Source of the DNA: a virus | Lineage: Duplodnaviria > Heunggongvirae > Uroviricota > Caudoviricetes | DNA: 64,000 nucleotides | IMG/VR virus record: IMGVR_UViG_2974649431_000001 | Coordinates: 92,282-156,281 of that record | Reading direction: 5' to 3' (one strand) | Part shown: piece after piece, positions 1 to 64,000 of the stretch | Layout of the letters: each line of letters begins with the position of its first letter | How positions within the stretch are numbered: the first letter of the stretch is position 1 | Notes under the pieces: model-generated | Seen by the model: only the letters and a program-made list of their open reading frames with translations | Databases searched by the model: none | What the model was told of the DNA's origin: nothing | Translations under genes and position numbers: made by a program

Positions 1-44
1 GGCTCCCTTCGCCGCCTTCCCTGCCAGTTTGATGAGTGATGCCA

Positions 45-422
45 TTAGTGTTCTAGGTTGTATCGAGGGGCTTCGCGGATCAAGAGATCGACGATCCTGT
101 GGTCCATTTCGGACTCATCTACCCGGGGCACGTCAGCCCGGAGGTACCAAAGAATGGCAGCGGCGATGCTGTAAAATTGGGGCTCGAAGAGGAGCCTGAT
201 GATCTCGTTCGTAGCGACCTTGCCGAAGCTATTAAGGGCCACTACGGTATTGTTCAGAGCGAGATGGTAGTTGATCTCGCCGGTCTTAGTGAACCGCAGG
301 CATTGCTTCCTGAGGATCATGAACAAGGCGTAGTCCTTAGCGAACTTCCCCTCGTTGAAGGCCCCGGGGCTGTAGAAGTGCTGTCGGGCGATCTCCGCAG
401 CCAATGCCTTTGGTTCACTCAT
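45..422 (-). CDS. hypothetical protein (125 aa)
   Basis: Intact minus-strand ORF; ATG at 420-422 two nt downstream of the stop of the upstream minus gene (operon-like). No recognisable motif. Confidence 0.45.
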   Translation of the reverse strand: MSEPKALAAEIARQHFYSPGAFNEGKFAKDYALFMILRKQCLRFTKTGEINYHLALNNTVVALNSFGKVATNEIIRLLFEPQFYSIAAAILWYLRADVPRVDESEMDHRIVDLLIREAPRYNLEH

Positions 423-425
423 GTC

Positions 426-878
426 TTAGGCTGCAGCGACTGCAGCAGTACCAGCGGACGTCGCGGATGCGGTGCCTGCGCTGTTGGTTGCCGTCACGGT
501 GACGGTGATGACTTGCCCTTGGTCAGCAGCCTGCAGGACGTAGGTCGTAGCGGTTGCGCCGCTGATGTTCACGCCGGCACGCTTCCACTGGCGCGTGTAG
601 GTCGGAGCAGGAGTGCCCGTCCATGTGCCGTTCGCAGCCGTCAAGGTCTGGCCGACAGTGGCTGTGCCGCTGATCGTCGGACGCACCGTGTTCTTGGGAG
701 CGTTGGGGTTGATGAACGCCTTCTTCCGCGAGTTGGGACGGTAGTAGGGCACCGGATTGTCCAGGCCGCGGATGCTGACGAGGTGCTCGCCAGTATCGGG
801 GTGCGCCCAGCCGATCTTGGTGGCAACGGCGTCGGGCACGTTCTTGGGTACGAGTTCTGTGAGTGGCGTGTGGGCCAT
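426..878 (-). CDS. hypothetical protein with Thr/Ala/Gly-rich C-terminus (possibly structural)
   Basis: Minus ORF 426..953; preferred start MAHTPLTEL at 878 avoids overlap with the divergent primase gene. C-terminal low-complexity T/A/G-rich region. Confidence 0.45.
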   Translation of the reverse strand: MAHTPLTELVPKNVPDAVATKIGWAHPDTGEHLVSIRGLDNPVPYYRPNSRKKAFINPNAPKNTVRPTISGTATVGQTLTAANGTWTGTPAPTYTRQWKRAGVNISGATATTYVLQAADQGQVITVTVTATNSAGTASATSAGTAAVAAA

Positions 879-927
879 TGCGTTTTCTCCGTTAAAATGG
901 TTGCAATGCAGATATTTAAGACATACG

Positions 928-2037
928 ATGTCGTGGTTTGATACAAAGTACATCAGCTTGATGTCGGTTCGCCTGGAGCGCTACAAGCAGACAGGTCCGA
1001 CAACGCACACCTTCCGCTGCCCCTACTGCGGGGACTCGCAATCCAAAAAGTCCAAGACGCGGGGCTACTTCTATCCGGTGAAGGACGCGATGCGCTTCAA
1101 GTGCCACAACTGTGGTGCGTCGCGCAGCATCCGGGACTTCATCAAGGAGATCTGCCCTGACCTCTATCGGGGGTATTTATTCGACTACTTCGGGCGCGCG
1201 GAGAAGCCCGAAACTGAAGTCGTACCGTCGGAGTTCAAGACGGCGAACATGAGCGCGCGCTTCAAGAAGAAGGAAGAGTTCCTCTCCAACTTCAAGGCCG
1301 TAGCGGCGCTGCCCGAGGACAACCCTGGGAGGGCTTACATCGAAGGCCGGATGATCCCCGAGAAGTGGTTCAACTCCATCTACTACGTGGAGGACGCCAA
1401 CGACGTGTTCTCCCGACTGGAAGCCTACAAGCACAAGACGTGGAAGCAAACCTTCGACGCCGTCATGGTGCCCTTCCACAGTCGAGAAGAGGATGGCTTC
1501 AAGCTGATGTATGTCCAGCTGCGGTTCCTCGGGGAAGACCCGCCGATCCGATACCTCACGCTGGAGGTCGACGGGGGCCACAAAGCGTGGGGGCTTGACC
1601 GCATCGACCCCACGAAACGGGTCTACATTTTGGAAGGGGCGTTTGACGCGATGTTCGTGGACAACGCTGTAGCCTGTGCAGGGTCGGACATCACTGCGCT
1701 GTCGGACTACTTCAAAGAGATCGGATGCGACGACGTGGTAGCAGTCTGGGACAGTGACTTCGCTACCAACGCTGACGTGAATGCGAAGCTGGTGGCAGCA
1801 GTTAATAAAGGCATGCCGGTGGTGCTCACCGGACCCGGGCTCCCTGGAAAGGACATCAATGCAGCGGTAAAGAATGGCTTCACCCCCGACTCGGTTATGC
1901 CATACCTAGCGTCGAGGCAGTTCGACGGATTGAGCGCTAGGCTTGAACTCACGAAATTCAAAGCACCTTCCAAACCTACCAAGGGCATCAATGCGCGCAC
2001 AACCCAAAAGAAAGTCAAGCAAGTTCCAACGTTCTGA
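928..2037 (+). CDS. DNA primase, T4 gp61-like (zinc ribbon + Toprim)
   Basis: N-terminal FRCPYCGDSQSKKSKTRGYFY...KCHNCGASRS zinc ribbon and EICPDLYRGYLFD are close to T4 gp61 (RCPVCGDSK...ARGWYY; EFEPDLYREYIFE). Toprim-like ILEGAFDAMF. Start at 928 (MSWFD, compare T4 MSSIPWID) chosen over 757. Confidence 0.85.
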   Translation: MSWFDTKYISLMSVRLERYKQTGPTTHTFRCPYCGDSQSKKSKTRGYFYPVKDAMRFKCHNCGASRSIRDFIKEICPDLYRGYLFDYFGRAEKPETEVVPSEFKTANMSARFKKKEEFLSNFKAVAALPEDNPGRAYIEGRMIPEKWFNSIYYVEDANDVFSRLEAYKHKTWKQTFDAVMVPFHSREEDGFKLMYVQLRFLGEDPPIRYLTLEVDGGHKAWGLDRIDPTKRVYILEGAFDAMFVDNAVACAGSDITALSDYFKEIGCDDVVAVWDSDFATNADVNAKLVAAVNKGMPVVLTGPGLPGKDINAAVKNGFTPDSVMPYLASRQFDGLSARLELTKFKAPSKPTKGINARTTQKKVKQVPTF

Positions 2038-2716
2038 ACGGTCAGAAACGGGACTGAACCAAATCAAGGACTTTCGCCCCCTGACCGACAACCAGGAACT
2101 CATGGAAGAAGAGTTCATGGACGGCAAACACCTTCTCACCGTGGGCTCCGCGGGCACGGGGAAGACCTATGTGGCGCTTGCCCTCGCCACTCGTGAAGTC
2201 CACGAAGGGCGTGCATCCAAAATCGTTATCGTGCGGTCTGCAGTACCCGTCCGTGACATCGGCTTCCTCCCCGGCGACGAGGCTGAGAAGATGGCTGCAT
2301 ACGAGCGCGCATACGGCCCCATCGTGAACGACATCTACGGCCGCGACGACGCCTACGGCATTCTGAAGAACAAGGGTGTCATCAAGTTCGAGCCGACCAG
2401 CTTCATGCGGGGCATGACCTGGGACGACACCATCGTCATTGCAGACGAGATCGAGAACTTCAGCTATGCCGAAGTGAACACGCTGATGACCCGGATGGGC
2501 CGCAACACGCGCGTCATCCTCTGCGGCGACATCGTGCAGAACGACTTGGGTCGGGAAGACAGTGGGTACCATCTTCTCATGACCGTCGTGCCCAAAATGA
2601 CGCGTAACTTCGCTATAATCAAGATGGGTCACGATGACATCGTCCGTAGCCCACTCGTGAAGGAATGGATCATCAACGTCGAGCGCCATTCCGACTTCTA
2701 CAAAACCAAACGGTAA
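1991..2716 (+). CDS. phoH: PhoH-like ATPase
   Basis: Walker A GSAGTGKTY preceded by LTDNQ, as in PhoH; Walker B VIADEIEN. Start uncertain (ATG 1943, 1991 or 2102); the gene overlaps the primase 3' end. Confidence 0.75.
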   Translation: MRAQPKRKSSKFQRSERSETGLNQIKDFRPLTDNQELMEEEFMDGKHLLTVGSAGTGKTYVALALATREVHEGRASKIVIVRSAVPVRDIGFLPGDEAEKMAAYERAYGPIVNDIYGRDDAYGILKNKGVIKFEPTSFMRGMTWDDTIVIADEIENFSYAEVNTLMTRMGRNTRVILCGDIVQNDLGREDSGYHLLMTVVPKMTRNFAIIKMGHDDIVRSPLVKEWIINVERHSDFYKTKR

Positions 2717-2720
2717 CACC

Positions 2721-2909
2721 ATGGGTCGCAGCTATAAGGATCGGGCTGCGGTCGTCAACAATTGGGAGCGCCGCCTCTCCAATGACGACCGCAACAACAA
2801 GACGCGGGGGCGTGTCCCCCTCAGCAAAGTGACAGTCAGGGAAGAAGACTTCCTCGACGACGAGCCTTATGAAGACCAACCGGAAGGGATGGAAAATTCT
2901 ACTCTTTGA
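2721..2909 (+). CDS. hypothetical small protein (62 aa)
   Basis: ORF immediately after the phoH stop. It overlaps the rnh start by 41 nt and may be spurious. Confidence 0.2.
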   Translation: MGRSYKDRAAVVNNWERRLSNDDRNNKTRGRVPLSKVTVREEDFLDDEPYEDQPEGMENSTL

Positions 2910-3777
2910 CGCAAACAACCTTTTCTTCAAGACTGTGCTCGAGTTCCATAACAGGACAGGCGAGCAGGTCAGTATGGACACCACGAGGCGGCTTCTCGTC
3001 TCCTCGCTGGCAGGTGAATACCGCAAGTTCAAGTCCGCGCGTGCAGTCGGCGGTGCTGTGCTCGCATTCGACGACAAGAACTACTGGCGCCGCGAATACT
3101 TCCAGCACTACAAGGCAGCACGGGCGAAGGGCCGGGCTGACAGTACGTTCGACTGGAACAACTTCTTCTCGCACTACAACCGTTTCAAAGAAGAACTGGC
3201 GGAGAATTTCCCGCTGCAGTCCCTCCAAGTGCACGGGGCTGAGGCCGACGACATCATCGCAGTGCTCGCCCTGCGATACGCGCCCCAAGGCGAGGTCGTC
3301 ATCTGGTCCAGCGACACTGACGACCTCCAGCTGCAGAACATCGACCCTTCCATCAAGCAATACAGCTATGTGAAGAAGAAGATGATCACGCCCAAGTCCG
3401 AGGGCTACACGCTCTTCGAACACGTGGTGCGAGGCGACGCTGGCGACGGCATCCCCAACATCCTCAGCGCGTCCGATCACTTCGTGCAGGCCGCAGCGAA
3501 CCCCGAGAAGAAGATGCGGCAGAAGAGCGTCATGACGGCTTCCATCCAGGACTGGGAAGCGCACGGGCTGAAGAATCCCGAGAAGTTCTGCACCTCGGAG
3601 GAGATGCTCCGACGGTTCAAGGAAAACCGCACTCTGGTGGACTACCGCTACATCCCCGCCGACCTGGCGAGCCGGATCGTGGACGCCCACGAGGAAACCA
3701 AAATCGCCAAGGGCAAGGTCTTCAACTACCTGGTCGAGAACCGGCTGACCAACGTGCTCGCAGAAGGAGCGTTCTGA
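2869..3777 (+). CDS. rnh: RNase H / 5'-3' flap exonuclease (T4 rnh family)
   Basis: ILLFDANN; YWRREYFQHYKAARAKGRADSTFDW matches T4 RNase H YWRRDFAYYYKKNRGKAREESTWDW; EADDIIAVL, SSDTDDLQL and a C-terminal RLTN motif are present. Confidence 0.85.
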   Translation: MKTNRKGWKILLFDANNLFFKTVLEFHNRTGEQVSMDTTRRLLVSSLAGEYRKFKSARAVGGAVLAFDDKNYWRREYFQHYKAARAKGRADSTFDWNNFFSHYNRFKEELAENFPLQSLQVHGAEADDIIAVLALRYAPQGEVVIWSSDTDDLQLQNIDPSIKQYSYVKKKMITPKSEGYTLFEHVVRGDAGDGIPNILSASDHFVQAAANPEKKMRQKSVMTASIQDWEAHGLKNPEKFCTSEEMLRRFKENRTLVDYRYIPADLASRIVDAHEETKIAKGKVFNYLVENRLTNVLAEGAF

Positions 3778-4034
3778 TGCCCTACTACACCTACAAATGC
3801 CAGGAGTGTGGGGCGTCTGAGTCCCGCTATGCGAAGATCAGCGACCGCGACGCCCTCGTGGGAAGCGGCTGCGCGATGACCGATGGGTGTGACGGACAGC
3901 TCATTCGCCCTGTGGAGATGCCCGGCTTCACTTCCAGCGAGAGCCTGGGTCGCATCAAGGCTCCCCAAGAGTTCCGCGACCTTCTCAAACAGATGAAGAA
4001 GGACAACCCCGGCAGCACCATCAACGAGCGCTAA
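3777..4034 (+). CDS. FmdB-family zinc ribbon protein
   Basis: MPYYTYKCQECG...GSGCAMTDGCDG: paired CxxC as in the FmdB putative regulatory zinc-ribbon family. Confidence 0.55.
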   Translation: MPYYTYKCQECGASESRYAKISDRDALVGSGCAMTDGCDGQLIRPVEMPGFTSSESLGRIKAPQEFRDLLKQMKKDNPGSTINER

Positions 4035-4035
4035 A

Positions 4036-4272
4036 ATGTCCATTCTGCTGTTCCTCACTGTCGTGCATCTCGCTTCGGCGATTTGCTTTGCATGGCCCGC
4101 TGTGGCCCCACTGTACGATCTCTGGAAGACTTCCGGATCGGCAAACGCGATTGGCTCGGGCCTCATGGTCCTGGTGATCGCGCTGACCCCCGTCTATAAC
4201 CTCTATGGTTACCTGCGGTACGAAAGCATCTACTTCTATGCAGCTAAGGACAACGAAGACGAAGACGCGTAA
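4036..4272 (+). CDS. small membrane protein (2 predicted TM segments)
   Basis: Hydrophobic segments LLFLTVVHLASAICFAW and LMVLVIALTPVYNL. Confidence 0.45.
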   Translation: MSILLFLTVVHLASAICFAWPAVAPLYDLWKTSGSANAIGSGLMVLVIALTPVYNLYGYLRYESIYFYAAKDNEDEDA

Positions 4273-4756
4273 CGCAGTCATCGCACTCACCCTTCTCTTT
4301 TCGCCCCTCGCGGCGTCAACCGATGTGATCGGGGACTGGATCGACAAGTTCGTCTACAGTAGTCCCCGCGTCGCTTCCTACGACAAGGAGGCACACTGCC
4401 TGGCGCGTGTCATCTACCACGAAGCTCGTGGAGAACCCCTCAAAGGGAAGATGGCAGTGGCGCAGGTAGCGCTGAACAGGACGCAGCACCCGGAGTTCCC
4501 TTCTGCGGTCTGCGACGTCATCAACCAGAAGAACGCTTTCCCCTGGGCACGCAAGCCGACGCCGACCAAGTCGAAGGCCTTTGCAGAAGCCAAGAAGCTG
4601 GCCGTGGAAGTCATGACCTACCACATGAATGGAATCGAGTGGGGTCCTGCCAAAACACGTGACGCTCTTTTTTTCAACACGGTCGCTTTCAACTATAAGC
4701 GTTTACAATATAGGGCTAGGATAGGTAGTCACCTGTTCTACGCAATCAAGGAGTAG
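4238..4756 (+). CDS. SleB-like cell wall hydrolase (Hydrolase_2 family) with signal peptide
   Basis: CLARVIYHEARGE...AVAQVALNR signature of SleB/CwlJ-type hydrolases. N-terminal basic region then AVIALTLLFSPLAAS signal-like segment. Start 4238 chosen; it overlaps the upstream gene by 35 nt. Confidence 0.6.
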   Translation: MQLRTTKTKTRNAVIALTLLFSPLAASTDVIGDWIDKFVYSSPRVASYDKEAHCLARVIYHEARGEPLKGKMAVAQVALNRTQHPEFPSAVCDVINQKNAFPWARKPTPTKSKAFAEAKKLAVEVMTYHMNGIEWGPAKTRDALFFNTVAFNYKRLQYRARIGSHLFYAIKE

Positions 4757-4758
4757 GC

Positions 4759-4992
4759 TTGCCATCGTATAGCGAAGAGATTTTGTCAAAGGTCATTGCC
4801 ATCGCAGAGCGTGACCGCGTGGGCTTGTTCGATGCCTGCGTGACCTACTGCGAAGAGGAAGACCTGGAAGTCGAAGAAGTGGTGCCCTACCTGGACGCCA
4901 ATGCGATTTCCCAGCTACGGCAATCCGCACTGGACCTCAACAAGGTGAGGAAGTGCGTCGAGGTTCCAGGCAATGCGCTGGAATTTGAATGA
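4759..4992 (+). CDS. hypothetical acidic protein (77 aa)
   Basis: ORF with consistent codon bias, no motif. Confidence 0.4.
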   Translation: MPSYSEEILSKVIAIAERDRVGLFDACVTYCEEEDLEVEEVVPYLDANAISQLRQSALDLNKVRKCVEVPGNALEFE

Positions 4993-5599
4993 ACCGAACG
5001 AGGCACTTCGAGCATTCAGCGACTACGTAGGCCTCAAGCTTCACTTCAGCGGCGACCTTGTGTGGAAGCCAGAGTTGAAGCTTCGTCTGACAGAGGAGTC
5101 GCTGGGGAAGCGTCGCGATGCGATATACTTCCACCGGGCAGCAGTCAAGTACAAGCGCCGAGGCGACTACGTTGACCTGCTCGTCAGCTCGTTCTTCAGG
5201 AACCGAGACTTCTGGATTGGTGACCTGGAGCACCAAGAAAACATCGCTGCCCACAAGACGCGCATGCGTAGCGCGGGCGCGCTGCTGCACACGTTCAAGA
5301 CGGACGTGGACAATATCGCCGAGTACATGGAGACCAACGGCGTGGACATCAAGGGCTTGCTTGCAGGTGATGGAGTGCCACGCATCATCCGCGACCAACG
5401 CAAGATTTTTGGAGGCGTGACCAATGAAACACTAGCTACCCTGGACAACTTCTTTGATTACTGTTCGAGGGTCAAGACCAACGACCCCCTGTGGAATGAT
5501 CACGCGACGGCTTTGAGCCGGTATAAATACTTCTGTAGGCCCGACAAGGACTCCAAACCGGAGTTTGAGAAGTGCGTCTACAAACTACTGGGCACCTAG
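4973..5599 (+). CDS. gp59-like helicase-loading protein
   Basis: RNRDFWIGDLEHQENIAAH resembles T4 gp59 NQDAWIGDISDADALVFY. Its position directly upstream of the gp32 SSB matches T4 gene order. Confidence 0.6.
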   Translation: MRWNLNEPNEALRAFSDYVGLKLHFSGDLVWKPELKLRLTEESLGKRRDAIYFHRAAVKYKRRGDYVDLLVSSFFRNRDFWIGDLEHQENIAAHKTRMRSAGALLHTFKTDVDNIAEYMETNGVDIKGLLAGDGVPRIIRDQRKIFGGVTNETLATLDNFFDYCSRVKTNDPLWNDHATALSRYKYFCRPDKDSKPEFEKCVYKLLGT

Positions 5600-5653
5600 G
5601 CCGCTGAGCCGTAATAGCCCGAATACTGCAACGAAAGAGAGAACCTAAGACAC

Positions 5654-6625
5654 ATGTCATTCGCAAAACTGAAGAAATCCTCCCAAGGCGCCATCGACTC
5701 GATCAGCAAGAAGTTCGAGGAAGACAAGAACGGCGGCTTCGCCAAAGACGACCGCTTCTGGAAGCTGGACGTCGACAAGTCCGGTAACGGCATGGCAACG
5801 ATTCGCTTCCTCCCCGCACCAGGCGACGAGGAAAGCCCGTACGTGAAGCGCTTCGAATACTTCGTGAGGTTCGGCCAGCGCTTCTACGTGGAGAACTGCC
5901 GTACGACGCTGGGAGAGAAGGATCCGATGAACGAGCACTTCTTCAAGGTGCGCGGCAAGGATCCCAGCGAAGCGCAGAAGACTGCTGCACGCCAGTTCAG
6001 CCGGTCGACCAACTACATCGCCAACATCTACGTGGTCGATGACCCCAAGCACCCCGAGAACAACGGCAAGGTGTTCCTCTACAAGTTCGGCTCGCGAATC
6101 TTCCAGAAGCTGGAAGGCGCAATCCGTCCGGAGTTCGACGACGAGAAGCCGTTCAACCCGTTCGACCTGTGGAGCGGCGCCAACTTCAAGCTGAAGGCAC
6201 GCACGCTGGACGGTCAGCGCAGCTACGACAAGTCGGGCTTCGAGGCCTGCGGTCCGCTCAGCGACGATGACGACGAGCTGGAAAAGATCTGGAAGAGCGA
6301 GCACAGCCTGGCCGCCGAAGTCGCAGCAGACAAGTTCAAGTCCTACGACGAGCTGAAGAAGAAGCTGGACGACCTGCTGGGCGAGGCCGACAACAAGAGC
6401 GAAGAGAAGCAAGCCGATCGCACCCGCGAGCGCCTGGCGGCCCGCAACGACGACGAACCCGACGGGGCTCGTCGCAAGTCCGAGTCCAAGCCGGCTACGC
6501 GTGCCGTCCCGGAAGACGACGATGACGACGCACCGCAGAAGCCGGCGAAAGCAAGCAAGCCGGCAGCAGACGACGGTGACGACGATGACTTCGCGCGCTT
6601 CAAGAGCGCACTGTTCGAAGACTGA
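5654..6625 (+). CDS. single-stranded DNA-binding protein, T4 gp32 family
   Basis: FWKLDVDKSGNGMATIRFLP matches gp32 WKLKLDNAGNGQAVIRFLP. Acidic C-terminal tail DDGDDDDF as in gp32. Confidence 0.9.
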   Translation: MSFAKLKKSSQGAIDSISKKFEEDKNGGFAKDDRFWKLDVDKSGNGMATIRFLPAPGDEESPYVKRFEYFVRFGQRFYVENCRTTLGEKDPMNEHFFKVRGKDPSEAQKTAARQFSRSTNYIANIYVVDDPKHPENNGKVFLYKFGSRIFQKLEGAIRPEFDDEKPFNPFDLWSGANFKLKARTLDGQRSYDKSGFEACGPLSDDDDELEKIWKSEHSLAAEVAADKFKSYDELKKKLDDLLGEADNKSEEKQADRTRERLAARNDDEPDGARRKSESKPATRAVPEDDDDDAPQKPAKASKPAADDGDDDDFARFKSALFED

Positions 6626-6630
6626 TCGAT

Positions 6631-6657
6631 GAGGGGGCCCTTCGGGGCTCCCGTTTA
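6631..6657 (+). terminator. intrinsic terminator-like hairpin after the SSB gene
   Basis: GGGGGCCC-ttcg-GGGCTCCC stem (1 mismatch) followed by GTTTAG. Confidence 0.4.
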
Positions 6658-6658
6658 G

Positions 6659-7255
6659 ATGAGCGAAGACGCAATCACCCACCTTTGTTTTGACACCGAG
6701 ACCCTCGCCATCACGCCGAACGCTGTGGTGCTGAGTATCGCGGTCGTGCCATTCCAGTTCGAAAATCCCGTGAGCTTCCGCCAACTCGTGAAGGGTGGCT
6801 TCTACGCGAAGCTCAGCGTGGAGGACCAGGTGCGCAAGTACAAGCGGTCCATCGACCCTGACACCGTCGCATGGTGGAAAGCCCAAGGTGCTGAGGCCCG
6901 TGCCGTGCTGAAGCCCAGCGATGAAGATCTCACGCTGGAGGAGCTTGTCCAAGAGATGGGCGCCTTCATCAAGGCCAGTGGCTACAGCTGGAAGAAGTCC
7001 TATGTCTGGTCGCGAGGCAACACCTTCGACTTCGGCAAGATCGAGAGCATGTACGGCAACCTCGGTCTGAAGGAACCTTACAACACCTTCATGCAGCGTG
7101 ACATCCGCACCATGATCGATTGCCTGACGGGCAGTTCCAACGGCAAAGCCAAGCCGCAAGGAGAACGGGATGGGTTCGTCGCCCACAACTGTCTCCATGA
7201 CGCTGCGAATGACGCGGCAACAATGACGGAAATTTTCCAAGCACTTTCGGAGTAA
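6659..7255 (+). CDS. dexA: exonuclease A (DexA-like DEDDh 3'-5' exonuclease)
   Basis: FDTETL; WWKAQGAEARAVLKPSDEDL vs T4 DexA WWKNQSPEARKNIAPSDEDV; MQRDIRTMID vs NQRDIRTRIE; DGFVAHNCLHDAAND vs DGFVAHDSIHDCAKD. Confidence 0.8.
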   Translation: MSEDAITHLCFDTETLAITPNAVVLSIAVVPFQFENPVSFRQLVKGGFYAKLSVEDQVRKYKRSIDPDTVAWWKAQGAEARAVLKPSDEDLTLEELVQEMGAFIKASGYSWKKSYVWSRGNTFDFGKIESMYGNLGLKEPYNTFMQRDIRTMIDCLTGSSNGKAKPQGERDGFVAHNCLHDAANDAATMTEIFQALSE

Positions 7256-7257
7256 CC

Positions 7258-7461
7258 ATGATACTACATGAAGACCAACTGTACGATGCACAGACGCGCC
7301 AATCGGTGCTGGCAGCGACCCTGGGTAACCTCGCGCAGGTCGGTTCCATGCTGAACCAAACGAACGGCTCCAGCTACCGTGAGCTGAAGGCCATCTACGA
7401 CGACGTCCTCGCGGTCGCCAAGTTCCACGCAGCCGATGCACGGAAGGCGCAGGAGGCCTGA
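7258..7461 (+). CDS. hypothetical protein (67 aa)
   Basis: Small ORF between dexA and rdgC. Confidence 0.4.
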   Translation: MILHEDQLYDAQTRQSVLAATLGNLAQVGSMLNQTNGSSYRELKAIYDDVLAVAKFHAADARKAQEA

Positions 7462-8366
7462 TGTTCAAGAACGCCATCATCTACCGCATCGGCTCCAGCT
7501 GGCAAGCCACGCAGGAGGAAGTCGAAGAGGCCCTGCAGAAAGCCCCGTTCCTGGACTGCGGTGCCACGCAAGAGAAGTCCATGGGCTGGGTGCCTCCCCG
7601 CGGTGAAGACCACGGCGCACTGGCAGAGTCCATCAACGGCCAGTGGATCCTGAAGTTCCGCCAGGAGACCAAGTCCGTTCCTGGAAGCGTGCTGGCGCGC
7701 AAGGTCGCCGAGAAGGCTGCGCGCATCGAGCGCGAGACCGGTCGCAAGCCCGGCAAGAAGGAAACCCGCGAGCTGAAGGAAGAGGCGAAGCTGGATCTGC
7801 TGCCCTATGCTTTCACGAAGCTGAAGGGCATGTGGGTGTGGATCGACATCAAGGCAGGGCTTCTCGTCCTGGACACTTCCAGCCAAGGCTTCGCGGACAC
7901 CGTGGTCTCGCTGCTGGTCGAGCTTCTGCCTGGTCTCAGCGTGGCGCTGCTCGACACGAAAATCAGCCCACCCACCGCGATGTCTGAATGGCTCAGCACC
8001 CAAGAGCCACCCACGGGTTTCAGCATCGATCGGGAGTGCGAGCTGAAGAGCAACGACGAGAGCAAGGCGGGCGTCCGCTATGCACGACATCCGCTGGACA
8101 TTGACGAGATTCGTGATCACGTTGCTGCCGGCAAGATCGTGACGCGCCTCGCGCTGACCTGGGACGACCGCGTGAGTTTCACTCTGACCAACGACCTGAA
8201 GGTCACCAAGATGAAGTTCATGGACACGGTCTTCGACGGCGTCTCCAAGGACGACTCGGGCTTTGACGTGGACGTCGCGATCCTCACCGGAGAGCTGTCC
8301 AAGATGATCCCCAACCTCATCCAAGCACTCGGCGGCGAAGGGCGCGAAGCATGGCTGGAGAAGTGA
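7461..8366 (+). CDS. rdgC: recombination-associated protein RdgC
   Basis: MFKNAIIYRI...MGWVPP...GQWIL, LLPYAF, KIVTRLALTWDDRVSFTL, ILTGELSKMIPNLIQALGGE align along the whole length with E. coli RdgC. Confidence 0.85.
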   Translation: MFKNAIIYRIGSSWQATQEEVEEALQKAPFLDCGATQEKSMGWVPPRGEDHGALAESINGQWILKFRQETKSVPGSVLARKVAEKAARIERETGRKPGKKETRELKEEAKLDLLPYAFTKLKGMWVWIDIKAGLLVLDTSSQGFADTVVSLLVELLPGLSVALLDTKISPPTAMSEWLSTQEPPTGFSIDRECELKSNDESKAGVRYARHPLDIDEIRDHVAAGKIVTRLALTWDDRVSFTLTNDLKVTKMKFMDTVFDGVSKDDSGFDVDVAILTGELSKMIPNLIQALGGEGREAWLEK

Positions 8367-8623
8367 ACGTGGATCTGCTGGCAATCGGCGGGCTGCCCGT
8401 CATGGGCGTCCAATACCATCGGTTCCCCGGTACGACCGTCACGGTGTGTGCACTCACTCTGGAAAACGGCTTCACGGTCGTCGGCATGAGTGCTGCTGCC
8501 GACCCCAACCTCTTCGATGCCGATAAGGGCATGAAGTTCGCGTTCGAAGACGCGACGCAAAAGGTCTGGGACTTCGCAGCCTTCGAGATGCGCCGTAAGG
8601 CCCATGAAGGCCAGCAAGCCTAA
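8351..8623 (+). CDS. hypothetical phage protein (90 aa)
   Basis: ORF with small overlap at both ends. Confidence 0.45.
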   Translation: MAGEVNVDLLAIGGLPVMGVQYHRFPGTTVTVCALTLENGFTVVGMSAAADPNLFDADKGMKFAFEDATQKVWDFAAFEMRRKAHEGQQA

Positions 8624-9125
8624 GTGGAATTCGGGACTGGTGTCGCAGATGGTCTTCCAGCAAGTGCTGAAGTCCTCCGCGATGCTGGTCGTGCCGAACT
8701 GCTACTGGACGGGATACGAGTGCGACTTGCTCGCCATCGAAAAGGGAATGCGCATCATCGACATCGAGGTGAAGATCAGCAGGGCTGACTTGAAAGCCGA
8801 CATGAAGAAGGACAAATGGTGGCATACCCTCAGCTGGAGGTGCGAGGGACCGCCGAATCCCCGTCCATGGCCTCCCAAGGTGTGGAAGCACTGGTTCGCA
8901 CTCCCCGAGGGCATCTGGGACGACTCGCTCTACAGCAGCATCCCTGCCAACAGCGGGGTCATGTTGATGGAGGACAACCGGCAGCGCATCCGCATTGCAC
9001 GCGCACCACGTCCCAACAGGGATGCACCCAAAATCGAAGCAGCTGACGCGATCAACCTTGCGAGGCTGTCCAACTACCGACTCTGGGGCGCACAGCAGCG
9101 CATCTGGGAACTTGAAGGGGCGTAA
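8604..9125 (+). CDS. putative PD-(D/E)xK-type nuclease (MmcB-like)
   Basis: ECDLLAIEKGMRIIDIEVKISRADLKAD resembles the D...E-V-K core of PD-(D/E)xK / MmcB-like nucleases. Inference only. Confidence 0.4.
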   Translation: MKASKPKWNSGLVSQMVFQQVLKSSAMLVVPNCYWTGYECDLLAIEKGMRIIDIEVKISRADLKADMKKDKWWHTLSWRCEGPPNPRPWPPKVWKHWFALPEGIWDDSLYSSIPANSGVMLMEDNRQRIRIARAPRPNRDAPKIEAADAINLARLSNYRLWGAQQRIWELEGA

Positions 9126-9139
9126 GCCCTTTCTTTTTG
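9115..9139 (+). terminator. rho-independent terminator
   Basis: aaGGGGC-gtaa-GCCCtt stem followed by TTCTTTTTG. Confidence 0.6.
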
Positions 9140-9154
9140 ACTGGGCTTGTTTTC

Positions 9155-9194
9155 TGGAACTTTTCCAAGTTATAATCGAGTCACAGCAACACAC
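9155..9194 (+). promoter_or_regulatory. class-A promoter copy 1 (palindrome + -10 + conserved leader)
   Basis: TGGAActtTTCCA palindrome at 9155-9167, TATAAT at 9171-9176 and leader CGAGTCACAGCAACACAC. Near-identical to copies at 15552 and 34740. Confidence 0.6.
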
Positions 9195-9212
9195 TGACCC
9201 CAGGAGTACATC

Positions 9213-9872
9213 ATGACCAAGTCCAGCAACATTCAACAGCGCGGCCACTGCCAGTGCTGCGGTCGCCAGCAAGCCGTGATCGCCGGCACTGGCTTCATGG
9301 CGAAGCATGGTTACACCGTCGAAAACGGATGGTTCCATGGTGTGTGCAGCGGCCACCACTATGTGCCCGTGGAAGTAAGCAGGGTGCAGCTCGACAAGCT
9401 CTGCGAAATGGTTCTCACGGAATCTGCCAGCCTGGATCTGCGCGTCAAGGACCTGCAGGAGGGCGTCGAAGTCCCGAAGGCTGTGGTAAAGCAAGTCTAC
9501 AACCCCAAGACCAGCAAGTTCGAGGATGTGTCTACTCCCTGGGCCGACGCTACTCCCTGGGCGAAGCGTGACTTCCTGGAAACCATGATCTACAGGCTGA
9601 AGTCCCGGGCCTCCGCTGGTCGCAGCTGGGTTGCCCAGATGGAACGCATCGCCGACACCTACCACGGCCAGCCTCTCATGGATGTCGTGAAGACGGAAGG
9701 CCCGGAAAAGATCGTGGTCGGCGAGCAGCGCAAGGCGCCGAGCGGCATGGTGGTGACCGTCACTGACATCCGCGGAGCACGCGTGTACTGGCAAGGCAAG
9801 CGCCCCGGCGAAGAACGCGTCATGAAGGGCTGGACGGGAAGCACGGCTTTCCGCAAGTTCGAAAAGGTCTGA
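9213..9872 (+). CDS. hypothetical Cys/His-rich protein (219 aa)
   Basis: GHCQCCGRQQ...HGVCSGHH putative metal-binding N-terminus. Strong RBS (CAGGAG) and upstream promoter. Confidence 0.55.
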   Translation: MTKSSNIQQRGHCQCCGRQQAVIAGTGFMAKHGYTVENGWFHGVCSGHHYVPVEVSRVQLDKLCEMVLTESASLDLRVKDLQEGVEVPKAVVKQVYNPKTSKFEDVSTPWADATPWAKRDFLETMIYRLKSRASAGRSWVAQMERIADTYHGQPLMDVVKTEGPEKIVVGEQRKAPSGMVVTVTDIRGARVYWQGKRPGEERVMKGWTGSTAFRKFEKV

Positions 9873-9877
9873 AAACA

Positions 9878-9909
9878 GGGAGGCTAGGACCTCCCTTTCC
9901 TGCTACAAT
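9878..9909 (+). promoter_or_regulatory. terminator hairpin plus class-B extended -10 (TGCTACAAT)
   Basis: GGGAGG-ctagga-CCTCCC + TTTCC (9878-9900), then TGCTACAAT at 9901-9909, 24 nt upstream of ATG 9933. Confidence 0.55.
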
Positions 9910-9932
9910 CTGTCATCGAAAGAACATTCATC

Positions 9933-10253
9933 ATGGACAACCAAAAACTTCAAATGGTGTCGGACAGCTTCGCTTTCCTGGAGGGGCTGGTCAGCGAGGC
10001 CACTTACCTCCAGGTCGTGGAGAAGGCTCGCGATCTCATCGAACGAGATGGCTGGATCAGCGTAAGTCAGCGTCTCCCGCCGGCTTGCCACTACATCATC
10101 GCTTACGGCCGCTCGGGGTACACTGCCCCGCGGTGCCGCCAGGTTTACAGCACCTACACGGGCACACGCCCCCGTGACACCGTGGAAGACGAGCAGATCA
10201 CCTACTGGAAGCTCTACCCCAACCGCCCACCGATGGGAGACGCCGATGAATAA
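9933..10253 (+). CDS. DUF551-like phage protein
   Basis: DGWISVSQRLPPACHYIIAYG resembles the W-x-x-x-x-x-LP core of DUF551. Paralog-like to 17180..17575 and 33444..33740. Confidence 0.45.
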   Translation: MDNQKLQMVSDSFAFLEGLVSEATYLQVVEKARDLIERDGWISVSQRLPPACHYIIAYGRSGYTAPRCRQVYSTYTGTRPRDTVEDEQITYWKLYPNRPPMGDADE

Positions 10254-10677
10254 CACCCTCCCCAGGTACACCGAATGGTGTGCACTCCGAAAGAACGGAA
10301 AGTGGACCGACGGCATCCCCGATTGGGCCAGGAACCACATGGGCCACATGGACGATGTCACCGCGATGCGCTCCGTCATTGAAGAGCTCGCTGACTTCCG
10401 CCGGCTGCCTGCCGTCGAGACCTGCGCGTTCTGTGGCGAAGGTGAGGCCCGCTTGCTCGTCATCCGGCATTGCTCATCGTGCGAAGCTGACTACTCGGGC
10501 TCTCCGGAAGGCAGGATGCAAGCCCAAATCTCCTGTGCTGATCAGGTGTGTGAACGCTGCAGCGGCTCTGGTGAAGACCCCGAGGGCTACTACGATCAGA
10601 GCAAGGGCAATGCGGGCGGCACCCACGATGGACCCTGCCGCAACTGCAGCGGCTCCGGCGAAATCAAACCCACCTGA
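10246..10677 (+). CDS. DnaJ-type zinc-finger (CxxCxGxG repeat) protein
   Basis: Four CxxC units: CAFCGEG, CSSCEAD, CERCSGSG and CRNCSGSG. Start 10246 overlaps the upstream stop. Confidence 0.55.
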   Translation: MNNTLPRYTEWCALRKNGKWTDGIPDWARNHMGHMDDVTAMRSVIEELADFRRLPAVETCAFCGEGEARLLVIRHCSSCEADYSGSPEGRMQAQISCADQVCERCSGSGEDPEGYYDQSKGNAGGTHDGPCRNCSGSGEIKPT

Positions 10678-10686
10678 AGGTCAATC

Positions 10687-11700
10687 ATGACACCAGAATT
10701 TTTCACTGCCAAACAAGCCTCGGCAGAAATCGACAAAGTCCTCGCGGAGTACGGGATGCCCCAAGCCCCTCTGCTCGCCGCTGGTGCTGGATTCGAGGCT
10801 GCTCGGCGTCTGTTCCAGAGCGCATACGCCGACCTCCAGGAGACCATCAAAACCCTGGAAGAGGACGTCAGGCACCGGCAGGCGGCGATTGCCTTGCTCG
10901 AATCCCATATCGGCGATGACGTCTGGCGCTGGCAAGGCGACGGCAGCGACAACCTGAAGTCCATGGGCAACCAGATGGCTGTGCTCATCTCGGCTTCCGA
11001 CCTACGGAAGATTTCCTGCACGGACATCATGCTGGACGTCGTCCCCGGTCTGGACGGCATGGGCTATGAAGTCTATGCTAAGTCCGCGGATCAAGTCGCC
11101 GACAAGCTCTCGGAAACCTTCCAGGAGCTGGAGGACTGGCAACTCGGCATCAAGAGCATCCCGATTCGCGACCGTCTCTTCAAACTTCTCGAAGGCGTGA
11201 GCGTGTCCACGGATGTCAGCACTTCCGAAGCGACGGCGCACCATCGGTACTTCGGCAACGTGACTGTCGTGCAGGAAGACCCCTTCGATAAGCTGGGCCT
11301 TACGCTGCTCGTACAGGACGCCGAACCCAACTTCAAGCCTCAGCCGGGACTCACTGTGCGCGTGGTCAGTCGGCCGGAGTCCAACGGGAAGCGGAACTGG
11401 TACGCTGACATCGTTCGCTCCGAGCCCTGGAAGGGACTCGCAGGCACTGCCGGAGGTGTCTCGATCGCCCACGGCGAGCTCTGGAACCGCGTGGCGTATG
11501 CAGCGGAGCGGGCACGCTTCTTGCTCGGCGAACGCGACACCGAGCCCTACATCCTGGACTACAGCGAAGACATCCAGACGCCTGAAGGATGGAAAGGCGA
11601 ACGTGGTCGTGGCGCAAGTTTCAACCCCGCTGAGGGCAGTCCGCTCACCGCAATTCAGATGGCCGCCGTCATCGCCGCCCGTGATTCTGAGGGCAAGTAG
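10687..11700 (+). CDS. hypothetical protein (337 aa)
   Basis: Long ORF, no motif recognised. Confidence 0.5.
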   Translation: MTPEFFTAKQASAEIDKVLAEYGMPQAPLLAAGAGFEAARRLFQSAYADLQETIKTLEEDVRHRQAAIALLESHIGDDVWRWQGDGSDNLKSMGNQMAVLISASDLRKISCTDIMLDVVPGLDGMGYEVYAKSADQVADKLSETFQELEDWQLGIKSIPIRDRLFKLLEGVSVSTDVSTSEATAHHRYFGNVTVVQEDPFDKLGLTLLVQDAEPNFKPQPGLTVRVVSRPESNGKRNWYADIVRSEPWKGLAGTAGGVSIAHGELWNRVAYAAERARFLLGERDTEPYILDYSEDIQTPEGWKGERGRGASFNPAEGSPLTAIQMAAVIAARDSEGK

Positions 11701-11734
11701 CCTACAATACGCACACCGAAACAAGGAAGCCGAC

Positions 11735-12559
11735 ATGATAGAACCCACACTGCCGAAGCCTGCTTGGGATGCCAAGAGCATCGGCACCACGGAGGACGCC
11801 TACTCCGCACAGCAGATGAAGGAAGCGCTCCACCAACGGAACGCACTCGCCGACATCCTCGGCCAATGCATTGCAGCATCGGGCATCATCCGGCCCGTCG
11901 GACTGAGCGGCCCCCAGCTGCTGATGTTCGGCAATGACCTCCTGGAGCACCTGATCCGCCAGAACCCGCCGGTGGACAAGAAAGCAGTGATGACCACGGC
12001 CAGCGCCATTGTCGATGCACTGGTCGCCGACGCAAACGACGGGGGCTATGACCTGGAAGCCGGCTTGTTCGGCCCGGCATTCAGCAAACTGGTTCGCAGC
12101 TGGGCGCTGTGCTGCGATCTGGTCGCCCGCGCCGACGAAGCGATCACGAAGGAAGTCCCTTTCCCCACCGAGCTGCTTCGTGCGATCAACGCACTCCGGC
12201 TGGAATGCCCGTCGGAGGTCGTGAACGCCCTCGAGCATGAGTTCCGCCAGTGGTTCGACGCTGTGAACACTTCCACTGCTACGCTGAAGCGCATGCATGC
12301 AGCAGCGCGCGACCAGCTGGACAAGATCGCCGAAAACGACCCCGACCCGCTCGCGCCTCCCGGCAAGGAGTTCCACGCCGTGCTCACGGGCTGCGGCGAA
12401 GGTGTGCTCTTCGAGCATGAACCTGATGCGAAGTTCACGGAGACCGGCGACGAACGCATGACCGCCCCGGGTGTGCCTGCGATCGGAGAACACTTCCGCG
12501 AGCTCTACGCCGGCGACCCCAAGATGAAGCGCGTGAAGGTACGCGTTCTCAACGACTGA
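11735..12559 (+). CDS. hypothetical protein (274 aa)
   Basis: Start at ATG 11735 after RBS AAGGAAG. A CCTACAAT -10-like box lies at 11701. Confidence 0.5.
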   Translation: MIEPTLPKPAWDAKSIGTTEDAYSAQQMKEALHQRNALADILGQCIAASGIIRPVGLSGPQLLMFGNDLLEHLIRQNPPVDKKAVMTTASAIVDALVADANDGGYDLEAGLFGPAFSKLVRSWALCCDLVARADEAITKEVPFPTELLRAINALRLECPSEVVNALEHEFRQWFDAVNTSTATLKRMHAAARDQLDKIAENDPDPLAPPGKEFHAVLTGCGEGVLFEHEPDAKFTETGDERMTAPGVPAIGEHFRELYAGDPKMKRVKVRVLND

Positions 12560-12568
12560 AGAGGCCAC

Positions 12569-13096
12569 ATGAAGACAACCGCAGAATGGCTGGCAGGCAT
12601 CGAGAATGACCGCGCCCTGCTGGAGGACTGGCTGAAGAAACAGTACCGTGGTGAGGTGCGCGCTTCCATCAAGGTGGCGGAGCTTGCCGAGACCATCGAG
12701 GATCCGTCTCTTCGGACTGCAGTGGATCGCGTCGCCGACGACGAGGGGCGACACGCAGCATGGATTCGCGCCATCCTGAAGGTCGAGGGCGTCGAAGTCA
12801 ATCCGGACCAGGAGAACGCTGACGATCGCTACTGGCGCCACGTGATGGACGGAGAGCTGTCGCAGGACGAGCTTCTCGCCGCCGGCGCGCATGCCGAGCA
12901 GATGCGACTGGTTCGCATCGAGGCCATCATGAACTCCGGCGTGCTGGGGCAACACATCATCGCCGTCTTCCGGAGGATCTACGAAGACGAAGTGCACCAC
13001 GCGCGGATTTTCTCGCAGGCTTGCACACCCGAAGCCTACGCCAAGATGAGCGAAAAGCACCAAGCGGGCCTGGCTGCGCTTGGTCTTGAAATTTAA
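12569..13096 (+). CDS. ferritin-like di-iron domain protein
   Basis: Two E-x-x-H motifs (DDEGRHAAWI and EDEVHHARIF) spaced ~95 aa apart, typical of the ferritin-like superfamily. Inference. Confidence 0.45.
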   Translation: MKTTAEWLAGIENDRALLEDWLKKQYRGEVRASIKVAELAETIEDPSLRTAVDRVADDEGRHAAWIRAILKVEGVEVNPDQENADDRYWRHVMDGELSQDELLAAGAHAEQMRLVRIEAIMNSGVLGQHIIAVFRRIYEDEVHHARIFSQACTPEAYAKMSEKHQAGLAALGLEI

Positions 13097-13110
13097 CCAA
13101 GGAAGAACAC

Positions 13111-13392
13111 ATGACAAAAGGCATCAAACTGGTCGACGTCGCCATCACGATCAGAACGGTCATCGCAGTAGAAGTCGATGACATGAGCACCGAGTTCCGC
13201 ATGGAACAGATCCCCGCGCATGCACTGCGCGAAGCCAAGGACGACACATCGATCCTTCAATGCGAGGTGGATCTCTACAAGGAGATCAAGAAGGTAAGCG
13301 ATCTCGAAGAGCCCTGGGATGGCATCTGCCTCCCCTACGGCCGTCATGGGGCACGCACCATCGAGGAGATCCTGCAGGAATTCCCTCGGTGA
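13111..13392 (+). CDS. hypothetical protein (93 aa)
   Basis: ORF with RBS AAGGAAG. Confidence 0.45.
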   Translation: MTKGIKLVDVAITIRTVIAVEVDDMSTEFRMEQIPAHALREAKDDTSILQCEVDLYKEIKKVSDLEEPWDGICLPYGRHGARTIEEILQEFPR

Positions 13393-13868
13393 AGAAGCCC
13401 TACGAGTTCGAGCCGGGCAAAGTCTATGTGGTGTACGCCGACGGCTCCTGCAAGAACAACGGCAAGCCCGACGCCAAAGGTGGATGGGCTTACGTCATCT
13501 TGGACGCTGAGCAGCGCTACACCCTGGAGGAGAACTTCGCGGGCGCCTTCGGCGTGACCAACAACCAGATGGAGCTCATGGCAGCAATCGAGGCCTTCGA
13601 GCGCCTCCCCAAGGGCTGCTACGTGGATGTCTTTTTGGACAGCGAGTACGTCCTGAAGGGCTGTCGGGATTGGCTCCCCGGTTGGGTCGCGCGCGGATGG
13701 AAGACTTCGAGCGGCGGTCCCGTGAAGAACGAAGGTCTCTGGCACCGCATGATGGCCGCACTGGAAGGCAAGAAATTTGCCTGGACGTGGGTCAAAGGGC
13801 ACGCTGCAAGCAAATACAATAACCGAGTCGACGAGCTGGCGCAAGCGGCGGCCGCTCGGGTGGCATAG
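13389..13868 (+). CDS. rnhA: ribonuclease HI
   Basis: VYADGSC, TNNQMELMAAIEA, GWKTSSGGPVKNEGLW and WVKGHA...NNRVDELAQAAA align with E. coli RNase HI. GTG start overlaps the upstream TGA. Confidence 0.85.
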   Translation: MKKPYEFEPGKVYVVYADGSCKNNGKPDAKGGWAYVILDAEQRYTLEENFAGAFGVTNNQMELMAAIEAFERLPKGCYVDVFLDSEYVLKGCRDWLPGWVARGWKTSSGGPVKNEGLWHRMMAALEGKKFAWTWVKGHAASKYNNRVDELAQAAAARVA

Positions 13869-13882
13869 AAAGGAAAGAAAGT

Positions 13883-14131
13883 ATGCACCCCATGTTGGTG
13901 GTCTGGATCGTGTTCTCTGTGCTTCACATTCTGTTGGCATGGTTCTGCGTGAAGCTCGGTTACTCCGGCCCCAGGACGATCGGCGAATACGCGATCGTCG
14001 GAGGAATGATGTTCGTGCCTGTCGTGCAGGTGTTCAGCCTCATCGTAATCGCAGGCGGTCTCATCATCGACTCGAAAATCTGGGAGCTCACTCCCCGTGA
14101 GCTCTGGGCAAAACTGAAGGGCAAGCAATGA
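13883..14131 (+). CDS. small membrane protein
   Basis: Two hydrophobic segments; RBS GAAAGGAAAG. Confidence 0.45.
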   Translation: MHPMLVVWIVFSVLHILLAWFCVKLGYSGPRTIGEYAIVGGMMFVPVVQVFSLIVIAGGLIIDSKIWELTPRELWAKLKGKQ

Positions 14132-14439
14132 CGATTTTCTGGGTTCAATACCTGCTATCGGTAGTGGCCGTCGCAGTCTTGGCGTGTGGCATCTACAAGT
14201 ACCCGCAGACCTACGATGACCGGAAGGAAAGCTGGAGACCGAACGCCGTTCGATCGGTGCGAAACCTGAATGAGATGAACTTCGCGGCGATCATCCTCAT
14301 CTTTCTCGGATGCTTCGTGCCGGTGCTGAACACCCTCGCGGCGATCATCCTCCTGTTGGTGTCGGCGTTCGTGGGCTGCGGCCCCACGTGGAGTGAAGTG
14401 AAACAGATGTTCAAGAAGACAAAGGAGGTCAAGGAATGA
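14128..14439 (+). CDS. small membrane protein
   Basis: Hydrophobic segments LLSVVAVAVLACGIY and AAIILIFLGCFVPVLNTLAAIILLLVSAF. Confidence 0.45.
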   Translation: MTIFWVQYLLSVVAVAVLACGIYKYPQTYDDRKESWRPNAVRSVRNLNEMNFAAIILIFLGCFVPVLNTLAAIILLLVSAFVGCGPTWSEVKQMFKKTKEVKE

Positions 14440-14615
14440 CCAATGCAGAAGAAGCCGACGCGGCCGCCTTGCGCCACCTGAGCGACGCTATCGACGCGGC
14501 TGTCAAAAAATTCGGAGCCAAGGAACTCGCGGAGTCCCTGGCGTACAGCAACCAAGGTCATGGCATCAACTGCGATTGCGGTTCCTGCACTGGCGATGAC
14601 ATGATGGGGGATTGA
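14436..14615 (+). CDS. hypothetical small protein (59 aa)
   Basis: ORF below the 60-aa track cutoff that fills the gap between 14439 and 14615. ATGA overlap with the upstream stop; C-terminal CDCGSC. Confidence 0.3.
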   Translation: MTNAEEADAAALRHLSDAIDAAVKKFGAKELAESLAYSNQGHGINCDCGSCTGDDMMGD

Positions 14616-15067
14616 TGGAAGCAGCAATGAAAACGAAGAAGGTACGCGAGACGCGCGCGGAAGCCAATGCGCGGGCGATCCGCGAACAAAAAGAGCGAGA
14701 GGCTGCGTGGGTGGCACGGCGTCCGCTCGCCCTCGCCGACCTCATCCAGAAGGTGAAGGCTGCCGGGATGTTTGTCGAGGACTTGACAGTCCAGGTCGTG
14801 GAAGGCGTGATCATCCCGAGCTTCATCGTCCCGCATCAACTGGTCGGCTACGACAACGTCTTCGGTTGGGACACCGAAGAATGGGAGTTCGAGGAAGCCA
14901 TGCTGAGTGTCGACCACTACATCGCCCAGCAGAAGGCAGAGGCCGAGAGACGCGAGTTTGCGGCCGCGACCTGGAAAGGCCTCTCGCCGGAACAACGGGG
15001 TGCGCTCATCGAGTTCCCACCGTTCGAGATCAGCGAAGCCATCAGCTGGTCCTCGTCGGGCTGCTAA
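14615..15067 (+). CDS. hypothetical protein (150 aa)
   Basis: ORF 14612..15067 with ATG at 14615. Confidence 0.45.
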   Translation: MEAAMKTKKVRETRAEANARAIREQKEREAAWVARRPLALADLIQKVKAAGMFVEDLTVQVVEGVIIPSFIVPHQLVGYDNVFGWDTEEWEFEEAMLSVDHYIAQQKAEAERREFAAATWKGLSPEQRGALIEFPPFEISEAISWSSSGC

Positions 15068-15106
15068 GCCCAAAGCGTGTTAGTATCAATCTTTTAGGAG
15101 TCAAAC

Positions 15107-15298
15107 ATGTCCATCATCGGCCTTCTGGGCGTTCTCTTCGTAGCACTGAAACTGATCGGCGTCATCACCTGGTCCTGGTGGCTGGTGCTGCTTCCCTTTT
15201 ACCTGGGGTTCGCGATCTTCATCGGCTTCCTCGTGCTGACCATGGGCTTCGCGGCGACCTTCCTGGTCATCGGCTCCTTCTTCAAGGGCTGGCGGTGA
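15107..15298 (+). CDS. small hydrophobic membrane protein (63 aa)
   Basis: Almost entirely hydrophobic; RBS TAGGAG. Confidence 0.45.
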   Translation: MSIIGLLGVLFVALKLIGVITWSWWLVLLPFYLGFAIFIGFLVLTMGFAATFLVIGSFFKGWR

Positions 15299-15542
15299 GC
15301 GCAAGGCGCATCAAGAAGCGTACCCATCAGATGCTGGGGAGGGGCTTCTGTCATTCCAGCGAGCGCGGGCCAGCTGAGAAGCAAATCACGCACTGTGCTG
15401 ATTGGTATCGAGGCGGACGGATTCGCTTGCTGACGTGCCATCGTCGATTCACTATCCACTACGGAGTTTGGAGACCGACCCTGTGGGTCCCGAAGAAGGG
15501 CGTAGTGCACAATCTGACGAACGGTTTCCGGCACATCAGGGC

Positions 15543-15590
15543 TTGACCCCGAGGAAAACTTCCAGTTATAATCGAGGCACAGCAACACAC
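15543..15590 (+). promoter_or_regulatory. class-A promoter copy 2
   Basis: -35 TTGACC (15543), GGAAaacTTCCA, TATAAT (15567-15572) and leader CGAGGCACAGCAACACAC. Confidence 0.6.
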
Positions 15591-15601
15591 TGGAGTTTGA
15601 A

Positions 15602-15985
15602 ATGAAAGCCGATATCAAAGACCACCTGGAACGCACCATCGCTGCTTCGAAGAAGCGGCTGAATGAGTTCTCCCTGGCCTTCGCGAAGGAACCCCTGTAT
15701 ACCATGCGGTGGGCAGACCAGACCTTCGAGCACGCAGCGAAGATGGAAGTCTATGGGAAGGCTCTCGTGTCGCTGGAGGCACCTGGCCTCCAGATGGAAG
15801 TGGACGGCGAGAAGGTTTTCAACCTCCGCCGGTGCATCGAAATCCTCCAGGACCTGATCCTACACGAGACTCGCCATCCCGCTCGCAGCACCTCGGCGAT
15901 GGCGAACATCGCAGACCAGCTGGTCAACGCTGCGCGCTGCGAACTCCTGGAAGACCTGAAGACCTTCGAAAAAGAAGGGGCTTGA
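15602..15985 (+). CDS. hypothetical protein (127 aa)
   Basis: ORF following class-A promoter copy 2. Confidence 0.5.
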   Translation: MKADIKDHLERTIAASKKRLNEFSLAFAKEPLYTMRWADQTFEHAAKMEVYGKALVSLEAPGLQMEVDGEKVFNLRRCIEILQDLILHETRHPARSTSAMANIADQLVNAARCELLEDLKTFEKEGA

Positions 15986-16016
15986 TTCAGTTTCGGCCTG
16001 CAGTTATAATGACTGC

Positions 16017-16241
16017 ATGCTGACACTGAACCAGATCAACAAGGAACTAGCCCGCCGAGGGTATGAGGAGCGCATTGCCAAAGGCAAGGGCTACTTCTAC
16101 TTTTTCGGCGGTACCTGCCCTACGTGGATCAAGACTTGCGTATGGGTTGACACCTTGAACACCTACTCCATGACGGAGTGGCTGACGCAATACTTCATGT
16201 TGAAGCAAACGTGGGACAGCTTCCCACAAGCAGATTTTTGA
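16017..16241 (+). CDS. hypothetical protein (74 aa)
   Basis: ORF after a TTATAAT box flanked by GCAGT/ACTGC inverted repeat. Weak RBS. Confidence 0.35.
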   Translation: MLTLNQINKELARRGYEERIAKGKGYFYFFGGTCPTWIKTCVWVDTLNTYSMTEWLTQYFMLKQTWDSFPQADF

Positions 16242-16248
16242 GGACATC

Positions 16249-16560
16249 ATGGAAGAGAAACCCTCCCAGAAGCAAGTCACCAAAGCGGTGCGTAACATCG
16301 TCTCCAACGAAATGGGCGTGACCCGCACGGACGTCCAGACGGAACTGAAAGAGATGCTGCGTGAACGCATCGACACGGCTTTCCGCAGCATGGACCTGGA
16401 TGCGGTGGTGCGCGAAGCCACTGTCTCTGTGCTGAACAACCTGATCCGAAAAAACAGCTGGGACCGCAGCGCGCTTCAAAGCGCCGTGATCGAACAGGTG
16501 AAGGCCACTGTGTCGCAGAACCTGAAGCTCTCAGTGGAGTGCAAGGTGGGCCCACAATGA
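16249..16560 (+). CDS. hypothetical protein (103 aa)
   Basis: ORF. Confidence 0.45.
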   Translation: MEEKPSQKQVTKAVRNIVSNEMGVTRTDVQTELKEMLRERIDTAFRSMDLDAVVREATVSVLNNLIRKNSWDRSALQSAVIEQVKATVSQNLKLSVECKVGPQ

Positions 16561-17177
16561 CCTACGAAACCGCCGCCAGTGCGTATGACGAGGACGCCGA
16601 CACGCTCCTGCGACTGCTCGACTCGATTGAGCAGATCGTCTCCGGTGAAACCGTGACCAGCAGCGACCGCCTTTATGACCGCAGCATCCGGCCTCGAAAG
16701 ATGACGATTCGAGACGCGCAAGCGAAGCTAGAGCCTATGGTCAGTACCCTGCGGTCGATCGTGGTTCGCATGCGTGCCGCAACTCCGCGCCCCCAGGCGG
16801 ATGCAGTGGCACCGTTCCAGGAGCGTGTGCAGCTGTGGATGATGGCGTGCTTCGGCGCTGAGATTTCTGCCGATCTCGGGGAGCGCAATCTCCGCTTCTT
16901 GGAAGAAGCGCTGGAGTTGGTCCAGTCCTGCGGCTGCAGTGTCGATGAAGCGCACCAGATGGTGGACTATGTGTTCAATCGACCGATCGGCGAACCCTCG
17001 CAAGAAGTCGGCGGGGTGATGGTCACGCTCGCTGCTTTGTGCCTCGCCAACAGCCTGGACATGCACACGGCGAGCGAAACGGAGCTGTCTCGCATCTGGA
17101 CGAAAGTGGAGGTCATCCGTGCCAAGCAGGCATCCAAACCTGTCCCGGTCCGCTCGAGAACGGCCGGGAGGATCTGA
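16557..17177 (+). CDS. MazG-like nucleotide pyrophosphohydrolase
   Basis: FLEEALELVQS (EExxE) and EVGGVMVTLAAL motifs of all-alpha NTP pyrophosphatases. Could play a dCTPase/dUTPase-like role. Inference. Confidence 0.45.
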   Translation: MTYETAASAYDEDADTLLRLLDSIEQIVSGETVTSSDRLYDRSIRPRKMTIRDAQAKLEPMVSTLRSIVVRMRAATPRPQADAVAPFQERVQLWMMACFGAEISADLGERNLRFLEEALELVQSCGCSVDEAHQMVDYVFNRPIGEPSQEVGGVMVTLAALCLANSLDMHTASETELSRIWTKVEVIRAKQASKPVPVRSRTAGRI

Positions 17178-17179
17178 CC

Positions 17180-17575
17180 ATGGCTGCTGACTCTCATTCG
17201 TTGCCAAAGCCCGGGTCATCGGATGCTTCCGATGCGATCGACTCCGTCCTCGGCGAGTACAACTGGCCTGCGAATCCTAAAAATGCTGCACGCGCTGGTT
17301 TTGAAGCGGCGCGCCGGATGTTGTCATCGCAAGAAGCGTCCATCAACTCTCACAAGTTCGACAGCACCCGTTCTGCCGTGGTGAACCCCAAGTCCCACTG
17401 GCTACCCATCGACAAGAACACGCCCCGCGGCTGCAAGGTCTACGTGATCCGGCGCCCCGCGGGTGTCGCTACCACTGGTGTCGTGGCGTCCGACGAAACG
17501 TTCTGGACGCACTGGCACCCTATTCCCACATTCAACCCGGAAGAAGAGTATGCAAGCCAACCCCCGAGAAGCTGA
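17180..17575 (+). CDS. DUF551-like phage protein
   Basis: WLPIDKNTPRGCKVYVIRRPAG core; RBS GGGAGGA. Confidence 0.4.
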   Translation: MAADSHSLPKPGSSDASDAIDSVLGEYNWPANPKNAARAGFEAARRMLSSQEASINSHKFDSTRSAVVNPKSHWLPIDKNTPRGCKVYVIRRPAGVATTGVVASDETFWTHWHPIPTFNPEEEYASQPPRS

Positions 17576-17888
17576 GCACGTCGCTTTCGACAAGTGGATC
17601 GCCGACATCGCAGGCGAGGGCGCGCTGGAACGCTTCTGCGGCCTGAATGAGCAGTACGAGAATCCGCGTGTCCAAGACTACCGGCTCGGCTGGCGGGAAG
17701 CGCTGAACTACGTCCGCGAGGAGCGCAAGGAACTGGAGGCAGTCGTCGCAGAACTGCGTCATTTGCACGCGAACTTGGTGCGCAGTGCTACCAAGGACTA
17801 CGGGGGTCTGGGTGCGCAGGGAAAGCGCCTTGCCGAAGGCCTTTTGTCCCCGCAGATTGAGCGACTGGAACGCTTCTTGGCGTTATAA
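17550..17888 (+). CDS. hypothetical protein (112 aa)
   Basis: ORF 17463..17888 with internal ATG 17550; it overlaps the upstream gene. Confidence 0.35.
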   Translation: MQANPREAEHVAFDKWIADIAGEGALERFCGLNEQYENPRVQDYRLGWREALNYVREERKELEAVVAELRHLHANLVRSATKDYGGLGAQGKRLAEGLLSPQIERLERFLAL

Positions 17889-17912
17889 TCAGACATCAAC
17901 GAGGAGTTCGTA

Positions 17913-18269
17913 ATGAAGCACTACACACTGACCCTGATCACCCCCGTCCGCCACGACACCATCCCCGACTTCGTCCCCGTCGTGAAGGAACTCCGTAACC
18001 TCACTGGCTGGACACTGGAGAAATCCGTGTACTTCCTCCGGGGCGAACGTGCGCGCGTCGTGACGCACCAATGCGTCAACCTGGCAATCCCGGAGGGTTC
18101 TCGGCTCCGCGACATCATCAGGGTTGAAGAAGGCAGCATCGGTAAAGGCTTCGCTGCACTCAGCCTGTATGAGTTGACCAGATTCTTCGACCGCCTGGAA
18201 CAGGCCGGGTTGAATCACGACATGGGCAAGCATATCGCCCAACTCCAAGAATTCTTCAACCAACCGTAA
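17913..18269 (+). CDS. hypothetical protein (118 aa)
   Basis: Preceded by GTTATAAT and RBS GAGGAG. Confidence 0.5.
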   Translation: MKHYTLTLITPVRHDTIPDFVPVVKELRNLTGWTLEKSVYFLRGERARVVTHQCVNLAIPEGSRLRDIIRVEEGSIGKGFAALSLYELTRFFDRLEQAGLNHDMGKHIAQLQEFFNQP

Positions 18270-18281
18270 AGGCATTTCATC

Positions 18282-18677
18282 ATGAACGCTTTCCACCAAG
18301 ACGGCAGCCGTCCCGCAGCCGACCAGATTTTCGTCTTCGGTTCCAACCTGAGCGGCATTCACGGCGGCGGCGCTGCCCGTGCAGCCTACGACTACTACGG
18401 CGCCGAATGGGGCGTGCGCGGCTCTGTCGGCATGACCGGCCACTGCTACGCGATTCCCACAAAGGCTGAGGGCATCACCCACACGCTGGACCTGGATGAC
18501 ATCCGCGTGTTCATCGATGCCTTCGTGGCGTACACCAAGGCGCACCCCAACCTGAAGTTCTTCGTGACGCGCGTCGGCTGTGGCCTCGCTGGCCTGAAGG
18601 ACGAGGACATCGCACCCATGTTCAAGGGTGCCGTCAACTGCGACTTCGCCGAAGAATGGAAACCCTACCTGGAATGA
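18282..18677 (+). CDS. hypothetical protein with Gly-rich nucleotide-binding-like motif
   Basis: IFVFGSNLSGIHGGGAARAA is reminiscent of SLOG/macro-type GGG loops. Family not recognised with confidence. Confidence 0.45.
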   Translation: MNAFHQDGSRPAADQIFVFGSNLSGIHGGGAARAAYDYYGAEWGVRGSVGMTGHCYAIPTKAEGITHTLDLDDIRVFIDAFVAYTKAHPNLKFFVTRVGCGLAGLKDEDIAPMFKGAVNCDFAEEWKPYLE

Positions 18678-18788
18678 AACCCGCGCTTCTCGCCCTCGCC
18701 GTGCTCGATCTCAAAGAGCCGGCGATCACACGTGACGACCCTGACCGCGCGGTCTCGGTCGTTTTCTTGTCCATACCCATCGCAGCCA

Positions 18789-19073
18789 ATGACGCAAAAG
18801 ATGATTGAAAAGGACCTCCAGGAGCAGTTCATGGAGTACAAGATGACCGGGGCTATTCGACACGACTGGTCATTCGAGAACGTCAACCCCGTAGACGCGA
18901 TCAACATGATCTGGGGCGTCTACAGCGAATGCACGGGTCTGGACATCCGCCTCAGCGACAATGCCGAATGGATGGACTTCATCGTGCAGAAGTGCCAGAT
19001 GATGGCAATGTCGCTGCTTTTCTGCTGCCACGAAGAGATCGTCGCAGCCGTCGCAGCAAGGAGAGCCGCATGA
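18789..19073 (+). CDS. hypothetical protein
   Basis: ORF 18732..19073; start ambiguous (18732, 18789 or 18801). Confidence 0.35.
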   Translation: MTQKMIEKDLQEQFMEYKMTGAIRHDWSFENVNPVDAINMIWGVYSECTGLDIRLSDNAEWMDFIVQKCQMMAMSLLFCCHEEIVAAVAARRAA

Positions 19074-19282
19074 TCAAGCTGAGTGACTGGAACAGCAGAG
19101 GGGTCATCCTCGTCAACATCGATGACATCGTCTCAGTGAAGTCGCCCGCTAGCCCCGGCGGCTACTCTCCTATGGCCTATGTGAAGGTGAGGGGAGAGAC
19201 CCAAGACTTCGCCGTCTGCGAAAACCCTACTGACATCTATGCAGCCATCCACCGTGCCCGCGCCCTTCGAACGGGCGAATGA
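19070..19282 (+). CDS. hypothetical protein (70 aa)
   Basis: RBS AAGGAGAG; ATGA overlap with the upstream stop. Confidence 0.45.
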   Translation: MIKLSDWNSRGVILVNIDDIVSVKSPASPGGYSPMAYVKVRGETQDFAVCENPTDIYAAIHRARALRTGE

Positions 19283-19571
19283 CCCTCCCTGGGCAGACCT
19301 CGCGGGCAACCTGACCTACTCCCTTTACTGGAACTCCGGTGGAGGGCACTTCGTCCTCAGGGCTGCCCTGGACTCCGAGCATCCGGAGTGTCTCTACAAC
19401 TACATCAAGCGCGCCGGCTTCGTCCCCGAAGACTACGGGATCGAGAAGAGCCCGAGCGTGGATGACCAGAAGACCATCGACCTTTGCGCGTCGATGAGCC
19501 GGCAAGATCTCATCCAGGAGATTCTGTCTCTTCGCCGCCAGATCCAACTCATGGAGGAAGCAGGACTGTGA
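19239..19571 (+). CDS. hypothetical protein (110 aa)
   Basis: ORF; overlaps the upstream gene by 44 nt. Confidence 0.35.
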   Translation: MQPSTVPAPFERANDPPWADLAGNLTYSLYWNSGGGHFVLRAALDSEHPECLYNYIKRAGFVPEDYGIEKSPSVDDQKTIDLCASMSRQDLIQEILSLRRQIQLMEEAGL

Positions 19572-19939
19572 CCACGATACGAGAACTCGCCGCATGGGCG
19601 TCCGCAGTGGACAGCCTCGCGGCCAAGTCACTGAAGAAGGTCGAAGCCAAGATCGAGGAGACCGGCGAGAAGCTGGACCGCCTGGAACATGAGCGCCGCG
19701 AGCTCATCCGCACTGCGAAAGTCGTGCGCTGTGAAGCATGCGGGGCCGATCATTCCCTGTCGGAACTCGACGCGGTCTACCGCTACGGGTGGAGCAACGA
19801 GGCCTACAACGAGCACAGCTACCTGAGCTCCATCGAGTTCAATCTCCCCTGTTGCGGCGCTCCCTTCCGCTTCAGGGAGCCCAAGAAGTTAGAATTCTAT
19901 GCGCCGCTCTTCAAGTCGGCGTCCACCGCGGGGTACTAA
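19568..19939 (+). CDS. hypothetical Cys-containing protein (123 aa)
   Basis: GTG start overlapping the upstream TGA with RBS GGAGGAAG. CEACG...PCCG. Confidence 0.45.
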   Translation: MTTIRELAAWASAVDSLAAKSLKKVEAKIEETGEKLDRLEHERRELIRTAKVVRCEACGADHSLSELDAVYRYGWSNEAYNEHSYLSSIEFNLPCCGAPFRFREPKKLEFYAPLFKSASTAGY

Positions 19940-19969
19940 GTACCCACATCACAAAGTAGGAGTTACGAA

Positions 19970-20977
19970 GTGAGTCAAAAAGTAGGTTTCGTCATCATGC
20001 GCGCACAGCCCTTTCACGCAGGGCACGCGCACCTCGTGAAGACCGCAAGGTCGAAGTGTGACCGTCTGGTCATCATCTTGGGCAGCGCCAATCGGCCGCA
20101 GAGTGCCCGCAATCCCTGGACGTACGAAGAGCGCCGTAAGATGATCCATCTCTGGGTTGACGCCCAGGGCCTGAGCAACATCGAGTTCGCCCCGCTGAAC
20201 GATCACAGGTACAGCGATGTCACATGGCGCCAGGAAGTCCAGACGGTATTCGACGAGCTGTCATTTCCCAGCGACATACTCATCCTCTTCGGCCACAGCA
20301 AGGAGGGCAACGATTACCTAGAATGGTTCCCGGAAGTGAACTATGTCGAGGTGGCCGCTGAGCCTGGAATGGAAACGCTGTGCGCGACTGACCTGCGGCG
20401 TCAAATGTGGGACCAGGGGTGCCTGCCATCCGAAGCAGCCGCAGACATGCAGTATTTCGAGGACGAGCGTGCGAGGTTCTCCGACTACCCCTACCCCGAA
20501 ACCCTGAACTTCAACTGCGCCGACGCCATCGTCGAATGCGATGGCCACGTCGCGCTCATCCATCGCGGTGGTTCGCCGGGCAAGGGGAATTGGGCGCTTC
20601 CCGGCGGCTTCAAGAACCGCAACGAGACATTCCTGGACTGCGCCATCCGAGAGCTGCGCGAGGAAGTGAACATCCGGGTACCCGAAAAGGTGCTGCGCGG
20701 CTCCATCGTCAGCACCAAGCTGTTCGACTCCCCCGATCGGGGCGAGGGCATTCCCCGCAACACCCTGGCCGTCCACATCCGCATCACCCGTGATGCCAAC
20801 GGCGACCTCCCCCGCATTTCTCCCGGCGACGACGCCATGAAGGCCACCTGGGTGAGCATATACTCGGCCATGAATGAACTGGCGATGCACGACGATCACC
20901 AGGACATCCTTTCCGTCATGTTGGGCACCTCCCCCGTGCCTGCAATCTTCAACCCCCGTTTCCAACCCAAGCGTTAA
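19970..20977 (+). CDS. natV: bifunctional NMN adenylyltransferase / Nudix hydrolase (NadM-Nudix type)
   Basis: N-terminal cytidylyltransferase HxGH motif (FHAGHAHLV). C-terminal Nudix box GNWALPGGFKNRNETFLDCAIRELREEVNI. GTG start with RBS AAGTAGGAG. Confidence 0.85.
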   Translation: MSQKVGFVIMRAQPFHAGHAHLVKTARSKCDRLVIILGSANRPQSARNPWTYEERRKMIHLWVDAQGLSNIEFAPLNDHRYSDVTWRQEVQTVFDELSFPSDILILFGHSKEGNDYLEWFPEVNYVEVAAEPGMETLCATDLRRQMWDQGCLPSEAAADMQYFEDERARFSDYPYPETLNFNCADAIVECDGHVALIHRGGSPGKGNWALPGGFKNRNETFLDCAIRELREEVNIRVPEKVLRGSIVSTKLFDSPDRGEGIPRNTLAVHIRITRDANGDLPRISPGDDAMKATWVSIYSAMNELAMHDDHQDILSVMLGTSPVPAIFNPRFQPKR

Positions 20978-20990
20978 GAAGGAGCTTCTC

Positions 20991-22382
20991 ATGAACGCAG
21001 ATATCATGTCTTCCATTCTCTTCAACACGGACAGCTACAAGGTGTCCATGTGGAAGCAGTACCCCGCGAACACCGAGTTCGTCTACAGCTACATCGAAGC
21101 GCGCGGCGGCCCCGTCGATCACACCATCTGGTTCGGTCTCCAGGCATTCATCAACCAGTACCTGCGGCGTCCGATCACGCAGTCGGAAATCGACCTCGCG
21201 GACAAGTTCTGGACGGCGCACGGCGAGCCCTTCAACCGCGAAGGCTGGGAGCACATCCTCCGCGTCCACCGCGGCTACCTGCCGATCCGCATCAAGCAGA
21301 TCCCCGAAGGCGAACGCGTCCCCGTGAAGCACGTACTCGCGACCATCGAGAACACCGATCCCAAGGTGCCATGGCTGACCACCTGGGTGGAGACCGCTGC
21401 GCTGCGCGCCGCCTGGTACGGCACCAACGTAGCAACGATCAGCTTCGAGATCAAGCGGATCATCAAGGACTACCTGGAGCGCAGCGGCACGCCTGAAGAA
21501 CTGGGCTTCAAGCTGCATGACTTCGGCGCTCGCGGCGCCAACAGTCTGGAAAGCTCCGGCATCGGCGGCGCCGCTCACCTCGTGAACTTCATGGGGACGG
21601 ACAACGTTTCCGGCATCATCCACGCAGCCCAGCACTACGGCGCCGACCTGTTCACCACGGGCTTCAGCATCCCGGCAGCAGAGCACAGCACGATCACCAG
21701 CTGGGGTCGCGAGCACGAGAAGGACGCCTACGCGAACATGCTGGAACAGTTCTCCGGACCCGGAAAGATCTTCGCCTGTGTGAGCGACAGCTACAACATC
21801 TACGAGGCTGTTGACATGTGGGGCGCCATGCGGGATCGGATCGTGGAACTCGGCGGCACGCTCGTCGTCCGCCCGGACAGCGGCGACCCCGTCCAAGTGC
21901 TGCGCCGGCTCATGGCCATGCTGGACCGCTACTTCGGCCACACGCAGAACGAGAAGGGCTACAAGGTTCTGAACAACGTGCGCGTCATCTGGGGCGACGG
22001 CATCAACCAGGCCAGCATCAGGTCGATCTACGGCTGGCTCGTGGACGTGGAAGGCTGGTCCGCTGACAACTTCGCGTTCGGCATGGGAGGCGCGCTGCTG
22101 CAACAGCATGACCGGGACACGTTCAAGTTCGCCATGAAGGCGAGCGCAGCGTTCATCGACGGCAAGTGGGTGGAGGTCTTCAAGGACCCCGTTACCGACA
22201 GCGGAAAGGCCAGCAAGCGTGGTCGCGTGACGACCGTGCTGGGCGTCGATGGCTACCGCAACGCCGTGCAGGACTGGGAGCCGGAGGCACTGCAAACCGT
22301 CTACGAAGACGGCATGCTCATCGGTCTCCAGAACTTCAAGAACGTTCGCATTCGTGCTGAGAAGGCGCTCAACGCCGCATAG
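20991..22382 (+). CDS. nadV: nicotinamide phosphoribosyltransferase (Nampt)
   Basis: Full-length similarity to Nampt/NadV (SYKVSMWKQYP, HDFGARG, VSDSYN, VVRPDSGDP). RBS AAGAAGGAG. Confidence 0.9.
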   Translation: MNADIMSSILFNTDSYKVSMWKQYPANTEFVYSYIEARGGPVDHTIWFGLQAFINQYLRRPITQSEIDLADKFWTAHGEPFNREGWEHILRVHRGYLPIRIKQIPEGERVPVKHVLATIENTDPKVPWLTTWVETAALRAAWYGTNVATISFEIKRIIKDYLERSGTPEELGFKLHDFGARGANSLESSGIGGAAHLVNFMGTDNVSGIIHAAQHYGADLFTTGFSIPAAEHSTITSWGREHEKDAYANMLEQFSGPGKIFACVSDSYNIYEAVDMWGAMRDRIVELGGTLVVRPDSGDPVQVLRRLMAMLDRYFGHTQNEKGYKVLNNVRVIWGDGINQASIRSIYGWLVDVEGWSADNFAFGMGGALLQQHDRDTFKFAMKASAAFIDGKWVEVFKDPVTDSGKASKRGRVTTVLGVDGYRNAVQDWEPEALQTVYEDGMLIGLQNFKNVRIRAEKALNAA

Positions 22383-22423
22383 ATGTTGGTAGTTCGGCGT
22401 TTCGGACTACATCTATAACTAAG

Positions 22424-22446
22424 AACCCGCTACGGCGGGTTCAGTT
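22424..22446 (+). terminator. hairpin after nadV (possible terminator)
   Basis: Perfect 8-bp stem GAACCCGC-tac-GCGGGTTC followed by AGTTCTAT. Confidence 0.4.
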
Positions 22447-22481
22447 CTATAAGTACAGCATCAAACGAATTGAGGCTGGAC

Positions 22482-23030
22482 ATGACAGAAGAGAAGAACT
22501 ACGTCACTCTGCTCACGGAGCGAGCAGGCACGATGGGAGCGATCAAAGCCCGTGACGTCCAAAAGATGCTGGCAAAATGCGGGGCTGGAGAGAACTCGCA
22601 GGCGACCTCCAAGACGGTGCAGATCAACGGGAACGCCGACTATACGAAGGCCGCCAACCCTGCTGCACTCGCGAAGCTCACGAATGACAGCGTTGCCGGT
22701 GTCGTCGTGTTCTGGAATGAAGAAGAGGTGATGGCGCGCACCTGTGATGGCGTCACGTGGAGCGTACACAGCTCTCCCATCGAGTTCCCGGGCTTCCTGA
22801 CCACCATGGTCATCCACAAGGACGTCACCCGGAAGGAAATCTCCAGTTTCCGTGACATGGCTGCTACGGCACCTGTCCGCAAGATCATCGTGAACGCAAT
22901 CCGCACCATCCGTGCGAACACCGACAAGATCGAATCGCAGATCAACGCAGGCGACCTGAGCCAACTGCAGACGCTGTGCGCTGCTCTCCGAGACAGCGTC
23001 AGTGCCATCGAAGCTGCTGCTAAGAAGTGA
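22482..23030 (+). CDS. hypothetical protein (182 aa)
   Basis: ORF; ATG at 22482 after GAGG. Confidence 0.5.
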   Translation: MTEEKNYVTLLTERAGTMGAIKARDVQKMLAKCGAGENSQATSKTVQINGNADYTKAANPAALAKLTNDSVAGVVVFWNEEEVMARTCDGVTWSVHSSPIEFPGFLTTMVIHKDVTRKEISSFRDMAATAPVRKIIVNAIRTIRANTDKIESQINAGDLSQLQTLCAALRDSVSAIEAAAKK

Positions 23031-23032
23031 AT

Positions 23033-23620
23033 ATGCACATCCCCAACGAAGACAACGGTATGGGGAAGCGTCGTCATGCGATGCCCCAGATCAAGGACTT
23101 TGACGCCTTCATGAAGGACCTGGAGGCCAACGACATTGCTGTCGTGACCATCAGCGTGGATCCTGAGGAGCTGAAGCCCACCCAGGGCAACTTCAATGAA
23201 GCCAAGGTCAAAGCCATGCTCGCCGACAAGAGCTGGTCAAAGAACCCCATTGTCTCCAGCGACGACGATTTCGTCCTGGATGGTCATCACCGTTGGTTGG
23301 CCGCTGCCAACGCGAAACAGTTCATCAAGAGCCGCGTAGTCGACCTTCCCATCGACGAGCTCCTGGACTTCGTGAAGGGCAAGCCCTACGTGGAGACCAA
23401 GGCGCTGCACGAGGACATGCGGGACAATCTCAGCCGGATCCAAGACTACTACGCGCGCATCGGTCGCGGCGAAGGTGGCGAGAGCCTCGTGAAGATGCTC
23501 ACCCAAGTGAACTCCGTGCGAGAAGCTGTCCAATCCAACCACCCTGACGTGAAAAAGAATCGAGCAGTCATTATGAGAAAACTCCAGGAAGTCATGAGCC
23601 TTTGCGGGGTGCCAGCGTGA
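23033..23620 (+). CDS. ParB/Srx-like nuclease domain protein
   Basis: LKPTQ and DGHHR motifs of the ParB N-terminal / sulfiredoxin-like fold. Confidence 0.45.
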   Translation: MHIPNEDNGMGKRRHAMPQIKDFDAFMKDLEANDIAVVTISVDPEELKPTQGNFNEAKVKAMLADKSWSKNPIVSSDDDFVLDGHHRWLAAANAKQFIKSRVVDLPIDELLDFVKGKPYVETKALHEDMRDNLSRIQDYYARIGRGEGGESLVKMLTQVNSVREAVQSNHPDVKKNRAVIMRKLQEVMSLCGVPA

Positions 23621-25143
23621 GCGTTTGGTTCGGCAATGGCCGCCTCGCGGGCGTCACGAAAGTCGACGGCGCAGCGACTGGCGGTGTCACCGTTGAGGTC
23701 TTCCACAAGGCTAGCGGAGTGCGCGTAGCGTCCGTGGTTAGCAACACACCCACCGGCCAGTTTGAAGTCTTGGGGCTCAACCCAGCAGAGACATTCGACT
23801 TGGTGAGCAAAGCGCCAGGAAAAACTGCTGCGGTCAGTGACCTTCGGGAACCCGTCGCCTACCTCGATCCCTTGCAGGAGTTCGTGGTCGCGCAAGTCCA
23901 GTTCGTCCCCGGTTATGGGCACATGGAAATCGGAGGCGCTGTGCGCGTCGGTGAGGCTACCACTACTGCCAAGGGGCTGTTCCACCGGGTAGACGACGGC
24001 GGACCATTCCCGGGTGTCGGAGCAATGCTCAGGGCGAACAGGACAACAGGCGACTACACCCACAACTGGATCGAAGGGCCAGGCGTTGCATGCGGTACCG
24101 CGGACTTCTGCGCTGAGACCTACGTGCGACTCCACAATGGCGGCGCCACCCCGTTGAACGACGTCTACCCTCGAATTTTCCAGTTCGGTTCTACTCAAGG
24201 AACGCGAGGATGGGTGTTGGCGCTCAACATGGACAAGCGAGCGCCCAACATGATCCTGGAAACCACCCAGAATGGTTCCTACATGGGCGGCCTCATCGCA
24301 TCGCTGGGCCAAATCCCAAACAACCGCTGGGTGCATGTCGCCGTGACGCGTCAAGGGACGACGTGGAGAGTCTTCGTGGACGGCGCTCTCCGAGGATCAG
24401 CCGACTATGCGTTCGATTATGCGAACACTTCCTTCTACAACAACCGCATTGGGCTGGGGTGCAACGCGAACAGCAGCGCATCAAACGAGACAGCAAACGC
24501 CGACTTTGCGATGTTTCGCTACACCGTCGGCAATGCTCGCTACACCTCCGCGTTCACGCCACCCACACCCTATGCGATGCCGGAACGCGTCTACTCCAAG
24601 TGGAGTGGCGACAATGACAGCAACTATGCAGACGTCGGCGAGCCCGTTACGGTAGCCATCGTCAATCCCTCGATCGCTCGGGGTGGATTTGAGCAGTGGG
24701 TGCGCGCCGATCAACCCAAGTCCTCGGGCAAGTGGTACTGGGAAGTGAAGGTGCTCGAATCGACTTCGAAGAGCCTGTTCTTGGGCGTCTGCGATGCCGA
24801 CCAAGGCACGCGCGCATCGCTGGGATACCTAGCCTGGGTTTACGTCGCAAGCGGAAGTTCCTACAATGGGCCTTTGTCACAGCAGAGCACGTATGGCGCG
24901 GCCTATGACAACAACGACGTCATAGGGTTTGCGCTTGACATTGACGCAGGAACGCTGGAGTGTTTCAAGAACGGGGTCAGCCAGGGCATCATGGCGTCCA
25001 ATATCACGGGCACAGTCACGCCGATGTTCGCAGGGATGACTTTCAACTATTCCTTCTCAGCAGTCCAAGCCAACTTCGGAGAGACGCCCTTTGCGTACAG
25101 CCCTCCGTCGGGTTTCAACTCTGGGTGGTACCGCGAACTTTGA
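23617..25143 (+). CDS. ConA-like lectin (LamG) + SPRY domain protein
   Basis: WVHVAVTRQGTTWRVFVDGAL (LamG-like). GKWYWEVKV...LGVC...GYLAWVYVASG...DVIGFALDIDAGTLECFKNG (SPRY core). GTG start overlaps the upstream TGA. Confidence 0.6.
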   Translation: MSVWFGNGRLAGVTKVDGAATGGVTVEVFHKASGVRVASVVSNTPTGQFEVLGLNPAETFDLVSKAPGKTAAVSDLREPVAYLDPLQEFVVAQVQFVPGYGHMEIGGAVRVGEATTTAKGLFHRVDDGGPFPGVGAMLRANRTTGDYTHNWIEGPGVACGTADFCAETYVRLHNGGATPLNDVYPRIFQFGSTQGTRGWVLALNMDKRAPNMILETTQNGSYMGGLIASLGQIPNNRWVHVAVTRQGTTWRVFVDGALRGSADYAFDYANTSFYNNRIGLGCNANSSASNETANADFAMFRYTVGNARYTSAFTPPTPYAMPERVYSKWSGDNDSNYADVGEPVTVAIVNPSIARGGFEQWVRADQPKSSGKWYWEVKVLESTSKSLFLGVCDADQGTRASLGYLAWVYVASGSSYNGPLSQQSTYGAAYDNNDVIGFALDIDAGTLECFKNGVSQGIMASNITGTVTPMFAGMTFNYSFSAVQANFGETPFAYSPPSGFNSGWYREL

Positions 25144-25177
25144 TGCTACAATAAACACTTCCAAACAGGAGTTCATC

Positions 25178-25441
25178 ATGAGCAAGACACACTTCATCGT
25201 CCACAACGCCGAAATCTACGCGGTTCCCGATAGCTTTGTTCTCGTTACCGATGAGAACGTGTTCTTCGGCATGCTGCTGGAGGTCTGCGTGTCGCCTTCC
25301 TCCCGCTTCGACGACTACATGGGCGCCATGCAGCTTCTCTCCCGCATCCTGAAGGGGCAGAAGATGCTCGTCGACTCCCAGGTCGCCCAGCTCATGGGGA
25401 GCGTCACGGATGTTTCTTTTCGAGAAATTCCTCAAGTTTAG
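25178..25441 (+). CDS. hypothetical protein (87 aa)
   Basis: TGCTACAAT box at 25143 and RBS CAGGAG before ATG 25178. Confidence 0.45.
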   Translation: MSKTHFIVHNAEIYAVPDSFVLVTDENVFFGMLLEVCVSPSSRFDDYMGAMQLLSRILKGQKMLVDSQVAQLMGSVTDVSFREIPQV

Positions 25442-25775
25442 CACGCGCGTCATCCAGGCTGGAAGCAAGCCTGGTGTTCAACTCCGTCAGGATGAACAGC
25501 CGATTGTTCATCCCCTCAACCTCGCCAGCGAGAACGCGAAGACGTTCCTCCAGAGCGAGGTTTTTTGTTTGCAGCGCCTCCGCTTGCGCCGCATAGTGAT
25601 CGCGCTGCTGGATGGCGGCGTTCTTCTCCCCGATGACGTGACCCAAAATGTTCTCCCTCTCGCGCTTCTCTGAGCGACTCCCTGCCCACTTGGAAACGCG
25701 GTCCCAAGCAAGGGCGATGCCTGCCGCAATGGTCAGGACACCAGCGATCATCTCTTCAATCGGGGGCAGGATCAT
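25404..25775 (-). CDS. membrane-anchored coiled-coil protein (minus strand)
   Basis: N-terminal TM IAGVLTIAAGIALAW followed by a heptad-rich, Ala/Glu/Leu-rich region. Spanin- or anchor-like architecture. Inference. Confidence 0.4.
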   Translation of the reverse strand: MILPPIEEMIAGVLTIAAGIALAWDRVSKWAGSRSEKRERENILGHVIGEKNAAIQQRDHYAAQAEALQTKNLALEERLRVLAGEVEGMNNRLFILTELNTRLASSLDDARAKLEEFLEKKHP

Positions 25776-25776
25776 T

Positions 25777-26025
25777 TCATTCCTTCAGGAAGTACAGTCC
25801 GATTCGCTTTCGCCAGGATGGCTTTCCGATCTTCCTGTGGTGGGCTGCATGCTCTTCAACAAGACCGTCGGGCATGGCGGTGGCGATGAACTCGTCGAAG
25901 CGAATGCTCAGATCTGACATTTCTGCCTGAACTTCGCCGAGCTCTACCCTAAAGTCGTTTACACTCTTGTTGAGCGTTTGGAGCAGCAGCAAGATTTCGT
26001 TCAGCAGTGATTCGGAATGTTGCAT
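25777..26025 (-). CDS. hypothetical protein (82 aa, minus strand)
   Basis: ATG at 26025 (minus); stop 2 nt before the downstream minus gene. Shares an AT-rich divergent promoter region with the gene at 26074. Confidence 0.35.
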   Translation of the reverse strand: MQHSESLLNEILLLLQTLNKSVNDFRVELGEVQAEMSDLSIRFDEFIATAMPDGLVEEHAAHHRKIGKPSWRKRIGLYFLKE

Positions 26026-26073
26026 TCTGTTATAATCGTTTTGTTTTTCGTCTTTTCTATTTATGGAGCAAAC

Positions 26074-26340
26074 ATGACCCGTCAATCCAAGAACACCAAG
26101 CTGAAGGCACTGGCTGCCCAGTTCTCCGCAGTCCGCAAGGCTGGTGGCCGCACGAACGCTCCCGGCGCCAAGCACGAGAAGGACTGGGACAAGCGGATCT
26201 GCAACCCGCGCCATCCGCTGTTCGCGAAGCGCGCTGAAGTGCTGAACGGCACCAACAAGGGCCCGCGGGGTAACAACCCCAACCGTGGCACCGCCGGTGG
26301 TCGTGCAGTGCTCGCCGGTGCAGGGGGTGCTGCCAAGTAA
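26074..26340 (+). CDS. small highly basic Gly-rich protein (88 aa)
   Basis: Lys/Arg/Gly-rich throughout; preceded by GTTATAAT and RBS TGGAG. Confidence 0.45.
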   Translation: MTRQSKNTKLKALAAQFSAVRKAGGRTNAPGAKHEKDWDKRICNPRHPLFAKRAEVLNGTNKGPRGNNPNRGTAGGRAVLAGAGGAAK

Positions 26341-26376
26341 AGGCACTTCCGGGAACATCCAGAACCACAGTTTTCA

Positions 26377-26447
26377 CCCTGAGGCGCGCCCGGCCACGCG
26401 GGCTACGAGTCAGAGACGCAGATTCGGACACACGCCTCAGGGCTTTT
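26377..26447 (+). ncRNA. structured RNA element or long-stem terminator
   Basis: 10-nt perfect inverted repeat CCCTGAGGCG (26377-86) / CGCCTCAGGG (26432-41) encloses nested hairpin GCCCG-gccacg-CGGGC. Followed by CTTTTCT. Confidence 0.35.
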
Positions 26448-26457
26448 CTACGACAAT

Positions 26458-26886
26458 ATGAGCACCACCGAGAACGAACAGAAACCCGTGACGGAAGTCG
26501 ACTTCCGTCGCCCCGAGTACCAATTCGCCAGGGTTGAGGACTACGAGCGCACGCGCGACGGCGGCATCGCCCGCAAGGACCGCTGGTACACAGCATTCAC
26601 CGACCTGGCACGAGCAGCACGCATCGGCATCCCGGCGATCGACGGGCTTCCCAACGCAGCATTCTCTCTGCTGAAGGATGAGATCCTGGCGGCCAAGCCG
26701 GCGCCCACGCTCCTGCCGCCGGTGACGATGACTTCCTCGTTGCCCGCTCCTGCTAAGCGGCCGCCGACTGCCGCTGAAGTCCACGCACTCTGGAACAAGC
26801 TGGTGGAGCAGCACAACGCCGGTTTCAAGTCGGTCCTCCCCATCAAGGAGTTCGCAGACGCCCTCTGGAAGGAGTTCCAGAAATGA
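26458..26886 (+). CDS. hypothetical protein (142 aa)
   Basis: ORF. Confidence 0.5.
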   Translation: MSTTENEQKPVTEVDFRRPEYQFARVEDYERTRDGGIARKDRWYTAFTDLARAARIGIPAIDGLPNAAFSLLKDEILAAKPAPTLLPPVTMTSSLPAPAKRPPTAAEVHALWNKLVEQHNAGFKSVLPIKEFADALWKEFQK

Positions 26887-27146
26887 GCAGGATCCCTGAA
26901 CACAGCTACCTCGAGCTGGCCGCCCACGTCCTGGGCATTTCCGAGGAAAGCCCTCGTTACGAAGATGAGCAATTCATCTGGGGACGGATCGAAGACCATC
27001 ATGGCTTCACGCCCCGCGAGTTCATGGAGGCTGTGGACATGCTCCTGCCCTTCACGCCGAAGTGGAAGGGCGCTCTCACCGATACGGTCTTCCAGGGATT
27101 CGTTGCACCCGACGGCTACACCCTGGTGAAGCAGAAGGTTCAGTAA
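26883..27146 (+). CDS. hypothetical protein (87 aa)
   Basis: ORF; ATGA overlap. Confidence 0.45.
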   Translation: MSRIPEHSYLELAAHVLGISEESPRYEDEQFIWGRIEDHHGFTPREFMEAVDMLLPFTPKWKGALTDTVFQGFVAPDGYTLVKQKVQ

Positions 27147-27152
27147 GACGCC

Positions 27153-27186
27153 GCTGATCTCCGCGTAAGTACACGCAGGAGATCAG
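27153..27186 (+). promoter_or_regulatory. RBS-sequestering stem-loop upstream of 27188
   Basis: 9-bp stem CTGATCTCC / GGAGATCAG. The 3' arm contains the Shine-Dalgarno AGGAGA, 2 nt before ATG 27188. No U-tract follows. Confidence 0.45.
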
Positions 27187-27187
27187 A

Positions 27188-27487
27188 ATGGCAGCAGAAG
27201 ACATCATTCAGGCCGCGCGAACGCTTCTCACTGCTGAGAGCTCGTGGACGACCAAAGCAATCGCTCGCAAGGCCAGTGGACAGCCTTGCGGGCCTCTCAG
27301 CGTTTTCGCAGCAAAACGCGACATCTACGGCGCCCTCGTGAAGGCCAAGCAGGACCTGAACGACACCCAAGAAGAGCTGAACATCGCCATGCTCCTTCTG
27401 CGCGCCAAGCTGACCACATCCAACAAAGACATAGACTACTTCAACGACCGCGCGACTCACGCCGAGGTCATGGCAATTCTCACCTAA
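27188..27487 (+). CDS. hypothetical protein (99 aa)
   Basis: ORF with its RBS inside the hairpin at 27153-27186. Confidence 0.5.
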   Translation: MAAEDIIQAARTLLTAESSWTTKAIARKASGQPCGPLSVFAAKRDIYGALVKAKQDLNDTQEELNIAMLLLRAKLTTSNKDIDYFNDRATHAEVMAILT

Positions 27488-27494
27488 GGTACAC

Positions 27495-28088
27495 ATGGCA
27501 ATCAAGACCATTACACAGATTCGGGTGGATCGCCCGACCGTAGTCCTCGCCGGATCCAACTTGGTCCCCGTCGATCAAGCTGACCAAACGGTCGCCGCAA
27601 CGCTCTCCGAAGTGGCAGCGTTTGTGCGCCCCGGCGATGCTTCCCCGACAGCCAGCGGCCTGATGAGCGCGGCAGACAAGACGAAGCTGAATGGAGTAGC
27701 AGCGGGCGCCACTGTGAACTCCACAGATGCGCAGCTTCGCAATCGAGCAACGCACACGGGCACGCAAGGAATCTCGACTATTTCCGGGCTGGGCGAGCAG
27801 CTGGAAGCCCTCGGCGACAGTGCTGCGGCCCAGCAAGCTGACATTGAGGCACTGGAAGCGTTCCAAGAGTCCACACAGACGGAACTGACCAATCTGGACG
27901 GTCGCCTGGATGTTCTGGAGGCGCCTCACATCCTCGTCCTGAAGGCTTACACGCTGGCAACCCTCCCGTCTGCTTCGACAAACCCGCGGGGCATCATCGA
28001 AGTCAGCGACGCCACCGGCGGTCCCAAAGTTGTGCGCTCCAACGGAACAGCCTGGCTCATCCTGAACACTTCCGAGGTGGTAGCATGA
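27495..28088 (+). CDS. tail-fibre-like protein
   Basis: SGLMSAADKTKLNGV, a motif common in phage tail-fibre N-terminal regions. Ala/Thr/Gly-rich. Confidence 0.5.
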   Translation: MAIKTITQIRVDRPTVVLAGSNLVPVDQADQTVAATLSEVAAFVRPGDASPTASGLMSAADKTKLNGVAAGATVNSTDAQLRNRATHTGTQGISTISGLGEQLEALGDSAAAQQADIEALEAFQESTQTELTNLDGRLDVLEAPHILVLKAYTLATLPSASTNPRGIIEVSDATGGPKVVRSNGTAWLILNTSEVVA

Positions 28089-28459
28089 CGACCCGCGCAG
28101 CCAAGCACGACCTCTACATTGAGCAGGGCGCTACCTTCGACTTCCAACTGAACTGGAAGCAAGGCAAGCCTGCCGTCCCCGTGGACCTTACGGGCTGCAG
28201 TGCACGCATGAAGTTCCGCGAGGAATACACGAGCCCCTCCCTCTTCGAGGCCAGCACGGACGACGGCAATATCACCCTGGGTGTGGCTGCCGGCACAGGT
28301 GCCAACATCCGCGTTCTCATCCCCGCTGCAGTGACCGCCGCCTTTACCTTCGATGCGGCAATCTACGATCTGGAAATCGTTGCCGCCGATGGCGTAACGG
28401 TTCGTCGTCTCCTGCAGGGCCGAGTGATCGTGAACCCTGAGGTGACGCATGACGACTGA
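28085..28459 (+). CDS. hypothetical protein (124 aa), possibly structural
   Basis: ORF; beta-rich composition. Confidence 0.45.
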   Translation: MTTRAAKHDLYIEQGATFDFQLNWKQGKPAVPVDLTGCSARMKFREEYTSPSLFEASTDDGNITLGVAAGTGANIRVLIPAAVTAAFTFDAAIYDLEIVAADGVTVRRLLQGRVIVNPEVTHDD

Positions 28460-28946
28460 CATCCTCCAGATCAACACCACCGAGACCATCGTGATGCCCG
28501 ACCAGCCGGAAACGCTGGTTTCGGAAGTTCAGGTGGTGCAGCTCGTTGAAGTGCCCCAACAGGGCTTCCCCGGGCCTCGTGGCCTTCCGGGTGAGCCGGG
28601 TAGTGCCTACTTCGTCATGACGGCAGGCGAAGCGCTTGGGGGCCATCGCATCGTGGTGGGCTTCCAGGGGAAGGCATTCTACGCCGACCACACCAATCCC
28701 GACCACTGCAACGCTGTCATCGGCATGACGCTGAATGCTGCTGCAGCAGGCGATGAAGTGCGTGTGCAAGTCAGCGGCCAGGTCAGCGAGCCCACATGGA
28801 ACTGGACAGCGTGGAAGCCAATCTTCCTAGGCACACAAGGCCAGCTCACCCAAACCTACGTGGGCGAAGGCTTCACGCAGATCGTGGCAACGCCCATGGA
28901 CGCGAAGACCGTCACAGTAAATATCAAGCAACCCATCAAACACTGA
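28449..28946 (+). CDS. collagen-like repeat protein (tail-fibre-like)
   Basis: GFPGPRGLPGEPG Gly-X-Y collagen-like tract. Confidence 0.5.
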   Translation: MTTDILQINTTETIVMPDQPETLVSEVQVVQLVEVPQQGFPGPRGLPGEPGSAYFVMTAGEALGGHRIVVGFQGKAFYADHTNPDHCNAVIGMTLNAAAAGDEVRVQVSGQVSEPTWNWTAWKPIFLGTQGQLTQTYVGEGFTQIVATPMDAKTVTVNIKQPIKH

Positions 28947-28956
28947 GGAATAGAAC

Positions 28957-29469
28957 ATGGCAGGCAAGAAACTCATCCGTCTGGGCACCGACGGCAACTT
29001 CATCGAAGTCCTGGGCACCCAGACTTCCGCTGGTGTGTCCAACGCCGGCGACATCGTCTCTCTGGACGACACAGGCCGTCTCGCATCGTCCATGATGCCA
29101 GTGGGCATCGGCGCCGACACAGCGGTCATCGTGGCAAGCGAAGCGCTGGCGGCCGGCGACTGGGTGAACGTGTGGAACGACACTGGCACTGCGAAGGTCC
29201 GCAAGGCTGACGCAACGACCGCAGGCAAGGAAGCATGGGGCTTCGTGCTCGCTGCTGTTGCCAACTCGGCGAACGCCACGGTGTACTTCGAAGGCACCAA
29301 CACCCAGGTGACCGGCCAGACGCCCGGCAAGGTCTTCCTGGCAACGACTGCTGGCCAAGGCACAGGTACCGCGCCATCCGCAAGCGGCAACATCGTTCAA
29401 GCCATCGGTGTGGCCTACAGCGCTACCGCCGTGAACTTCGAGCGCGGCACGCCCGTTACGCTGGCGTAA
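28957..29469 (+). CDS. hypothetical structural-like protein (170 aa)
   Basis: Ala/Thr/Gly-rich; RBS GAGGAATAG. Confidence 0.45.
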   Translation: MAGKKLIRLGTDGNFIEVLGTQTSAGVSNAGDIVSLDDTGRLASSMMPVGIGADTAVIVASEALAAGDWVNVWNDTGTAKVRKADATTAGKEAWGFVLAAVANSANATVYFEGTNTQVTGQTPGKVFLATTAGQGTGTAPSASGNIVQAIGVAYSATAVNFERGTPVTLA

Positions 29470-29472
29470 TCT

Positions 29473-31332
29473 ATGGCAGTTCGACGTCCCCTGGTCCTTG
29501 CGAACGGAGACGTCACGGAGCTTCCCTCCAGTGACTATCTGTTCGGGACACGAGAGAAACTCTCGGCTGCCCGCACGTACTACGTGCGAACGGATGGCAA
29601 CGACTCCAACACCGGATTGGCGAACACATCTGCTGCAGCATTCTTGACGATGCAGAAAGCAGTGGACACGGCGGCGGGCCTGGATCTGGGGACATACGAT
29701 GTCACCATCCGGGCTACTGGCACCTTCAACGAAACGATTTTCCTGCGCCGTTTGAATACCGCCGGCGGCCGTGTGAACGTGCGCGGCGATGCGACCAACA
29801 TGACGGGGTTCGTCCTGAGCCCTTCGACGGGTTCCTGCGTCAACACCGGCAATGGCTTCACAGGGCAGTACGACTTCAGCTACATGAAGTTCGCGGGCCT
29901 AGGCGGCGGCATCCGTGGCACCGCAGGCGGCGGCGGTACCATCACCTTCAGCAACGTGGACTGGGGGCAGATGAACTCGGAGCACATCGCGGCTCCGCAA
30001 GGCTGTCTCGTCATGGCAACTGGCCCCTACCAGATTAGCGGGGGCGCATACGCGCACGCCGCTGCCTATGACAGTGCACAGCTACGCATCCAGAACGTTA
30101 CGGTGACGATCATCAACGCGCCGACGTTCGTTGCAGGTTTCGCCCTCGGCACTCGCGGTGGCGTGATCCTCATCACAGGTACCACCTTTACAGGTAGCGC
30201 CCTGGGCAAGAAATTTGACGCCAACCAGGGCGGGGGCATCCTGACCTTTTCGGGCGTGAACTACCTCCCCGGCGATACCCCGGGTTCGGTTGTCAGCCCA
30301 GGTTGGTACGATCAACTCTCTTCAGACGGCATCCTGGATCGCAACCGCATCATCAACGGAAAGTGCGAAGTCGCGAACGCCGTGACCAGTTTCGCTAACC
30401 AGACCATTGGTACCGGAGGCGTTCCTGTAGAGATGTTCGTCTTCATTGGCTCAGGCTCAAGCGCCGCTCAAGTCACTGTCTCCCAGCAGGTGGATGCCCC
30501 TTACGGCTTCCGTAACAGCATTCGCCTCCTTGTGACAACAGCGCAGCCATCAACGGGCACCACCGACACTTCGGGCATCCAGACTCGCATTGAAGGCTAC
30601 AACGTCAGCGACTTGGTCGGACAGACATTCACGTTGAGCTTCTGGGTGAAGAGCCCTCGAGTAGGCACTCACTCCGTGGGTCTATACAACAGTGGGTTCG
30701 ACCGATCCTACGTTGCCCCATACACTGTGAACGCAGCTAACACCTGGGAGCAGAAACAGATTGTGGTGGAAGGCGGCCTACCGAGTAGCGGCACATGGGA
30801 CTTCGCTAACGGGATGGGTCTGGCGGTACGCTGGAACACGACTTGCGGAACCCAATACCAGACATCTAGCTCGAATACCTGGGTGAGTGGTTTGTACTTG
30901 GGCGCGCCCGGTCAGGTGAACTGCTTGGACACCGTGAACAACATCTTCGCCCTGACCGGCATGCAATTGCGGAAGGGCGCAGGTACGCTTCCCTACGACC
31001 ACACGCCGTACGTTCAGGAGCTCATCCAATGCCGGCGATACTACCAGGAGTATTGGGGGACTTCCAACGGGGCATTTAGCTTCGCCGGTCGCGGTAGTCC
31101 CGGGGGCGGCAACGGCATCTTCTTCGGCATGAGCCTGCCGGTAGAAATGAGGGTGCCTCCGACGGCAACGATTGTCGGTACCTTCGTCACTGGCAACTGT
31201 TCGCAGCCCGTCATCAACGCCGTCTCCAAGAACTTCATCAGCATGGTGGGGAATGCAGCCACGGCCGGTGATGCATACTACGCTAGCCAGTCGAGTAGCG
31301 TCGGATTCACTTTGAACGCAAGGCTCCAGTAA
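29473..31332 (+). CDS. pectate-lyase-type beta-helix protein (tailspike / depolymerase-like)
   Basis: N-terminal TYYVRTDGNDSNTG, characteristic of right-handed beta-helix pectin-lyase-fold proteins. Long Gly/Thr/Asn-rich repeats. Confidence 0.55.
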   Translation: MAVRRPLVLANGDVTELPSSDYLFGTREKLSAARTYYVRTDGNDSNTGLANTSAAAFLTMQKAVDTAAGLDLGTYDVTIRATGTFNETIFLRRLNTAGGRVNVRGDATNMTGFVLSPSTGSCVNTGNGFTGQYDFSYMKFAGLGGGIRGTAGGGGTITFSNVDWGQMNSEHIAAPQGCLVMATGPYQISGGAYAHAAAYDSAQLRIQNVTVTIINAPTFVAGFALGTRGGVILITGTTFTGSALGKKFDANQGGGILTFSGVNYLPGDTPGSVVSPGWYDQLSSDGILDRNRIINGKCEVANAVTSFANQTIGTGGVPVEMFVFIGSGSSAAQVTVSQQVDAPYGFRNSIRLLVTTAQPSTGTTDTSGIQTRIEGYNVSDLVGQTFTLSFWVKSPRVGTHSVGLYNSGFDRSYVAPYTVNAANTWEQKQIVVEGGLPSSGTWDFANGMGLAVRWNTTCGTQYQTSSSNTWVSGLYLGAPGQVNCLDTVNNIFALTGMQLRKGAGTLPYDHTPYVQELIQCRRYYQEYWGTSNGAFSFAGRGSPGGGNGIFFGMSLPVEMRVPPTATIVGTFVTGNCSQPVINAVSKNFISMVGNAATAGDAYYASQSSSVGFTLNARLQ

Positions 31333-31769
31333 TGTATCGAGCAACACAATCAGACATGATCGAGCGGATCGCTGATGGGGCGCGCATCCCACCCGATCCT
31401 GAGAACAAGGACTATGCCGAGTTCCTCCGATGGCTCGAAGATGGGAACACCATCTTGCCCTACGTGTCGACAGAGACGCTGGAGGACCTTCGGAAACGCG
31501 CCTTCGACGAGATCCGCGAGGTCCGCGCGCCGATGCTGAACGCTGTGACGGGCATAGGCGTGACCGCACTCATCGACGGCAACGAAGCCGAAGCAGCCGA
31601 AGCAAAACTCATCAGGCAGAAGCTCCTGGAGATCACAGCGGACGCCGCCTTGAATGCTGCCACTACATATGAGAGCATGAAACTTGCAGGCAGGCTTGCC
31701 TACAGGAAGATCGCAAAGGCTGCGTCGCCCGCGTTCGCAGCAGTGTTCAAAGAAACAACAGGAGCCTAA
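31332..31769 (+). CDS. hypothetical protein (145 aa), possible fibre assembly/chaperone
   Basis: Immediately follows the beta-helix gene (ATGA overlap). Function inferred from position only. Confidence 0.4.
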   Translation: MYRATQSDMIERIADGARIPPDPENKDYAEFLRWLEDGNTILPYVSTETLEDLRKRAFDEIREVRAPMLNAVTGIGVTALIDGNEAEAAEAKLIRQKLLEITADAALNAATTYESMKLAGRLAYRKIAKAASPAFAAVFKETTGA

Positions 31770-31770
31770 C

Positions 31771-32253
31771 ATGAGTGGTCTGATTTACGTTCTCATTCTC
31801 GTCTTTGCGGTCGTCGTGCCGCTGATCCTAGTGAAGGTGGGCTGGAAGCCTTCCAAGCTGAAAGCCTACTTCTGGGACACCAAGCAGGGCAAGGGCATCT
31901 TGAAGGGCATCGTCCTGGGGGTGGGTGTGCTTGTCGTTGCGGGTTCGCTGATGACGTGTGCCAACAACGTGCATGCGCAGCCCATCAAGGTGCCGGGCAC
32001 TTTCTTCAACGACGCTTCCGTGTTCATGGGGCTGGACCACACCAAGAAGCTCAGTCCGCAGTGTGTCGCTGGGGGCATCGACGATCGGACTACTTCCAAC
32101 CTCGGCGCCCGCTTGAACGTCTGGCAGAGTCCCGCAAAGGACGTTCGCTTCAACCTGCAATACACCCACCACTCCTGCGCGCTGAACGTGGACCGCAATG
32201 GGTATGACGCTATCGGCGTTCAGGTTGAGTGGACGCCCTGGCGCCGCAATTGA
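31771..32253 (+). CDS. membrane protein (160 aa)
   Basis: Two N-terminal hydrophobic segments; RBS AGGAG. Confidence 0.45.
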   Translation: MSGLIYVLILVFAVVVPLILVKVGWKPSKLKAYFWDTKQGKGILKGIVLGVGVLVVAGSLMTCANNVHAQPIKVPGTFFNDASVFMGLDHTKKLSPQCVAGGIDDRTTSNLGARLNVWQSPAKDVRFNLQYTHHSCALNVDRNGYDAIGVQVEWTPWRRN

Positions 32254-32319
32254 GCTCGAACGCCTAGCCCTGCGCTCAAAACCGCAAGGCTAAAATACAG
32301 CTCAACTACTGGAGAACAC

Positions 32320-32715
32320 ATGGACGAACTGTACGCAAACGAAGACCACCTGCTCTCCACAATCGAGACCGTGAAGGAGTGTCTCGCAGAGCTTCTCATC
32401 GAAGGCCAGATGATCACGACGGACCGCGTGGCTGTTGCCCTCGCAATGGTCGTCCAGCTGGAGGCACGCGTCATGATGGGGTTCGATGACGAGGAGTCCA
32501 ACATGGCTCCCAGCATCGCGATCCTGAACAAGCGCCTGCAGGAACCCCCGCTGGAGTTCGAAGGTATCGACCCCTCGGTCCTCAGCGCCGTCTACAGCGC
32601 TTGCGACAGTGCTGAGACCAACAATCTGGAGGACTGGGAAATCGACCTCATCGCCACTCGAATCGTGGAAGCTCACAACGGCCAACGCAAGTTAGCCCAC
32701 AACCAAGAAGAATGA
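32320..32715 (+). CDS. hypothetical acidic protein (131 aa)
   Basis: ORF. Confidence 0.5.
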   Translation: MDELYANEDHLLSTIETVKECLAELLIEGQMITTDRVAVALAMVVQLEARVMMGFDDEESNMAPSIAILNKRLQEPPLEFEGIDPSVLSAVYSACDSAETNNLEDWEIDLIATRIVEAHNGQRKLAHNQEE

Positions 32716-32716
32716 A

Positions 32717-33031
32717 ATGACTGCAATCGAAAAACTCCGTGACAAGCTCATCGCCGAGGGCTTTACGCTCACCGACGAGAACAAGGGCGTCTTACACCTG
32801 AGCCGCATGACGAAGGTCGGAGCGCCTCCCAACAAGGCCACCGGCCAGCGCGTGGACGTGTTCTTCGAACTGGATGGACCGGCGAACAGCGTGGACATCC
32901 TCGTGGAAGCCCACAACGGGGACGCCTGGTGCCGCCCGGCCATCACTGGCATGTCGCCGGAGTACGTCAGCAAGCATTTCAAGATGCTGGAGCAGCGCGT
33001 GGTCTATGCTTGGCGAGAGCTCTCGGATTGA
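32717..33031 (+). CDS. hypothetical protein (104 aa)
   Basis: ORF. Confidence 0.5.
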   Translation: MTAIEKLRDKLIAEGFTLTDENKGVLHLSRMTKVGAPPNKATGQRVDVFFELDGPANSVDILVEAHNGDAWCRPAITGMSPEYVSKHFKMLEQRVVYAWRELSD

Positions 33032-33215
33032 GTTTGACGGACTGGTCGGGGAGCTTCTAAAGCTCCTCAGCCAGAACGAGGAAGCGCTGCTGAAAGAAAA
33101 AATCATGCGGTGCTCAAATTGCAGTGGTGCGCAGCTAAAATCTGTCTATAAGTCCCCGGAGGCATATCGAATCGGTCAGCTCTTGCAGACGCTTCGACTC
33201 CGAAACTTCTTGTAG
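33006..33215 (+). CDS. hypothetical small protein (69 aa)
   Basis: Internal ATG of ORF 32874..33215; CSNCSG motif. Lower-GC segment. Uncertain. Confidence 0.25.
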   Translation: MLGESSRIEFDGLVGELLKLLSQNEEALLKEKIMRCSNCSGAQLKSVYKSPEAYRIGQLLQTLRLRNFL

Positions 33216-33222
33216 GATCAAT

Positions 33223-33444
33223 ATGGAAGACAACCACCCAGAAGACATCAACCCTTTCCACGTCAGCATCGCTAACGACGTCTACGTGGACTCCGGCATT
33301 TCCCCGATGAACAGCATCGTGCTCGCTCGAAAAGAGCTTGCGGACGAAGGACTGAGTCAGTCCCAAATCGCGAAGGTGCTGCTCGCAAGCCTCTACGCCG
33401 ACGTTCGTGAACTGAACCTGCGCGCTGTCATGGAGCTGTTCTGA
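33223..33444 (+). CDS. hypothetical protein (73 aa)
   Basis: ORF. Confidence 0.45.
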   Translation: MEDNHPEDINPFHVSIANDVYVDSGISPMNSIVLARKELADEGLSQSQIAKVLLASLYADVRELNLRAVMELF

Positions 33445-33740
33445 TGGAAGAAATCTTCTGGCGTCCCCTCGAGGAACTATCCGACATGGATGAATGCATG
33501 TCCATCCTCGTTCTCCGTCGCGGCAACGAAGCAGCCGATACCATCGTGACACAAGCACAGCTCTTCGAGGGCAGTCTGTACCCCGACGATCTCGACTTCT
33601 GTGCAGACTACGAAGACCGCATCCAGGATGCAATCGCTTGGATGTACATTCCCCGCGCCTTCCGGTTCTTCATGAACCCTGGTATGGAAATCTCGTACGA
33701 CCCGCGTACTGGCGAGACCAAGGTCAGGTCAGTCCCTTGA
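33444..33740 (+). CDS. DUF551-like phage protein
   Basis: FWRPLEELSDMDECMSILVLRRG core. Confidence 0.4.
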   Translation: MEEIFWRPLEELSDMDECMSILVLRRGNEAADTIVTQAQLFEGSLYPDDLDFCADYEDRIQDAIAWMYIPRAFRFFMNPGMEISYDPRTGETKVRSVP

Positions 33741-34126
33741 GGATCGGCGTCGTCGGCAGTCGCACGCTCTGCGACTACGAGTGGTTTGCTAACCAGATGG
33801 ACAACCTCGTCGGTCACAGCAAGACACCCATCCAATTCGTAAGCGGGGGCGCAGATGGCCCCGACACCATGATCGAGCGCTACGCTCGAGAACGCGGACA
33901 TCCTGACGTCTGCGTACACACCCCAAATTGGAACCAGGAAGGTTGGCGCGCAGGCTTCAACCGAAACTCTGACATCGTAGCGGACTGCGACGCTGTCATT
34001 GCCTTCTGGGACGAACGCTCGGCGGGCACCCGAGACACCATCAATAAGTGCAGGCGTGCCTTTGTGCCTGTTCTCGTCATCACCTTCAACCCCAACCAAG
34101 AAACCAATGAGCTCCTCTTTGAATGA
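33737..34126 (+). CDS. SLOG-family protein (DUF2493 / YspA-like)
   Basis: RIGVVGSR...FVSGGADGPDTMIERYA...DAVIAFWDERSAGTRDTI matches the DUF2493 SLOG pattern. TTG start (TTGA overlap). Confidence 0.5.
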   Translation: MRIGVVGSRTLCDYEWFANQMDNLVGHSKTPIQFVSGGADGPDTMIERYARERGHPDVCVHTPNWNQEGWRAGFNRNSDIVADCDAVIAFWDERSAGTRDTINKCRRAFVPVLVITFNPNQETNELLFE

Positions 34127-34505
34127 CCGCAACCTTGCGGACGCACTCCGCCTCGCCAACGACCTCGTGGAAGCCTGCGCGCAGCTCGCCCACAACGCCA
34201 ACCGCGCCTACTGCGAAATGATCGGCGACTTCAGCCAACTCCCGTGGGACGCCGCACCGGAGTGGCAACGGGAAAGCGCTCGCCAGGGTGTGCGCTTCCA
34301 CCTGGACAACCCGGACGCCGGCCCCAGCGGTTCTCACGAGTCCTGGCTGAAGGTCAAGGAAGCCGAAGGCTGGCGCTACGGTCCCATCAAGGACGCCGAT
34401 GCCAAGACGCACCCCTGCTTCCTCCCCTATGACGAACTGCCGAGTTCCCAGAAGCTGAAGGACTACATCTTCACGAGCGTCGTGAAGGGCTTCTTCACCG
34501 AATGA
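34107..34505 (+). CDS. RyR-domain protein
   Basis: WLKVKEAEGWRYGPIKDADAKTHPCFLPYDELPSSQKLKD resembles the RyR (ryanodine-receptor) domain seen in phage proteins. Confidence 0.5.
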   Translation: MSSSLNDRNLADALRLANDLVEACAQLAHNANRAYCEMIGDFSQLPWDAAPEWQRESARQGVRFHLDNPDAGPSGSHESWLKVKEAEGWRYGPIKDADAKTHPCFLPYDELPSSQKLKDYIFTSVVKGFFTE

Positions 34506-34708
34506 CCTACGGACTGAAGGACGTCGCGAAAGACGTCCTGACGGGGCGCGTGCAACACGCTGAGCCCCAAGTGGTGCAAGACCGTTTGAAGACCTGCCAG
34601 GGCTGTCCATCCTACAGACAGACCATGAAGGTGTGCGGAGACTGTGGGTGCTACTTGCCCGCAAAGACCAAGTTCGCGCAATCCACTTGCCCCCAAGGGA
34701 AGTGGTAA
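34502..34708 (+). CDS. zinc-ribbon protein (68 aa)
   Basis: CQGC...CGDCGC...C. Confidence 0.45.
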   Translation: MTYGLKDVAKDVLTGRVQHAEPQVVQDRLKTCQGCPSYRQTMKVCGDCGCYLPAKTKFAQSTCPQGKW

Positions 34709-34715
34709 TACCAGA

Positions 34716-34740
34716 GAAGCCCTTAGGGGCTTTTTCTTTT
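34716..34740 (+). terminator. rho-independent terminator
   Basis: AGCCC-tta-GGGCT then TTTTTCTTTT. Confidence 0.6.
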
Positions 34741-34778
34741 GGAAGTTTTCCAGTTATAATCGAGGCATAGCAACACAC
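34740..34778 (+). promoter_or_regulatory. class-A promoter copy 3
   Basis: TGGAAgttTTCCA (34740-52), TATAAT (34755-60) and leader CGAGGCATAGCAACACAC. Confidence 0.6.
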
Positions 34779-34792
34779 AGTAGGAGAAGATT

Positions 34793-35143
34793 ATGAAGCG
34801 CTACAGCTACACCGAATTTGCACAAAAGCTCGCCGATGTGCGCCTCGAATGGTTCAATGGCCTCGCAAAGACGCCCCAGGAAGAAAAGATCCTGAAGCAA
34901 GCCCACGCAGAGCTGACCAAGGCCTGCCGGGAAGCGTCCGACTACATCGTCGCTACCAAGATGAAGAAGACGGACGCCCTGATGTACCTGGCGGGCCTGA
35001 GCGCAGATGCGTGGGCACTCCACAAGGACAAGCTCGTTGTCATGGGCTGGGGCACTGCCCAAATGACCCAAGGCAAGGTAAAGCCAGAACACTGGGCGGT
35101 GAAGGAACTCTTCGAGCGAGCTCAAAACATCCTGCAACCCTAA
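34793..35143 (+). CDS. hypothetical protein (116 aa)
   Basis: RBS AGTAGGAG. Confidence 0.5.
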   Translation: MKRYSYTEFAQKLADVRLEWFNGLAKTPQEEKILKQAHAELTKACREASDYIVATKMKKTDALMYLAGLSADAWALHKDKLVVMGWGTAQMTQGKVKPEHWAVKELFERAQNILQP

Positions 35144-35166
35144 ACTTTCCAACCAAGGAGTTCATC

Positions 35167-35520
35167 ATGTACAAATCTCGATCGCATCGCGCCCTCGAAA
35201 GTCTGTTCCCGCGCGAGAGACACGCCTTCAAGGAGTCAGACGACAGCAGCATCCTCTCCCTGGTGGAGTGGGTAGCAGACGGTAAACCCTTCGTCTGGAA
35301 GATGGAAGCCTCCAATGTCAGCCCCAAGACCGGTAAGGAGGTCGAAGTCTGGTTTGCCCAGGGACACGGCATCAGTGCAATTGTCATCGATGGCCGCGTC
35401 GGCGATTGGTGCGGTGATCGCACCAGCGGACCAGGTGCTGCGCGCAACCTGCAAGCCGAATACTTCGTTGCCGTCAACACCGGAGTGGGCTGGCGGTTGT
35501 TCGAAGAAATGGCGAAGTAA
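35167..35520 (+). CDS. hypothetical protein (117 aa)
   Basis: RBS CAAGGAG. Confidence 0.5.
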   Translation: MYKSRSHRALESLFPRERHAFKESDDSSILSLVEWVADGKPFVWKMEASNVSPKTGKEVEVWFAQGHGISAIVIDGRVGDWCGDRTSGPGAARNLQAEYFVAVNTGVGWRLFEEMAK

Positions 35521-35536
35521 CATTCTCCTTCCAGTC

Positions 35537-35568
35537 GGGGGCCTTCGGGCCCCTTTCTGCTGTACAAT
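35537..35568 (+). promoter_or_regulatory. terminator hairpin plus TGTACAAT -10
   Basis: GGGGCC-ttcg-GGCCCC + TTTCTGC, then TGTACAAT (35561-68), at the start of the long non-coding region. Confidence 0.5.
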
Positions 35569-36029
35569 CGCAGCTCTTTGAGCCTGCACAATCAAGCGGT
35601 AACGCTGCGGGCTAGTCGTTATGTGTCATTGGGTTGAACTACTCCGTCCTTCTCGGGAGTGTGACGGTAAATCGGGGCCCACGTGGTAAACGGCTGGCAG
35701 GCCAACACGTTAAAGAGCAGCAAGGTCTGACCCTCTAGGGGCAGTCAGTAGGTTCGGGCGACGCCTGGGGCGAACACTGTGAGCAAGAGGGAGTCTCAAA
35801 ACAGACCGAGACGCATTCGACGAAATGCAGCGCCGAGGGAGTAGCCATTCAACAGGTTCCACGGCGTGGGCGTCATTGGGGTAACCCGCGTACACGATAA
35901 AGGGCGATTCGCATGACCCGTCCTGCCTTTGATTGGGCCAGTGTGTTGAACATGGTGAGGCAGAACTATACTGACACCACGGAACGGCTCAAAGCCGTTT
36001 CACGGCTCCGCAATCCAACCTGAAAGACT

Positions 36030-36194
36030 ATGATGAAAGAAAGTGTGGACTACAAAGGGCACTGCCTCTGGAAGAACAGTGAAGCGCTCAGGCTCTACCA
36101 TGAAGCGCAAAAGGACAGGAGGCTCTTCAAAAAACTCGATGATCATTTGAAGGACGTTGACCGCAGGGAAAAGGAACTGCTGGCTCGTCTCTAA
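36030..36194 (+). CDS. possible small protein (54 aa)
   Basis: Only ORF in the 35.5-36.2 kb region; weak RBS. Highly uncertain. Confidence 0.2.
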   Translation: MMKESVDYKGHCLWKNSEALRLYHEAQKDRRLFKKLDDHLKDVDRREKELLARL

Positions 36195-36235
36195 AGGTGG
36201 TACAATCCACTGTGTTCAACACAAAGGAGTTCTTC

Positions 36236-36688
36236 ATGAACGGTTACAAAGGGATGCTGTGCGCAGCATTGCTGGCTGCCTGTGCTTCGGCAGCAGCTCA
36301 AGACAGTGGTGTGCTCATCACGCGCAAGGCTGCGGGCACGGTCATCGCTTCCACGCCTCGCGCTGAGCAGAAGGTCTGTGCGGATGGGGGCGTCAACGGA
36401 GCCCACGTTGCCGGTGGCCTTCTGGGTGGGGCAGCAGGTGCAGGAGCCGCGAAGTTCTTCCGCCTGGGCAAGACTGCAACGGTGATCAGCGGCCTCGCAG
36501 GTGGTGCGGCCGGCACGATGATCGGCAACCAGGTCAGCAAGGACTGCAAGACCGTTCCTGCAGGCCACGACATCAGCGTCGAGTTCGCCGACAAGTCCGA
36601 GGTGCTCGTGAACTCCTCAGCTCCCCGCGTCGTCGGCAGTTCTGCTGTCGTCCTCTTCTACTCCAACGGCACGTTCGGACTCCGCTAA
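36236..36688 (+). CDS. glycine-zipper lipoprotein (SlyB / 17-kDa-antigen-like)
   Basis: Signal peptide with lipobox LAAC. GGLLGGAAGAGAA and GLAGGAAGTMIG glycine-zipper motifs. TGGTACAAT -10 and RBS AAAGGAG upstream. Confidence 0.55.
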   Translation: MNGYKGMLCAALLAACASAAAQDSGVLITRKAAGTVIASTPRAEQKVCADGGVNGAHVAGGLLGGAAGAGAAKFFRLGKTATVISGLAGGAAGTMIGNQVSKDCKTVPAGHDISVEFADKSEVLVNSSAPRVVGSSAVVLFYSNGTFGLR

Positions 36689-36689
36689 C

Positions 36690-37292
36690 ATGAAAACGAT
36701 CCGCATTTTCTTCGCGGCTATCGCAGCCGCACTCGCTTTCAGCGCTGCTGCACAGACGGTGGACATCAGCAGTCTTCCCAAGGAGGCTCAGGCCTCTATC
36801 CAGCAGCAGATCGCCGAGAAGACGGGCAACAAGACCTCCGGTGTCGTCGAGGCGAGCGCAGCGCTTCGCGGCGAGACCGAGAAGTGGGCTGAAGTCATCG
36901 TGGGTGCCGCAGTGAGTGGCGCGCAGAAGGCCAACATGGTCGTGGACGAGTTCTCCAAGACGACGGTCGGCAAGGTCACCATCGGCATCGTCGCATACAA
37001 ACTGATCGGCAAGGACGCTGTCTTGCTGCTCAACCAAGTGATCCGCTACATCACCGGCTTCGGCGTGATGCTCTTGGGCTGCGTCGTCGCCTACATCTTC
37101 TGGTTGAAAACGGAACGCATGCGGACCGTCGAGCAAACCCGAGAGCTCCAGCCCGTCCTCTTCGGCTTGACGCAGCGCCTCGTCACGGTGCGAAAAGTTC
37201 GCAGAGTGCAAGGGGACAATGACTGGCTGCCGGGCATTTTCATCAGCGTGGCTTGTGGAATCGCTGTTGGCGCGATGGTGGCGTTCGCCTAG
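36690..37292 (+). CDS. secreted/membrane protein (signal peptide + C-terminal TM segments)
   Basis: N-terminal FFAAIAAALAFSAAAQ signal-like; C-terminal hydrophobic segments. Confidence 0.5.
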   Translation: MKTIRIFFAAIAAALAFSAAAQTVDISSLPKEAQASIQQQIAEKTGNKTSGVVEASAALRGETEKWAEVIVGAAVSGAQKANMVVDEFSKTTVGKVTIGIVAYKLIGKDAVLLLNQVIRYITGFGVMLLGCVVAYIFWLKTERMRTVEQTRELQPVLFGLTQRLVTVRKVRRVQGDNDWLPGIFISVACGIAVGAMVAFA

Positions 37293-37556
37293 GTGTTCCG
37301 ATGCCCTGAATGCCGGACGCGCCGCAAGACCTTCGAAGGGATGCAGGCGCACCTGCAGAAGTCCGGTCATTCGTTATGCACTTGCGGTGGCTACCCCTAC
37401 AGTCACCGCAAGTTTTCTCCTTTCTGCTACCACAACCCCATGTCTTCGGTGCTGCACGCCGAACGAGCAGGCGCTACTGAAGAGGAACTGTTTGACATCC
37501 AGCTGGAATGTGTTATGCTTCCAGGACGTCCACTCAAAGTTTGGCCTTCATCATGA
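37293..37556 (+). CDS. C2H2-like zinc-finger protein (87 aa)
   Basis: FRCPECRTRRKTFEGMQAHLQKSGH (CxxC...HxxxxxH). Confidence 0.45.
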   Translation: MFRCPECRTRRKTFEGMQAHLQKSGHSLCTCGGYPYSHRKFSPFCYHNPMSSVLHAERAGATEEELFDIQLECVMLPGRPLKVWPSS

Positions 37557-38224
37557 AAATCGTTTCTGACTTCCGCGACTACTACGACCATTGCGGTCAC
37601 ATCTACGGCATCGACGAGGGACTGCGGTGCGACCGTATGCCCTTCCAGCCCGCGAAGCGCCCCGAATGGAAGTACGGCAAGAAGGTGCTCTACGGCGAAC
37701 TCAACTTCCCTGAAACGGTGGAGATCGAGCTGGCCCAGGCACTGCAAGACGTCATCGCCGGTGCCGCTACTCTCGAACAGCGCCTGTGGAACGAGGTGAA
37801 ATTCCTCGAGAAGCGTGCCATCGTGGTTGGCGACCACTACTTCGTTGTGGGCCGCGCTTACCGCGAAGTGGATATGCGTTGGATCACCGAACGGGTGCCG
37901 TATGGACCCTGGACTGTCCTCAGCCACGACATGCCCTCCTGGGTGAACGCACTCACGGAGCGCGTTGGTCGGCCCGTCTACGCAATCGTCGACAAGTTCC
38001 CCAGGGACGGAAAAATCGAACTGTCCAACCTCATCCCGAAGCTCTCGGAGTACGGCATCCCGAGCTTCCTGGGTGCTACGGATGCATACCGTTCCATCTA
38101 CACCTGCCTGACCAATGTGCTGCGCGCCGACCCCGACGCAATGCCGGAGTCTAAGCGGACTGACGTCGAGAAGGTCGAGTCTCACGGCTTCGACAAGCGC
38201 GTGAGCTTCCGGAAGCGCGTATAA
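37553..38224 (+). CDS. hypothetical protein (223 aa)
   Basis: ATGA overlap with the upstream stop. Confidence 0.5.
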   Translation: MKIVSDFRDYYDHCGHIYGIDEGLRCDRMPFQPAKRPEWKYGKKVLYGELNFPETVEIELAQALQDVIAGAATLEQRLWNEVKFLEKRAIVVGDHYFVVGRAYREVDMRWITERVPYGPWTVLSHDMPSWVNALTERVGRPVYAIVDKFPRDGKIELSNLIPKLSEYGIPSFLGATDAYRSIYTCLTNVLRADPDAMPESKRTDVEKVESHGFDKRVSFRKRV

Positions 38225-38231
38225 TCACCAA

Positions 38232-38480
38232 ATGACGCAAGCATACGACCTCGACCAATGCTACACAGCGGGCGAACTCAGGAGCAGGGGCTACAACTTC
38301 CCTGAGGTTGTCCCAGACTGTGCTTGGGTCCCTCGGGACTCCGTGGTCTTCAAAATCGAAGACTGGAAGGCGGAAGTCCAGGACGGAGTGATCGTGCTCC
38401 TCTATTCCATCGGCGCCTACTTCTTCGAGCCGTTCCGCTGGATTTCGGCAGAGTTCTTCGTGGAGTCGGTGAAGACATGA
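38232..38480 (+). CDS. hypothetical protein (82 aa)
   Basis: GTATAAT box upstream. Confidence 0.45.
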   Translation: MTQAYDLDQCYTAGELRSRGYNFPEVVPDCAWVPRDSVVFKIEDWKAEVQDGVIVLLYSIGAYFFEPFRWISAEFFVESVKT

Positions 38481-38782
38481 CTCTAGAACGGTGGCACGAC
38501 GCCAAAGACTCCGACGACCTCTTCGTTCAGATTTTCTACCTGAACCTCATCACCCGGATGCAGGTGAAGGCCATGGAACCCGACGAGATTGTCCTCTGGT
38601 TCCTGAAGGACCTCAACTGTGCGATCCGGCCATTGCTGGACAGCAAGCCCGGGAAGAAGCAAGAAGAGGAACTGAGAGCCTGGGAGGAATCCATGATCCC
38701 GTGGCGTCGGCAAATCGTGTTGGCGCACAATGAGCGCATCCGACTCTGCATCGAGGACAGAAAGAATGGCCGTTTACGTTGA
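38477..38782 (+). CDS. hypothetical protein (101 aa)
   Basis: ATGA overlap. Confidence 0.45.
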   Translation: MTLERWHDAKDSDDLFVQIFYLNLITRMQVKAMEPDEIVLWFLKDLNCAIRPLLDSKPGKKQEEELRAWEESMIPWRRQIVLAHNERIRLCIEDRKNGRLR

Positions 38783-39053
38783 CGACATGCACCTCACGCC
38801 CATGGGGCGTCTGGGGCGCATGAAGATGTGCCACATGGTGGCGGACACCGAAGAAGAACTGCACGCCATGGCGGAACAGCTGGGTGTCCGACAATGGTAC
38901 CAATACCCCGAGAAATCGAGGTACCCGCACTATGACATCGCAATGAGCAAACGCGCGCTCGCAGTGCAGCTGGGCGCAAAAGAAATTTCCATGAAGGGCG
39001 CCGTTGTGATATCCAAGGCGTGCCGTGACCTCATCAAAGGAGCAGCAACATGA
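38766..39053 (+). CDS. DUF4031-family protein
   Basis: MAVYVDDM...MCHMVADTEEELHAMAEQLGV...HYDI matches DUF4031. Confidence 0.5.
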   Translation: MAVYVDDMHLTPMGRLGRMKMCHMVADTEEELHAMAEQLGVRQWYQYPEKSRYPHYDIAMSKRALAVQLGAKEISMKGAVVISKACRDLIKGAAT

Positions 39054-39364
39054 AGACAGCAATGATCACCTTCCGAGCATCGGGCCCTGGTGGCGATTAC
39101 GACGTGACAGTGCCTGGAGTGGTGTCCGACAATGGACGCTCCGCCTGGATCTGTTGGCCAGGGGAGGAAGTCCCGACGAAGCTCAGCACGTCCTTCGAGC
39201 ACACGCCCCTGGAGACCTTTTGGGACGCACAGCGACGCTACATGGAGAAGGAAGCGACTGCGCGCAAGGAATTCGGCGACGAAATGGCGGTGATCAACGC
39301 ATTTCAAGCCGAAGCGCATGCCATCCGGGCATTCTTCGAAGACGTGGGGAAGCAAATATCGTGA
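39050..39364 (+). CDS. hypothetical protein (104 aa)
   Basis: ORF. Confidence 0.5.
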   Translation: MKTAMITFRASGPGGDYDVTVPGVVSDNGRSAWICWPGEEVPTKLSTSFEHTPLETFWDAQRRYMEKEATARKEFGDEMAVINAFQAEAHAIRAFFEDVGKQIS

Positions 39365-39531
39365 ACCAGCCGCATGTCCTGTCTCGGAAGGTCGCCGGGT
39401 TCTCCTACTGCACCCACTGCGGCCTGATAGCGCTGGCAAACGCTGAGACGAGGAAGGCCCTCCAGAAGGGCTGTGCGGAACGCGCAAAGATCGACGCTGA
39501 GACCAAAAAGAAGAAAAAGAGTGTAGACTAG
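39361..39531 (+). CDS. hypothetical small basic protein (56 aa)
   Basis: GTG start overlapping the upstream TGA; CTHCG; Lys-rich tail. Confidence 0.3.
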   Translation: MNQPHVLSRKVAGFSYCTHCGLIALANAETRKALQKGCAERAKIDAETKKKKKSVD

Positions 39532-39553
39532 CGCTGTTTTATAGGAGCACATC

Positions 39554-39895
39554 ATGGCAGTGAAAACGACAGGGGCGGAGTTCAAGCAGTTCTACAACGA
39601 CGAAAAGGTCTGGGAAGGCGACGCCTGGCACGAAGACGTCGTACTCAGAGTGGACGGCAAGTACGTCGACGAAGGTGAAGACCTGAACGACCTCCCCGAT
39701 AATGCCTCGGTCGTCATCGAGGGAGGCTGCATGCTGGACGGCCCTTACAAGGACAAGGACGTCTCCATGGAGACCGTCTTCAAGCGCTGGCGCAAGCAGC
39801 TCACCGCGCAAACCGTGGTCGTGGAAGTCGACAACGCATACCTGGAAGCCGTTGTCGCAGCCATCAAGGCTGCCGGCGGCAAGATCATCAAGTAA
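39554..39895 (+). CDS. hypothetical acidic protein (113 aa)
   Basis: RBS TAGGAG. Confidence 0.5.
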   Translation: MAVKTTGAEFKQFYNDEKVWEGDAWHEDVVLRVDGKYVDEGEDLNDLPDNASVVIEGGCMLDGPYKDKDVSMETVFKRWRKQLTAQTVVVEVDNAYLEAVVAAIKAAGGKIIK

Positions 39896-39922
39896 CCATT
39901 CATCAACTGAAAGAGAGAAGCT

Positions 39923-40819
39923 GTGAACTATTTCAAATCCCTGCTGCTGGCCTTCATGGCGGCGCTGTCGATGGTCCTTGTGGGCTGCGGCGAACGCGTG
40001 GACGTGCCTCCCGCGCTGGTCGCGAAGATCGTCACGAAGGACGGCTACAAGGAAGGCATCATCCCGACGTCCAAGTTCCGCCTGGACCCCTGCATGGCCT
40101 ACTGTGACAAGCTGGTCCTGCTGGACGCCTCGGACAAGTCCGTGGGCGAGTCCATCGAAATCTTCATGCCCAAGGACAAGCTGAACATGAAGATCGACCT
40201 GAAGATGACCCTCTCGGTCAGCCCGGCCAAGTACGAGGAGGTCTTCAAGAACGTAGCGCCGGCGTCCAGCAGCGAGAAGGACTCGCCGATCTACTACATC
40301 CCGTGGGAGACCGTCTACTCGACCTATGCGAAGCAGATCCTGATCAGCGAGGCGCGTGAGTACCTCAGCCAGTACAGCATCGGGGAGATTTCTTCCAACC
40401 TGGAGCGCGTGAACCAGGAACTGAGCGCACAGCTGAGCAAGTCCATTGCGAGCCGCACGCCCTTCGTGGCACGCTTCGTCGGTCTGGCCAATCCGCGGTA
40501 CCCCGATATCATCGTGAAGGCCCAGGAGAACGCAGCGGAACGCCGGGAGCGCATCGAACAGGAAAACGCCCAGCTGGAGATCAGCCGCGTGGAACTGGAA
40601 CGCAAGCTGCAGGAAGCGAACCTGAAGCGGAAGGTCGAAGTGACCAAGGCACAAGCTGACGCCGAAGTCGCAGCCATCCAGTCCAAGGCTATGACGCCGG
40701 AGTACCGCGCCTACCGCCAGCTGGAAGTCCTGGAGAAGATGGCCGACTCCGACAACAAGGTCTTCATCCCCGTCGGCATGCTGGATGGGCTGGCAGTCCA
40801 GAGCATGATCGGCAAGTAA
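39923..40819 (+). CDS. SPFH/band-7 domain lipoprotein
   Basis: Signal peptide with lipobox LVGC. SPFH-like core. C-terminal coiled coil (ERRERIEQENAQLEISRVELERKLQEANLKRKVE). GTG start after AGAGAGAAG. Confidence 0.6.
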   Translation: MNYFKSLLLAFMAALSMVLVGCGERVDVPPALVAKIVTKDGYKEGIIPTSKFRLDPCMAYCDKLVLLDASDKSVGESIEIFMPKDKLNMKIDLKMTLSVSPAKYEEVFKNVAPASSSEKDSPIYYIPWETVYSTYAKQILISEAREYLSQYSIGEISSNLERVNQELSAQLSKSIASRTPFVARFVGLANPRYPDIIVKAQENAAERRERIEQENAQLEISRVELERKLQEANLKRKVEVTKAQADAEVAAIQSKAMTPEYRAYRQLEVLEKMADSDNKVFIPVGMLDGLAVQSMIGK

Positions 40820-40846
40820 CCCTCCGACCACCACAGACATAGAAAG

Positions 40847-40870
40847 ACAGGGGATTCGTCCCCTGTTTGC
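40847..40870 (+). terminator. rho-independent terminator
   Basis: CAGGGGA-ttcg-TCCCCTG + TTT. Confidence 0.55.
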
Positions 40871-40874
40871 ACGA

Positions 40875-41267
40875 ATGACATACCTCATCAATGTTCTCCT
40901 CAGCGCGCAACCCTTCCTGGTGGCTGCGCTGGTCATCGCAGTGTTGGGCTTCGCAGTTCCCCGGCTGTTCTTCTACGCAGTCAACTACGGTCACAACACA
41001 TTCAGTCACACCCTGCAGGACTACATCGACCGAGGTACCCACGTTCTCGCCGGTGTCGTTGCAGTCGCCGGCATCACCTTCGGGCTCATCGCAAGCGGGA
41101 ACACCACCAAGCTGGGCTCCGACGGGAAAGCGCAGGCACAGCAGGCGATCGTGCAGCAGCTAGAAAGCCCACCCACCGCGGGTCCTATCGTGGACAAGAG
41201 CAGGAGCACTGCAAAGTCCGCGAGTGACAGCAAAGCCGACTTCGACGAGATGGTCAGGTACAAGTGA
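40875..41267 (+). CDS. membrane protein (130 aa)
   Basis: Multiple hydrophobic segments. Confidence 0.5.
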   Translation: MTYLINVLLSAQPFLVAALVIAVLGFAVPRLFFYAVNYGHNTFSHTLQDYIDRGTHVLAGVVAVAGITFGLIASGNTTKLGSDGKAQAQQAIVQQLESPPTAGPIVDKSRSTAKSASDSKADFDEMVRYK

Positions 41268-41282
41268 AAGAGTTCGTACCAG

Positions 41283-41305
41283 GGGCTGAGAAGCCCCATT
41301 TCGTC
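41283..41305 (+). terminator. terminator-like hairpin
   Basis: GGGGCT-gaga-AGCCCC + ATTTCGT. Confidence 0.4.
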
Positions 41306-41524
41306 AAGTACGGCATCTGGACGTGCTACACGGTGGACGCTCAAGGGGAGAAGGCTATGGCGTGACCCCTAAGGACGCGCTCAGCAACTACCGATTCTGG
41401 ATGGAGTTCTCCAAGCCGCCTTTCCGTGCGTTCATGGCGCCGCCGAAAAATTTCTTGGAAAAGTTCTTGGAATGGATGAAAGGCGTATATAATAGAGGCA
41501 ACTAAACACTTTCAGGAGAACAAC

Positions 41525-41740
41525 ATGGCAAAGAACCAAACGTCGCTCGACAACATCCTCATCGGCTCGCTCAACGAGATCGCAAGAATCCGTAAGGAAG
41601 CGCTCGCCGACATTCAGAAGGTTTGCAAGTCTGCGAGTGGCACCGTCGATTCTTTCCGGGATGAAGTGCAAAAAATCCTGGACGTCGAAGAGCGGCGTGT
41701 CAAGGAAGCGCTGGATAAGCGTGCGCGTGCACTGAAGTAA
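41525..41740 (+). CDS. hypothetical small protein, paralog A (71 aa)
   Basis: QTSLDNILIGSLNEIARIRKEALADIQK; paralog of 41827..42075. Confidence 0.5.
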   Translation: MAKNQTSLDNILIGSLNEIARIRKEALADIQKVCKSASGTVDSFRDEVQKILDVEERRVKEALDKRARALK

Positions 41741-41826
41741 CCGGCGGAAAATTTCTTCCAAAAGCTCCTGGAACAGCTGAAAAAGAACATACAATAGAGG
41801 CAAGCAAACAGTTTCAGGAGTACATC

Positions 41827-42075
41827 ATGGGAATGCGGCAGACCGCGATCGACAATATCGTGATCGCATCGTTGAACGACATTTGCAAGGCACGCAAGGA
41901 AGCCTTGGATCACATCGCTAAGCACCAGCACAGCGTCACCGGCGGACTGTTGCAGCTCGTCATCAAAGTCGCGCTGGACTACGAAGCTCAGCAGGTCAAG
42001 GAAATCCTGGACCGGCGGGCAGTCCAAGAAGCGGCTGTCATGGCCAAAAGTTACCCCGACGAGGAGCCGGAGTAA
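41827..42075 (+). CDS. hypothetical small protein, paralog B (82 aa)
   Basis: QTAIDNIVIASLNDICKARKEALDHIAK. Confidence 0.5.
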   Translation: MGMRQTAIDNIVIASLNDICKARKEALDHIAKHQHSVTGGLLQLVIKVALDYEAQQVKEILDRRAVQEAAVMAKSYPDEEPE

Positions 42076-42076
42076 C

Positions 42077-42544
42077 ATGCTCGAGAACCCAACGACATCG
42101 TGGACTTGCTTCCACTGCGACGAGCGCTTCGACACGCCGGAAACGGCAGCGGAGCACTTCGGCCGAACCGACTATCAGAAGCCGGCGTGCCAGGTCGACA
42201 TCGCCGAGTACCGAGCGATGGAGCAGCGGCTTCTCGCGTACTCCGCTGAGGACACCGACCTCCATCGCGAGCTCGAGGCTAAGCTGAGCGCACACCAGTT
42301 GGCGCTTGAACGCGCGGAGGAAAGAGGGTACTCCAGGGGCCTTCGAGACGCCAAGCGCTTTCCCGCTGACCTAGGTCTCGTGCCTAGCGAAGACCTGGAC
42401 AACCTGAAGAGCGACCTCTACAACCTGGTCGTCGCCATGGACTCTGTCCGCGACCTGCTGGTCAGGCAGCACAAGATGCACCACAGCGACTTCATCGTCG
42501 AACTTGCGGGTGTAGTGACGGCAACGCCCCGCATCACGTTGTAA
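42077..42544 (+). CDS. hypothetical protein with N-terminal CxxC...H zinc-finger-like motif
   Basis: WTCFHCDERFDTPETAAEHF. Confidence 0.5.
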   Translation: MLENPTTSWTCFHCDERFDTPETAAEHFGRTDYQKPACQVDIAEYRAMEQRLLAYSAEDTDLHRELEAKLSAHQLALERAEERGYSRGLRDAKRFPADLGLVPSEDLDNLKSDLYNLVVAMDSVRDLLVRQHKMHHSDFIVELAGVVTATPRITL

Positions 42545-42553
42545 GGACGCCAC

Positions 42554-42706
42554 ATGCTCGCCATCGCATACGCCCTGCTGAAAGCAGCCCTAGTCACGCT
42601 TGGCTGCTTCGCTGTGATTGACGCTGTACGCCCCTCCACGAAGATGGGCATCAAGGTGGGCTGGGGTCTGCTGTTGGCAGCGGTCTCCCTTTGCCTGGAC
42701 CTCTAA
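42554..42706 (+). CDS. small membrane protein (50 aa)
   Basis: Sub-threshold ORF with two hydrophobic segments; RBS AAGGACG. Confidence 0.3.
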   Translation: MLAIAYALLKAALVTLGCFAVIDAVRPSTKMGIKVGWGLLLAAVSLCLDL

Positions 42707-42707
42707 A

Positions 42708-42792
42708 GTTCCTGGAACTGTTACATCTTTTTTGTCAAACTGTTTGAAATCTTTGTTATACTAGCGGCACAGCAAAGGAAATGCTGCTTTTT
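42708..42792 (+). promoter_or_regulatory. degenerate class-A promoter copy 4 with leader hairpin
   Basis: Perfect palindrome AGTTCCTGGAACT (42708-20). -35 TTGTCA (42732-37) and -10 TATACT (42757-62). Leader GGCACAGCAAAGG. Hairpin CAGCA-aaggaaa-TGCTG followed by TTTTT (42770-92). Confidence 0.5.
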
Positions 42793-42811
42793 AACTCCCA
42801 GGAGATACATC

Positions 42812-43780
42812 ATGGCACACGAAATCACCAACACCAACGGCATGGACGAAATGGCCTTCACGGGCAGCCGTGCTGCAATCTGGCATGGCCTCGGCCAAGA
42901 ACTGCCGGTCGGCGCAAGCATCGCTGAGTGGCGCAAGGCCGCCGGCATGGACTGGGAGGCGATGGAGTCCCTGGTCAGCTACAACGCCCTCGGCGAGACC
43001 AAGTTCGCACCGGACAAGAAGCTGCTGTTCCGCAGCGACAACAAGGAAGCGCTGGGCATCGTCGGCAGCGACTACAAGATCGTCCAGCCGGGGCAGGTCC
43101 TGGGCTTCTTCGACGACCTGACCAAGCTCCATGGCATGCGCCTCAGCACTGCTGGCACGCTGTTCGGCGGCAAGCGCTTCTGGGCACTCGCCGAGACCAG
43201 CAACAAGGCCGACGTGGTGGGTGGCGACGAGGTCGGCGCATACCTGCTGCTCACGACCAGCGTGGACGGGACGATGTCCACCCAAGCGCGCTACACCAGC
43301 ATCCGCGTGGTGTGCAACAACACCCTGACGATCGCACTCAGCGGCAACGCCAAGCGCGCTGTGAAGATGACGCACCACCGGGAATGGGACCCCACGCAGG
43401 TCAAGATCGACATGGGCCTGCTGGGCGAATCCTGGGCCGGCTACCTGGGCAAGCTCCGTGCGCTCAGCGAAATCAAGATGAGCGAGCAGGACACCCGCAA
43501 GTTCTACGAAAAGATGTTCTATAATCCCAGCAAGGCAGAGCCGACGACCGCTGAGCAGCGTACCGTCGACATGCTGATGGAAAAGGCCTTCGCTGGCATC
43601 GGCAGCGAGATGAGCGCCGGCACCGCCTGGGGTGCGCTGAACGGAGCCACCGAGCTCTACACGCACTGGAAGGGCAATCGCGACCTGAGCCGGCAGTTCT
43701 GGGACGCGTTCGCCGGTGAGCAGTCTGATAAGAAGGACATGGTCCTCAACGGCTTGGTCGAACAGTTCGAAATCGCATAA
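42812..43780 (+). CDS. DUF932-family protein
   Basis: LFGGKRFWAL...YLLLTTSVDGTMS...RVVCNNTL matches the DUF932 pattern. Confidence 0.55.
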   Translation: MAHEITNTNGMDEMAFTGSRAAIWHGLGQELPVGASIAEWRKAAGMDWEAMESLVSYNALGETKFAPDKKLLFRSDNKEALGIVGSDYKIVQPGQVLGFFDDLTKLHGMRLSTAGTLFGGKRFWALAETSNKADVVGGDEVGAYLLLTTSVDGTMSTQARYTSIRVVCNNTLTIALSGNAKRAVKMTHHREWDPTQVKIDMGLLGESWAGYLGKLRALSEIKMSEQDTRKFYEKMFYNPSKAEPTTAEQRTVDMLMEKAFAGIGSEMSAGTAWGALNGATELYTHWKGNRDLSRQFWDAFAGEQSDKKDMVLNGLVEQFEIA

Positions 43781-43808
43781 TGGGGACGGGGCGAAAGCCC
43801 CGGTCATA

Positions 43809-44054
43809 ATGGCAAGCAAGAAGACATACCTGGTCAAGGTGACCAACGAGCGTGACTACAGCGGTCGGCTCACAGCGGTCGTCATCACGGCATACGACCG
43901 CTTCAACGCGAAGAACAGCGTGGCTGAAGGTCGCTTGGAGACCACAGAGCACGCCCCGGTCATCGCACCCGACCTGATCGCGGAAGTCGTTGCTGACTTC
44001 CAAGCTGGTCGCTTCCCCGAGGAAATCTTCCATGCTGATCCTGAAACCGTCTGA
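43809..44054 (+). CDS. hypothetical protein (81 aa)
   Basis: ORF after the GC hairpin at 43786-43806. Confidence 0.45.
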   Translation: MASKKTYLVKVTNERDYSGRLTAVVITAYDRFNAKNSVAEGRLETTEHAPVIAPDLIAEVVADFQAGRFPEEIFHADPETV

Positions 44055-44460
44055 CTCGTTCATCGGCTTCCCTGTCGGGGATGTATCCGGCGACATGTGG
44101 GACAGCTTCTCCAGGGCTCGCGATGCCATTGCGGCAGCTAAAGACGCGAAGCGCCTCGAGATGTGGAAGGCTGTTGCAGCCAACTACAACAAAAGCAAGT
44201 TTCCCTGGTCCAAGCGCATCGACCCTGACACAGCGCGGGACTGGTACGACAAGAACCATCGGGCAACCAGGGGCCTCTACGGCAATCCCTGGTTGCCATG
44301 CGGACTCCACTCGCAGCGCATCGACAACATGCACTCGGACGTGCTCGACTTCATCGACTCGCTGGAGAAAAGCCAGTGGCTCGAAGCCACCTTCGTGGTT
44401 TATGTCCCCCTGAAAACCTTCAACTCTTACCAAAGGCTCATCGATGAAAATCCGCACTGA
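44032..44460 (+). CDS. hypothetical protein (142 aa)
   Basis: ORF 43990..44460 with ATG at 44032. Confidence 0.45.
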   Translation: MLILKPSDSFIGFPVGDVSGDMWDSFSRARDAIAAAKDAKRLEMWKAVAANYNKSKFPWSKRIDPDTARDWYDKNHRATRGLYGNPWLPCGLHSQRIDNMHSDVLDFIDSLEKSQWLEATFVVYVPLKTFNSYQRLIDENPH

Positions 44461-44905
44461 CAGTTTCCACTACCGCCTGCTCGCCGACTGGTGGGAAATC
44501 GACATGGACAGGCAATGTCGCACCCTGTGCCAGTATTTCTGGCATGTGGTGATGTACTCGTTCTTCACGCTCGCCCTGGCGGTCGTCGTGGGCTTCATGT
44601 CCTGGCTGTTTGCAACGGTCATGATTGCGGCGCCCCTCATGGTCGCATATTCTTTGCTGAGCGGTGGTCTGGCAGGGGACGGTCTCTGGGCCGCAGTCCT
44701 GGGGCTGGCGCTGGACGCTTGCGTGGCGTACTTCTGTTTCGAGGCTTACATGTGGAAGCGCCGCGGATCCGACGAAAACTCGCCGGTGCTTCCGATCGCA
44801 TCCAAGGCGGTGAAGTCCTTGCGTGAGTCCTGGATTGGCCAAGCATTCAAGGACTTCAAGGAGAAGCGCTGCAGCCTCATCGAGTATGTGGAGGTGCAGA
44901 AGTGA
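44444..44905 (+). CDS. membrane protein (153 aa)
   Basis: Three hydrophobic segments. Confidence 0.5.
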   Translation: MKIRTDSFHYRLLADWWEIDMDRQCRTLCQYFWHVVMYSFFTLALAVVVGFMSWLFATVMIAAPLMVAYSLLSGGLAGDGLWAAVLGLALDACVAYFCFEAYMWKRRGSDENSPVLPIASKAVKSLRESWIGQAFKDFKEKRCSLIEYVEVQK

Positions 44906-45798
44906 ACGTCACGCCTCAATCCATGCGCGCATACCTGGAAGACGCGCGCAGCAAGGGACTGGTCTCCATGAAGGAGTGCCCCAACCATCCCGGCCTGTAC
45001 GTGCTGAAGTACAGCAAGAAAGTCTTCTACAAAGACCTGTGGGACGACCACCTGGAGGAAAGCCGCGGTACCATTGTGGACGCCGACTTCAACCCCGTGG
45101 TGCTGCCCTTCCGCAAGATCTACAACTTCGGCATCGAAAAGCGTGCCCCGCACTTCGACGACGATGAGCTCGTCATGGTGCATCCCAAGGTCAACGGCTT
45201 CATGGCGGCGATCACGCCCTACAAGGGTCAGCTCATCTACTCCACCACGGGCTCCACGACGTCCGACTTCGTCGACTACATCAAGGAGCTCGCGTCGGCA
45301 TACAAGCTGGAAGGTCACCTGGAGGAGGGCACGACGTATCTGTTCGAGGCCTGCCATCCCAAGGACCCGCACGTGATCCCGGAAATGCCCGGCCTCTACT
45401 ACCTGGGGCAGCGTCGCACAGCCTTCGGCACTTCGGTGGTCCACGACGACGTGCTCGCAAGCGCGCTGGGCTGCTTCTACTATTGGCCGACGCCCTGTCG
45501 GGTGAGTGAGCTGAAGAACTGGGCGAAGCGTGCTAACCACGAGGGCTTCGTCTTCTACAGCATGACAGACCCCACGAAGGCGGCTAAAATCAAGTCGCCC
45601 TACTACCTCGCCACGAAGCTCTTCGGCCGGGCCTCCAATCTGGACGTCCTGCTGAATGGCAAAGCCAAGCTCATCATGGACGAGGAGTTCTACCCGCTGA
45701 TCGACATGGTCCGGGAGAACAAGGAAGAATTTTCGTCCATGGACGAGCAAACCCGCATGGCATGGTGCCGTGCACACCTGGAGACCCTGATCAAGTGA
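44902..45798 (+). CDS. putative ATP-dependent RNA ligase
   Basis: KVNG (nucleotidyltransferase motif I KxDG/KxNG) in HPKVNGFMAAI. Size and context (adjacent polynucleotide kinase) as in T4 rnl/pnk. Confidence 0.5.
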   Translation: MNVTPQSMRAYLEDARSKGLVSMKECPNHPGLYVLKYSKKVFYKDLWDDHLEESRGTIVDADFNPVVLPFRKIYNFGIEKRAPHFDDDELVMVHPKVNGFMAAITPYKGQLIYSTTGSTTSDFVDYIKELASAYKLEGHLEEGTTYLFEACHPKDPHVIPEMPGLYYLGQRRTAFGTSVVHDDVLASALGCFYYWPTPCRVSELKNWAKRANHEGFVFYSMTDPTKAAKIKSPYYLATKLFGRASNLDVLLNGKAKLIMDEEFYPLIDMVRENKEEFSSMDEQTRMAWCRAHLETLIK

Positions 45799-46070
45799 CC
45801 CAAGCACAGAAACCCGTCCTCGTCATCTACGAATTCGTCCCGGAGGAAGCAACTCTGTGGAGTGTGCCCGCAGACTTCTTCACGGAAGCCGAGTGGAAAG
45901 TCTTCGCGGGCACCTACCAGAACACCACGACCATCACTGATGAGGAAATGGCCCTCCACGATCGGTTCAACGTGATCAACGAAGAAGGCAATGTGGCGAC
46001 GAAGCTGGAGGGCTCGATCTTCGATGCCAGCCAGTTCAGCAAGGTCGTCATTGCGGGCTTCATCCTCTGA
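45795..46070 (+). CDS. hypothetical protein (91 aa)
   Basis: GTG start overlapping the upstream TGA. Confidence 0.4.
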   Translation: MTQAQKPVLVIYEFVPEEATLWSVPADFFTEAEWKVFAGTYQNTTTITDEEMALHDRFNVINEEGNVATKLEGSIFDASQFSKVVIAGFIL

Positions 46071-46522
46071 TGGACGAGACGACTCTGACCATCTTCCGTG
46101 GGTTGCCCGGCAGCGGCAAGTCCACCCTGGCGAAGAAGATCTGTCCGCGCGTCTACGAAGCCGACCAGTTCTTCCTGGGGCTGGACGGCAGCTACCGTTT
46201 TGACCCCGAAATGGTGAGTCGCGCGCACCGGTGGTGTGCCAAGTCCGTCTATGCAGCACTTGCGCAGCGACAGACGGTGGGTGTAGCGAACACGAACACC
46301 ACTATCGCTGAGGTCATGCGCTACGCAGAGATGGGCGTGGAGGCGGGTGTGCGCATCGCGGTGTATGAGCTCACGGGCTCCTACGGCAGCGTCCACAATG
46401 TTCCTGATTTGGCAATGGAGAGGATGCGCGACCGCTGGGTGGACGGCACTACAATCGCCGACACGTTCAACGCGTACTATCCCCATTACACCAACTTCGT
46501 CTATGCGAGGGTTTCACGATGA
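46070..46522 (+). CDS. polynucleotide 5'-kinase (Pnk kinase domain only)
   Basis: LTIFRGLPGSGKSTLAKK vs T4 Pnk LTIGCPGSGKSTWAREF. About 150 aa, with no phosphatase domain. Confidence 0.65.
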   Translation: MDETTLTIFRGLPGSGKSTLAKKICPRVYEADQFFLGLDGSYRFDPEMVSRAHRWCAKSVYAALAQRQTVGVANTNTTIAEVMRYAEMGVEAGVRIAVYELTGSYGSVHNVPDLAMERMRDRWVDGTTIADTFNAYYPHYTNFVYARVSR

Positions 46523-46929
46523 AAGCTAAGTTTTACTCCCTGCCCGGTTTCCTGCAGCACGCGATTTACCACGCCATGGATCGCGAAGACTTCCCTATGG
46601 CCGCCTGGTCCGGCGCCGCCGAAAAAGTGATCGAGGCGAAACTGACCATCAAGGTCGAAGGGGACGCCGAGGAGTACGAAATCCCGGCACTGGACATCCT
46701 GGATCGGGTGCTCAACGAGCATGCAGATGCACGCATCAACAGGCGCGCACGTGAGATGGCCCAGGAAATGCTGGGCCTGGAAAAGATGAGCGCTCTGGCT
46801 GAGCGCATGCGTTGCAGCGCAGCGGCCATTGACAGTGCTGTCAGCGACCTGGAGAGGGTCAGCGACGAGGGCTTCAAGGACATCCATCCGGACGTCTATT
46901 GGGAATCGAGTAGCTCCCAGAACTGCTGA
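46519..46929 (+). CDS. hypothetical protein (136 aa)
   Basis: ORF. Confidence 0.5.
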   Translation: MKAKFYSLPGFLQHAIYHAMDREDFPMAAWSGAAEKVIEAKLTIKVEGDAEEYEIPALDILDRVLNEHADARINRRAREMAQEMLGLEKMSALAERMRCSAAAIDSAVSDLERVSDEGFKDIHPDVYWESSSSQNC

Positions 46930-47216
46930 TGGCTCAGCGCCCCGACGGATACCTGGTGGAGCACTGGCGAAACTCTGGTTTGGTGTTCTCAACAATGGTC
47001 CCTGGGAGTACCCCTCCCCCGGACTATGGACCCGACAAGAAGGTGATACCGCTGTACCGCGAAGCGCCACTGTTCAGGTCCATCTACAAGAATCCCGCTA
47101 CGCTGAAGGACTGCATTGCGGTGCGCTTCTTTGGCTGCAAATTTGAAGAGCTCGACGACGGCGAAGTAGCCGAAGTCGAAAAGACATTCGAGGCCCTCGT
47201 TGACTATGCACGATAG
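46929..47216 (+). CDS. hypothetical protein (95 aa)
   Basis: ORF. Confidence 0.45.
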   Translation: MAQRPDGYLVEHWRNSGLVFSTMVPGSTPPPDYGPDKKVIPLYREAPLFRSIYKNPATLKDCIAVRFFGCKFEELDDGEVAEVEKTFEALVDYAR

Positions 47217-47715
47217 ACTGAACGTAGATTTCATCCACCCGGAATCCGGATACAAGCGCTATGGCTGCCGGTGGGAAAAAGAAGAGCTGGACCGACTGAG
47301 GCAGCTCTTCACGAGTGGGATGGACCTCAGCCAGACCTGCAGGCAATTGGAACGGCCTCCTGGTGGCGTCATCCCCAAGCTCCTCCAACTCGGATTGATT
47401 GCCGAGCATGAACAATCCGGCGAATACATTCGCGTCAACCAACCCAAGGAAAACATCATGAACGAAACCACCATTCTCGCCAAAAGTTTCTCGCCGGATG
47501 CTTCGGTACCCACCATCGAAACCGTCGTGCGTATCAACGGTCGCGATGCCTCCCAGATGAGCAACGCAGACATTTTCAGGCTCATCGCCAAGCTGGAGAA
47601 GGAAGTGGACGTGCTCGACGTCATCCGGGTGCCCTCCAAAAAGATTCGCGCTGCCATCGAGAGCCTGGAAGAAGACATCAAGAAGCTGGCAGAGTACGTC
47701 GATGCGCGTGCCTGA
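47206..47715 (+). CDS. hypothetical protein (169 aa)
   Basis: ATG 47206 (the track used TTG 47200). Confidence 0.45.
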   Translation: MHDRLNVDFIHPESGYKRYGCRWEKEELDRLRQLFTSGMDLSQTCRQLERPPGGVIPKLLQLGLIAEHEQSGEYIRVNQPKENIMNETTILAKSFSPDASVPTIETVVRINGRDASQMSNADIFRLIAKLEKEVDVLDVIRVPSKKIRAAIESLEEDIKKLAEYVDARA

Positions 47716-48253
47716 TCCCTTCCTCGCCATGGAGGTGGCCTACGAATGGCACGCCTCCCAGACCAGGAAGTTCACCGGCGAGCCCTACGTCATTCACCTC
47801 GGTGAAGTCGCTGGGTTCGTTTCGAGTGCTACGACCAGCAAGGCCGCGATCTGCGCAGCCTGGCTCCATGACAGCATCGAAGACCAGGGCAAGACCTGGG
47901 ATGACATCGAGGCTCTCTTCGATGCCGAAGTCGCCGACTACGTGCTCGCCCTCACCGACCAGGAGGAGGGCAACAGTGCAGAGCGTCACACGGGTGCAGT
48001 CGAGCGGCTACGCAATGCACCCTACCTGGCTCAGGTCGTGAAGTGCGGCGACATCTACTCCAACACCAAGTCCATCGCCTCCCACGATCCCACGTGGGGC
48101 ATGTACTACGTGGAAAAGAAACTGGAAGTCCTGGACGCGATGATCCCGAGCCGTGCAAGGGCTTTCGCAAGGGAGGTCGCCTCGAGGGCTCTCTACCAAT
48201 GTGAACATTTCTTCGTCGAGCGCTGGCTGGCACAGCGTGCAGGAAAACTATGA
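47702..48253 (+). CDS. HD-domain phosphohydrolase
   Basis: H...HLGEV and AAWLHDSIED (HD motif). Confidence 0.55.
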   Translation: MRVPDPFLAMEVAYEWHASQTRKFTGEPYVIHLGEVAGFVSSATTSKAAICAAWLHDSIEDQGKTWDDIEALFDAEVADYVLALTDQEEGNSAERHTGAVERLRNAPYLAQVVKCGDIYSNTKSIASHDPTWGMYYVEKKLEVLDAMIPSRARAFAREVASRALYQCEHFFVERWLAQRAGKL

Positions 48254-48810
48254 GCGACATCTACTTCACTTCTGACCTTCACGCGTTCCACAAGAACATC
48301 ATGAAGTTCTGCCCGGCTACGCGCCACGGCGACAACGTCAGTGAGATGACGTCCATCCTCCTGGACCAAATCAACAAGACGGTGAAGCCAGGGGACACGC
48401 TCTACAACCTGGGCGATGTGAGCTTCGGAAGCGCCGCTCAGACCGAGGGTTTTCTGGGTGCCATTGCTTGCCGGAACCATCATCTGGTTTACGGGAACCA
48501 CGACCAGGTGATCCGCAAGAGCCCCAAGCTCCAGTCCCTGTTCGCGTCGGTGCAAACCGAACTGACGATCACGCACCGCAAGGTCGAGATCTACATGCAC
48601 CACTTCCCGCATCGCAGCTGGGACAAGAGCCACTATGGTGCCTTCCATCTGTATGGGCACCACCACGGGGCTCTGGAAGATGAGCCCTGGGGTCGCAGCA
48701 TGGACGTGGGCATCGACGCGCGCCCCTTCGGTGACATGAAGGTCTGGCACATCGATGAGGTCTTCCAGATTCTGGGTGCGCGCGAGCCCCTTGGGAAGTT
48801 TTCCGACTGA
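48250..48810 (+). CDS. calcineurin-like metallophosphoesterase
   Basis: Motifs DLHAFH, LGDVSFG, GNHD and HH...H. Confidence 0.65.
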   Translation: MSDIYFTSDLHAFHKNIMKFCPATRHGDNVSEMTSILLDQINKTVKPGDTLYNLGDVSFGSAAQTEGFLGAIACRNHHLVYGNHDQVIRKSPKLQSLFASVQTELTITHRKVEIYMHHFPHRSWDKSHYGAFHLYGHHHGALEDEPWGRSMDVGIDARPFGDMKVWHIDEVFQILGAREPLGKFSD

Positions 48811-49037
48811 TGTGGGCAGTCGTGGACGGGTGGCCGCTCTTGCTGAGGGCTCGGGCCACATATCACGAACGCAAGGCCGAGAGAACGGTAGCATACGCTG
48901 CTAAAATCAAAGCCAAGCAAGACACACGACAACGGAAATGTCAAGAAAAACTTTTGAAAAAGGCCGGCTCTACCTCGTCATCGGAGGGCCACTCAATCCC
49001 CGCTTCTGGAACATCGGCGCGACCGTCAGGTCTGTGA
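48810..49037 (+). CDS. questionable ORF (75 aa, low complexity)
   Basis: Overlaps 48938..49240 by 100 nt. One of the two is probably not expressed as annotated. Confidence 0.15.
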   Translation: MWAVVDGWPLLLRARATYHERKAERTVAYAAKIKAKQDTRQRKCQEKLLKKAGSTSSSEGHSIPASGTSARPSGL

Positions 49038-49240
49038 AGTCTCTGGAAGACGGTCTCTGGCTCTGCCGGCATGCCCAGGAGGGGAAGAAGCTGAAGGGGT
49101 CCGATGAAATGGGCTTTGCACCCATGCGTACCTCGTGGCTCATCGAGATTGCCGAAGGGGGTTCGACGGCAGAACTCCTGGGTGCAGCCAATGGTGGTCC
49201 CGGAGGAACGGGCGCCAAAGTCGAAGAAGCATTCGCATAG
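48938..49240 (+). CDS. hypothetical protein (100 aa)
   Basis: ORF; weak RBS. Confidence 0.35.
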   Translation: MSRKTFEKGRLYLVIGGPLNPRFWNIGATVRSVKSLEDGLWLCRHAQEGKKLKGSDEMGFAPMRTSWLIEIAEGGSTAELLGAANGGPGGTGAKVEEAFA

Positions 49241-49249
49241 AAAGGAAAT

Positions 49250-49645
49250 ATGAGCTACCTCTGCAAAAAACAGCATAAATCGAATTTCGCAGCCCTCCGT
49301 GGGCTAGTCATCGAGAAAATCGAAGGCCTGGAAGTCGATAGCGAACGCGTCGAGTTCCATACCGCCTGCGGACGTCTGTTCCAGATGTACCACGAGCAGA
49401 ACTGCTGCGAACACGTCTACATCGCGGACGTCGTAGGTGACGTGTACGACCTGGTCAAATCTCCCATCACCATGGCAGAAGAGTCCAGCCGGGAAGCAAC
49501 CATTCCTGAAGAAGTCTACGAGTCGGGGACCTGGACTTTCTACAAACTCGCGACCATCAAGGGGTATGTGGACATCCGCTGGCTGGGCAAGTCCAACGGC
49601 TACTACGGAGAAGGCGTGAGCTTCTTCGAAGTCAAGGGCGAATGA
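49250..49645 (+). CDS. hypothetical protein (131 aa)
   Basis: RBS AGAAAGGAAA. Confidence 0.5.
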   Translation: MSYLCKKQHKSNFAALRGLVIEKIEGLEVDSERVEFHTACGRLFQMYHEQNCCEHVYIADVVGDVYDLVKSPITMAEESSREATIPEEVYESGTWTFYKLATIKGYVDIRWLGKSNGYYGEGVSFFEVKGE

Positions 49646-49911
49646 GGAACCCCTTCCACGAGCTGAAGCTCGTTCAGCCCTTCTTCGATGACGTGGTTGC
49701 CCTGAAGAAGACTTTTGAAATCCGCCTGGACGATCGCCAGGACGGCTTTGAAGTCGGCGACATACTGCACCTGAAGGAGTGGACGCCCTCTGGGCATACC
49801 GGCCGTGAGGTCGTCATGCAGGTCACCTATGTCCTCCGAGGCCGCGACTATCCGGGCTATGGCCTCGACCCCAACTACGTCATCCTGTCCATCCAACCGA
49901 AGAAAGATTAA
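49642..49911 (+). CDS. ASCH-like (DUF3850) domain protein
   Basis: KKTFEIRLDDRQDGFEVGDILHLKEW...YVILSI matches the DUF3850/ASCH PUA-like pattern. Confidence 0.45.
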   Translation: MRNPFHELKLVQPFFDDVVALKKTFEIRLDDRQDGFEVGDILHLKEWTPSGHTGREVVMQVTYVLRGRDYPGYGLDPNYVILSIQPKKD

Positions 49912-50795
49912 TGACCACTGCATCCCAAGTCAAGCACGACGGCCGCTACCAAGAATACCTGGACCACGGATTCGTGGGCCTCATCAACCACATGGGCAGC
50001 GATGAGACCATCGAGTTCGCTACCCGCATGAGCTACGGCCAGGGCACGCGCCAAGTCAGCGACACGCGCGCACTGCTGCGCTACCTCGTGCGCCACTTCC
50101 ATACCAGCCCCATCGAAATGGGCGAAGTGGTCTTCCACATCAAGGTGCCCATCGCCATCATGCGTCAGCTGGTGCGTCACCGTACCGCCAAGATGAACGA
50201 GTACAGTGCGCGTTACAGTGAGCTGACGGACGAGGTGTATGTCCCTCCCGTCGATCGAATCCAGTTCCAGTCGACTACCAACAAGCAGGGTAGCGGCGAG
50301 GAAATGCCCATGGACCAGGTCGTCGAAATCCTGGAAGTCATGGAGTGTGCGTACGGCGACACGGACAGCGCCTATCGGCACCTTCTGGACATGGGGCTCA
50401 GCCGCGAGACTGCTCGCATGGTCATGCCCGTCGGCGGTTACACCGAAGTGGTCTGGAAGTGCGACCTGAAGAACTTCTTCCACATGGTCAAGCTCCGTAC
50501 CGATCCGCATGCGCAAGCTGAGATCCGCGACCTGGCGAACATCATGTACTCCATGGTTCGGCCGCTCTTCCCGCTGATCTGCCAGGCGTTCGAGGACTAC
50601 TGGCGAGACGGCGTCCACCTCAGTGTCTTCGAGTACGAAGCCCTGATGGACATCATCAGCAATGCTTTCGACAGCACCGCCGACCTGCAAGCCACCCTGG
50701 CTGCTGCGCTGCTGACAAGCGCAGAGCAGCGCAACCAGGCGCTGAGCAAGCGCGAGATCACCGAGTTCGTTACCCGTTTCACCCCCTCCATCTGA
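49911..50795 (+). CDS. thyX: flavin-dependent thymidylate synthase ThyX
   Basis: ThyX RHR-X7-S signature (LVRHRTAKMNEYSARYSE) and conserved upstream/downstream blocks. Confidence 0.85.
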   Translation: MTTASQVKHDGRYQEYLDHGFVGLINHMGSDETIEFATRMSYGQGTRQVSDTRALLRYLVRHFHTSPIEMGEVVFHIKVPIAIMRQLVRHRTAKMNEYSARYSELTDEVYVPPVDRIQFQSTTNKQGSGEEMPMDQVVEILEVMECAYGDTDSAYRHLLDMGLSRETARMVMPVGGYTEVVWKCDLKNFFHMVKLRTDPHAQAEIRDLANIMYSMVRPLFPLICQAFEDYWRDGVHLSVFEYEALMDIISNAFDSTADLQATLAAALLTSAEQRNQALSKREITEFVTRFTPSI

Positions 50796-50806
50796 AGGAC
50801 ATCACC

Positions 50807-51118
50807 ATGAGCCAAAACGCCGACTATGACAACGCCCTGAAAGCCGTGCGGGACTTCCCCACCGCTGCTCTCGAGAAGCTGCCGGAGGGCCCCACCGCGA
50901 TGAGCCAAAAGGAAGCGCAAACCTACCTGGATGCGATGTCCAAGGCTTACGAGAAGGTCGCCGGTCTCCTGGAAGACCGGATGGCGGAAGTCGCCCTGGC
51001 CTACAACCTCTACCTGTACCTGGGCGACTACGGCAGTGGTCGCACCCTGCTGCTGCAAGACGACGAGTGGACTGGCAAGTCCCGTGGTGAATGGATGAGC
51101 TCCAGCGAAGCCTGCTGA
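50807..51118 (+). CDS. hypothetical protein (103 aa)
   Basis: RBS after the thyX stop. Confidence 0.5.
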   Translation: MSQNADYDNALKAVRDFPTAALEKLPEGPTAMSQKEAQTYLDAMSKAYEKVAGLLEDRMAEVALAYNLYLYLGDYGSGRTLLLQDDEWTGKSRGEWMSSSEAC

Positions 51119-51141
51119 TGCTTTGCGGTAGCGCAAGTCGT

Positions 51142-51176
51142 TACCGCCTCTAGCCGCTTACAATAGCGGCTTTCCA
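51142..51176 (+). promoter_or_regulatory. hairpin containing a TTACAAT box upstream of the nucleotidyltransferase gene
   Basis: AGCCGC-ttacaat-GCGGCT stem-loop (51152-71) followed by TTCCAAT. Preceded by hairpin GCGGTA...TACCGC (51125-47). Confidence 0.35.
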
Positions 51177-51191
51177 ATGAGAGGATTTTTG

Positions 51192-52229
51192 ATGAGCAAC
51201 ATTCTTTTGGTCGGCAGCGCAGCACTGGAATTCCACAAGATCAAGACGGGACGCCCTCGTCAAGACCTCGACTTCATCTGCAGCGCTGCTGCATTCTCTG
51301 ATGCTGTGCGCCGCTACCGGATGGATCCTGAGACTCGGGGTGTCGTGAAGTCCATCATGCCGACCCTCGCTGGCCAGGCTGTGATCTGGCGGGATGGCAC
51401 CATCTGGGATGCGGAGTTCTTCGAGGGCGGCACCGATCCGGCGAAGGAGAGCGAATGGACTTTCCATCGTGGCGTTGTGTCGGCAACGGGGCATGTTGCA
51501 CACCTCCCGGGCATCGGTGAAGTCTCGGTGCCTGACATTGACTTCCTCTACATGCTCAAGATGAGCCACCGTTTCAAGAAGAACAGCAAGTTCTTCCGCA
51601 AGACGATGGACGACATCTTGCTGCTGCGGAGCTACGGCGCCGACATTGCTCCCGCAGACCAGAGTCTCTATGAGGCTCGGCAGAAGTGCACCTACACCTA
51701 CGGTCATCCCAAGCTGAACGTCGACAAGAAGTCGTTCTTCAAGGATGACGTCCCTTACCTGTACGATCACGACACCATCCACGAAGCTGTGGCCATCATG
51801 AGCAGACCTGCCTACACCCACTACATGGTGGACGGTGAGCAGGTCCTGACCTCCCGTACCAAGTTCGAAGCGCTTCCGCTGGAGGTTCGACTGCTGGGTG
51901 TGCTGGAAGAGTCCTACGTGCTGGCGCTGGAGCGCAGCATCATCCCGCACGCCAGCAGCCCTCGCAAGGCCTTCATGATGGCGCTGGAGAAGGTCTGCAC
52001 TTCCATCACCTCAGGGTGGTTCCGGGAGTTTGCGTGGGAGAACTACCACACGGTGGTTGCAATGTACGATCATTACGGCGGGGAAACGTTCGTGGAAAAG
52101 TTCAAGCTGGCTCTTGCGGCCGGCCGCATCGCCCCCTTCCGGGGAAGCATCTACGACAATGAACCAAAGCCCCAACAGAGCAATCACAGCAATCCTTCTG
52201 GCGAAGTCCACGCTCTCGTGGAAGCCTGA
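51192..52229 (+). CDS. Pol-beta-superfamily nucleotidyltransferase (N-terminal GS...DxD), unknown specificity
   Basis: LLVGSAALEFHKIKTGRPRQDLDF: the hG[GS]...D-h-D nucleotidyltransferase signature, ~10 residues from the N-terminus. 346 aa. Reminiscent of AbiEii/DUF1814 (GGTAL...RFSEDIDF) or MNT-type nucleotidyltransferases. Confidence 0.5.
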   Translation: MSNILLVGSAALEFHKIKTGRPRQDLDFICSAAAFSDAVRRYRMDPETRGVVKSIMPTLAGQAVIWRDGTIWDAEFFEGGTDPAKESEWTFHRGVVSATGHVAHLPGIGEVSVPDIDFLYMLKMSHRFKKNSKFFRKTMDDILLLRSYGADIAPADQSLYEARQKCTYTYGHPKLNVDKKSFFKDDVPYLYDHDTIHEAVAIMSRPAYTHYMVDGEQVLTSRTKFEALPLEVRLLGVLEESYVLALERSIIPHASSPRKAFMMALEKVCTSITSGWFREFAWENYHTVVAMYDHYGGETFVEKFKLALAAGRIAPFRGSIYDNEPKPQQSNHSNPSGEVHALVEA

Positions 52230-52659
52230 CGCTACAATCGCTGACTTCATCGGACAGCAGCAGTATTTGAAAGAATACCGCTCTGTCCATACCAGCCTCC
52301 CACGGCAGACCGGGAAGACGACAGCCATCCGATTGCTCGCTCGGCCCGGTGACATCGTCGTCTACCCAACCAGGTATCTCGTGCAGCGGAGCCGTACCCA
52401 AGGGCCCCACGGAAACGTCGATATCTGCAATCTTCAATCCCGAGAACGCATCACCGGCGTCCATGCTGTCGTCCTAAGCGAGCCGCTTGACTGCCTCCGA
52501 GGCCTTGCCTTCCCGGAAGACATGACCATCTGGTTCGACGAAGTGCCAGCGCGTGAAGCAAACCAATGGCTGAATGCCCACGCAGATTTTCTGTCGGCAA
52601 TTCGCGCTGTCCGCGAAGGATCTGTGTCCATCATCGGTCTCAGCACCGACTATAAGTAA
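52159..52659 (+). CDS. P-loop NTPase (Walker A) protein
   Basis: LPRQTGKTTAI Walker A. Start uncertain: ATG 52159 overlaps the upstream gene by 71 nt, and a TTG at ~52266 is an alternative. CGCTACAAT box at 52230. Confidence 0.4.
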   Translation: MNQSPNRAITAILLAKSTLSWKPDATIADFIGQQQYLKEYRSVHTSLPRQTGKTTAIRLLARPGDIVVYPTRYLVQRSRTQGPHGNVDICNLQSRERITGVHAVVLSEPLDCLRGLAFPEDMTIWFDEVPAREANQWLNAHADFLSAIRAVREGSVSIIGLSTDYK

Positions 52660-52690
52660 CCACCCGCCCCAGTCATCACAAGGAGAACAA

Positions 52691-54973
52691 TTGATCGAAA
52701 CGATTATCAAGCGCAATGGGAAGCAGGAACCCTTCAGTCCTGCAAAGTTGAATGGCTGGGGTGAGTGGTCCGCAAAGACCCTCGGCCCTGGTCTTGATTG
52801 GGGCGGCGGCGTCCTGCATGCGGTCAGCGTGTGCCCCAAGGTTTGTACGAGCGAGAAGCTCAATGAAGAATTGGAAGCGTACTTCAACGGTCTCCGTACC
52901 TACGAAGGCGCACGGATGGCAGGTCGCCTCTATGCAGCGCGCCATCCCAAACGGATCTACGGCAGCAAGAAGAAGCCCACGGTCCGCGAGCTCCACACGG
53001 AGCTCTTCGATGCCGGCCTCATGGTCTGGCTGAACTACAGCGTCGACGAATACGAGTACGCCCAGTCCATCATCGACCACAGCCGTGACTTGAAGATGAC
53101 GTATGGCATGTACACGCAGATGCGCTTCAAGTACGCCCTTCGGAACAAGATCAGCGGCAAGGAATACGAGACCCCGCAGTTCGTCTACATGCGGATGGCC
53201 ATGGCTCTCGCGGAGGACTTCGAGGGACAAGAGCGGCTGGACCTCATGAAGGACTGGTACGACTATTACAGCGGCTACAAGATCAACCCACCCACGCCGT
53301 TCTTCACGAACCTGGGCACCAAGCTGAATGGCTATGCGAGCTGCTGCCTCTACACGACGCTGGACACGTGGCGGAGTCTGCTGGCGGGCAACGTCATTGC
53401 GGGTTCCATGACTGCGCTCAGCGCAGGCATTGGCAGTTCGACGGTGACGCGCTCCATCGGCGATCCCATTCGTGGTGGCATGATCGTCCACCAAGGCAAG
53501 GTGCCCTACTACCGTGCGAACGTCGGACAGATCGGGGCCAACCTGCAGAACGGCCGTGGCGGCGCACAGACCGAGCACTACACCTGCTTCGACCCAGAGG
53601 TGGAGACACTGCAGCGCCTGAAGAACCCCATGACGCCGGCCTCCAAGCAGGTCCGTGGCCTGGACTACAGCTTCGGTTCCAACAAGGTGTTTGCGCGCGC
53701 AGTCGCCCAGAACAAGGAATACGCGCTGTTCTCCTACCTGGATGAGCCGGAACTGCATGAAGCGATGTACCAGCCGGGGGACACCTTCGAGAAGCTCTAC
53801 GCGGAATACTGCGCGAGCGGGCGCCCCAAGAAGTGGCTGAATGCGCGGAGTGTCCTGATCAGTGCGATCGACGAAGCCTTCGAGACCGGCAGGCACTACC
53901 TGCATATGTTCGATGAGATGAACACGCACACGCCCTTCAAGGATCCCATTCGCAGTTCCAACCTCTGTCAGGAGATCAAGCTGCCGACCAAGGGATTCGA
54001 GAGTCCTGCGCAGCTCTACGAAGAGTGGAACGAGAGCCATGGGGAGATCGCTCTCTGCAACATCGGCGGCGTCATCGTCTCCAACATCAAGAACGATGAG
54101 GAGTACCGAAAGGCTACCTACCTGGCGCTCCTGGCTGTCGACGTGTCGATCTATAAGAGCCACTACGAGTTCCCGACGCTGCGCCACACTGCTACTTCGC
54201 GGATGAATGCTGGCATCGGCGTGCTGGGCCTCGCGCACCTCATGGCAATGAAGAAGCAGCGCTGGGACACGCAAGAAGGTCGGAATTTCATCCACGATCT
54301 CTTCGAGACCCACTACTGGTTCCTCACAGAGGCGTCGCTGAAGATCGGCCGGATGCGCGGCAATGCCCCCTGGATGCACAAGACGAAGTGGCCGGATGGC
54401 TGGTTGCCGCTCGACACCTACAACCGCAACGTGGACAGCCTCGTGACCGTGGGGAACAAGCGGGACTGGGAGTCACGGCGCGCCGAGATCGTTGCCAACG
54501 GTGGGCTGGGTCATAGCGTGCTGGCTGCGCATATGCCCGGGGAGAGCTCGACCATCGCGGCAGGCACAACCAACGGTCCCTACCCGATTCGGGACTTCGA
54601 CTTGGTCAAGACCAACGGCGACCTGGCCATCTATTGGGTGGCACCCGACTCGACGGAGCTCCGCGAACACTACCAGCTTGCGTACGACGTCCCAACGGAG
54701 TGCATGCTGTGGAACTACGCGATCATGCAGAAGTGGACTGACCAGACCATCAGTGCTGACCTGTGGAAGCGCCTCCAGGGCACCACAAAGATCGGCACCA
54801 AGGAAATGGTGAACGACTACCTGACTATGGTGAAATACGGGGTGGAAACGCGCTACTATATCAACAGCCTTACTGCCAAGGGCGTCAAGCTCGAGACGGA
54901 AGTCAAGGCAACCCCCCAACCCATCGACGACACGCCACCGGAAGACACGGTGTGCGAGTCTTGTGCTCTCTGA
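52691..54973 (+). CDS. nrdA: ribonucleotide reductase class I alpha subunit NrdA
   Basis: ATP-cone IIKRNGKQEPFSPAKL. Active-site NLCQEI, CLY and GLAHL blocks. 760 aa. TTG start 7 nt after AGGAG. Confidence 0.9.
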   Translation: MIETIIKRNGKQEPFSPAKLNGWGEWSAKTLGPGLDWGGGVLHAVSVCPKVCTSEKLNEELEAYFNGLRTYEGARMAGRLYAARHPKRIYGSKKKPTVRELHTELFDAGLMVWLNYSVDEYEYAQSIIDHSRDLKMTYGMYTQMRFKYALRNKISGKEYETPQFVYMRMAMALAEDFEGQERLDLMKDWYDYYSGYKINPPTPFFTNLGTKLNGYASCCLYTTLDTWRSLLAGNVIAGSMTALSAGIGSSTVTRSIGDPIRGGMIVHQGKVPYYRANVGQIGANLQNGRGGAQTEHYTCFDPEVETLQRLKNPMTPASKQVRGLDYSFGSNKVFARAVAQNKEYALFSYLDEPELHEAMYQPGDTFEKLYAEYCASGRPKKWLNARSVLISAIDEAFETGRHYLHMFDEMNTHTPFKDPIRSSNLCQEIKLPTKGFESPAQLYEEWNESHGEIALCNIGGVIVSNIKNDEEYRKATYLALLAVDVSIYKSHYEFPTLRHTATSRMNAGIGVLGLAHLMAMKKQRWDTQEGRNFIHDLFETHYWFLTEASLKIGRMRGNAPWMHKTKWPDGWLPLDTYNRNVDSLVTVGNKRDWESRRAEIVANGGLGHSVLAAHMPGESSTIAAGTTNGPYPIRDFDLVKTNGDLAIYWVAPDSTELREHYQLAYDVPTECMLWNYAIMQKWTDQTISADLWKRLQGTTKIGTKEMVNDYLTMVKYGVETRYYINSLTAKGVKLETEVKATPQPIDDTPPEDTVCESCAL

Positions 54974-54981
54974 AAGGATAC

Positions 54982-56097
54982 ATGAGCGACACCAACCTCA
55001 TCTTCAACAAAGACATGAAGGCTGAGGAATACGGGGCAATGCCCCTATTCTTTGGCCCTCCGCCGGGCCTCTTCGACACCATCCACCGGACGTACCCCAA
55101 GATCTGGGACTTCTACAAGGAGATGAAGTCGCTGGACTGGGACGAGCAGGAGTTCGAGAAGGGCTTCCAGCGGTGCCAGACGGACTTCGAGACCTGTGAC
55201 CCCACAGTGAGCTGGATGATGAAGCGGACGATCGCATGGCAATGGGAACAGGACAGCGTCGCAGCGCGTGCTCTCGGCCCCGTGCTGGCACCCTTCATCA
55301 CTGCACCGGAGTATTGGGCGGCCATCCAACGGGTCAGCGACAACGAGGTGATCCACGCGGCGACCTACTCGGAAATCGTCCGCATCAGCTTCCCCAACCC
55401 GAAGGAGGCGCTTGCCGAGATCCTGGAGGTCCGCGAGAGCCTGCAGCGCATGGACACCGTGACGAGGGCGCTCGCCGACCTCTACGAAGCCAGCCACAAT
55501 TGGGCGCTCCGTCGGATTCCCTACAGCCAGGAGCTCTACAACAAGGTGTTCGTGGGCGTCGCAACCATCCTCATGATGGAGCGCATCCAGTTCATGGCGA
55601 GCTTCGGCATCACGTTCACGATCTGTGCACAGCAGCTCTTCCAGGCGATCGGAAAGGCCGTCTCCAAGATTGCGCAGGACGAGCTGGAAGTCCATGTGCA
55701 GCTCGGCAAAGAAGTCCTGGCGATCGAGATGGCTACGCCCCGTGGACAGCTGGCTCTCCAGCAGACCAAGGAAACGCTGAACCGGATCTTCTACGAGATC
55801 ATCGCGAGCGAAGAGACATGGCTGGACTACATGTTCGCCGAAGGCCGCGAGCTCGCAGGCACCAACCTGAAGCTGATGAAGCAGTGGGTATTGTTCAACG
55901 CCGCTGACCCCGGCGTGCTGCTGCAGCTGGACATGAGCAAGCGGGAGTGGCCCAAGAAGAACCCCATGCCCCACTTGGAAGAGTGGCTGAACATGAACAA
56001 GATCCAAGGCGCTGCGCAGGAGCAAGAGCTGGCAGCATACAAGGTGAACCTCACCGTCGACAACCTCGGGGACGAAGTCCTCGACGTCGACTTCTAA
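54982..56097 (+). CDS. nrdB: ribonucleotide reductase class I beta subunit NrdB
   Basis: Di-iron ligand blocks (NEVIHAATYSEI, MERIQF, QDELEVH). 371 aa. RBS AAAGGA. Confidence 0.9.
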   Translation: MSDTNLIFNKDMKAEEYGAMPLFFGPPPGLFDTIHRTYPKIWDFYKEMKSLDWDEQEFEKGFQRCQTDFETCDPTVSWMMKRTIAWQWEQDSVAARALGPVLAPFITAPEYWAAIQRVSDNEVIHAATYSEIVRISFPNPKEALAEILEVRESLQRMDTVTRALADLYEASHNWALRRIPYSQELYNKVFVGVATILMMERIQFMASFGITFTICAQQLFQAIGKAVSKIAQDELEVHVQLGKEVLAIEMATPRGQLALQQTKETLNRIFYEIIASEETWLDYMFAEGRELAGTNLKLMKQWVLFNAADPGVLLQLDMSKREWPKKNPMPHLEEWLNMNKIQGAAQEQELAAYKVNLTVDNLGDEVLDVDF

Positions 56098-56103
56098 GGA
56101 GCG

Positions 56104-56367
56104 ATGATGTATCCCGGACGTGAAGAGTTTAGTTTTCTCCAGCTGCTATATAATGGTGAGCTGAAGTACCTGTTCGACGAAGGTCGGTACAAGTTCTACA
56201 CCTACCGTCCGGGCATCCGGATCGACTCCCAAAGCGGTTACGCTGTGGATGTCTTCCGGCATGACAGGGTCATGGGTCTCGTGAAGTTCAAGTTCGCGGG
56301 CATCGATGACTGGGAAGAGGAAGACAGCGACATTCTGAAACACTTCGGAGTCCACGGACTCCACTAG
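56104..56367 (+). CDS. hypothetical protein (87 aa)
   Basis: ORF. Confidence 0.45.
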   Translation: MMYPGREEFSFLQLLYNGELKYLFDEGRYKFYTYRPGIRIDSQSGYAVDVFRHDRVMGLVKFKFAGIDDWEEEDSDILKHFGVHGLH

Positions 56368-56375
56368 GGGCGCCT

Positions 56376-56858
56376 ATGCAGGTATCGTTCTCAAGCGGCA
56401 TTGAAACCTTCCAGAAGCGCTTGACGCGCGACCACAGCACTTCAGTCTTCCGGCTGTTGCTCGCAGGCGTGGGTTTTGCGATCTTCGCGTTCTACCCCGC
56501 CAACGTGATCCTGGGGACGATGTTCTTCATTCCTCTGGTCATACCCTGCATCAACTCCCTCCTCTACGGTGACGGGAGTGACGGGTTCTACGAAGACTTC
56601 GACGGGCCCGCCCTGGAACAGTTCTGCGAAAAGTACGAAGCGGTGATGGCAGCCAAGGGCATCCCCGTAGAGTACATCGCAACCGACCTCCTCACGCTGA
56701 CCGGCGAGCACGCCTCAGGCGATGCGGAGAACACCTACTACTCGATCATGCACATGATCAACAAATTGGAAGCCATCGATGGGTTACAAGATATTCAGCA
56801 AGGCGAACTGCCCCCAATGCGAGCAAGCGAAGAGGATGCTGACGGTCCGAGGGATTGA
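56376..56858 (+). CDS. hypothetical membrane-associated protein (160 aa)
   Basis: ORF; its 3' end overlaps the glutaredoxin gene by 80 nt. Confidence 0.4.
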   Translation: MQVSFSSGIETFQKRLTRDHSTSVFRLLLAGVGFAIFAFYPANVILGTMFFIPLVIPCINSLLYGDGSDGFYEDFDGPALEQFCEKYEAVMAAKGIPVEYIATDLLTLTGEHASGDAENTYYSIMHMINKLEAIDGLQDIQQGELPPMRASEEDADGPRD

Positions 56859-57003
56859 GTTCGACGTTCTCACGTTGGGCATCGACTACCAGCGTGAAGA
56901 GCTCATCGCCATCGTCCCTCAGGCGAGGAGCCTGCCCCAAGTGTTCCTCGATGGTGTGCACATCGGGGACCACATCGCACTGCACAAGCACCTCACAGCA
57001 TGA
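56779..57003 (+). CDS. glutaredoxin (NrdH/Grx-like)
   Basis: MGYKIFSKANCPQCEQAKRML...LPQVFLDGVHIG: CPxC active site and the Grx fold signature. Confidence 0.7.
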   Translation: MGYKIFSKANCPQCEQAKRMLTVRGIEFDVLTLGIDYQREELIAIVPQARSLPQVFLDGVHIGDHIALHKHLTA

Positions 57004-57986
57004 CGAAAGCAATCCACCCCGGCGAACCCTCGTTCGATGACGTCCTCCTGGTCGAGAAGATCGACCTCATCAGGGCGCTCAACTTCTACAGCATGCATGC
57101 CAGTGATGACAATGTGCGCGAGTGGATACGGGTGTGGGTTCGCGATCAGAACCTGGAAGTGAACCTTCGTGGACGCACGACGGGAGAGCTGATCAGCTAT
57201 GCCGCCTTCCAGCGCATGAAGGAGCGGGGCCTGGTCATCGACGACGCAACAGTGGAGCGGATCAATACCGCTCTTCTCGCTTTGCACGTCGTGAAGGAGG
57301 AGCCCACTGAGGTCAAGCCGCCGAAGCCCAAAGTGGTCGGCCCGATCGAGTGCATCAACAAGATCGACGCCTACCTGGATGAGGTTCTGGTGGGAAACAT
57401 CACGGCGTCCCGAGTGCCCAACTTCTGCGAGACCAAGAAGGACGTCCAGATCATCAGCGAGTTCGTGAAGCGCAAGGCTGCACAGCTGGAAGAGGATCGG
57501 GACGCACACAGCAAGGACAGCTACAGGGTTCTGAAGCAGGCTTACACGGCCATCACGAAGTCCCTGGGTGCTGCTTCTGAGAAGATCGCAACGGAGCGCA
57601 GCAAGACCGCAGTGAAGCGCTTGAAGCCGCCCTCGGTGGTCGCCAAGTCGGTGAAGTATCTGCGGAAGTTCCTGCACATCGAAGGCATCCCGCCGGAGCG
57701 GATGGTGGGGGCGAAGAAGGCCTATGTCTTCGACACCAAAGCCAGGAAGCTGACGGTGTTCGTTGCTACGGAAGCCGGCTTCACGTTCTCGGGCACCACC
57801 CTGAAGAACATCGACGCTGCGAAGACCAGCGAAAAGACGGTGCGCAAGCCCGAGGAGCTCTTTGCGGGTGTCCAGCCCTCCATGAGCGCGTTGAACAAAA
57901 TCTACGGACTGATCAAAGCGAAGGAGGGCACGGCAAACGGGCGCTTCAACGAAAGCATGATCGTCCTCTGTGTAGGAGGTTTCTGA
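57000..57986 (+). CDS. hypothetical protein (328 aa)
   Basis: Long ORF; no motif. Confidence 0.5.
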   Translation: MTKAIHPGEPSFDDVLLVEKIDLIRALNFYSMHASDDNVREWIRVWVRDQNLEVNLRGRTTGELISYAAFQRMKERGLVIDDATVERINTALLALHVVKEEPTEVKPPKPKVVGPIECINKIDAYLDEVLVGNITASRVPNFCETKKDVQIISEFVKRKAAQLEEDRDAHSKDSYRVLKQAYTAITKSLGAASEKIATERSKTAVKRLKPPSVVAKSVKYLRKFLHIEGIPPERMVGAKKAYVFDTKARKLTVFVATEAGFTFSGTTLKNIDAAKTSEKTVRKPEELFAGVQPSMSALNKIYGLIKAKEGTANGRFNESMIVLCVGGF

Positions 57987-58486
57987 TGGCCCTGAAAGGC
58001 TCTCAACTGGCGAAGATCCTGGCCCCCAAGTTTATGACGGGAGGGACGCCGGATGCGGACGTCCCTGCCGATCCCAAGCGTCCCGGGGTGCCTCAGTACA
58101 CAAGCGCGTTCGAACGCGCTGACCAACGGGAAGCCCTGAACGTCGCGAAGTACACGAGGAAACGGGCTGTGCTCATCAGCCCCTTCATGCCGGAGGACCT
58201 CTCCAATGCGGGAAAGATGCTGCGCTACGCCAATCGGGCAGTGCAGGACTCGCTGATGCGCAACGAGGCACCCATTGCATCGCATGCGTTCTTCTTCGGG
58301 CTTGCACCCAACGTCCCCATCGAGCGCGATGCGGGCCTCCACAGCCAGCTCAGCTGGATTCCCAAGGCGGACGTCGTCGTGGTGTATGTGGACTTCGGGA
58401 TCACTGCAGCCATGCAGGTCGCGATCAACGTGGCTGAGGTGAAAGCGAAAAAGATTGAATATCGTTCGATTGGGGCGACCGCATGA
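57986..58486 (+). CDS. hypothetical protein (166 aa), possibly nucleoside 2-deoxyribosyltransferase-like
   Basis: AVLISPFMPEDLSNAGKML is vaguely like DUF1937/DUF4406. Low confidence. Confidence 0.4.
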   Translation: MALKGSQLAKILAPKFMTGGTPDADVPADPKRPGVPQYTSAFERADQREALNVAKYTRKRAVLISPFMPEDLSNAGKMLRYANRAVQDSLMRNEAPIASHAFFFGLAPNVPIERDAGLHSQLSWIPKADVVVVYVDFGITAAMQVAINVAEVKAKKIEYRSIGATA

Positions 58487-59202
58487 ATCTTGAAACTCAA
58501 CCAGCTGGTACCAAAATCCGCATCGGTGCATTAGTGAGTGCGGGTGATATTCGACCTGCCGCATTCGACTGTACCTACCACGTGGACGGTTCTCCGGAAG
58601 AGACTGCGGCTGTACTCCAAACTATTTCTGATTATCAGGGAAAGCTCTGGATCGTCAACGGACTGGACACGGGCCAGTTGAAAGATAACCAAGAGTCGGG
58701 CTTCAGGCGGTACTTCCGTTACCCGTACTTGGGTAGCATGGGGGAGTGCTTGGCGAGTGAGCTCAGGCTCGCCTGCTGGGAGCGCTTGCAAGCGCTAGGG
58801 GCTCAAAACGCTGCGATCACTGTCACGGTACAGCCTGTGGTGCCTTCCGACGATGAGGTGGTTGTAGCAGCGCTCGGCGAGATCGCTGTGTTCAAGATCG
58901 CATACGAGTTCGGCGAGGGCTTTAAGGAGACCTGCGAGACCTGTGTGCAAGGCCGCACACTGCTGCGCCACGGGCAGGACTGGTTCAACGGCTCAGTCCA
59001 CCTGAATCATTCCCAAGACGGCACCATTTTCTTCGGTTGCCACATCGTGTCACCAGAAACCGCAAAGTGCATTGGCAACCCCATCCATTCTGCGATTTCT
59101 GGTGATACAATACAGACACACGCTAAGCATTGTTTCACTGAGGCCAATGCAGGAGCGCTAGAAATGGCGAGCGTGACTCAGGTCTTTTTCATCGGAACTT
59201 AA
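58483..59202 (+). CDS. hypothetical Cys/His-rich protein (239 aa), atypical lower-GC gene
   Basis: Codon usage visibly more A/T-rich than its neighbours. C-terminal CETC...H...H...C...H...C. Confidence 0.5.
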   Translation: MNLETQPAGTKIRIGALVSAGDIRPAAFDCTYHVDGSPEETAAVLQTISDYQGKLWIVNGLDTGQLKDNQESGFRRYFRYPYLGSMGECLASELRLACWERLQALGAQNAAITVTVQPVVPSDDEVVVAALGEIAVFKIAYEFGEGFKETCETCVQGRTLLRHGQDWFNGSVHLNHSQDGTIFFGCHIVSPETAKCIGNPIHSAISGDTIQTHAKHCFTEANAGALEMASVTQVFFIGT

Positions 59203-59206
59203 TCAA

Positions 59207-59464
59207 ATGGCAAAATTCACTTCTCTGAACACCCAAGTCTACATTCCCGACAACTTCGCGCCGCTCGGCAAGGAGAAGAAGGGCTACTTCGTGGACCTGG
59301 GTGACCGGAGCGTGCATTCCATCCACCGTGGCGGCTGCCTGAAGGCGCTGACCCCGTACAAGGGCCGCTACAAGCTGCGCCCCGCAGCAGGCGGCTGGCT
59401 GGCCCGTGACGTGATCGCCAAGGCGAAGCGGACCTCCAAGACGCCCCGCTTCGCCCGCGTCTGA
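59207..59464 (+). CDS. hypothetical basic protein (85 aa)
   Basis: ORF. Confidence 0.45.
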   Translation: MAKFTSLNTQVYIPDNFAPLGKEKKGYFVDLGDRSVHSIHRGGCLKALTPYKGRYKLRPAAGGWLARDVIAKAKRTSKTPRFARV

Positions 59465-59587
59465 GCAAGAAGCCGGAGCGGGTCCCTCGGGAGAGAAATC
59501 CGCTCGTGAAACCATCTCTGTTCCGGAAGGCCGGACGACACGGCAAGTCCAACAAGGCCCTTCGGAAATCTGAAAACCAAAGTCGTT

Positions 59588-59800
59588 ATGAACCTGACCC
59601 CGATCATCGATGATTCCTTTGACTTCGAGGCCCCCGTCTCGAAGGGTTACCTTCCCCCTGAGTTCACCGAGCTCGCGATCGGGGCGGACGCGAGGCAAGT
59701 CCAAGCGAAGCGAGACGCCGACAAGGCCTCTGCGGAATCCTCTGGTATGGACAGCCTGTTGGCTACCATGCACTACTTCTTTCAACCGAACGCATACTGA
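59588..59800 (+). CDS. hypothetical protein (70 aa)
   Basis: ORF. Confidence 0.4.
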   Translation: MNLTPIIDDSFDFEAPVSKGYLPPEFTELAIGADARQVQAKRDADKASAESSGMDSLLATMHYFFQPNAY

Positions 59801-60317
59801 AATGAACCGAATCCAAACTCTCGCTGTGCCCCCTGGCATGGAGGCCGCAATGGTCGCCGAAATCGCCCTGTTCCTGGAGCTGCTGAGCAATGCTGCCCGC
59901 GTCCAGGAGTTCAACGACGCCGACGACGCCCGTGACGTCGTCCGCGATCTGCTCTTCGGCACGCAAGGCGAAACCGTCGAAGCAGCCGGCCCGAACCCCA
60001 ACTTCGGCAAGCCCGTGGATGAGGACGTGCGTGCGTTCCTGGAGAACAAGAACGCGGCCATCATGTACCTGGGCACGACCACCGTCGCCTACGTCGTGGA
60101 AGCCAGCAAGCGCCGTTTCGCGGACGTCGCGATCGCGCACCTGGGCAGCGGTGACCAGTTCAAGAAGTCCGTGGGTCGCCGGCTGGCAATCAACCGCATC
60201 AACAACGGCGCTTCCATCCGCCTGCGCATCCCGGAATACGTGGACTCCACTGACCGTGCCTGCGTGAACGACTTCATCGCCGACACTTTCTCCAGCCAAG
60301 CAGCATTCAAGGCCTGA
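59801..60317 (+). CDS. hypothetical protein (171 aa)
   Basis: ATG 59801 overlapping the upstream TGA. Confidence 0.5.
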
Positions 60318-60322
60318 TCACC

Positions 60323-60658
60323 ATGACCCAAGAAAACAACCAAATCGCAGCACAGATCATCGCCTGGCGCGACGCCCACAACGTCATCCTGGTCCAGCCC
60401 TCAGAAGTGGTGCTGGCCCGCCGACTGGTCGCCAAGCACGAAGCCGAGACGCAGAAGAAGTTCGTGGAGTGGCTGCAGCAAGGCGCGGCCCTCGCAGAGC
60501 AAGTGGACGGCGACATCGAGGTGAACGGCGAAGTCATCGACGGCGACACCATCACCGGCGAGGCCGAAGATGCGGCCAGCGAGTACGCATACGACAACGG
60601 CCTGGAGTGGGACGGCGACCTCGCAGAGCCTGGCTTCTGGGAGCCCAGCACATGCTGA
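60323..60658 (+). CDS. hypothetical acidic protein (111 aa)
   Basis: ORF. Confidence 0.45.
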   Translation: MTQENNQIAAQIIAWRDAHNVILVQPSEVVLARRLVAKHEAETQKKFVEWLQQGAALAEQVDGDIEVNGEVIDGDTITGEAEDAASEYAYDNGLEWDGDLAEPGFWEPSTC

Positions 60659-61110
60659 ACGAAGACACGCTGGCCGCCCTCGGCTACACGAAGGCGTCGC
60701 TGGAGAACTGGCCAGGGGTTCAGACGCGCTGCAGCATTTCTCTCGTCGTGGTGCAGAGCTCCGGCGAGACCCGTGAGCACCAAGGCGTCCTCCTGGACGC
60801 CGGTGGCTACACCTACAACGACAAGGTCGAGCTGGACGCCAGCTGGCTGGAGGCGAGTCCCTACGGTGGCTACGAACGCCACAGCCTCTCGACGTTTGAA
60901 GGCGAAAGCGAGCTGTTCTTCAAGGTGCTGAGCTCTGCGTCGACGGTCGAAGAGATCCGCGACGAGACCTTCGTGAAGCTGGAAGGCCTGCAGCTGAACC
61001 ACGCCGACGAGGAAGCCGTGAAGCACCTGATCGAGGCGGCGCTGAAGGCCGCAGAGGAGCTGGGCTCGCGAAACGCCATCGACTGGGAATCTTCCAGCCT
61101 GTACTGCTGA
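60652..61110 (+). CDS. hypothetical protein (152 aa)
   Basis: ATG 60652. Confidence 0.45.
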   Translation: MLNEDTLAALGYTKASLENWPGVQTRCSISLVVVQSSGETREHQGVLLDAGGYTYNDKVELDASWLEASPYGGYERHSLSTFEGESELFFKVLSSASTVEEIRDETFVKLEGLQLNHADEEAVKHLIEAALKAAEELGSRNAIDWESSSLYC

Positions 61111-61153
61111 GAACGGTGCTACACTAGCGACACCAGAAACAAGGAGTTGAGCT

Positions 61154-61333
61154 ATGCTTCAAGTCATCGGAAAAGGGAAAGTCGCTTTTGTGCCCACGCC
61201 GAACCATACGTTCTATGCCAATACCGGGAAGGTCCGGATTGGCATCGCGTGTGCACCCCGCCCGCGGCGCATCGAGGGGCAGCACGAAATCCGCTTGCAA
61301 TCGCTGTTGCTGAACGGGAAGGCCGGTCGGTGA
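61154..61333 (+). CDS. hypothetical small protein (59 aa)
   Basis: ATG 7 nt after AAGGAG. TGCTACACT box at 61117. Confidence 0.3.
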   Translation: MLQVIGKGKVAFVPTPNHTFYANTGKVRIGIACAPRPRRIEGQHEIRLQSLLLNGKAGR

Positions 61334-61578
61334 GGTTCTTCATCCGACCCGGCGACACCAAAATCGGCATCATCACTGCAGACGACCTGGGCCCACGCAC
61401 TCACTTCCGAGGCGTGGGCTTTGGTCAGAACTGCGGGCTGTGCGTGCCCTGTGTCTGGCCTACAAAGACCCTCGAGGGCTACGTCGAGGCAAAAGAAATG
61501 CCGCTCTGGGCGGCATCGATCGACTTGAAGGAAGCGGAGAGGCGCTTAGGCCTGCTTCAAAACGTCCTTCAGGGCTAG
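61330..61578 (+). CDS. hypothetical protein (82 aa)
   Basis: GTG overlapping the upstream TGA. Its 3' end overlaps the convergent minus gene by 33 nt. Confidence 0.3.
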   Translation: MRFFIRPGDTKIGIITADDLGPRTHFRGVGFGQNCGLCVPCVWPTKTLEGYVEAKEMPLWAASIDLKEAERRLGLLQNVLQG

Positions 61579-62289
61579 AATCTTCTCACCCTTTGACCAG
61601 GCCCCGCAGCCCTGGCATTGGTAGCGCTGCCAGCGACCGGCAGCAGTAACGCTGAAGCCCTTCTTCGTGATGTGCGTGCTCCCGCAGTTGGGGCAGGAGT
61701 GTTCCAGATGAGCATCGCTGAACAGCGCACGGTGGGGGTGGTTGGGAATCCAGGGGAGGAGCTTCTTGTAGAGCTTCTCCAGCAGCACGACGTCCTGCAC
61801 GTTGTATGCCTTCATGGTCGCCCACGCCTTTGCCTCCCCTGCCATGCACTTCACCCACAGGGTGTGGCCTTCGTGCTGCTTCTTCTTGCCGAGGCCCAGC
61901 TCTCCCGACACATAGTCCAGTTTGTTGCTGGGGAAGCGGAACTTCGCCTTCACAGTCTGGAAGAGGTCGATCTGTTTGTAGGGGCTTGGGGGCGCGTAGC
62001 CCGCCAGGAGAAATTCCTTGTTCAGCGTCGGCATGTCGAAGCGTTTACCGTTGTAGTGAACGACCACGTCAGCTTCGTCGAGCAGCTCATGGATGCGTTT
62101 CAGCATGGACACGCGGTCGGAATTGTAGATGCTCGCGAACTCGGTGGTCTTGCTACCCGCCCACTTCGCGGCCCAACACAGCATGTGGCTCGACTCCATG
62201 AGCTGATTCAGGCTCACGTTGTTCTGCCATAGGCCCCATACGTGGGCGATGTTGGGGCTGGTCTCCACGTCGAGAAACAAAATTTTCAT
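61546..62289 (-). CDS. DEDD-type (RNase H-like) exonuclease with C-terminal zinc ribbon
   Basis: MKILFLDVETSP (Exo I motif). C-terminal CPNCGS...CQGCG. Minus strand; ATG at 62289. Confidence 0.55.
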   Translation of the reverse strand: MKILFLDVETSPNIAHVWGLWQNNVSLNQLMESSHMLCWAAKWAGSKTTEFASIYNSDRVSMLKRIHELLDEADVVVHYNGKRFDMPTLNKEFLLAGYAPPSPYKQIDLFQTVKAKFRFPSNKLDYVSGELGLGKKKQHEGHTLWVKCMAGEAKAWATMKAYNVQDVVLLEKLYKKLLPWIPNHPHRALFSDAHLEHSCPNCGSTHITKKGFSVTAAGRWQRYQCQGCGAWSKGEKILALKDVLKQA

Positions 62290-62352
62290 GGCACGCGTTG
62301 ATTCTGTTGATACGCGTGTACTTATTGCTATCCTTAATGTAGCGGGGGCGGG

Positions 62353-62757
62353 GTGGACGAGAAGCTCACAGGAACTATTCCATTCAACTGGAGCCAGGGG
62401 AGCGCGCGGCGCGTGGTCTTTGTGTGCAGCAGCGGGCAGCTGAGAAGCGCTACGGCCGCGCATGAGGCTGTGCGACTATACAGCTGGAATACGCGCTGCT
62501 GCGGGACGCATGCTGCAGCACTGCAACGCCTCACGGGGAGGCTCATTGACTGGGCCGACCGCGTGGTCTTCGTGCATGCGGAAAACTTCCGGCAAGCGCA
62601 GGAACAGTTCCTTGGTACAGAGCATGAAGCCGACCTGTTGCGTAAAAGCCACACCTGGAGCATCGAGGATGCTTACAACTACGGCGACGACAAGCTCTTG
62701 GCTGACATACGCGTCGGCCTTAAAAATTTAAACTCCGGCCCACGCTTCGCCCCCTAA
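62353..62757 (+). CDS. Cys-based phosphatase (CX5R P-loop, LMW-PTP/ArsC-like)
   Basis: VVFVCSSGQLRS (C-X5-R-S). GTG start after a G-rich RBS. Confidence 0.5.
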   Translation: MDEKLTGTIPFNWSQGSARRVVFVCSSGQLRSATAAHEAVRLYSWNTRCCGTHAAALQRLTGRLIDWADRVVFVHAENFRQAQEQFLGTEHEADLLRKSHTWSIEDAYNYGDDKLLADIRVGLKNLNSGPRFAP

Positions 62758-62802
62758 ACGTGTTACATTGCTTGCAGGACTTACAAGGGGTGTCGGCAAT
62801 TC

Positions 62803-63144
62803 ATGACAAAGCGCAAGCAAGATCCGCGTAAAGCAGCAGCCCTCGCTAAGGAGTGGGAGGCAATGCTAGCTAAGCACGCAGCACCCCTGGAGCGGGGAGC
62901 AAAGGCCAAGGGCGTGCGCAGCGCCCCGGTGGTCAAGACAAAGAGCATCACAGCGTGGGTGGGCAACGAGCGGGAAGTGAACCGACTCCCCTCGCACGTG
63001 ACGCCGGGCGGCGACACTTCAGTTCCACGCAAGCAAGCATATACAGGCACGCTAATAAAGGGCATCGCAACGATGCACAAGTCCAACGCCGTGCCCATCC
63101 TCAACGAGGACGACGCAGTCGCAGTCGCGACAATGCGCCGGTAG
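62803..63144 (+). CDS. hypothetical basic protein (113 aa)
   Basis: ORF. Confidence 0.45.
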   Translation: MTKRKQDPRKAAALAKEWEAMLAKHAAPLERGAKAKGVRSAPVVKTKSITAWVGNEREVNRLPSHVTPGGDTSVPRKQAYTGTLIKGIATMHKSNAVPILNEDDAVAVATMRR

Positions 63145-63263
63145 CTTACAAAATCTTACACATTCCTTCGCCTTGCAAGCTGAAAACGCTTGCAGGGACG
63201 CCCGCGTTCCTTTACATTTGAACTACGGCAACAACGCCGTTCAACACTAAAGGAAACTAGATC

Positions 63264-63611
63264 ATGAACACCGCTAACATCCAATCCGTCGACGCTTTCG
63301 CCCTGAACCTGCAACTGGCACAGGCCGTGGGTGGTCAGAAGGCACAGATCCACGTGATCACCGGCAAGCACGGTAACCGCGTGCGCCTGCTGACGCCGAA
63401 GGGAAAGTGGCGCATGGTCAACTTCCACAACCCTACTTTCAGCCGCCAGCTGGAAAAGGCACTCGACTGCAAGATCGACGAAGACAACGGCACGTTTCGT
63501 GCTAAACTGCCCAACGCGCGGGTAGGAGTGAAGGCGGACAATCGTCGTCTCGCAGTCGCCCTCGCAGCGCTGAAGGTGCCGAGCCCCAAAGGCCTGGCGA
63601 TTGCACACTGA
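63264..63611 (+). CDS. hypothetical protein (115 aa)
   Basis: RBS AAAGGAAA. Confidence 0.5.
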   Translation: MNTANIQSVDAFALNLQLAQAVGGQKAQIHVITGKHGNRVRLLTPKGKWRMVNFHNPTFSRQLEKALDCKIDEDNGTFRAKLPNARVGVKADNRRLAVALAALKVPSPKGLAIAH

Positions 63612-63645
63612 AACAGGGGGCCGATGGACCCCCAAAGAGGGGTTT

Positions 63646-63888
63646 ATGCTGTCTGCTGTTAAATCTTGCGTGTCCAGGGTCGCGAAGCTCTCCAAGCGGA
63701 GCTCCGACCCTGATTTCACGACTGCGCCCTGGTCCATGACCCTGGGTTTCCCTGGGACCGATGCGAGCATCGTGCTGCACAGCGCAACCCCCGCTGAGTG
63801 CAAGCAGGAAGCACAGCGCCTCAAGGCCCTGGGCTGGGTGGCAACGGCAGACGAGCCCGAGTACAAAACAAAGTTCACGAGCCCCTGA
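63646..63888 (+). CDS. hypothetical protein (80 aa)
   Basis: ATG 63646 after GAGGGG (the track used TTG 63601). Confidence 0.4.
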   Translation: MLSAVKSCVSRVAKLSKRSSDPDFTTAPWSMTLGFPGTDASIVLHSATPAECKQEAQRLKALGWVATADEPEYKTKFTSP

Positions 63889-63931
63889 AGAAAGCGCCGA
63901 AATGGCGCTACAATAGTGGCTAAGTAACAAC

Positions 63932-64000
63932 GCGGAGTAGCTCAGTTGGTTAGAGCGCCGGACTCATAATCCGGAGGTCGCAGGTTCGAGTCCTGCCTAC
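63932..64000 (+). tRNA. tRNA (anticodon CAT; Met or lysidine-modified Ile2), truncated at the window edge
   Basis: D-arm TAGCTCAGTTGGTTAGAGC. Anticodon stem-loop CCGGA-CTCATAA-TCCGG. Variable loop AGGTC. T-arm GCAGG-TTCGAGT-CCTGC. 3' acceptor strand cut after CTAC. GCTACAAT box 20 nt upstream. Confidence 0.8.

Follow-up and report, generated by a model that had tools for sequence, protein, structure and literature searches.

A split-gene cluster of RNA ligase, P-loop kinase and metallophosphoesterase in Acidovorax phage ACP17: a candidate RNA break-repair module

A cluster of genes of Acidovorax phage ACP17 probably forms a module for the repair of broken RNA, most likely tRNA, in which the chemistry is split over separate small proteins. 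The encoded proteins belong to recognizable enzyme families and folds and keep intact catalytic motifs, and the linkage of their genes is conserved among phages. The window, i.e. the whole 64-kb stretch of DNA that was analysed, is the right end of ACP17 (NC_041997 / KY979132, identity 100%; coordinates of the phage record are window coordinates + 92281). The ligase, kinase, HD and phosphoesterase genes proposed by an earlier sequence-only reading were all found at the positions it gave, on the + strand, with four unassigned ORFs (gp222, gp224, gp225 and gp226) between them:

gp220, 44444..44905, + strand, membrane protein of 153 aa (phrog_944, E 5.9e-32)
gp221, 44902..45798, + strand, predicted Rnl1-family ATP-dependent RNA ligase of 298 aa (phrog_562, E 7e-48)
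gp222, 45762..46070, + strand, small ORF between ligase and kinase (phrog_4658, E 3e-19)
gp223, 46070..46522, + strand, predicted stand-alone P-loop kinase of 150 aa (AAA_33, E 2.5e-9)
gp224, 46519-46929, + strand, small ORF between kinase and HD
gp225, 46929-47216, + strand, small ORF between kinase and HD
gp226, 47200-47715, + strand, small ORF between kinase and HD
gp227, 47702..48253, + strand, predicted RelA/SpoT-type HD hydrolase of 183 aa (HD_4, E 1.2e-12)
gp228, 48250..48810, + strand, predicted binuclear metallophosphoesterase of 186 aa (phrog_547, E 1.2e-48)

The stop of gp220 overlaps the start of the ligase gene and the stop of gp227 that of gp228. The ligase was taken to start at GTG 44902, which is preceded by a GGAGG site; the GenBank start is ATG 44923.

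Judging from its sequence, gp221 is a short T4 Rnl1-type RNA ligase whose predicted nucleophile is K96 in K96-V-N98-G99. Its likeness to ligases, first noticed through the KxNG motif, was borne out, as motifs III, IV and V were found beside motif I (KVNG) together with the Rnl1-specific Arg/Lys/aromatic residues. A profile of the gp221 family (33 homologues) matched T4 Rnl1 (2c5u) with an E of 6.5e-12 over T4 residues 37-250. The residues R55, K72, Y74, K96/N98/G99, E149, E214-G215 and K229/K231 (298-aa numbering) are invariant across these homologues and correspond to R54, K75, F77, K99/D101/G102, E159, E227-G228 and K240/K242 of T4 Rnl1, respectively. Many homologues also carry PF09511. T4 Rnl1 owes its tRNA preference to its C-terminal domain, and the lack of this domain in gp221 counts against the repair reading.

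The protein gp223 is best assigned, by profile and modelled fold, to the polynucleotide-kinase clade as a kinase-only P-loop protein and is predicted to be a 5'-OH kinase. It matched phrog_2071 (E 1.7e-37) and phrog_505 'polynucleotide kinase' (E 3e-8), and its profile matches include a Trl1-type kinase, PSTK, T4 Pnk (1ly1, 7e-7), Pnkp1, PNKP and the Cth Pnkp kinase. Comparison with full-length phage Pnk by hhalign gave a probability of 97.5%. The best Foldseek matches of its AF2 model (pLDDT 93) were the PNKP and Cth Pnkp kinase domains and PSTK, and D32 is aligned to the general base D35 of T4 Pnk. The proposal of a kinase-only Pnk is thereby upheld as to the clade, but the lid arginines of T4-type Pnk, which are essential in the T4 enzyme, are absent. 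The missing Arg-bearing lid segment and a Phe in place of T4 Pnk R38 both count against the repair reading.

The absence of the lid arginines would suit a role in nucleotide salvage, in which gp223 would phosphorylate nucleosides or nucleotides and gp228 would act as a nucleotidase/phosphodiesterase, both feeding thymidylate synthase and ribonucleotide reductase, with the ligase unrelated. ThyX and class Ia RNR are encoded 1-6 kb downstream of the ACP17 cluster, the kinase gene is followed by PRPP synthetase and NAMPT in Otagovirus and Pakpunavirus, and the kinase was named 'nucleotide kinase' by others (PMC9503650). We nevertheless consider salvage improbable. The best sequence and fold matches of gp223 are polynucleotide/tRNA kinases, adenylate, shikimate and uridine kinases being 3-4 orders of magnitude worse. 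Moreover, the distribution of the kinase over phage genomes tracks that of the ligase almost 1:1, the ligase/kinase matches per host genus among the cultured phages of the phage database being 199/198 for Escherichia, 175/173 for Pseudomonas, 36/36 for Klebsiella, 24/24 for Acinetobacter, 23/23 for Campylobacter, 14/14 for Salmonella and 13/13 for Aeromonas.

Sequence and model alike assign gp228 to the binuclear metallophosphoesterases, as a complete member of the uncharacterised aq_1665 clade. All six motifs are kept (D9xH11, G55-D56, G82-N83-H84-D85, H118, G136-H137 and H139), its profile matched 1xm7 (E 1.7e-21) and 1xm7 was also the best Foldseek match of its AF2 model (pLDDT 97). It is predicted to be a 2',3'-cyclic phosphodiesterase / 3'-phosphatase. 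Bacterial Pnkp heals RNA ends by the same metallophosphoesterase chemistry (PMC3675462). gp228 is not homologous to the lambda-phosphatase-like Pnkp domain, to which neither profile nor Foldseek searches detected a match. Nor did gp228 group with Ser/Thr protein phosphatases in the same searches, and its likeness to Mre11 is weak, at a level common to all small metallophosphoesterases. Its sole close structural relative, aq_1665, is uncharacterised, which counts against the repair reading.

A further proposal has gp228 as a nuclease resembling the PdeM/MPE that accompanies ligase in DNA-repair clusters of bacteria; together with gp221 it would process nicks or ends in DNA. It draws on a weak match to TIGR04123 PdeM (E 0.007), on Foldseek matches to the Pseudomonas putida nuclease MPE and to Mre11 (E about 6e-4) and on the annotation of a Kayvirus homologue as 'DNA ligase-associated'. 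However, the similarity to PdeM, MPE and Mre11 is no stronger than that to LpxH or nucleotidases, gp221 belongs to the Rnl1 RNA-ligase family, and a separate ATP-dependent DNA ligase is encoded near the cluster in the same phages (Otagovirus, Pakpunavirus and Vequintavirus). DNA-end processing is therefore very hard to credit.

The sequence-only reading named gp227 an HD hydrolase. The HD family stands, but the protein appears from its sequence to be specifically a small alarmone hydrolase of the RelA/SpoT type. It matched HD_4 with 48.2 bits (cut-off 27.2) and TIGR00691 spoT_relA with an E of 1.5e-19, and its PDB matches are Lmo0812, Mesh1 and the hydrolase domains of Rel and SpoT. The residues H17, H32, H56-D57, E60-D61, D117 and N121 are invariant. 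Its substrates are most likely (p)ppGpp/(p)ppApp or 3'-pyrophosphorylated tRNA and not 2',3'-cyclic phosphate ends. Small alarmone hydrolases (SAHs) are able to restore pyrophosphorylated tRNA (bioRxiv 10.1101/2021.04.30.441581), and toxSAS is neutralised by a phage SAH (PMC9712102).

Gene linkage was assessed in 84 loci with a related ligase gene, of which 4 come from cultured phages and 80 from IMG/VR contigs. Clustered at 60-80% identity, the ligases of these 80 form no more than 5-19 groups and hence do not amount to 80 independent observations. A gp228 homologue adjoins the ligase gene or lies within about 3.7 kb of it in 74 of the 84 loci; the remaining 10 have less than 0.9 kb of upstream DNA, so that every locus with sufficient upstream sequence (74) has the phosphoesterase. 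Kinase homologues occur in 65 loci and RSH-type HD proteins in 21, the latter mostly placed between phosphoesterase and ligase. The gene order is shuffled, with about 20 arrangements. gp227 is thus best read as an optional fourth member of the repair trio. In Otagovirus, Pakpunavirus and Vequintavirus the three genes of the trio lie side by side. Logan contig L087, the closest relative, encodes a ligase of 53% identity and has the ACP17 order of ligase, kinase, small ORFs, HD and phosphoesterase. Streptomyces phages encode a ligase of this family amid tRNA genes, at 0.75 kb from the gene of a full-length kinase-phosphatase Pnk, a functional replacement which we count in favour of repair; so do we count the Cys-phosphatase found beside the kinase in environmental relatives (sub-threshold PTP-SAK/DSPc matches).

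Among the small ORFs, gp220 is a conserved neighbour of the ligase, as its family (phrog_944) also immediately precedes the ligase gene in Pakpunavirus C11 and recurs inside the L087 cluster. gp222 holds the slot that in rV5-like phages belongs to a protein with a cREC domain, yet no relation to cREC was detected: it has no Pfam match and no BLASTP similarity to FV3_00076 (cREC_REC PF20274), and a search of 1.8 billion representatives gave it just 6 weak homologues. gp224, gp225 and gp226 gave no family matches except one to GcrA (E 1.9e-5, short of the cut-off), the N-terminus of gp226 being weakly GcrA-like; L087 keeps gp224 and gp226 homologues within its cluster.

The earlier proposal of a repair module gains from the persistence of the trio across many phage lineages, but the phosphoesterase family is also found in many phages without an adjacent ligase. 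Phage records with this family outnumber those with the ligase about twofold (1501 vs 747), Kayvirus and some Vibrio phages have it with no ligase next to it, and in ACP17 itself gp228 and gp221 are not adjacent, 2.4 kb separating them; all three observations count against repair. Possibly, then, only the ligase and the kinase act on RNA ends, while gp228 and gp227 destroy nucleotide signals (cyclic or linear second messengers and alarmones) and share an early-gene counter-defence region without processing polynucleotide ends. The unambiguous RSH type of gp227 fits such a division, as do the phosphodiesterase MJ0936 and the nucleotidases among the weaker fold relatives of gp228, and metallophosphoesterases of related phages were interpreted as counter-nucleotide defences (PMC7824862, PMC9025141). 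We regard it as unlikely, because unrelated functions are not expected to stay as tightly linked as phosphoesterase and ligase are in every informative locus despite the shuffled order. In addition, without gp228 the ACP17 window would show no candidate for 3'-end healing, as no HAD, 2H, cREC or DSP homologue was found there.

Under the repair reading, we infer the following substrates, activities and counter-defence role. The two-metal phosphoesterase gp228 would open the 3'-terminal phosphate and take it off, leaving a 3'-OH; the P-loop kinase gp223 would then phosphorylate the 5'-OH; and gp221, once self-adenylylated on K96, would pass the AMP on to the 5'-phosphate and close the nick. As an add-on, gp227 might destroy (p)ppGpp/(p)ppApp from host stress or toxin systems, or remove the 3'-pyrophosphate put on tRNA CCA ends by toxSAS.

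Compared with PseT and Rnl1 of phage T4, the ACP17 cluster shares the ligase family with its catalytic and Rnl1-specific residues, a kinase homologous to the Pnk kinase domain and the predicted heal-and-seal logic for 2',3'-cyclic phosphate and 5'-OH breaks. As had been claimed, the domain combination differs: gp223 has no fused HAD phosphatase, lid arginines or R38, and the healing of 3' ends is attributed to a metallophosphoesterase encoded apart from it. gp221 is about 75 aa shorter than T4 Rnl1, without the tRNA-specificity C-domain, its motif I is KxNG instead of KxDG, and T4 K119 is replaced by an invariant Thr in its family.

Bacterial Pnkp (Clostridium thermocellum Pnkp-Hen1) and Pnkp1-Rnl-Hen1 likewise combine a P-loop 5'-kinase, a binuclear metallophosphoesterase and an ATP-dependent ligase, and gp223 has the Pnkp kinase fold among its top matches. 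In contrast, ACP17 has three separate genes and not one polypeptide or defined complex, its phosphoesterase is aq_1665-type, its ligase is Rnl1-type, and no Hen1 methyltransferase is annotated within the window. Munir and Shuman reportedly described in 2017 an HD-Pnk of Runella slithyformis in which an HD 2',3'-phosphoesterase is fused to Pnk. There, too, a member of the HD superfamily goes together with a kinase of the Pnk type and an RNA ligase, whereas the HD protein of ACP17 is encoded by a separate, optional gene and belongs to the RelA/SpoT HD_4 family. In this respect gp227 can be likened, as a member of the same class, to PaSpo of Salmonella phage SSU5, both being phage-encoded single-domain RSH hydrolases with an H...HD...ED...D...N active site. 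To our knowledge, an SAH gene set between RNA ligase and phosphoesterase, as in the 21 loci, has not been pointed out before.

A further counterpart is the rV5/Mydo-type neighbourhood of Iyer et al. [quoted passage not shown] Its ligase, kinase and phosphoesterase belong to the same families as those of ACP17, and its RNA-repair reading is equally computational. The ACP17 cluster differs in having an RSH-type HD hydrolase instead of Sir2, MazG and a detectable cREC, and the phosphoesterase, 'occasional' there, is present in every informative locus of our sample. The pair of ligase and kinase without phosphatase was also noted earlier in Pakpunavirus (PMC12846349). Overall, comparative genomics has already brought to light similar clusters of the rV5 type, with the same enzymes, and the idea of split-gene repair is not new.

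The window is the final 64 kb of the genome of Acidovorax phage ACP17 (Busanvirus, 156,281 bp). Bases 44400-49300 are 100% identical to NC_041997/KY979132, window position + 92281 giving the position in that record. The ORFs that a sequence-only reading had assigned to an RNA-repair cluster were each recovered on the + strand where it had placed them. Their GenBank labels are given piecemeal, gene by gene:

44902-45798, + strand: gp221, 'RNA ligase'
46070-46522, + strand: gp223, 'ATPase'
47702-48253, + strand: gp227, 'metal-dependent phosphohydrolase / guanosine-3',5'-bis(diphosphate) 3'-pyrophosphohydrolase'
48250-48810, + strand: gp228, 'phosphoesterase'

These genes are densely packed, overlap at stop and start codons and belong to a long same-direction run of small early-type genes. 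Operon boundaries could not be drawn since promoter and terminator counts between 41.5 and 52.5 kb equalled those in shuffled sequence. The gp217 gene just upstream of the cluster (DUF932, window 42812-43780) is 80% identical to its counterpart in the closest relative, the Logan contig L087 (L087:6963-7931), whereas adjacent cluster genes reach 28-57% only. An Rfam scan of the window returned the terminal tRNA as its sole match. The GenBank record stops before this tRNA-Met gene (window 63931-64000) is complete, which means that the linear genome as deposited was opened within a tRNA gene. Elsewhere in the window (19997-22382), an NMN adenylyltransferase-Nudix gene adjoins a nicotinamide phosphoribosyltransferase (NAMPT) gene, the two making up an NAD+ salvage pair. 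The module kinase of Otagovirus and Pakpunavirus is directly followed by NAMPT and PRPP-synthetase genes.

The single gp221 sequence had no match in Pfam or the PDB, hence a profile of homologues was needed. Against PHROG, gp221 matched phrog_562, the T4 gp63/Rnl1 family (E 7e-48), and a database search collected 983 homologues, nearly all of 290-310 aa and many with PF09511. A profile of 33 homologues matched the T4 Rnl1 structures 2c5u, 5tt6 and 9do4 over T4 residues 37-250 (E 6.5e-12). In the 298-aa version of the protein, used here for numbering, motif I (K96-V-N98-G99, with K96 as the predicted nucleophilic lysine) is invariant in the 33 homologues and aligns with T4 K99-E-D101-G102, Asn replacing T4 Asp101. 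Gp221 had been called an RNA ligase from this KxNG motif, and the absence of motifs III to V, which would have spoken against that call, is contradicted by their alignment and invariance: E149 (III), E214-G215 (IV) and K229-I-K231 (V) correspond to T4 E159, E227-G228 and K240/K242. Invariant R55, K72 and Y74 correspond to the Rnl1-specific R54, K75 and F77 of T4, and an invariant Thr (T116) occupies the position of T4 K119. The aligned T4 residues are reportedly essential according to mutagenesis by the Shuman laboratory. T4 Rnl1 carries a 120-residue C-terminal helical domain for tRNA specificity (about residues 255-374), which gp221 lacks, having just 67 residues past motif V; the alignments end at T4 residue 250 (profile) and at position 288 of 377 (PHROG). 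The start codon is probably GTG 44902, as in the sequence-only reading, and not the annotated ATG 44923. A GGAGG stands 7 nt ahead of the GTG, which overlaps the stop codon of the upstream gene gp220 in GTGA (window 44891-44925), whereas the ATG has no GGAGG-type site and gp221 homologues carry additional N-terminal residues.

The product of gp223 matched AAA_33 (E 2.5e-9), phrog_2071 'ATPase' (1.7e-37) and phrog_505 'polynucleotide kinase' (3e-8). A 35-sequence profile found its best PDB matches in the Mucorales kinases 9d8a and 9drz, PSTK, T4 Pnk (1ly1, 7e-7), Pnkp1, mammalian PNKP and the kinase domain of Cth Pnkp, while adenylate, shikimate and uridine kinases scored three to four orders of magnitude worse. 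Searching with the AlphaFold model (pLDDT 93), Foldseek placed PNKP and Cth Pnkp kinase domains at ranks 1-13, followed by PSTK and the Trl1/Mucorales kinases. By hhalign, gp223 also aligned with a full-length kinase-phosphatase, the Pnk of Streptomyces phage LukeCage (97.5% probability, 124 columns). The P-loop G11-L-P-G-S-G-K17-S18 (GxxGxGKS/T) is invariant in 55 homologues, as is D32, which aligns with T4 D35 and, in a phage Pnk, with the RDD motif. In T4 Pnk, D35 is the catalytic Asp activating the 5'-OH, and R122 and R126 are lid arginines touching the NTP phosphates. These lid arginines are absent from gp223, where hhalign places a 12-residue deletion and the ACP17 sequence reads GSYGSVHNVP; the equivalent of T4 R38 is also absent, with F35 at that position. 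Most environmental relatives encode a second kinase type of 153 aa that keeps the lid (RLxSRPGKxIP). Taken together, the profile, Foldseek and hhalign matches and the invariant P-loop and D32 place gp223 in the Pnk clade by descent and predicted fold, and we infer that its substrate is a polynucleotide. A rival account of the cluster as a set for nucleotide salvage, which we consider improbable, is favoured by the thyX and class Ia ribonucleotide reductase genes found downstream and opposed by a modelled gp223 fold ranked by Foldseek nearer to polynucleotide kinases than to nucleotide kinases.

The metallophosphoesterase assignment of gp228 also held. Six metal-binding motifs were scored (DxH, GD, GNH(D/E), H, GH and GHxH) and all are conserved, as D9/H11, G55-D56, G82-N83-H84-D85, H118, G136-H137 and H139. 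A single structure is strongly related, that of the Aquifex protein aq_1665 (1xm7), which has no assigned function and was found by profile (E 1.7e-21) and by Foldseek with the gp228 model (pLDDT 97; E 2.7e-11, TM 0.72). Weak further matches (E 1e-5 to 1e-3) comprise LpxH, MJ0936, CD73, the P. putida MPE nuclease and Mre11. Neither the profile nor the fold matches included lambda-phosphatase, Pnkp or PP1/calcineurin chains, and these searches leave a lambda-phosphatase/Pnkp-like enzyme, a Ser/Thr phosphatase or an Mre11 unsupported; the grouping with Ser/Thr phosphatases or Mre11-type nucleases that would have spoken against the earlier assignment was not observed. Homology is uninformative on the substrate of gp228. 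Processing of DNA ends by the cluster, towards which the weak nuclease matches might point, is highly improbable beside a ligase of the Rnl1 family and a phosphoesterase that does not group with Mre11.

The fourth protein, gp227, had been described as a generic HD hydrolase, a description to be replaced by a RelA/SpoT-type one. It matched HD_4 with 48.2 bits (Pfam cut-off 27.2) and TIGR00691 (spoT_relA), and its PDB matches are solved small alarmone hydrolases (SAHs) or Rel/SpoT hydrolase domains, namely Lmo0812, Mesh1, RelSeq and SpoT. The H...HD...ED...D...N site (H17, H32, H56-D57, E60-D61, D117, N121) is invariant in 14 module-linked homologues. By these matches, gp227 is a predicted RelA/SpoT-type small alarmone hydrolase, whose substrates would be (p)ppGpp/(p)ppApp or 3'-pyrophosphorylated tRNA. 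SAH enzymes hydrolyse alarmones. Action on tRNA has also been described: MESH1 and ATfaRel restore tRNA pyrophosphorylated at its CCA end by a toxSAS (bioRxiv 10.1101/2021.04.30.441581), and the phage SAH PaSpo was reported to neutralise toxSAS toxins (PMC9712102). Such activity, together with the recurrence of a gp227-type gene inside an RNA-ligase module, suggests by analogy that gp227 may act on RNA ends.

Linkage was assessed in 84 loci, 80 gathered from IMG/VR with the ligase profile and four from cultured phages, by searching their ORFs with iterated profiles; a caveat is redundancy, the ligases falling into 19 clusters at 80% identity and into 5 at 60%. A gp228 homologue occurs in 74 loci, usually directly upstream of the ligase, and the 10 others have <0.9 kb of DNA on that side. 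Kinase homologues are present in 65 of the 84, and an RSH-type HD gene (RelA/SpoT homologue) in 21, mostly between phosphoesterase and ligase. About 20 gene orders were found. Cultured phages lend independent support to the linkage, and the closest relative of ACP17 retains its order:

Otagovirus phiK7A1: HD, phosphoesterase, ligase, one ORF, kinase
Pakpunavirus C11: HD, one ORF, phosphoesterase, three ORFs, ligase, kinase
Vequintavirus FV3: ligase, cREC and Sir2, with phosphoesterase and kinase in divergent orientation
L087 (nearest ACP17 relative, ligase 53% identical): DUF932, ligase, kinase, gp220/gp226/gp224 homologues, HD, phosphoesterase, thyX

Order differs even among close ligases while the linkage stays, which argues for selection on linkage beyond inherited synteny. 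Ligase and kinase record counts per host genus are almost identical. The gp228 family is found in 1501 phage records versus 747 for the ligase, and Kayvirus and some Vibrio phages have a gp228-family gene without a nearby ligase, which counts against a dedicated role. These latter data favour separate counter-nucleotide roles for the phosphoesterase and the HD protein, a reading that, set against the persistent linkage, we regard as rather unlikely.

Other genes accompany the module. The gp222 gene (window 45762-46070) occupies the same slot as the FV3 gene for a cREC_REC protein, directly after the ligase (L004:6894-7244, PF20274, E 4.5e-14). A cREC domain in gp222 was rejected, with no Pfam match and no BLASTP similarity to the FV3 protein. 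Gp222 is a near-orphan: tblastn found no match in phages, and 1.8 billion representatives contained 6 weak homologues only. A phrog_944 membrane protein of 135-153 aa accompanies the ligase in three distant lineages, ACP17 (window 44444-44905), Pakpunavirus C11 (L005:5603-6010) and L087 (L087:9569-10027). The gp230 gene (DUF7448, window 49250-49911) lies 440 nt downstream of gp228; its homologues stand between phosphoesterase and ligase in four IMG/VR loci (L009-L011 and L046, e.g. L009:1047-1415) and about 3.3 kb upstream of the ligase in L053. It is followed by gp231, a DUF3850/ASCH-like putative RNA-binding protein. Most IMG/VR loci encode an additional Cys-phosphatase, adjoining the kinase or phosphoesterase gene (58 loci; 159 aa, e.g. 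L027:11781-12260; HCxxGxxRS loop, HCTAGICRSG; sub-threshold DSPc/PTP-SAK matches), and a 70-aa ORF after the ligase (64 loci, e.g. L074:11105-11317); some, 20 loci, encode a 470-aa DUF2828+DUF7788 protein (e.g. L018:2939-4351). None of these three was found in the ACP17 window. HD protein and Cys-phosphatase are not simple mutual substitutes in one slot because they co-occur: among well-flanked loci, 7 have both, 20 the phosphatase alone, 3 the HD alone and 11 neither. In L087, a NUMOD3 homing-endonuclease-like gene that is absent from ACP17 directly follows the phosphoesterase (L087:12404-12994, minus strand).

Of the RNA-repair module first proposed, the genes, families and linkage stand, the generic HD hydrolase does not, and the interpretation is partly supported. 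We consider it fairly probable that the cluster encodes a heal-and-seal set for RNA repair, split over separate genes. Gp228 would remove 2',3'-cyclic or 3'-phosphates, gp223 would phosphorylate 5'-OH ends and gp221 would seal the nick, with gp227 as an optional partner of this trio. An extended version of the repair reading is more speculative and, in our view, doubtful: gp227 would be a working part acting on RNA 3' ends, in an island reversing both anticodon-loop cleavage and CCA pyrophosphorylation. It would strip the toxSAS 3'-pyrophosphate from tRNA CCA ends, or the 2'/3'-phosphate left after ring opening, and the short Rnl1, aq_1665-type phosphoesterase and lid-less kinase would form a set assembled independently of T4 Pnkp and bacterial Pnkp.

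Hundreds of cultured phages carry the trio (ACP17 as well as rV5-like, PAK_P1-like, phiPsa374-like, Vibrio and Acinetobacter phages), and a number of these groups serve in phage therapy or biocontrol. Toxins that cleave or modify tRNA are a growing class of anti-phage defence. If the repair role is true, both the aq_1665 clade and the 'ATPase' gene would acquire a function, and the module could help predict the host ribonuclease defences that these phages overcome. That an alarmone hydrolase has been inserted repeatedly is a lead suggesting a possible in vivo action of RSH hydrolases on RNA ends. The main appeal lies in a module widespread in therapeutic phages and in a connection of alarmone hydrolases with RNA-end repair that can be tested.

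Burroughs and Aravind (2016, NAR 44:8525; cited in PMC7824862) reportedly gave the main survey of RNA repair systems. Among phage repair pathways, to our knowledge, T4's alone has been examined experimentally. A literature search found no biochemical study of the present enzyme set. The rV5/Mydo-type neighbourhood was read as RNA repair by Iyer et al. (2022, PMC9503650). In Pakpunavirus Adele, a polynucleotide 5'-kinase without 3'-phosphatase domain was described beside an RNA ligase, the alarmone hydrolase being handled separately (PMC12846349). The ACP17 paper mentions from the cluster only a putative RNA ligase (PMC5796750). Since comparative genomics already describes such clusters, that of ACP17 joins a computationally recognised kind. 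The present analysis adds that phosphoesterase and short Rnl1 are paired almost without exception, that the kinase distribution matches that of the ligase, that an RSH hydrolase recurs and that one kinase subtype lacks the lid. Streptomyces phages have a ligase of this family among tRNA genes, at 0.75 kb from a full-length Pnk, suggesting that the small kinase and separate phosphoesterase replace the fused T4-type enzyme. Bacterial Pnkp has a Hen1 partner, whereas no Hen1 is annotated in the ACP17 window. It is also a single polypeptide that combines kinase and ligase with a lambda-phosphatase-like phosphoesterase, in contrast with the separate genes of ACP17, which, if their repair role is true, would represent a third, independently assembled RNA heal-and-seal design.

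Follow-up and report, generated by a model that had tools for sequence, protein, structure and literature searches.

A phage nucleotidyltransferase with a predicted MenT/AbiEii-like fold is conserved together with small acidic proteins encoded upstream

Nucleotidyltransferases (NTases) of the Pol-beta superfamily include a minimal enzyme that reportedly oligo-AMPylates its HEPN partner. In the MenT toxins, the catalytic lysine and aspartate reside in the helical lobe (K137 and D152 in MenT1, K189 and D211 in MenT3). In the MenA1-MenT1 pair, the small protein is encoded upstream and the NTase downstream, and the antitoxin MenA1 blocks the active site of MenT1 (PMC10435456). Here, we describe a locus in a 64,000-nt window (the whole stretch of viral DNA that was analysed) in which an NTase gene (ORF1) overlaps a P-loop gene (ORF2; Table 1). 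The conserved partner of this NTase is a small acidic protein with a characteristic C-terminal tail encoded upstream, and not the overlapping P-loop gene. So far the only entries for the NTase family are two Pfam DUFs and one PHROG without an assigned function, a literature search with DUF, PHROG and RB69 ORF names returned nothing relevant on either the NTase family or the tail proteins, and the pairing is new insofar as no paper describing it was found.

Table 1 Features of the NTase locus and of further tail-family genes in the window
Feature	Position	Strand	Description and basis
Tail-motif gene, ends ...ISWSSSGC	14615-15067	+	GenBank CDS ASD50441.1 (150 aa); ORF scan 14612-15067 (151 aa)
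Tail-protein gene, 103 aa, acidic, ends ...DYGSGRTLLLQDDEWTGKSRGEWMSSSEAC-stop	50807-51118	+	CDS ASD50514.1; phrog_899 match
Spacer, 73 nt, two hairpins (51125-51147, 51152-51171)	51119-51191	+	Inverted repeats
ORF1 (NTase)	51192-52229	+	GenBank ASD50515.1, Acidovorax phage ACP17
ORF1 N-terminal lobe, aa 1-115, DUF7277	51192-51536	+	Predicted Pol-beta NTase core
G8-S9	51213-51218	+	Predicted Pol-beta core of ORF1
D25-x-D27	51264-51272	+	Predicted Pol-beta core of ORF1
ORF1 acidic residue 72	51405-51407	+	Predicted Pol-beta core
ORF1 helical lobe, aa 116-320, DUF7275	51537-52151	+	Carries K123 and D141
ORF1 C-terminal extension, 25 aa (YDNEPKPQQSNHSNPSGEVHALVEA) and stop	52152-52229	+	ACP17-specific, predicted disordered
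ORF2, 166 aa, predicted single-domain RecA-like (ASCE-class) P-loop ATPase	52159-52659	+	Walker A and B; homologues
ORF2 Walker A P48-RQTGKTT-55	52300-52323	+	
ORF2 Walker B I124-WFDE-128	52528-52542	+	Absent from the initial annotation
Tail-family gene, ends ...FWEPSTC	60323-60658	+	Motif scan; annotated CDS; 8 kb downstream of NTase
Tail-family gene, ends ...DWESSSLYC	60652-61110	+	Motif scan; annotated CDS; in tandem with 60323-60658

The ORF1 reading frame proposed in the initial annotation is present and agrees with the GenBank CDS, and the size of 346 given there is right as a count of codons including the stop but not of residues, the product being 345 aa. The ATG start is backed both by homologue N-termini and by the Shine-Dalgarno sequence AGAGGA (51180-51185), which precedes it by 6 nt, while another in-frame ATG, at 51177, sits 5' of this Shine-Dalgarno. 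By profile comparison ORF1 is assigned to DUF7277 plus DUF7275 and to phrog_2141, with both domains above the curated threshold of 27 bits (DUF7275, 242.6 bits over residues 119-299; DUF7277, 39.9 bits, E 7e-10, over residues 5-88; phrog_2141, E 5.6e-113 over residues 4-317). Among 43 homologues sharing 42-57% identity, G8, S9, D25 and D27 each show at least 90% conservation, and the GS-x(n)-DxD signature that had been picked out near the N-terminus is therefore not a chance occurrence. At position 72, every aligned sequence displayed (half of the 43) has Asp or Glu, and K123 and D141 are invariant in the 43-sequence alignment; in RB69-like NTases, D141 is replaced by His. The helical lobe further carries near-invariant, phage-specific residues (S125, H126, Y191-D-H-D-x-x-H197, E239-E240 and E247-R248) and another such stretch at K267-V-C-T-S-I-T-S-G275...R278, and even the stripped-down NTases of actinophages retain GS, DxD, K-x-S-H, H-D-x-x-H and EE...ER. 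Across the family the median net charge is -6 and the median pI 6.1; residues 116-180 form a basic stretch (median net charge +5).

The structure model of ORF1 (pLDDT 88) supports placing it among the MenT/AbiEii-ANT(2'')-type nucleotidyltransferases of the Pol-beta superfamily rather than among polymerases, as had been suggested from the arrangement of its motifs. The best Foldseek matches are MenT1 (E 5e-4), ANT(2'')-Ia, TM1012 and TglT/MenT3, with the tRNA-modifying MenT1, MenT3 and MenT4 as the closest folds, the catalytic carboxylates are conserved, and in the model comparison both lobes resemble those of MenT/AbiEii (DUF1814) toxins. The superfamily hallmarks hG[GS], [DE]x[DE] and a third carboxylate are all found in ORF1, in agreement with the fold match. 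The spacings D25-K123 and K123-D141 are 98 and 18 residues, and the equivalent spacings are 96/15, 109/22 and 102/15 in MenT1, MenT3 and MenT4, respectively; judged by spacing and aligned length, K123 and D141 may be the equivalents of the MenT catalytic lysine and aspartate. At the sequence level, Pfam gave no match other than DUF7275 and DUF7277 at E <= 1 and hence none to PF08843/DUF1814, a PDB sequence search with ORF1, profile included, gave no match, and PADLOC found none at the locus. No MenA/AbiEi-type or kinase-type antitoxin adjoins ORF1, the upstream gene belonging to the phrog_899 tail family. A CD-NTase identity, which had also been considered, was discarded, as a cGAS/DncV-like fold with associated effector or Cap genes was not found, the fold matches to CdnG and CdnB are insignificant (E >= 0.12, probability <= 0.21) and PADLOC gave no match. 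The C-terminal lobe has no HD-phosphohydrolase fold with an H...HD...D metal site, and a HEPN-like R248-x4-H253 was rejected since the His position varies (H, N, Y or F) among homologues. In the family alignment, the tail proteins also lack the Rx4-6H motif expected of an MNT-HEPN partner.

The NTase family occurs in at least 735 phage records, including RB69-type, Phapecoctavirus, Acinetobacter, Aeromonas, Stenotrophomonas, Pseudomonas and actinobacterial phages, and all matches in these searches were phages or phage-like contigs. A scan of 185,579 species genomes, which used exact peptide patterns that divergent homologues could escape, returned five matches, all on 2-167-kb contigs of metagenome-assembled genomes, and at four of these five loci tail-family genes lie just upstream, as in phage loci. 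In ACP17 and its relatives the NTase lies between thyX and nrdA, while outside this group (JS09, Moby and three large metagenomic phage contigs) it sits among small early ORFs; a general link to nucleotide metabolism was rejected, as the thyX-NTase-nrdA order is confined to the ACP17 group. A link to arabinosyl-5-hydroxycytosine DNA modification was likewise rejected, the gene not being among the published pathway genes: RB69 and DLP3 both make this base and both carry the NTase, but the NTase is also present in phages for which the base has not been reported. In three of the eight neighbourhoods inspected, the NTase is followed at a distance of 1.5-4 kb by a tRNA cluster, a proximity that is not distinguishable from the general clustering of early-region genes.

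The product of the gene directly upstream of ORF1 matches phrog_899 (E 1.7e-5 over the C-terminal 75 profile positions), and in its alignment with 23 family members W96, S99 and the last residue, C103, are invariant and the YGxGG glycines near-invariant. Proteins of this family have about 60-150 aa. They begin with a helix, in many cases have a YG(M/S)GG turn, continue through an acidic spacer that varies between members, and end in the fixed form W-x-S-S-S-x-x-C or W-x-S-S-x-C, in which the Cys follows the invariant Ser by 1-4 residues; the motif can also be internal. The median pI of tail-motif proteins is 4.4. While the ending stays near-invariant the remainder diverges (mean column identity 23%), and an NTase locus may carry up to six divergent paralogues. 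A PDB profile search with the family returned designed helical proteins only, and an apparent fusion of tail and NTase at two loci (L115 and L116) was an artefact of the longest ORF having been taken in a different frame. The role of the upstream gene as the conserved partner had been missed in the initial annotation. In the spacer between the two genes, the predicted RNA fold pairs CCUCU with the AGAGG of the ORF1 Shine-Dalgarno, and the region 51116-51200 folds at -30.9 kcal/mol (z -3.47; none of 200 shuffled sequences was equally stable); the hairpins may have a regulatory role.

In 80 viral NTase loci representing 42 NTase lineages, clustering of the neighbouring ORFs without a prior motif yielded one widely shared family, consisting of small ORFs at a median of 0.6 kb upstream of the NTase. 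The strict tail motif matched 212 times on the NTase strand versus once on the opposite strand. Of 185 strict-motif matches in the 80 loci, 169 lie upstream of the NTase and 8 downstream, compared with 2439 and 2217 for all same-strand ORFs (p 7.5e-38 for the skew), and 150 of the 185 are located at most 1.5 kb upstream. With a relaxed motif, tail genes were found in 75 of the 80 loci and 39 of the 42 lineages, and two of the five negative loci hold less than 360 nt of upstream sequence. Reciprocally, all 30 loci found from the YGMGG tail subfamily, the one subfamily covered by this test, carry a same-strand NTase, which in 29 cases lies downstream within 1.5 kb. T4 fits this pattern, having neither the NTase nor a tail-motif ORF in the 126 kb scanned; in the RB69-like JS09, three tail genes and the NTase form a block between e.3 and e.2, which are adjacent in T4. 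Tail genes lie directly upstream of the NTase in all three ACP17-like contigs, and the minimal NTases of actinophages have no visible adjoining tail gene. The co-occurrence fits a regulator or inhibitor role of the tail proteins as well as a substrate role.

ORF2 is a genuine P-loop gene, as the initial annotation had recognised from its Walker A motif PRQTGKTT: R49, G52, K53, D127 and E128 of Walker A and B are invariant among homologues, and from its ATG it overlaps ORF1 by exactly the 71 nt that had been noted (52159-52229). The alternative TTG start (at 52267, codon 37) is rejected because the alignments with homologues already begin at ORF2 residues 6-30, ahead of this codon, and the CGCTACAAT box could not be upheld as a promoter for ORF2, with no sigma-70-like site found on the + strand. 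The related 10-mer CGCTWACAAT, the only one counted and one that fits the copy 5' of ORF1 at 51155 and not the 52230 box, is not enriched in the window (5 matches versus 3.1 expected). Frame statistics gave +0.05 bits per codon for the ORF2 frame versus -0.54 and -0.71, and codon bias is weaker than that of the neighbours (GC3 0.65, compared with 0.75 for ORF1 and 0.81-0.82 for nrdA and thyX). GenBank calls just 52522-52659 (46 aa), a truncated gene call that parts Walker B from Walker A.

Homologues of ORF2 emerged from an exhaustive HMMER scan, while a word-indexed protein search gave none. By profile, ORF2 is a remote homologue of T4 Vs.8 (phrog_1488/phrog_2586), with an hhalign probability of 97.6% (E 3.6e-12) between the ORF2-family and Vs.8-family alignments and matches to phrog_2586 at E 3.1e-5 for ORF2 and up to 4e-14 for its homologues. 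Membership, taken as colinear Walker A and B, about 130-180 aa and profile similarity, extends to ORF2: both families share about 45 aa of helical sequence ahead of the P-loop, a colinear E-x-R-T...G/P-R-Q-T-G-K-T/S Walker A and an hhhh-D-E Walker B. ORF2 is nevertheless very divergent, with 23-42% identity even to its nearest relatives, and its rate of evolution exceeds that of the neighbouring genes. Identity as a thymidine kinase or other nucleotide kinase was rejected on account of the 'DE' Walker B, the RecA-like fold and the missing C-terminal zinc lasso domain; the Pfam TK profile matches the Aeromonas homologue alone (positions 2-88 of 176, 26.3 bits) and not ORF2 itself, which ends about 40 residues past Walker B. 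Neither two RecA-like domains nor a nuclease or arginine-finger partner domain, as in SF1/SF2 helicases and terminases, was found in ORF2.

The NTase and the overlapping P-loop NTPase had been proposed to form a two-gene anti-defence or nucleotide-signalling system, with an AbiEii- or CD-NTase-like enzyme and a small NTPase, and their co-occurrence in other phages had been named as a check. The two genes are indeed adjacent or less than 1 kb apart in ACP17 and all three ACP17-like contigs, and 22 of the 80 loci have a same-strand Vs.8-like gene 2.8-7.6 kb downstream of the NTase (one of them, L053, a 306-kb contig). However, their order and spacing vary even inside the ACP17 group, the P-loop gene lying downstream after a 42-nt spacer in the closest relative (L010), downstream behind an extra gene in L009 and upstream in L008, while ORF2 is directly upstream of nrdA in ACP17, L010 and L009. 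On a 173,591-bp contig the two are about 27 kb apart. Most NTase records lack an adjacent P-loop gene, with none next to the NTase in JS09, Moby and the three large metagenomic phage contigs, and ORF2 homologues adjoin nrdA, nrdB, thyX or tRNA genes without an NTase. Over 1000 records of T4-like phages contain the Vs.8-like family, among them T4 itself, where Vs.8 is present and the NTase is not. The overlap is itself peculiar to ACP17 and stems from the 25-aa extension of ORF1, which is predicted to be disordered (pLDDT below 50 over residues 320-345) and is absent from all 42 aligned homologues, which end at about residue 321; in L010 the NTase ends ...GSKYKE-stop ahead of the spacer, and ACP17 ORF1 would have read through the ancestral stop into ORF2. 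With the CD-NTase similarity of ORF1 also insignificant, such a two-gene system is extremely unlikely and the pairing of the two genes is not conserved. As a fast-evolving Vs.8-like ATPase gene in the thyX-nrdA interval, ORF2 stands on its own, independent of the NTase.

As a tentative but quite possible reading, we propose a two-part module in which the NTase nucleotidylates a tail serine of the small acidic proteins encoded upstream, with ORF2 standing apart. The NTase would be a Mg-dependent enzyme built like the MenT/AbiEii toxins and ANT(2'')/LnuA, in which the Pol-beta core (G8-S9, D25-x-D27 and residue 72) would face a helical lobe supplying K123 and D141 and extended by a phage-specific, nearly invariant surface rich in His, Asp, Glu and Arg. 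The second part would consist of one or more acidic small proteins on the same strand, in ACP17 the product of 50807-51118. The invariant lobe would dock the invariant W-x-S-S-S-x-x-C tail and move an NMP from an NTP onto the serine hydroxyl (protein nucleotidylylation), and a single NTase could in this way act as a switch for a set of diversified effector proteins made early by the phage. We infer a substrate role because near-invariance is common to the tail and the C-terminal lobe of the NTase, in contrast to the divergent remainder of the small proteins. Against this proposal, MenT-type enzymes modify tRNA 3' ends and not proteins, tail-family genes of ACP17 also lie far from the NTase (60323-61110 and 14612-15067), D141 is His in RB69-like NTases, actinophage NTases have no visible adjoining tail gene, and simple serine nucleotidylylation leaves an exactly C-terminal Cys unexplained.

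The tRNA-directed activity of the nearest folds, MenT1, MenT3 and MenT4, points to an alternative that is unlikely but deserves serious consideration, namely that the NTase adds nucleotides to RNA 3' ends (host tRNA acceptor stems or host defence RNA), with the tail proteins, like the 68-aa antitoxin MenA1 encoded upstream of MenT1, as inhibitors, timers or targeting adaptors whose C-terminus would plug the active site. The gene order is that of the MenA1-MenT1 pair with its active-site-blocking antitoxin (PMC10435456), the terminal carboxylate, thiol and serines of the tail could chelate the catalytic metals, the basic residues 116-180 could bind RNA, and the family resides in large phages, with the tRNA clusters mentioned above downstream in some. 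Up to six divergent paralogues per locus would, however, be unusual for an antitoxin, the NTase is acidic while MenT surfaces are electropositive, there is no Pfam DUF1814 match, kinase- or AbiEi-type antitoxin or PADLOC match, and a phage would gain little from blocked tRNA charging unless the block were selective. The acidity of the C-terminal lobe (median net charge -6), with its invariant Asp, Glu and His, would suit a cationic or metal-bound ligand, and together with the thyX-nrdA position in ACP17 and relatives and the actinophage NTases without adjacent tail genes it would accord with nucleotidylation of a small molecule, as by ANT(2'') and LnuA. The acceptor could be a chemical defence compound of the cationic antibiotic type, a polyamine, a nucleotide used in signalling or a metabolite of the nucleotide pool, and the tail proteins would be inherited together with the NTase without being its substrate. 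This reading is improbable, as the thyX-nrdA position is confined to the ACP17 group, the gene elsewhere sitting among small early ORFs, and the near-obligate, oriented linkage to the tail genes would be left unexplained. That ORF1 is a catalytically dead NTase-fold scaffold which merely binds the tail proteins is scarcely credible: D141 is lost to His in RB69-like members and the strongest conservation lies outside the Pol-beta core, but GS, DxD and K123 persist in over 40 lineages, and even the minimal actinophage forms keep them, as is typical of active enzymes. Finally, in a highly speculative extension of the nucleotidylation reading, the NTase would O-nucleotidylate the tail serine, the DUF7275 lobe would eliminate the nucleotide and a terminal or internal Cys would add to the resulting dehydroalanine, giving a lanthionine-like C-terminal thioether ring on diversified small acidic phage effector proteins, a new protein-maturation chemistry. 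Such a chemistry would account for the Cys 1-4 residues after the invariant Ser, the internal occurrence of the motif and a second, very conserved putative metal site in the NTase.

If one MenT-like enzyme does modify or control diversifying acidic proteins via a common C-terminal handle, this would add a new level to the early-gene biology of phages, with host takeover or counter-defence as its most plausible purpose, and a toxin-type fold would have found a new use. RB69, as a model phage open to genetics, lends itself to a direct test. Additionally, the analysis yields two annotation corrections, as ORF2 is truncated in GenBank and is now tied to the uncharacterised T4 gene vs.8.

Compared with the described systems, the NTase resembles the MenT/AbiEii toxins, represented by MenT1 (Rv0078A), MenT3/TglT (Rv1045) and MenT4 (Rv2826c), in having DxD on the N-terminal lobe and Lys and Asp on the helical lobe at matching spacing, and the MenA1-MenT1 pair in the small-protein gene immediately upstream. 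It differs from them in a C-terminal lobe enlarged by about 140 near-invariant residues, in showing no sequence-level membership (no PF08843 match), in the acidic character of the family as opposed to the electropositive MenT surfaces, in its multi-copy acidic W-x-S-S-S-x-x-C partners in place of MenA/AbiEi antitoxins, and in its distribution, these searches having found it in phages and phage-like contigs only and no bona fide homologue in cells. ANT(2'')-Ia and LnuA share no sequence similarity with ORF1, whose context is one of phage early genes and a protein partner family. RiPP-type clusters are alike in placing one to six small fixed-motif ORFs with a variable remainder directly upstream of one enzyme, but RiPP precursors are short peptides, while the tail proteins are 60-150 aa and folded-looking, and the known RiPP enzyme families are absent here. 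In MNT-HEPN systems the acceptor is a Tyr, the partner is a HEPN protein, which the ORF1 partner is not, and gene order and fold subclass are also unlike those of the ORF1 module; nevertheless, a small Pol-beta NTase that covalently nucleotidylates a neighbour-encoded protein provides a precedent for the mechanism proposed here.

The nucleotidyltransferase (NTase) gene ORF1 and the overlapping P-loop gene ORF2 lie in the last 64 kb of the Acidovorax phage ACP17 genome (KY979132.2), where window positions equal record positions minus 92281. Our analysis shows that the NTase gene is linked in fixed orientation to genes of small acidic proteins with an invariant C-terminal tail, here called tail genes and tail proteins, and that ORF2 encodes a Vs.8-like ATPase unrelated to ORF1.

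Coordinates of features in the ACP17 window and, where an L-number precedes the colon, in fetched loci
Feature	Position	Strand	Remarks
Tail-type gene	14612-15067		ends ISWSSSGC
Rnl1-type RNA ligase	44923-45798		GenBank annotation
HD 'ppGpp 3'-pyrophosphohydrolase'-like protein	47702-48253		GenBank annotation
Metallophosphoesterase	48250-48810		GenBank annotation
thyX	49911-50795		flanks ORF1/ORF2 region on one side
Tail gene	50807-51118	+	directly upstream of ORF1; product ends EWMSSSEAC
Spacer, tail gene to ORF1	51116-51200		two predicted hairpins
ORF1 (NTase)	51192-52229	+	345 aa; GenBank: hypothetical protein
ORF2 (P-loop)	52159-52659	+	frame open 52030-52659; GenBank CDS is the final 46 codons only (52522-52659)
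nrdA-nrdB	from 52691		flanks ORF1/ORF2 region on the other side
Tail-type gene	60323-60658		ends FWEPSTC
Tail-type gene	60652-61110		ends DWESSSLYC
tRNA-Met(CAT)	63934-64004		extends past window end; sole tRNA found in these 64 kb
Minimal NTase, Gordonia phage Yvonnetastic gp16	L016:2327-3109		260 aa
Minimal NTase, Streptomyces phage BillNye gp81	L017:2390-3136		248 aa
tmRNA-like genes in phage tRNA clusters	L004:6242-6614; L012:8197-8554		ARAGORN prediction; metagenomic phage contigs
Non-P-loop gene between NTase and nrdA	L008:6950-7507; L009:3108-3659		183-185 aa; absent from ACP17 and L010
ORF2-family member, Aeromonas phage GomatiRiver_11 CDS0187	L006:3390-3857
T4 vs.8	L103:2381-3031		annotated as 216 aa

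The ORF1 product matches the Pfam families DUF7277 (aa 5-88, E 7e-10) and DUF7275 (aa 119-299, E 4e-72) as well as phrog_2141 (E 6e-113), with no match in NCBIfam, PADLOC or PDB sequences, and homologues were found in 1862 protein clusters and 735 phage records. An alignment of 43 homologues (42-57% identity) shows conservation of at least 90% for G8, S9, D25 and D27 and an acidic residue, Asp or Glu, at position 72 of every displayed sequence; the invariant residues of the C-terminal lobe include K123, S125, H126, D141, R163, H193, D194, H197, E239, E240, E247, R248, K267 and C269-G275. The AlphaFold model built from this alignment (pLDDT 88.3, pTM 0.83; residues 320-345 not confident) retrieved the toxin MenT1 as top Foldseek match in the PDB (E 5e-4), followed by ANT(2'')-Ia, TM1012 and TglT/MenT3. 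The initial annotation was right in reading the fold as a toxin-type NTase; its CD-NTase-like alternative is not supported, with Foldseek matches at E of at least 0.12. In the MenT papers, the catalytic set comprises the DxD motif plus a Lys and an Asp of the helical lobe (MenT1 D41/K137/D152, MenT3 D80/K189/D211, MenT4 D69/K171/D186). D25/K123/D141 of ORF1 match this spacing closely and are their putative counterparts, judging from spacing and aligned length rather than residue-level superposition. ORF1 is a MenT/ANT-class nucleotidyltransferase whose active site, of the MenT/ANT type, looks intact. Members of the family are mildly acidic, with a median pI of 6.1, and basic only in residues 116-180.

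Within the limits of an exact-pattern scan, which divergent cellular homologues could escape, the NTase family appears confined to phages: peptide patterns searched in 185,579 species genomes hit five loci only, each on a contig from a metagenome-assembled genome, and tail-family genes lay just upstream of the NTase in four of them. Minimal NTases in Yvonnetastic and BillNye have lost most of the beta-sheet lobe and retain GS, DxD and the DUF7275 motifs K-x-S-H, H-D-x-x-H and EE...ER; no tail-motif gene is visible next to either. A tRNA cluster lies 1.5 kb from the Yvonnetastic NTase.

For neighbourhood analysis, all ORFs of 80 viral loci with an NTase homologue (8 kb per side where the contig allowed; 42 NTase lineages at 60% identity) were called and clustered all-against-all. 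Leaving aside an antisense shadow ORF within the NTase gene, one neighbour family stood out, comprising 103 small ORFs from 57 loci and 23 lineages, on the NTase strand and a median of 0.6 kb upstream. What the small upstream ORFs share is their C-terminus: when this was written as a strict pattern, W-x-[STAPGN]-[ST]-x(1-3)-C-stop, it matched 212 ORFs on the NTase strand versus one on the opposite strand (approximately 5,800 versus 6,200 ORFs). Among 185 matches in the 80 loci, 169 lay upstream, 8 downstream and 8 overlapping (binomial p 7.5e-38; same-strand ORFs overall, 2439 upstream and 2217 downstream). Of these matches, 150 lie no more than 1.5 kb upstream. The matches have a median length of 93 aa and a median pI of 4.4, and 171 unique sequences divide into W-x-S-S-S-x-x-C (121) and W-x-S-S-x-C (50). 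With a relaxed pattern, 75 of the 80 loci and 39 of the 42 lineages are positive; of the five loci without a match, two offer less than 360 nt of upstream sequence. Reciprocally, a search from the YGMGG tail subfamily found an NTase on the same strand in 30 of 30 viral contigs, downstream within 1.5 kb in 29. T4 has no NTase, and a scan of 126 kb of its genome (1-76 kb and 119-169 kb) found no tail-motif ORF on either strand. Its e.3 and e.2 genes are adjacent; in the RB69-like phage JS09, a block of three tail genes (RB69ORF139c, ending WVSSSALC; RB69ORF137c, ending WVASSHTC; RB69ORF136c, ending WVSSSYSC) and the NTase (ORF134c) lies between them.

In ACP17 itself, the product of the tail gene upstream of ORF1 aligns with the tail family, in which W96, S99 and C103 never vary and the glycines of YGxGG hardly do, and matches phrog_899 over its C-terminal 75 positions. 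In all three ACP17-like contigs the NTase is immediately preceded by one or two tail genes. Three further ACP17 tail-type genes sit 8-36 kb from the NTase, so in this phage the family is dispersed as well as NTase-adjacent. The tail family has no relative in Pfam or PDB, and in the literature searched we could find nothing on it and no description of a module joining tail proteins to a MenT-like NTase. The spacer preceding ORF1 has a predicted fold of -30.9 kcal/mol (z -3.5; 0 of 200 shuffles equally stable) that pairs the Shine-Dalgarno AGAGG with CCUCU, the sequence AGAGGA lying six nt upstream of the start; such a fold could provide translational control of the NTase. The genes at 44923-48810, just upstream, form a possible RNA-repair or alarmone-hydrolase cluster.

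A word-indexed protein search with ORF2 returned no homologues; an exhaustive HMMER scan recovered 132-149-aa proteins (best E 2.6e-17, 43% identity), in which R49, G52 and K53 of Walker A are invariant, as are D127 and E128 of Walker B. Six of seven family members match phrog_2586 (best E 4e-14), and profile-profile comparison with T4 Vs.8 (phrog_1488) gave a probability of 97.6% (E 3.6e-12). We place the start at ATG 52159, because no ATG or GTG occurs between it and TTG 52267 and the alignment with homologues begins before codon 37, their N-terminal N-x-A-I helix matching residues 6-12; the TTG start considered initially is thus rejected, and no promoter-like site supports it. The frame is the best of three by a clear margin, with weak codon bias. 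ORF2 is thus a real gene for a Vs.8-like ATPase that evolves fast and does not depend on ORF1; it is mis-annotated in GenBank and of interest in its own right, unrelated to the tail/NTase module. Kinase and thymidine-kinase readings fail. GomatiRiver_11 CDS0187 scores 26.3 bits against the Pfam thymidine-kinase profile (gathering threshold 20.6) over its P-loop half only, which could be a source of mis-annotation. In a T4-like contig the homologue immediately precedes nrdA, in a T5-like contig it immediately follows thyX, in Aeromonas T4-likes it is flanked by a tRNA cluster and nrdB-nrdA, and in Vibrio phi3 it lies beside tRNA genes. The alignment of T4 Vs.8 with its counterparts in other T4-like phages starts no earlier than about codon 41 (leaving 176 aa), and its annotated start may lie too far upstream.

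The overlap of the NTase gene with a P-loop gene, noted initially, is real, and a system formed by the two products was suggested as a possibility. In ACP17-like contigs, however, the ORF2 counterpart follows the NTase after 42 nt and starts with GTG (L010), follows it with an extra 183-aa gene in between (L009), or precedes it, lying between thyX and the tail gene (L008). A Vs.8-like gene occurs 2.8-7.6 kb downstream in 22 of the 80 loci, of which those on contigs the size of isolate genomes look T4-like and one (L053) is a 306-kb contig, and T4 carries vs.8 without an NTase; the linkage is therefore loose and lineage-bound, and the pairing does not hold, a joint system being very improbable. 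Identity between ACP17 and L010 is 80% for NrdA, 57% for the NTase and 40% for ORF2. ORF1 homologues terminate near residue 321 (...PF-x-G-S-x-Y), the ORF2 ATG coincides with ORF1 codon 323, and the 25 extra C-terminal residues, disordered in the model, are found in ACP17 only. On the simplest reading, ORF1 would have lost its ancestral stop and would thus now run 71 nt into ORF2; the overlap is no evidence of coupling.

For the tail/NTase module, the AMPylation of HEPN partners by minimal NTases offers a model. By analogy, the near-invariant C-terminal lobe of the NTase would recognise and dock the near-invariant tail and transfer an NMP onto a tail serine, a reading that we favour tentatively. 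Simple serine nucleotidylylation does not account for the strictly terminal Cys or for the tandem W-x-S-S-x-C units of some members, which leave room for more unusual chemistry. Besides the terminal copy, some tail proteins (loci L023-L102) have a second W-x-S-S-x-C inside the chain, with [YF]-G-E after it, for example ...DWLSSSCFGEGDDGFGVNADGSIWQSSSC, and the motif is therefore not strictly dependent on a free C-terminus. A small-molecule acceptor for the NTase seems improbable. The main rival is action on RNA 3' ends like MenT, with tail proteins gating the NTase as the small upstream-encoded antitoxin MenA1 gates MenT1 in the MenT literature; we consider it less probable than the favoured reading. 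The ACP17 locus represents a two-component module, widespread in phages, of tail proteins and a MenT-like NTase.
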